Shown: positions 1-15,636 of the stretch, piece by piece
Layout: each line of letters opens with the position of its first letter
Numbering within the stretch: the stretch's first letter is position 1
Assembly (NCBI GenBank): GCA_048940445.1
Contig: JBHLON010000055.1
Span: 1-15,636 of the forward strand
Reading direction: 5' to 3'
Origin: Promethearchaeota archaeon
GTDB lineage: Archaea; Asgardarchaeota; Lokiarchaeia; Sigyniarchaeales; SOKP01
Length of the DNA stretch: 15,636 bases
The notes under the pieces: model-generated
Database searches by the model: none
What the model was told of the DNA's origin: nothing
Seen by the model: the letters and a program-made list of their open reading frames with translations, nothing else
Position numbers and translations under genes: made by a program

Positions 1-705
1 GGAAAGTTTAAGCAATTTGTACTTAATCTTATCATTTAAAGGTCTACCAACGATTAATAATTTAATATTGTTTACCAGCCTAAATTGGTTAAAAGCCGTT
101 ATTAATTCGTCAACTTCTTTATGTGGCCTTATACGACCAAAACATAAAAAAATTAGATCATTATCTCTTAAGTTTAGTTTTTTTCTAGCTTCCTTTTTAG
201 TTATTAGATTCTCATAATTATTTAGGTAGTGGCCATGAGGAATAACAATTATTTTTGATTTGGAGACATTAAATTCTCTTTTAATAATATTCATAGCTTT
301 ATCACAATGAGTTATTATAAAATTTACTTTTTTCGCAAAATATATTTTGGTTATTTTTTCGAAAAAAGGATGATAAGATTCATGACCATATAAGTTATGA
401 ACTGTCCAAATAGTTTTTACCTTTAATAAATATCGAATTAAACTAAAATCAACTAAAAATATTATCAGTTTAACACAAAATTTGAGTTTGTTTTTCAAAT
501 TAAAGCCAGTATGGTCATGGAGCCAATGGAAATGTAAAATTTTACAATTTGATAATAAAATATTTCTAAAAATAGGGAATAAGAAATAGAATTTCCTAAA
601 AAAAGTTAGTTGAATACCCTCAGATAATAAAGCATTATTTAGATTTGTAAAATAATAATCTTTCTGGATAATTTCCGATCTGGCATTAATCAATATCCTT
701 TTCAC
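1..705 (-). CDS. Glycosyltransferase family 4 (GT-B fold), 5' part; runs off the left edge
   Basis: Not in the ORF track; translated by hand. GTG at 705-703 follows an in-frame TAA and the frame stays open to position 1: MKRILINARSEIIQKDYYFTNLNNALLSEG...ILHFHWLH...IWTVHNLYGHE...IIVIPHGHY...EARKKLNL...IFLCFGRIRPHKEVDELITAF...LLIVGRP. The H-x-H-W, WTVHN, IPHG, FGRIRPxK and LLIVG motifs are typical of GT4. Confidence 0.9.
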   Translation of the reverse strand, partial: MKRILINARSEIIQKDYYFTNLNNALLSEGIQLTFFRKFYFLFPIFRNILLSNCKILHFHWLHDHTGFNLKNKLKFCVKLIIFLVDFSLIRYLLKVKTIWTVHNLYGHESYHPFFEKITKIYFAKKVNFIITHCDKAMNIIKREFNVSKSKIIVIPHGHYLNNYENLITKKEARKKLNLRDNDLIFLCFGRIRPHKEVDELITAFNQFRLVNNIKLLIVGRPLNDKIKYKLLKLS

Positions 706-751
706 TTAGTATCACTTTTTCTATAAAATATAAGTTTAAATTGGTTCATTT

Positions 752-1699
752 TCAAACAAGTCCTTGTTTTTTTAACTTATTTACTTTATTTCTAATTAAC
801 TCTTCCTCTAATAATTTATTTCTCATAGTTTTATCTTTTTCTTCTGGTTTAATTATCAGCCATGGAATATTTATTAGTGAAGGCATTCGTATACCTCTCC
901 TATGTCCATAAAAATTAAATGGGACTAAAGGATGCATCTTTTCTTTAAATGCTTCTCCGTGATCAGCAGAAACAACTGAAATTCCGGGAAGTAGATTTAT
1001 AAGGTTCTCAACATATGGTAAAGTTAAATTCAGATTTTTTTTATACATTCTGAGATGATTTTTATATTCTATCATTGCATAGATATCTGCAGAATATAAG
1101 GACCAAATGGATTTTTTAACATCTTTACTTAACTTATAATTTTCTCCGGTAAAATTAGGATCTCTAAATTTCTCCAGACTTTTATCAACTATATTAGAGT
1201 CTATATAGGGAAAATGAGGTTGCATAAAATGAATAATGTATTTTTTATCTGGATATCTCAAAAAGGTGTTTATTGTATAATTATACATGGTTTCAGGTAA
1301 AACAGTATGATATTCTTCACTCCAACCATCTTTCCACACTGAAACAATTTTAAAAAATTTATCTTTGAGATATCTATTCACATAGGGATTAGCAGTTAAA
1401 TATATTATATCTTCATAATAATCTTTAGTGAAATTTTCGAGTAAAAATGATATAGTGTGATCTCCTCTTGAAATTTTCTTAGTTAGCTGCCCATGCATTT
1501 TTCTTTTAATATATTGTTCTTCAAAAGTGTCGTATCTACATGCATCTAAAATGATTAAATTATCCCATGATTCATCAAAAATATAAAAACCATTATTCTT
1601 TCTATAGATAATAGCACATAATTTATATAAAAGAAAATCCCGAAGATCAATTGGGTTCTTTGCTTTTTTAAGAAGGTTTTTAATAATCTTTAAGTTCAA
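752..1699 (-). CDS. Alkaline-phosphatase/sulfatase superfamily protein (conserved archaeal glycan-locus hypothetical)
   Basis: AlkP-core metal-binding motifs: WDNLIILDACRYD, IHFMQPHFPY, SADHGE, YGH and a final IPW. The start is TTG and uncertain. Substrate unknown. Confidence 0.7.
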   Translation of the reverse strand: MNLKIIKNLLKKAKNPIDLRDFLLYKLCAIIYRKNNGFYIFDESWDNLIILDACRYDTFEEQYIKRKMHGQLTKKISRGDHTISFLLENFTKDYYEDIIYLTANPYVNRYLKDKFFKIVSVWKDGWSEEYHTVLPETMYNYTINTFLRYPDKKYIIHFMQPHFPYIDSNIVDKSLEKFRDPNFTGENYKLSKDVKKSIWSLYSADIYAMIEYKNHLRMYKKNLNLTLPYVENLINLLPGISVVSADHGEAFKEKMHPLVPFNFYGHRRGIRMPSLINIPWLIIKPEEKDKTMRNKLLEEELIRNKVNKLKKQGLV

Positions 1700-1765
1700 A
1701 TTTTTATTAGCCTTTATCTATTTTTTTTATGAATATTTAATAATTTAAACATGTAAATAAGATAT

Positions 1766-2389
1766 TTATTTAACTTCCTTTAACATCTGAATAATGATAT
1801 TTGGATCTGGGGCATTTAAAATTGTACTGGCACTTGTTAAGATATCTACCTTAGACATCTTCATTGCATTTTTAAGATTCACTCCCCCATCAACATCAAT
1901 TTTAAAATTAAAATCTTTTTTTAGAGCTGCTAATTGATTTATTTTATCAATAGTTTTAGGCAAAAATTTCTGACCAGAATATCCTGGATTAACTCCTAAG
2001 ATTAAGATTAGATCAATCAATGAAAGCAATTCAATAATCTCCGAAACTTTAGTTTTCGGATTAATAGCTAATCCTACTTTCTTTTTATTTTCTTTTAAGA
2101 TGTCAATAATTGGTTTTTTATCATTTTTAATTTCAAAATGAAAAAAAATACCTTCTACAAACTCCATTATCTCATGAATATAATCTAAAGGATTAAGAAC
2201 CATTAAGTGGACTAAGATAGGAACCTCAAAACTATCTTTAATGAGGGGTAAAACTTTTAAATTAAGATTTTGAGAAGCAACAAATTTACCATCCATAACA
2301 TCAACATGGATATAATCTAAATTATTTAAGCCTTCAATTAATTTGAGACTAAAGTCATCCTTTGCATGTATAGAAACTGCAACTTTCAT
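1766..2389 (-). CDS. rpe: Ribulose-phosphate 3-epimerase
   Basis: IHVDVMDGKFV, VHLMV, VNPGYSGQKF and VDGGVN motifs; 207 aa. Confidence 0.95.
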   Translation of the reverse strand: MKVAVSIHAKDDFSLKLIEGLNNLDYIHVDVMDGKFVASQNLNLKVLPLIKDSFEVPILVHLMVLNPLDYIHEIMEFVEGIFFHFEIKNDKKPIIDILKENKKKVGLAINPKTKVSEIIELLSLIDLILILGVNPGYSGQKFLPKTIDKINQLAALKKDFNFKIDVDGGVNLKNAMKMSKVDILTSASTILNAPDPNIIIQMLKEVK

Positions 2390-2410
2390 TTTTGAACTAC
2401 TACTAGTTAG

Positions 2411-3349
2411 TTAATGTTTAGAAGAGTCAATCAGTTCTAATAGATTTCTTTTGATATTTTTAACATTTAATCCAAGAGCATCTAATACTTCATTTCTAGA
2501 TCCAGAGGATCCATAAGATTCTTCAACTCCCACAAACCGTATGGGTATGGGATGAGCTTCTGAAAATATCCTAGCTAATATACTACCAAAACCACAATAG
2601 ATATTATGTTCTTCAATAATAATTATACCTTTAACCACAGCTATTTCTTTCAACAAATTGGTTTTATTTATTGGTTTTATCGATGGAAGATTAATCACTT
2701 TTATCGAACATTTAAACTCATTTTCGAGTTCAGAAACTGAGTTCATTCCTAAAATAGTCCCATACCCCGTTCCAATGATGCAATAATCATTACCATCTTT
2801 TAGCACATCTGGACTCCCTAAAACAAAATTATAGGATCGATCATGTATATTTGGAAAACTTCCTCTTGGTAACCTGATATAGAAAGGTCCTTGTCTGTTC
2901 AATGCTAAGTTTAATATCTGAATAAGTTCTATATTGTCACTTGGTACCAATACTGTTAAATTTGGAAGAGTTGCCATGATACTTAAATCTTCTAAAGCAT
3001 TATGGGTACTTCCATCCTTTCCAACTACTCCTCCATGAGTAGTAATAATCTTCACATCTAAATTGTCATGAGATGCTAATCGTATAAATTCCCATGCTCT
3101 TCCAGTAGTAAATATTGAGAATCCACTAACAATGGGAGTTTTCCCTGAAATTGCAAAACCAAGAGCCACCCCCACCATATTCTGTTCGGCAATACCCATG
3201 TTAAAAAATCTTTGGGGAAATTTTTCTGCAAATTTATAGGTTCTAGTAGAAGAGGATAGATCTGCATCTAAGACAACAATATTTTTATTTTGAGCTCCTA
3301 TGTCAATTAAAAATTCACCAAATGTATCTCTAAGGTTCTTTACTTCCAT
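2411..3349 (-). CDS. Transketolase, C-terminal (pyrimidine-binding and C-terminal domain) subunit
   Basis: LDADLSSST, RFFNMGIAEQNMV, DGSTH, GPFYIRLPR and EEHNIYCGFGS motifs. Overlaps the upstream N-terminal subunit gene by 20 bp. Confidence 0.93.
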   Translation of the reverse strand: MEVKNLRDTFGEFLIDIGAQNKNIVVLDADLSSSTRTYKFAEKFPQRFFNMGIAEQNMVGVALGFAISGKTPIVSGFSIFTTGRAWEFIRLASHDNLDVKIITTHGGVVGKDGSTHNALEDLSIMATLPNLTVLVPSDNIELIQILNLALNRQGPFYIRLPRGSFPNIHDRSYNFVLGSPDVLKDGNDYCIIGTGYGTILGMNSVSELENEFKCSIKVINLPSIKPINKTNLLKEIAVVKGIIIIEEHNIYCGFGSILARIFSEAHPIPIRFVGVEESYGSSGSRNEVLDALGLNVKNIKRNLLELIDSSKH

Positions 3350-4199
3350 TTACTCCTACCAAATTTTGTTTTATTTTTTCTAATTCTCTAATCGCTTTAT
3401 CAAATTCTTCTTTGCTGGGAGCTCTTCCATGAAATTTTTTAGTGTGTTCCATAAATGATACTTCAGAGCCCTTGATTAGATATGATATAATCACTTTAGG
3501 CTTTTTTATGACCTTCTTAGATTTTTCAAATCCTGATAAGATTTCATTAACATTAGAGCCATCCACCTCTATAACTTCCCATCCAAAAGACTTCCACTTT
3601 TCAGCTAAAGGCTCTAAAGCCATAATCTCTTCTGTAGAACCATCAATTTGTATTCCATTGCGATCTACTATCGTAATTAAATTATCTAATTTATAATGAC
3701 TTGCTGACATCGCAGCTTCCCATATTGCTCCTTCATTTAGCTCTCCATCTCCCAACAAAACAAAAATATTATTATCTTTCCGATCTAATTTAGCAGCCAA
3801 TGCACATCCCACCCCTATTGAAAGGCCCATTCCTAGAGATCCCGTTGAGATTTCTACACCTATACCTAGATTCTTTATAGGATGTCCTTGAATACTTGAT
3901 AAAAATTCTCTCAGAGTAAACAAATCTCCCCTCTTTATATAACCAATCTTAGATAAAACTGCATACAAAGCAGGAGCAGCATGACCCTTACTAAGAATAA
4001 AAATATCTCTATCCTCCCACCCAGGATTTTTTCGATCAATTTTCATGATCTTATCATATAATAAATATATAATATTTACACACGATAAAGAACCTCCAGG
4101 ATGTCCTGATTGTGCTTGGTATATCATTTTTAATATATCTTTTTTTAAATCTATAATCTCTAATAATAACTGCAATTCTTCATATTCTGAGACTTCCAC
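3330..4199 (-). CDS. Transketolase, N-terminal (ThDP-binding) subunit
   Basis: SGHPGGSLS, RDIFILSKGHAAPALY, QGHP, STGSLGMG, and the ThDP motif GDGELNEGAIWE...N. GTG start. Confidence 0.95.
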   Translation of the reverse strand: MEVSEYEELQLLLEIIDLKKDILKMIYQAQSGHPGGSLSCVNIIYLLYDKIMKIDRKNPGWEDRDIFILSKGHAAPALYAVLSKIGYIKRGDLFTLREFLSSIQGHPIKNLGIGVEISTGSLGMGLSIGVGCALAAKLDRKDNNIFVLLGDGELNEGAIWEAAMSASHYKLDNLITIVDRNGIQIDGSTEEIMALEPLAEKWKSFGWEVIEVDGSNVNEILSGFEKSKKVIKKPKVIISYLIKGSEVSFMEHTKKFHGRAPSKEEFDKAIRELEKIKQNLVGVNGSKEP

Positions 4200-4223
4200 T
4201 TAATTTTTCACAACCTATTTTAA

Positions 4224-5219
4224 TTATTCGTTAAAATTAGCAGAGACATAATTTTTTAGTGTTTCTGAATTAAAAAATTCAACCGGAGGCAATGTTGCGG
4301 AAAGAGCTCCAGCAGCCATTGCAATTTTCGCTCCATTTATAATCGGAATATTTGATGCATAACTTAATCCTAACACTGCCATGATAGAACTGCCAACAGC
4401 TACATAACTCCTAGCAGGTTGACTTAAAATTGGTTTGATTTTTTCTACTTTTTCTTGATCTTTAGAAAAAAGATAAGAATTTATTTCTAAATAATTTAAA
4501 AGAAGATTTCTACTTTTTGAGGAATTTAATATTCTTTTTCCAGCAATAATTATACTGGTCTCAGTACAACAATCTATCGAGAAATTACTTAATGCCTTTT
4601 GTAAATTTATTTTTATTAAATCAATATCTTCATAAAGATAATAATTAGATACATTTGGACGAGCAATAATAGGAATATCTTTATAATTTTTCCTTAACAT
4701 AGCTAATAATTCGGATATAAAATCATCCTTAAATAAATCTCCAGCTCCATAATCCAAAATAATGATGCAATCGATATTTTCAAAATTATCTTTTAATTTC
4801 CCTAGAAAATTATTAATCGTAGTTTTTGAGATTTCACTAGAGTAATCAGTTTCTAATCGCAGTAGATGTTGATTCATTGCTTTTATTCGGGTAATTTGAG
4901 GTGTACTAATATTTTCATCAATTATAATGTTTGATGTGTCAACGCTTAATGAGTCTAATTTTTTAAGAAAGAACTCCCCCTCATAATCATTTCCTACAAT
5001 TGTACTTATTGCAGGAATACCACCTAAGGACTTAATGAACTGTAATACTAAGCCAATTGCACCTAAATATGTGTCATGGCGCTCAATTTTTACATTAGGA
5101 ATGGGGGCATCAGGTGAAATTCGATCTGCTTGCCCAAAAATATAGCGATCTATTAGGGCTTCTCCAATTATTAGAACTTTTTTATTTTTCCATTTTGGAA
5201 TTAAATCTACTAAAGCCAT
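4224..5219 (-). CDS. HldE/RfaE domain-I (heptose-7-phosphate kinase, PfkB family)-like protein, probably catalytically inactive
   Basis: HldE-specific lid motif DRYIFGQADRISPDAPIP, plus NQHLLRLE and LDYGAG (equivalent to SDYAKG). The PfkB catalytic motifs are degenerate (see findings). ATG at 5219 preferred; alternative TTG at 5225. Confidence 0.8.
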   Translation of the reverse strand: MALVDLIPKWKNKKVLIIGEALIDRYIFGQADRISPDAPIPNVKIERHDTYLGAIGLVLQFIKSLGGIPAISTIVGNDYEGEFFLKKLDSLSVDTSNIIIDENISTPQITRIKAMNQHLLRLETDYSSEISKTTINNFLGKLKDNFENIDCIIILDYGAGDLFKDDFISELLAMLRKNYKDIPIIARPNVSNYYLYEDIDLIKINLQKALSNFSIDCCTETSIIIAGKRILNSSKSRNLLLNYLEINSYLFSKDQEKVEKIKPILSQPARSYVAVGSSIMAVLGLSYASNIPIINGAKIAMAAGALSATLPPVEFFNSETLKNYVSANFNE

Positions 5220-5231
5220 AGGCAATCTGTT

Positions 5232-5888
5232 TTATTTTTTTAATTTTGTTTGGAGCTTTTCCCAATCTTTAAGGAATGAGTCTAAGCCCTGATCTGTTCT
5301 TGGGTGTTTAAACATCTTTTCAAGCACATTAAATGGTATTGTAGCAATATGAGCCCCCATCTTTGCAGCCTCGATTACATGTCTAGAATTTCTCACCGAT
5401 GCGACAATTATTTCAGATTTAAAATCATAAGCTTGTATAATTTGCATAGATTCCCATAACATATCAATTTCATCTTGCCCATCATCCATCAATCTCCCGA
5501 TAAAGGGGCTGATATATGAAGCTCCCGCTTTGGCTGCAATTAGTACTTGGTTTTGAGAAAAAACTAATGTAACATTTGTTTTAATTCCCTCAGATTCAAG
5601 AATTTTAACAGCTTTAATCCCTTCCTTTGTCATTGGAATCTTAACAACAATATTAGAAGCTATTTTTGCTAATTCTCTAGCTTCTTTGACCATTTCTTCT
5701 GTTTTTAGACCTACAACTTCTGCACTGACCGGTCCATCCACAATTTCACAAATTTTTTTTAATTGTTCTATAGGTTCTGCACCCTCTCTTGATAATAATG
5801 TAGGATTAGTCGTTACTCCATCGATTATTCCTAAATCTTGCATTTCTTTTATTTGTTCTAAATTTGCAGTATCTATAAAGAATTTCAT
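5232..5888 (-). CDS. tal: Transaldolase (short TalC/FSA-like family)
   Basis: [16 protein letters not shown], Schiff-base Lys in VVKIP, NVTLVFS. Glu in SAEV and Phe in SPFIGR are the transaldolase-type residues; FSA has Gln and Tyr. Confidence 0.93.
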
Positions 5889-5918
5889 TTTAAGGTCACA
5901 TCTATACTTATTATTAAT

Positions 5919-6482
5919 CTATAATTTTGAATCTAATTTTAAATTTTTAGCAAATTCTAATAAATTATCAAAAATAAAATCAGGTATCACTTCATCAATT
6001 TTAACTCTTTCTTTTTCTCCATATCCAGTTAAAACTAATACTGTTTGACATTTTGCTCCTAATCCTGTTTCAATATCATTTAACGTATCCCCTACCATAA
6101 ATGACTCCCTTAAATCAATATTATATTTGTCTTTTGCTTTTAAAATCATACCTGGGTTAGGTTTTCTGCAATTACATGGTCCTGTGAAATCAGGATGATG
6201 AGGACAATAAAAAATATCATCCAATGTTATATTATTTTCATTTAATATTCGATTCATCTTGTTATGAATTTCCTTAAGGGTTGCTTCTGAAAAATATCCC
6301 TTTGCTATTCCTGCTTGATTGGATATTATTATTAAAAGATACCCAAGACTTTTTAGAATTTTTAAAGCTTCGATTGATCCTTCAATAAATTGAAAATTCT
6401 CGGGATCGGATAGATGATTTACTTCTTCATTAATAACTCCGTCTCTATCCAAAAATATTGCTTTATTAATATTTATCATCAT
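5919..6482 (-). CDS. gmhB: D-glycero-D-manno-heptose 1,7-bisphosphate phosphatase (HAD family)
   Basis: FLDRDGVIN, SNQAGI, Zn site CPHH...CNCRKPNPGM, MVGD, LVLTGYG. Lies adjacent to gmhA. Confidence 0.92.
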   Translation of the reverse strand: MMININKAIFLDRDGVINEEVNHLSDPENFQFIEGSIEALKILKSLGYLLIIISNQAGIAKGYFSEATLKEIHNKMNRILNENNITLDDIFYCPHHPDFTGPCNCRKPNPGMILKAKDKYNIDLRESFMVGDTLNDIETGLGAKCQTVLVLTGYGEKERVKIDEVIPDFIFDNLLEFAKNLKLDSKL

Positions 6483-6485
6483 TAA

Positions 6486-7052
6486 TTAACTAAAAAGTTC
6501 CTTTTCAACTAAATAACAAATGATATGTCCAACAGTAATATGCCCCTCTTGAATTCTAGGAGTATCATTTGATGGTATCTTGAGACAATAATCTACAATC
6601 CCTTCCATTTTATTCTGTTTTTGTCCTGTAAAACCAATAGTAATTGCTCCTTTCTCCTTGGCCTTATTTAATCCTCTTATAACATTAGGAGAATTACCCG
6701 ATGTACTTATTCCAATTGTAATGTCTCCTTTTTCAACAAAAGAAGATACTTGTCTCTCGAATATAAATTCATATCCATAATCATTAGCAGTTGCAGTAAC
6801 TACAGATGTATTAGTGTGAAACGCTAAAGCTGGAAGTGATTGACGATCTTTGTAAAATTTTCCTACAAATTCAGCTGCGATATGTTGCGCATCTGCAGCA
6901 CTACCACCATTTCCAAAAAGTACCACCTTTTTCTTGTTGTTATAAGCTTCAATAATTTCTTTTGATATTTGCGCTATTAAAGGCACAAGCTTTTTAATTT
7001 CTTCCTTTATTTTAATACCTTCATTCAATATTGAAACAATTTCATCTTCCAT
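6486..7052 (-). CDS. gmhA: Sedoheptulose-7-phosphate (phosphoheptose) isomerase
   Basis: GNGGSAADAQHIAAE, TATANDYGY, GISTSGNS and TPRIQEGH motifs. Likely start is ATG 7052 (or 7061); the track's 7100 start overlaps hddA. Confidence 0.95.
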   Translation of the reverse strand: MEDEIVSILNEGIKIKEEIKKLVPLIAQISKEIIEAYNNKKKVVLFGNGGSAADAQHIAAEFVGKFYKDRQSLPALAFHTNTSVVTATANDYGYEFIFERQVSSFVEKGDITIGISTSGNSPNVIRGLNKAKEKGAITIGFTGQKQNKMEGIVDYCLKIPSNDTPRIQEGHITVGHIICYLVEKELFS

Positions 7053-7081
7053 AAATATCATTCTCATAAGAGTTTTAATCA

Positions 7082-8095
7082 TTAAATTTGTGATTTCCAC
7101 ACTTCTAATCCTTTAGGATTAAAATGAAAATTTACAATAACGCCCCCAATTTTTTTTAATTCATTTATCACATTAAATTTTTTATCTGGATCGGAAAAAA
7201 GGAGTAGGTGTCCTCCACCACCTGCTCCAAGCAATTTCCCACCTATAACACCAAACTTTCTCGAAGTTATATAGAAGTTTTCAACATTTTTGTTTGATAT
7301 TTTTGAACTCAGACTTTTTTTAGATAACCACCCTTTATGAATAAGTTCCCCAAATTCATTTAACTTATTGATGTCTTTAAACTCAAGTATCTTTTTCATT
7401 TCATACGCAACATCTTTTAAATCTTGCATTGTCTCAATAAAAGATTTTCTCTCTTCCTTATAGCCCTCCAATACTTCGTCTTGAATATCAGAAGAAAAAT
7501 GCGAACCTCCTACATAACATAAAATCAGTCGATATTGAAGTTCATTAAGCATCTCTGCGGTTGTAATTATTGGAAAAACCTTTACAGATTCTTTAAATTC
7601 CATGAAATTAAAGCCTCCATAAGCAGCAGCAAATTGGTCTTGATAACCACCCTTTTGTTGTAGTTCAATCCTTTCTACATCATAAGCTTTTTGGGCAATT
7701 TCATGTTTTGTTAAGTTTAATTGATAATATTCATTAAACGCCCCTATAAGAGCAACGACTAAGGTAGAAGATCCTCCCATACCTGAACCTGCTGGTAATT
7801 CTGACGATACATCAACATTAAATCCATCAGAGATATCCAATACATTAACTGTGCCCTTGAAAAGTTCATAACCATCAGAGTAATTATTATCTCCTACATC
7901 GAATAGAAATTCTTCATTAAGATCAGTTGACTTGACTTTTATCTTCTTATCATCCCTAGGCGCTATTGAAATATAGACATGACGATCAATTGCTGTGTTA
8001 ATTACACATCCTCCATGTTCAGTGCAATAGGGAGGTAAATCTGTACCACCACCTCCAAAACTTACTCTGAAAGGAGCTTTTGAACGTATTATCAT
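7082..8095 (-). CDS. hddA: D-glycero-alpha-D-manno-heptose 7-phosphate kinase (GHMP kinase)
   Basis: SKAPFRVSFGGGGTD, PAGSGMGGSS, GGYQDQFAAAYGGFN and GGKLLGAGGGG motifs. Context with gmhA and gmhB. Confidence 0.88.
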   Translation of the reverse strand: MIIRSKAPFRVSFGGGGTDLPPYCTEHGGCVINTAIDRHVYISIAPRDDKKIKVKSTDLNEEFLFDVGDNNYSDGYELFKGTVNVLDISDGFNVDVSSELPAGSGMGGSSTLVVALIGAFNEYYQLNLTKHEIAQKAYDVERIELQQKGGYQDQFAAAYGGFNFMEFKESVKVFPIITTAEMLNELQYRLILCYVGGSHFSSDIQDEVLEGYKEERKSFIETMQDLKDVAYEMKKILEFKDINKLNEFGELIHKGWLSKKSLSSKISNKNVENFYITSRKFGVIGGKLLGAGGGGHLLLFSDPDKKFNVINELKKIGGVIVNFHFNPKGLEVWKSQI

Positions 8096-8227
8096 AAATT
8101 ATAATAGATTTCTGATTTCAATTCGTTATTTTTACTTAGTTAAATAATAATAAATAAGATAATATTAAAACTGATTTAATTTTTAAATTAAAAGTATAAA
8201 TTACCAGAAATAAAATTCAGATAATTA

Positions 8228-11200
8228 TTAGGATTGTCGTTTAAATTCATATTCTATTAATTTAACGTCTTTAGCCTTGATTTTTGCTTGGCAGTAAGGA
8301 CACTTTACTTCAGGTTGTTTTTTGAATCGAGATACTACATTATCTTTTAATGAAGCTGAACATTCTTTATTTGGGCATATGTGCAACTGACCAAACACTT
8401 TTCCCTTTTCTTTCTGCAAACTTTCATTGATTATACTGATATTACTCGCACTTACTTTCTCTGAAATCAAATCTTTATTCTTGTTGAGATAATCATTTAG
8501 ATAGTTTGCCTTGACACCAAATCGTAATTCAATATTTTCTCCTACATTATATTTATTTCTTTTTCGCGAATACTGAATGTTCCTAATTAAGTCATTTACT
8601 ACACGCTCAGCAAGTAGCTCATCATCTAAACTTATGTCCAAATATATATTGCAAAACTTTGTTTCCATTTTGAGGAACTGCTCAGTATCTTTAACTGATT
8701 TTGAAACTACTAAGTCTCTTACATTTCCAATTTGTTTTACGATTTCTGGAAACTCAATCTCAGGCATTCCCTCCTTAGGTTCGATCACTAGTCTTTTATT
8801 TGGCCATCTTAACCGAATGTTATTTTCATCCTTTAATGCTCTTATATTTTCTATTAAGTCTCTTGTGAAAGTCATCTGGTTTTCCAAATCTGTATCAATC
8901 AATTTTTCATTAAACTGCGGCCAATCCTGTAGATGCACGCTCTCTGTTTCAGGTAATCCCATTGACTTTAAATGACTTTTAAACATTTTTAAGAATATTT
9001 CTTCCGCAATCATTGGATTAACCGGTGCTAATAATATTAAATAGTTATATAACACGTGATATAAGACTGCCATTATCTGTAATTTATTTGGATCATCAGA
9101 ATAAACATCTAGCTTTTCCCGATTTAACATTATATACCATCTGCTTATGTCATTAACCGCCAGATCCTTCAATTCACCCGTAATCCATGGAAGTTGGTAT
9201 TCATCTGAAAGTTGGGTTATTTTCTTTATTGTAGAATTTAATCTTGAAAGTATCCATTTATCAAATTTGCTTATTTTTTTTATATCGAATTTAACCTTCG
9301 AGGGATTAAATTTAGCTAAATTAAATTTTTCGTGAGCATATACATAAATATTCCATATTGTATTAAGAATCTTGTAAGTGTCAGTATATTCTTTAAGGTT
9401 AAAGTTGAAATCCCGGCCTGGTTGTGTCACTCCTATGCAATAAAATCTAAGTGTCTCTGCTCCTTTAATATTTGATAAGGATTTATTTCTCTGTAGTTCA
9501 GGCACATCACCAGTAATAAGATCCTCAGGACTTACTACAGTTCCTTTTGATTTACTCATTTTAGCTCTTTCTAGAAGAACAAATCCGTGCATAAAACAGG
9601 AATCATAATTCTTTCTCCCTGAGGATATCATTGCACTACTAAGTAAGCTATTAAACCATCCTCTAATTTGATCTTTGCCTTCTATTATAAAATCTACTGG
9701 TGTCCAAGTATCATAATGACTCTTACCGTCATAAACCTCTTGAGCTGCCCATACAACTGAGCCAGAATCTAACCATACGTCCGAAATATCTGGAATTCTC
9801 TTTTTAGTACCCTTATTACACTTCTTACATTTCCACGTAACTTTATCTATCCATGGTCTATGTAAATCCTCGGGGCATTCTCCTGCTACTTCTTTTAATT
9901 CCTTACTTGATCCTATTACTGTGATATCTCCACAATCCTTATTATCACAGACCCATATACTTAAAGGGATTCCCCAAAAACGTTGCCGTGAGATACACCA
10001 ATCTCTTAAAGAAGTTAACCAACTTTTAAACCATCTTTCTCCTGCCCAATCTGGAATCCAATATATATCTTCATTCTCTTTAAGCAATTCAGGAACTAAA
10101 TTCTCTGTTTTAAAAAACCATTGATTCGTTGCTCGATATACCAGTTTTGAACCACACCTCCAACAATGAGCGTATTCATGTTCTATTTCATTAGTCAAAA
10201 TGAGTGTTCCTTTTTTCTTTAAAAGATCCAAGATAACTTTATTTGCATCAAAAACATTTATTCCCGCAAATTGACCCGCTTCCTTTTTATAAATACCTCT
10301 AATATTCACCGGGTTGAAAACGGGAATACCATTTTCTACTCCAACTTCAAAATCTTCTGGTCCATGTCCTGGCGCTGAATGAACTAAACCAACCCCTTCT
10401 GCTGCTGAAACATACTTTTCAGAAAGTATTATAGAATGAACTTTTTCACTTTTCTTCGCAAGTTCCTTCTGATAAGGCACTTCATCTAATAACGGATGTA
10501 TGTATTTCTTACCCTCCAATTCTTCTCCTAATATATCTTCTACAATTTTATACTTATAACCTAATTCACCCGAAATTAAATAAGTTACGGATGCCTTTGA
10601 TAAGATCCAATATTCTTTTAGATCCTCGATATAAACCTTAGCATACTCTATGATTGGATTTGCCATTATTGCTGAATTCGCTACTAAAGTCCATGGAGTC
10701 GTAGTCCAAATTATAAAATACGTATCATCCATATCTGCTGATTTGATTTTCAAGAATAAACTTGTATCTTTTATGTTTTTATATTCATGCTCATGTTTAG
10801 CTAAAGCAGTAGCACATCGTGGACAACAGTTTATAGGTCGATAAAATTGATACAATAAATCCTTTTCCCATGCTTTCTTTAATGTCCACCAAATGCCCTC
10901 AAGATAACTATTTTTATATGTGACATACGGATTTTCCCAATCCCAAAAATAGCATCCTAATCGCTTGAATTGGTCATTCATAATAGCTAGATTTTTTAAA
11001 GCAAACTCCTTACAACTTCTAATAAATTTATCTGCTCCATAGTCTATAATCTCTTGTTTATTTTTTATTCCTAATTCCTTCTCCATCTGAACTTCTATTG
11101 GTAATCCATGAGTATCATAGCCAGGAGTATCAGTGACCCTAAATCCACGCAGTCTTTTATAACGTATCATGTAATCTTTTAGAATTTTATTCCATGCAGT

Positions 11201-11377
11201 ACCAAGATGTATTGAACCCGTGGTGTATGGAGGTCCATCTATAAACCTCCAGACCTGTTTATCAGCTTCTTTCTTCCTTATAAGAGAATAGATATCTTCC
11301 TTTTCCCAAAATTCGAATATCTTCTCCTCTAATTTTTGAAGATTTAACCTCTTATCTAATGCTTCCATGCAAATCAT
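8228..11377 (-). CDS. ileS: Isoleucine--tRNA ligase (archaeal/eukaryote-type, IleRS2)
   Basis: DGPPY, HIGH-like HLGT, GYDTHGLPIE, editing-domain WTTTPWTL and GLVHSAPGHGPEDF, DWCISRQRFWG, EGKDQIRGWF, KMSKS. The start may be ATG 11368. Confidence 0.97.
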   Translation of the reverse strand: MICMEALDKRLNLQKLEEKIFEFWEKEDIYSLIRKKEADKQVWRFIDGPPYTTGSIHLGTAWNKILKDYMIRYKRLRGFRVTDTPGYDTHGLPIEVQMEKELGIKNKQEIIDYGADKFIRSCKEFALKNLAIMNDQFKRLGCYFWDWENPYVTYKNSYLEGIWWTLKKAWEKDLLYQFYRPINCCPRCATALAKHEHEYKNIKDTSLFLKIKSADMDDTYFIIWTTTPWTLVANSAIMANPIIEYAKVYIEDLKEYWILSKASVTYLISGELGYKYKIVEDILGEELEGKKYIHPLLDEVPYQKELAKKSEKVHSIILSEKYVSAAEGVGLVHSAPGHGPEDFEVGVENGIPVFNPVNIRGIYKKEAGQFAGINVFDANKVILDLLKKKGTLILTNEIEHEYAHCWRCGSKLVYRATNQWFFKTENLVPELLKENEDIYWIPDWAGERWFKSWLTSLRDWCISRQRFWGIPLSIWVCDNKDCGDITVIGSSKELKEVAGECPEDLHRPWIDKVTWKCKKCNKGTKKRIPDISDVWLDSGSVVWAAQEVYDGKSHYDTWTPVDFIIEGKDQIRGWFNSLLSSAMISSGRKNYDSCFMHGFVLLERAKMSKSKGTVVSPEDLITGDVPELQRNKSLSNIKGAETLRFYCIGVTQPGRDFNFNLKEYTDTYKILNTIWNIYVYAHEKFNLAKFNPSKVKFDIKKISKFDKWILSRLNSTIKKITQLSDEYQLPWITGELKDLAVNDISRWYIMLNREKLDVYSDDPNKLQIMAVLYHVLYNYLILLAPVNPMIAEEIFLKMFKSHLKSMGLPETESVHLQDWPQFNEKLIDTDLENQMTFTRDLIENIRALKDENNIRLRWPNKRLVIEPKEGMPEIEFPEIVKQIGNVRDLVVSKSVKDTEQFLKMETKFCNIYLDISLDDELLAERVVNDLIRNIQYSRKRNKYNVGENIELRFGVKANYLNDYLNKNKDLISEKVSASNISIINESLQKEKGKVFGQLHICPNKECSASLKDNVVSRFKKQPEVKCPYCQAKIKAKDVKLIEYEFKRQS

Positions 11378-11511
11378 CTAATTAAAAACGTAATTGGGTT
11401 ATTAAAGTAAGAAAAGTAAAAAAATTTTACCAATTCTTCTCAGTAGTGTTAATTTTGATCAAATATTTTAGCGAAAATATTAAAATTTTTAAAAAATAAG
11501 TTCACTATTTA

Positions 11512-13182
11512 CTACGGTATTAAATCTGGAGGAGGAACTTTAAGACAGAAACCACATTTGCCAAATGACTTTATGGTTTGCTCCCAGCAGTGCTTGTGGT
11601 AGGATCGATCGCAATAAGGACAGTCTACATGACACGTTTCTCCATCTGATCCCGCAATTTTTAAGCTACATGTGGCACATTCTATCTTATGACAAATCAC
11701 ACATGAAACAACTGAAACTTCAAATATCTTCTTGGAAATCGAATTAAATAAATCTACTAAATAACTAAATGGCGTCCAATCATCAAAAAAATCTTTAAAC
11801 GAATTCTGTAAGTCATTCTTAATCTTTTCATGCGCATCTAAATCAAATTCATTTAATACTTTTATTGTAGGCACTTTCATGGGATAATCTATTGGTAAAT
11901 CAATCTGAAATTGAAACGTTAAATCTTGCGTCTTCATTTTTCCCTTCATGTCAACCTTTAATGAGTTCGTCGATGGATCATATGTAATATCTTTATAGTG
12001 CTCCTTTAGTAGTTCGATTTCAAAATTTACTCTTGAATTTTTGTCAACTAACCATGCTATTTCTCTTATTAATCCAACTGATTCAGATTCATTCTCAACC
12101 CAATTTTCATATGCGCTCAGCTTGCTTATCGGTATCTTTATTAAGTCTTGTAGATTGCCAGATAGGTTTATTACAGGGGGTTTAGGATATGCACTTAAAT
12201 CAAAATCAAGAAGATACTCATTAAATCCATACGTCACCAAATGAACCGTCAATTTTGTAATATCATTTGCATCCACATCACAATGATATTCCCCTGAAAT
12301 CTTTTTTAACTCTAATTCAATATCCTTCACAAGATGTAACTTTGCCTCTAATTCTCGCAGAATCTCTACCACATGTGGCGGATTATCTACACTCCAATCC
12401 CTCAATATGCTCAAAAAATGATAAGGATCACCTAAAAGTGCTCGAATCTCATCTGGAACCGTTATTAACGGCCTCTCAGGGTACTTCTGGAAATTTAATT
12501 CAATCAGAAACGTTTTCGCCAGAGTAACCGTAAGATATAGGATAATATCTCCAACAAATGGACCTTTCTGATCATATGCATACTCATGCTGAATTAACCC
12601 CAATTCCGTATTTACTTCTAAATTGGTCTCAGTTTCTTCAACTATAATTTCTGGTTGAGATGGAATTTGAATTTCTGAATCTGCTTTTGGGAAATGATCT
12701 TGGGTGGGTTCTTCTGGAGTGATATATTGCTCATATTCAAAATCAGGAGGATATGCATTAAGATCAGGTGTAATATACTCTTCTTGCTCTTTAATGTCAG
12801 ACTCAATTGTTTCTGCTTTTTGAGACTTCTGTACGCTAACTTGAGGTTCTGCTTTTACTTCTTTATCTACTTGCTCAATGCTCAACGCGTTTTCGATCTT
12901 CGATTTAAGCTCTTTAAGAACATTTGTGACTTTTGAACCAGGAGTCCATACATTAAGCGTATGAAGTTCAAAACTTCCAAGCAAATTCTTTATCTCCTTA
13001 TAATAAATTAACTCTGGTGGGCTCTCTGGAAATTGGTCATCGAACTTTATCTCTAATTCATATTTTTTATCGGGCGTCTCGAGAACATAGCCAAACAAAT
13101 GTGAAATATCCCCAGAAACCATCCAAAATCTAAAATCTGATGCTATACTCTGAGCCTCTTGAAGAACTCTCTGCTTATTCAT
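11512..13182 (-). CDS. Tandem UEV/RWD (UBC-fold) x4 plus C-terminal C4HC3 RING protein; putative E3 ubiquitin ligase
   Basis: Four ~95-105 aa units, each with an N-terminal helix, a (Y/F)P-x2-3-P turn (FPESPP 51-56, YPERP 234-238, YPKPP 332-336, YPMKVP 433-438) and a later Trp before a C-terminal helix (W79, W263, W361, W469). The C-terminus reads CVIC...CPYC-x4-H-x2-CW-x9-CGFC. Confidence 0.75.
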   Translation of the reverse strand: MNKQRVLQEAQSIASDFRFWMVSGDISHLFGYVLETPDKKYELEIKFDDQFPESPPELIYYKEIKNLLGSFELHTLNVWTPGSKVTNVLKELKSKIENALSIEQVDKEVKAEPQVSVQKSQKAETIESDIKEQEEYITPDLNAYPPDFEYEQYITPEEPTQDHFPKADSEIQIPSQPEIIVEETETNLEVNTELGLIQHEYAYDQKGPFVGDIILYLTVTLAKTFLIELNFQKYPERPLITVPDEIRALLGDPYHFLSILRDWSVDNPPHVVEILRELEAKLHLVKDIELELKKISGEYHCDVDANDITKLTVHLVTYGFNEYLLDFDLSAYPKPPVINLSGNLQDLIKIPISKLSAYENWVENESESVGLIREIAWLVDKNSRVNFEIELLKEHYKDITYDPSTNSLKVDMKGKMKTQDLTFQFQIDLPIDYPMKVPTIKVLNEFDLDAHEKIKNDLQNSFKDFFDDWTPFSYLVDLFNSISKKIFEVSVVSCVICHKIECATCSLKIAGSDGETCHVDCPYCDRSYHKHCWEQTIKSFGKCGFCLKVPPPDLIP

Positions 13183-13224
13183 ATTGCCTACTTAAATAAT
13201 ATGTATTTTAATTCTATATCCTCT

Positions 13225-13271
13225 AATCTAAATTTAATCTTAAAAATCTTTATAAATAGCGTGATATAAAA
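13225..13271. repeat. 47-bp direct repeat, copy 1 (contains TTTATAAA at 13249-13256)
   Basis: aatctaaatttaatcttaaaaatctttataaatagcgtgatataaaa matches 15070-15116 at 44/47 positions, with a 29-bp perfect core at 13230-13258. Confidence 0.9.
13249..13258. promoter_or_regulatory. Candidate archaeal TATA box (TTTATAAATA) with an A-rich BRE-like flank
   Basis: Matches the archaeal TATA consensus and is intergenic, about 67 bp upstream of the UEV-RING start. The core is palindromic, so its direction is ambiguous. The AT-rich background lowers specificity. Confidence 0.4.
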
Positions 13272-13354
13272 ATTGAGTTTGATCTTTGATTTTGATAGAG
13301 ACTTATGAAAATCGTAAACGATTTAATACTTGAAAATTTTAATGATTTAATCTA

Positions 13355-14713
13355 TTAGGGTTTTTCAGGACCTTCCCCTACTTTACGATAGATAAATCCT
13401 TTCTCTTCTACTAAATTTTTATTAAAGATATTTCTTCCATCAATGATAATGGGAGTTCTCACCTTCTTTTTTAAATTATCAAGATCTATTCCATAATATT
13501 CTTCGTGATTCGTAACAAACATAAGAACATCTGTACCAGAAATAGCCTCATTAAAATCATCAGTTAATTTCGTCTTATCGTAGTCTCGTTCTTTCACATA
13601 GGGATCATGAGCAATATAAGTAATATTATGGGAATGATACCTATTCTTTAGTACTTTAATTATATTTTCAGCAGGTGAATTTCTTGTATCATCAGTATTT
13701 GCTTTATATGAAACACCCAAAATAGCGATCTTAATATTATCTACTAATTTCCTTGATTCTCTAAAAACATCTTCCATTAATTCAACCATATGTCTTGGCA
13801 TGTAATCATTCATTTCTCTCGCTTTTAATAAAATATCTGAATTAAATTTATGTTCTGTATAAGTTCGGTGACCATAATCAAGTAAATAAGGATCCTTTGT
13901 TAAACAATGGCCTCCAACACCAGAACCCGGATAATGCATCATTCTGTCTTGTCGATGATTGATTAATTTGATGATTTCAAATATGTTCCTATTAAAATCC
14001 TCACATAAGAGAGCCATTTCATTGGAAAAAGCTATATTTACATCTCTGTATGCATTTTCTATACATTTTATTAATTCTGCTGTAAGCGTATCAGTTACAT
14101 TCAATTCTTTTCTAATGATCTTTCCATAGAGAAATTTAGCTTTCTCATTAGCTTCAGCACATCCACTCCCAATAACTCTTTCCATATTCCTTGTATATTC
14201 TAATAATTTTCCTGGCATAGCGCGTTCAAATGAGAAAATTAAATAAAAATCTACCCCTCTTTTTAACCCACTTTCTTCTTCTAATATTTTTGCAACAATC
14301 TTATCTGTTGTACCAGGCGCAACGGTAGATTCGATGATTACTGTTGCCCCCCTCTTTAAACGTGAGCCAATTAATCTCGAAACTTCTTTCAATGATTCAT
14401 ATCTTGGCTTTTTAGAATCTAAATCGACAGGAGTCTGTACATCAATCAAGATATAATCTGCTTTATCAACCACATCATATTTATCTGTGATTCTAAATTT
14501 TCCGTCTTTAACTACCTTTGCTATTAGCTCATCTAAACCGGGTTCTTCACCTTGAAAGGGATTCTTACCACTATTAAGCCAGTCGATTTTCCAACCTGAA
14601 CGCTGTGATCGACGTTGTATTCCTGTAACATGGAAATCTTCCACATCTGCAAGTAAAGCAGCTATGGGAATTCCAACATACCCCATACCTATAACAACAA
14701 TATTAATAGGCAT
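13355..14713 (-). CDS. UDP-N-acetylhexosamine (UDP-ManNAc/GlcNAc) 6-dehydrogenase, WecC/WbpA family
   Basis: Rossmann IGMGYVG, IIESTVAPGTT, ELIKCIENAYRDVNIAFSNE, catalytic GVGGHCL, GVSYKANTDDTRNSP, IIDGRN. ATG 14713 preferred; alternative TTG 14722. Confidence 0.92.
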   Translation of the reverse strand: MPINIVVIGMGYVGIPIAALLADVEDFHVTGIQRRSQRSGWKIDWLNSGKNPFQGEEPGLDELIAKVVKDGKFRITDKYDVVDKADYILIDVQTPVDLDSKKPRYESLKEVSRLIGSRLKRGATVIIESTVAPGTTDKIVAKILEEESGLKRGVDFYLIFSFERAMPGKLLEYTRNMERVIGSGCAEANEKAKFLYGKIIRKELNVTDTLTAELIKCIENAYRDVNIAFSNEMALLCEDFNRNIFEIIKLINHRQDRMMHYPGSGVGGHCLTKDPYLLDYGHRTYTEHKFNSDILLKAREMNDYMPRHMVELMEDVFRESRKLVDNIKIAILGVSYKANTDDTRNSPAENIIKVLKNRYHSHNITYIAHDPYVKERDYDKTKLTDDFNEAISGTDVLMFVTNHEEYYGIDLDNLKKKVRTPIIIDGRNIFNKNLVEEKGFIYRKVGEGPEKP

Positions 14714-14912
14714 TTTTCTCAATATTTTTAACTTTTATATTTAGAATTTTTAAAATCTATTAAGATTCTTCATTTATTTTTTTAATTTTTAATTTCTGAT
14801 CTATTTTTGATATTACGAACTTCTATGTAAAATAAAAATGAAATGTAATAGTTTAAGATAAAATATATTAAATCCTTTTAGGAAATAAATTCTTTTTGAA
14901 TTTATTAGAGAA

Positions 14913-15038
14913 ATCGAATAAATTAATAAAGAGATTAGATTAACCAATTTAGAATAGTTAAAAGGAACTGCTGCAATTATTCATTTAACAACTTTATCTA
15001 ATGATCCACTCGGGAAATTAAATCCTGAATTAACCAAT
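14913..15038 (+). pseudogene. Decayed internal fragment of an NAD-dependent epimerase/dehydratase (extended SDR)
   Basis: Hand translation: IE*INKEIRLTNLE*LKGTAAIIHLTTLSNDPLGKLNPELTN. This resembles the family segment I.KDIR......L.G.DAVIHLAALSNDPLG.LNPELT. It has in-frame stops at 14919 and 14955, no start codon and no GxxGxxG. Confidence 0.75.
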
Positions 15039-15069
15039 ACCTTTTTAGCAGCTTTAAAAGTAAGCTCCA

Positions 15070-15116
15070 AATCAAAATTTAATCTTAAAAATCTTTATAA
15101 ATACCGTGAAATAAAA
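15070..15116. repeat. 47-bp direct repeat, copy 2 (contains TTTATAAA at 15094-15101)
   Basis: aatcaaaatttaatcttaaaaatctttataaataccgtgaaataaaa; same orientation as copy 1, offset 1845 bp. Confidence 0.9.
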
Positions 15117-15241
15117 TTCTATTTGGATGTTCACTTTAATATTATAAATTCAAAATCTTAAATAGAAGAGATACTAAATCCCGCTCAAGAGAAAATAAAT
15201 AATAACTTATTATAATAATAGTATATTACCACGATATAAGA

Positions 15242-15636
15242 ATGACTATAAGTCCTAACGATTTTAAAGACAAAAATATCATTGTAACTGGCTGTGCGGG
15301 TTTTATAGGAAGCCACTTAACTGAAGATTTAGTTAATAATGGGGCAAATGTAATCGGTATTGATAATCTTTATAATGGTTCAATGGATAATCTTAAAAAT
15401 GTTATGAATCAGAAAAATTTCAAGTTCCATCAAGCTGATATTAGAGACAAACAATTTATACGCGAAATTACTAAAAATGTCGATACTATATTCCATGAGG
15501 CCGCATTCATTGATGTCCAGCTTTCTAAAGAAATGATTGAATTATGCAATGATGTAAACGTCAATGGTACACTAAATATTTTGAATGCTGCCCGTATTAA
15601 TGATGTTGAAAGAATGATACTTGCGTCTAGCGCTGC
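15242..15636 (+). CDS. NAD-dependent epimerase/dehydratase (GalE/WbpP-like), 5' part; runs off the right edge
   Basis: Not in the ORF track; translated by hand: MTISPNDFKDKNIIVTGCAGFIGSHLTEDLV...IGIDNLYNG...ADIRD...IFHEAAF...VNVNGTLNILNAA...MILASSA. Confidence 0.93.
   Translation, partial: MTISPNDFKDKNIIVTGCAGFIGSHLTEDLVNNGANVIGIDNLYNGSMDNLKNVMNQKNFKFHQADIRDKQFIREITKNVDTIFHEAAFIDVQLSKEMIELCNDVNVNGTLNILNAARINDVERMILASSA

Follow-up and report, generated by a model that had tools for sequence, protein, structure and literature searches.

A lokiarchaeial protein with tandem inactive E2-like units and a predicted three-zinc RING, a likely single-chain ubiquitin ligase of FANCL-like layout

Described ligases and adaptors with inactive UBC folds

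In the Fanconi anaemia ligase FANCL (PDB 7kzp_L, 9a0j_L, 3k1l) three inactive UBC folds are followed by a C4HC3 RING in one chain, in which the RING binds the E2, the double RWD binds the substrate and the ELF binds ubiquitin (PMC4543658). Listerin/Ltn1 (PDB 8aaf_e, 9gy4_F) ends in an RWD domain and a C4HC3 RING, and BABAM2/BRE (PDB 6gvw_C), a component of BRCA1-A and BRISC, is a RING-less tandem array of inactive UBC folds (UEV-RWD-UEV) that partners a JAMM/JAB deubiquitinase. In archaea, RINGs encoded together with ubiquitin, E1, E2 and JAB act as E3s, as described for the small RING-H2 protein srfp of Caldiarchaeum (PMC5654768) and for a Helarchaeia RING (bioRxiv 2023.07.25.550441), both of which were described without a tandem pseudo-E2 array; for the RING of an archaeal ubiquitin operon E3 activity is proven (PMC5654768). 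Tromer et al. (PMC6601020) listed one Asgard RWD-like sequence and considered inactive RWD domains and RWD-RING ligases mostly a eukaryotic expansion; their Asgard sequence could be a member of the family described below, of which no published account was found in the literature searched.

The gene considered here occupies positions 11512–13182 (minus strand, as are all its parts) of the window, the whole 15,636-nucleotide stretch of Promethearchaeota DNA that was analysed. It encodes a protein of 556 aa (P0001) which, judged from 309 homologues and structure models, is made up of four pseudo-E2 units and a RING with three predicted zinc sites. The best 120 of the 309 homologues are 55–79% identical to it; where named, they are mostly labelled Promethearchaeota or Lokiarchaeota, and in databases family members are annotated as hypothetical, as an E2 variant or as a ubiquitin-protein ligase. 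The genome carrying the gene (G000) is 93% complete.

When a model of units 2–4 and the RING was searched with Foldseek, human FANCL was the best match, aligned end to end (E 2.2e-8, 12–15% identity), followed by BABAM2 (E 2.4e-6) and Ltn1. The annotation had further claimed that units 2–4 plus the RING reproduce the FANCL architecture, which holds for the order of parts, since three UBC folds lacking both HPN and an active-site Cys precede a C-terminal RING, and for the rank of the structural match, but not for the FANCL domain models or for the finger. FANCL_d1, d2, d3 and FANCL_C were not found in order above the curated cut-offs (FANCL_C was not listed), and the stray matches are weak and out of order: d1 in 1/40 for unit 3 and 1/40 for unit 4, d2 in 2/40 for unit 4. 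FANCL was not found among the best 60 PDB sequence matches of the core profile, and a search of G000 with a model of FancD2, which FANCL monoubiquitinates along with FANCI, using UBE2T, in the FA core complex, gave no match but was run without a positive control. The domains are also packed differently (TM 0.25–0.30, rmsd about 26 Å against the archaeal model): units 2–4 of the archaeal protein are joined by helices, whereas the ELF of FANCL contacts no other domain (PMC4543658). Moreover, the archaeal protein adds unit 1, a linker and a third zinc site, its 12 conserved ligands setting it apart from the two-zinc RING of FANCL. Three distant members of the family do have a two-zinc form, and these, at 351–367 aa, equal FANCL in size. 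By language-model features the RING lies nearest to the FANCL_C/Listerin clusters (0.84–0.88), which is a lead. The protein is therefore not filed as FANCL, as none of the FANCL Pfam models is matched in order, the finger has a third zinc site, units 1–3 look like internal duplicates and no full-length copy was found in 239 Asgard genomes outside Lokiarchaeia; by analogy it probably works like FANCL.

Inactive UBC/RWD units and the RING finger

Unit 1 (aa 1–100; 12883–13182) has a UBC/UEV fold without a catalytic Cys; it is accessory and is missing from members in other orders. It is followed by a linker (aa 101–186; 12625–12882) that is disordered (pLDDT <50), acidic (23 Asp/Glu per 86 aa), Pro-rich and variable in length, and within which a short segment containing YITPDLNAYPP (aa 134–157; 12712–12783) is conserved at a mean of 0.77, whereas the linker on either side of it averages 0.27 and 0.36; it may possibly be a docking peptide. 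Unit 2 (aa 187–286; 12325–12624) is a pseudo-E2 of the type also seen in Asgard UEV-JAB fusions and has weak BRE matches, unit 3 (aa 287–381; 12040–12324) is a pseudo-E2 with continuous helices to units 2 and 4, and unit 4 (aa 382–490; 11713–12039) is RWD/E2-like. The four UBC/RWD repeats of the first-pass annotation are borne out. Each unit carries a [YF]P-x-x-(x)-P turn (P52/P56, P235/P238, P333/P336, P434/P438) and a downstream Trp (W79, W263, W361, W469), and the turn prolines and all four Trp are invariant across 43 homologues. AlphaFold gives each unit a helix/beta-meander/helix layout, with residues 103–199 disordered, and two Pfam models score over their cut-offs on the full protein, UQ_con at E 1.4e-8 and RWD at E 5.5e-7. 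The core model (aa 186–552; pLDDT 88, pTM 0.62) has long helices linking units 2–3 and 3–4. Because unit-versus-unit profile E-values span 1e-8 to 1e-22, the repetition is not due to chance; units 1, 2 and 3 match one another at 1e-15 to 1e-22 (unit 2 against units 1 and 3 by hhalign: 4e-18 and 1e-22) and unit 4 matches at 1e-8 to 1e-12.

The RING (aa 491–548; 11539–11712) has the C4HC3 ligands C494, C497, C521, C524, H529, C532, C543 and C546 that the first-pass annotation had recognised, together with four further Cys/His that it had overlooked (C502, C505, C517, H531). None of these four varies in 43/43 close homologues, and 42/49 diverse sequences with an intact core have the complete set. 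They align with the ligands of the third zinc site in loop 1 of RBX1. In three distant two-zinc members (P0145, P0151, P0159) all four are lost jointly while the first Cys pair is kept, a pattern of loss that supports the RBX1 register; in seven others H531 is replaced by Cys. From the alignment, the finger thus carries a predicted RBX1-like third zinc site with 12 conserved ligands in all. Searched against the PDB, the finger profile has RBX1 as its best full-span match (E 1.3e-5); RNF4, Pirh2 and RBX2 score close to it. Although both proteins have an extra Cys-Cys-Cys-His site inserted in loop 1, RBX1 is a small, cullin-bound RING-H2 subunit rather than a C4HC3 finger, and the archaeal RING is fused to an adaptor array of its own; no cullin above the cut-off was found in G000. 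The same three-zinc finger also occurs on unrelated Lokiarchaeia proteins of 170–700 aa (G153 C32, G154 C498, G155 C243, G157 C143; P0178–P0230).

As UQ_con exceeds its cut-off and C4HC3 is also a PHD pattern, one might think of an active E2-E3 fusion, or of a PHD-type reader outside ubiquitin transfer; either is extremely improbable. An E2 would carry HPN and a catalytic Cys, whereas the 556-aa protein lacks HPN, its sole Cys ahead of the RING is C301 in strand 1 of unit 3, the ten-residue stretch ending at the conserved Trp holds no Cys in units 2–4 of 52 diverse sequences, and unit 4, aligned to a cognate E2, lacks the HPN-to-Cys segment, all in agreement with the inactivity first proposed. 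PHD fingers rank below E3 RINGs in the PDB matches of the finger profile, with E-values roughly a hundred times higher, and the model places a RING helix after H529/C532.

W533, picked earlier for mutation along with H529 and C532, aligns with the buried I84 of RBX1 and not with its E2-contacting W87, whose place is taken by T536. The usual E2-contacting Trp, the Pro after Cys7 and the Arg linchpin are replaced by T536, G544 and L547, respectively, although RNF4 has Ser at the canonical Trp position. These three replacements bear on how well the RING would prime E2~Ub and weigh against an E3 role. When the RING, the cognate E2 (G000 C52) and zinc were modelled as a complex, the median was 0.27 against a mark of 0.32, which counts neither for nor against binding.

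Gene neighbourhood, ubiquitin operons and distribution

Downstream of the ligase gene at this locus is an isoleucyl-tRNA synthetase gene (ileS, 8228–11377, minus strand; named by sequence inspection and taken as context outside the ligase). No ubiquitin genes adjoin, which weighs against an E3 role, and ileS is found nearby downstream in roughly 60/80 loci of close relatives. This link to translation and the shared C-terminal RWD plus C4HC3 RING might suggest a Listerin-like ribosome quality-control ligase tagging stalled nascent chains on the large subunit. Such a role is highly improbable, as the 556-aa model has neither the HEAT arm nor the N-terminal NEMF/60S-binding domain of Ltn1, in place of which stand three more pseudo-E2 units, the whole length being taken up by UBC units, linker and RING, and as the association with ileS is confined to a single order and may be inherited synteny. 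Just upstream of the ligase gene, a 62-nt direct repeat (window positions 13225–13286 and 15070–15131; 85% identical, 1845 bp apart) brackets a UDP-sugar dehydrogenase gene, one copy lying about 45–100 bp upstream of the ligase start codon; a promoter scan with a bacterial model gave nothing over chance, and no RNA run containing the gene was found. Window positions 1766–8095 hold an ADP/GDP-heptose and pentose-phosphate cluster, named by sequence inspection (ribulose-phosphate epimerase, split transketolase, PfkB kinase, transaldolase, GmhB, GmhA and GHMP kinase).

Homologues of the gene are encoded with ubiquitin, E1, E2 and JAB, whereas at this locus ubiquitin, E1 and E2 reside elsewhere in G000. 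The gene order is E3-Ub-E1-E2-JAB-RING in L069–L071, Ub-E1-E2-JAB-E3 in L226 (whose ubiquitin clusters with Thermoplasmata proteins), E3-E1-E2-JAB in G128 (L043), E3-E1 in G126, G127 and G129 (L039, L040, L042) and E2-like-JAB-E3 in L049. The ubiquitin-linked loci occupy four separate branches of the family tree, which was midpoint-rooted without P0156 and without eukaryotic rows and has some long branches. L069 contains a second RING gene in the same operon, which could be an alternative candidate for the operon E3. The operons also identify the partners in G000: their ubiquitin genes match C62 (34911–35162), a pro-ubiquitin ending in GG plus one residue, and their E1 and E2 match C138 (from 16599, running off the contig; L043 has a complete orthologue) and C52 (3944–4450). 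The C52 E2 keeps HPN, Cys89 and the P-F and P-S loops described as RING-binding (PMC5654768); like the full-length ligase, its close orthologues are restricted to Lokiarchaeia. G000 has a second Ub-E1-E2-JAB-RING cluster, split across C68/C70, and a JAB-E1-E2 cluster on C110. Ubiquitin-like ORFs upstream of E1 in C68 (31156–33713) have acidic N-terminal extensions and end in STAG, not GG, and one further ubiquitin-like domain is fused to a membrane protein. A Roadblock-like gene, recognised by eye, and a small helical ORF precede a 3xUBC-RING paralogue in L048 (4424–5148) and L050 (1984–2735).

Among 400 Asgard genomes searched, full-length members occur only in Lokiarchaeia. With P0145 as query at E 1e-10, 92 genomes were matched and 0/239 outside Lokiarchaeia, a count that in MAG searches means not found, short of proven absence; a contig scan with P0145 as lone query gave no match. 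In the Asgard classes usually placed nearest to eukaryotes no full-length copy was found. A representative search gave 224 matches at E <0.001, their taxa unnamed. Unit 1 is absent from members of another order (some labelled Helarchaeota) and from several paralogues, all of which consist of exactly 3xUBC plus RING, and a branch with an extra N-terminal RING is found in three Thermoplasmata genomes. Other variants are P0174 (614 aa), in which a degenerate finger accompanies some five pseudo-E2 units in tandem, P0155 and P0158, with an N-terminal zinc ribbon and three units but no RING, and a fusion of the same pseudo-E2 unit as in the ligase with a JAB domain in G000 (C4:64462–65211), a kind for which the ESM Atlas has a Promethearchaeota cluster.

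The first-pass annotation had proposed co-occurrence with ubiquitin, E1 and E2 as a check. Within Lokiarchaeia E2 co-occurrence is uninformative, since 156/161 genomes have an E2; in Thermoplasmata all three carriers also have the C52 type of E2 with JAB, two of them with E1 in the stretch examined. UQ_con matches also occur in thirteen further Thermoplasmata genomes that are without the ligase gene, and the one inspected (G418) has a different E2 type. Operons of the Lokiarchaeia Ub-E1-E2-JAB type occur in Thermoplasmata in L090 (4624–7722) and L226 (4671–10076), the latter including the ligase, which suggests that the whole ubiquitin system was passed between archaeal phyla. Three closed or near-complete Lokiarchaeia genomes (G135, G138, G143) keep the E2 and lack the full gene, so the ligase is not the obligatory E3.

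The operons also bear on whether the protein could instead be a non-catalytic adaptor akin to BABAM2/BRE, whose array would bind ubiquitin or ubiquitinated proteins and scaffold JAB, with the RING being structural or dimerising. BABAM2 ranks second to FANCL among the structural matches, units 2–3 have weak BRE Pfam matches and, by language-model features, BRE as their nearest neighbour (0.85, which is no more than a lead), JAB is fused to the same unit in G000 C4 and sits beside the gene in L049 and L226, and the RING is without the canonical Trp, Pro and Arg. However, BABAM2 has no RING, whereas in the archaeal family the RING ranks with the most conserved parts (0.82) and nearly every full-length member keeps it, the gene usually has E1 or ubiquitin beside it in operons, and some related RING-less tandem pseudo-E2 proteins exist apart (P0155, P0158). 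The adaptor role is hence improbable, though it is less so than the Listerin-like one.

Proposed function and origin

Most likely, the protein serves the archaeal ubiquitin cascade as an E3 ligase of the single-chain RING type, since relatives lie inside ubiquitin-tagging operons; its top structural matches FANCL and Ltn1 are both E3s, and the best PDB matches of the RING profile are E3 RINGs. In the proposed cascade, JAB would trim the pro-ubiquitin (G000 C62), which E1 (C138) would activate and load onto the E2 (C52). The RING would then engage E2~Ub by way of its helix and zinc loops, while its third zinc would brace loop 1 in the manner of RBX1, the helix-linked units 2–4 may hold the substrate, as the double RWD of FANCL does, and the tethered unit 1 may bind ubiquitin or a partner, like the FANCL ELF and like Asgard UEVs, which bind ubiquitin (PMC9192718). 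These roles are assigned because FANCL, Asgard UEVs and operon RINGs act in this way.

As to origin, it is more likely that the layout arose by duplication of an archaeal pseudo-E2 before a RING, in parallel to FANCL, than that the protein represents a direct ancestor of FANCL; the mutual matches of units 1–3 and the recurrence of the unit in other Asgard fusions such as UEV-JAB favour duplication within archaea. Direct ancestry shared by the 3xUBC plus RING core with FANCL (and with modules of Ltn1 and BABAM2), and by the finger with RBX1/APC11, is rather unlikely, but it keeps some weight because fast eukaryotic divergence could hide homology and because the two-zinc members of 351–367 aa resemble FANCL. 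If such descent were true, a substrate-selecting multi-domain ligase of eukaryotic design would have predated eukaryotes, in archaea.

The archaeal E3s in the literature searched are RINGs without such arrays, next to which the present family would be a FANCL-type multi-domain ligase built by archaea. As its cognate ubiquitin, E1, E2 and JAB are identifiable from the operons, it offers a four-protein system for questions of E3 origin, and it bears on the rise of substrate-selecting E3s and of the RBX1-type three-zinc RING, and on whether these reflect descent or convergence.
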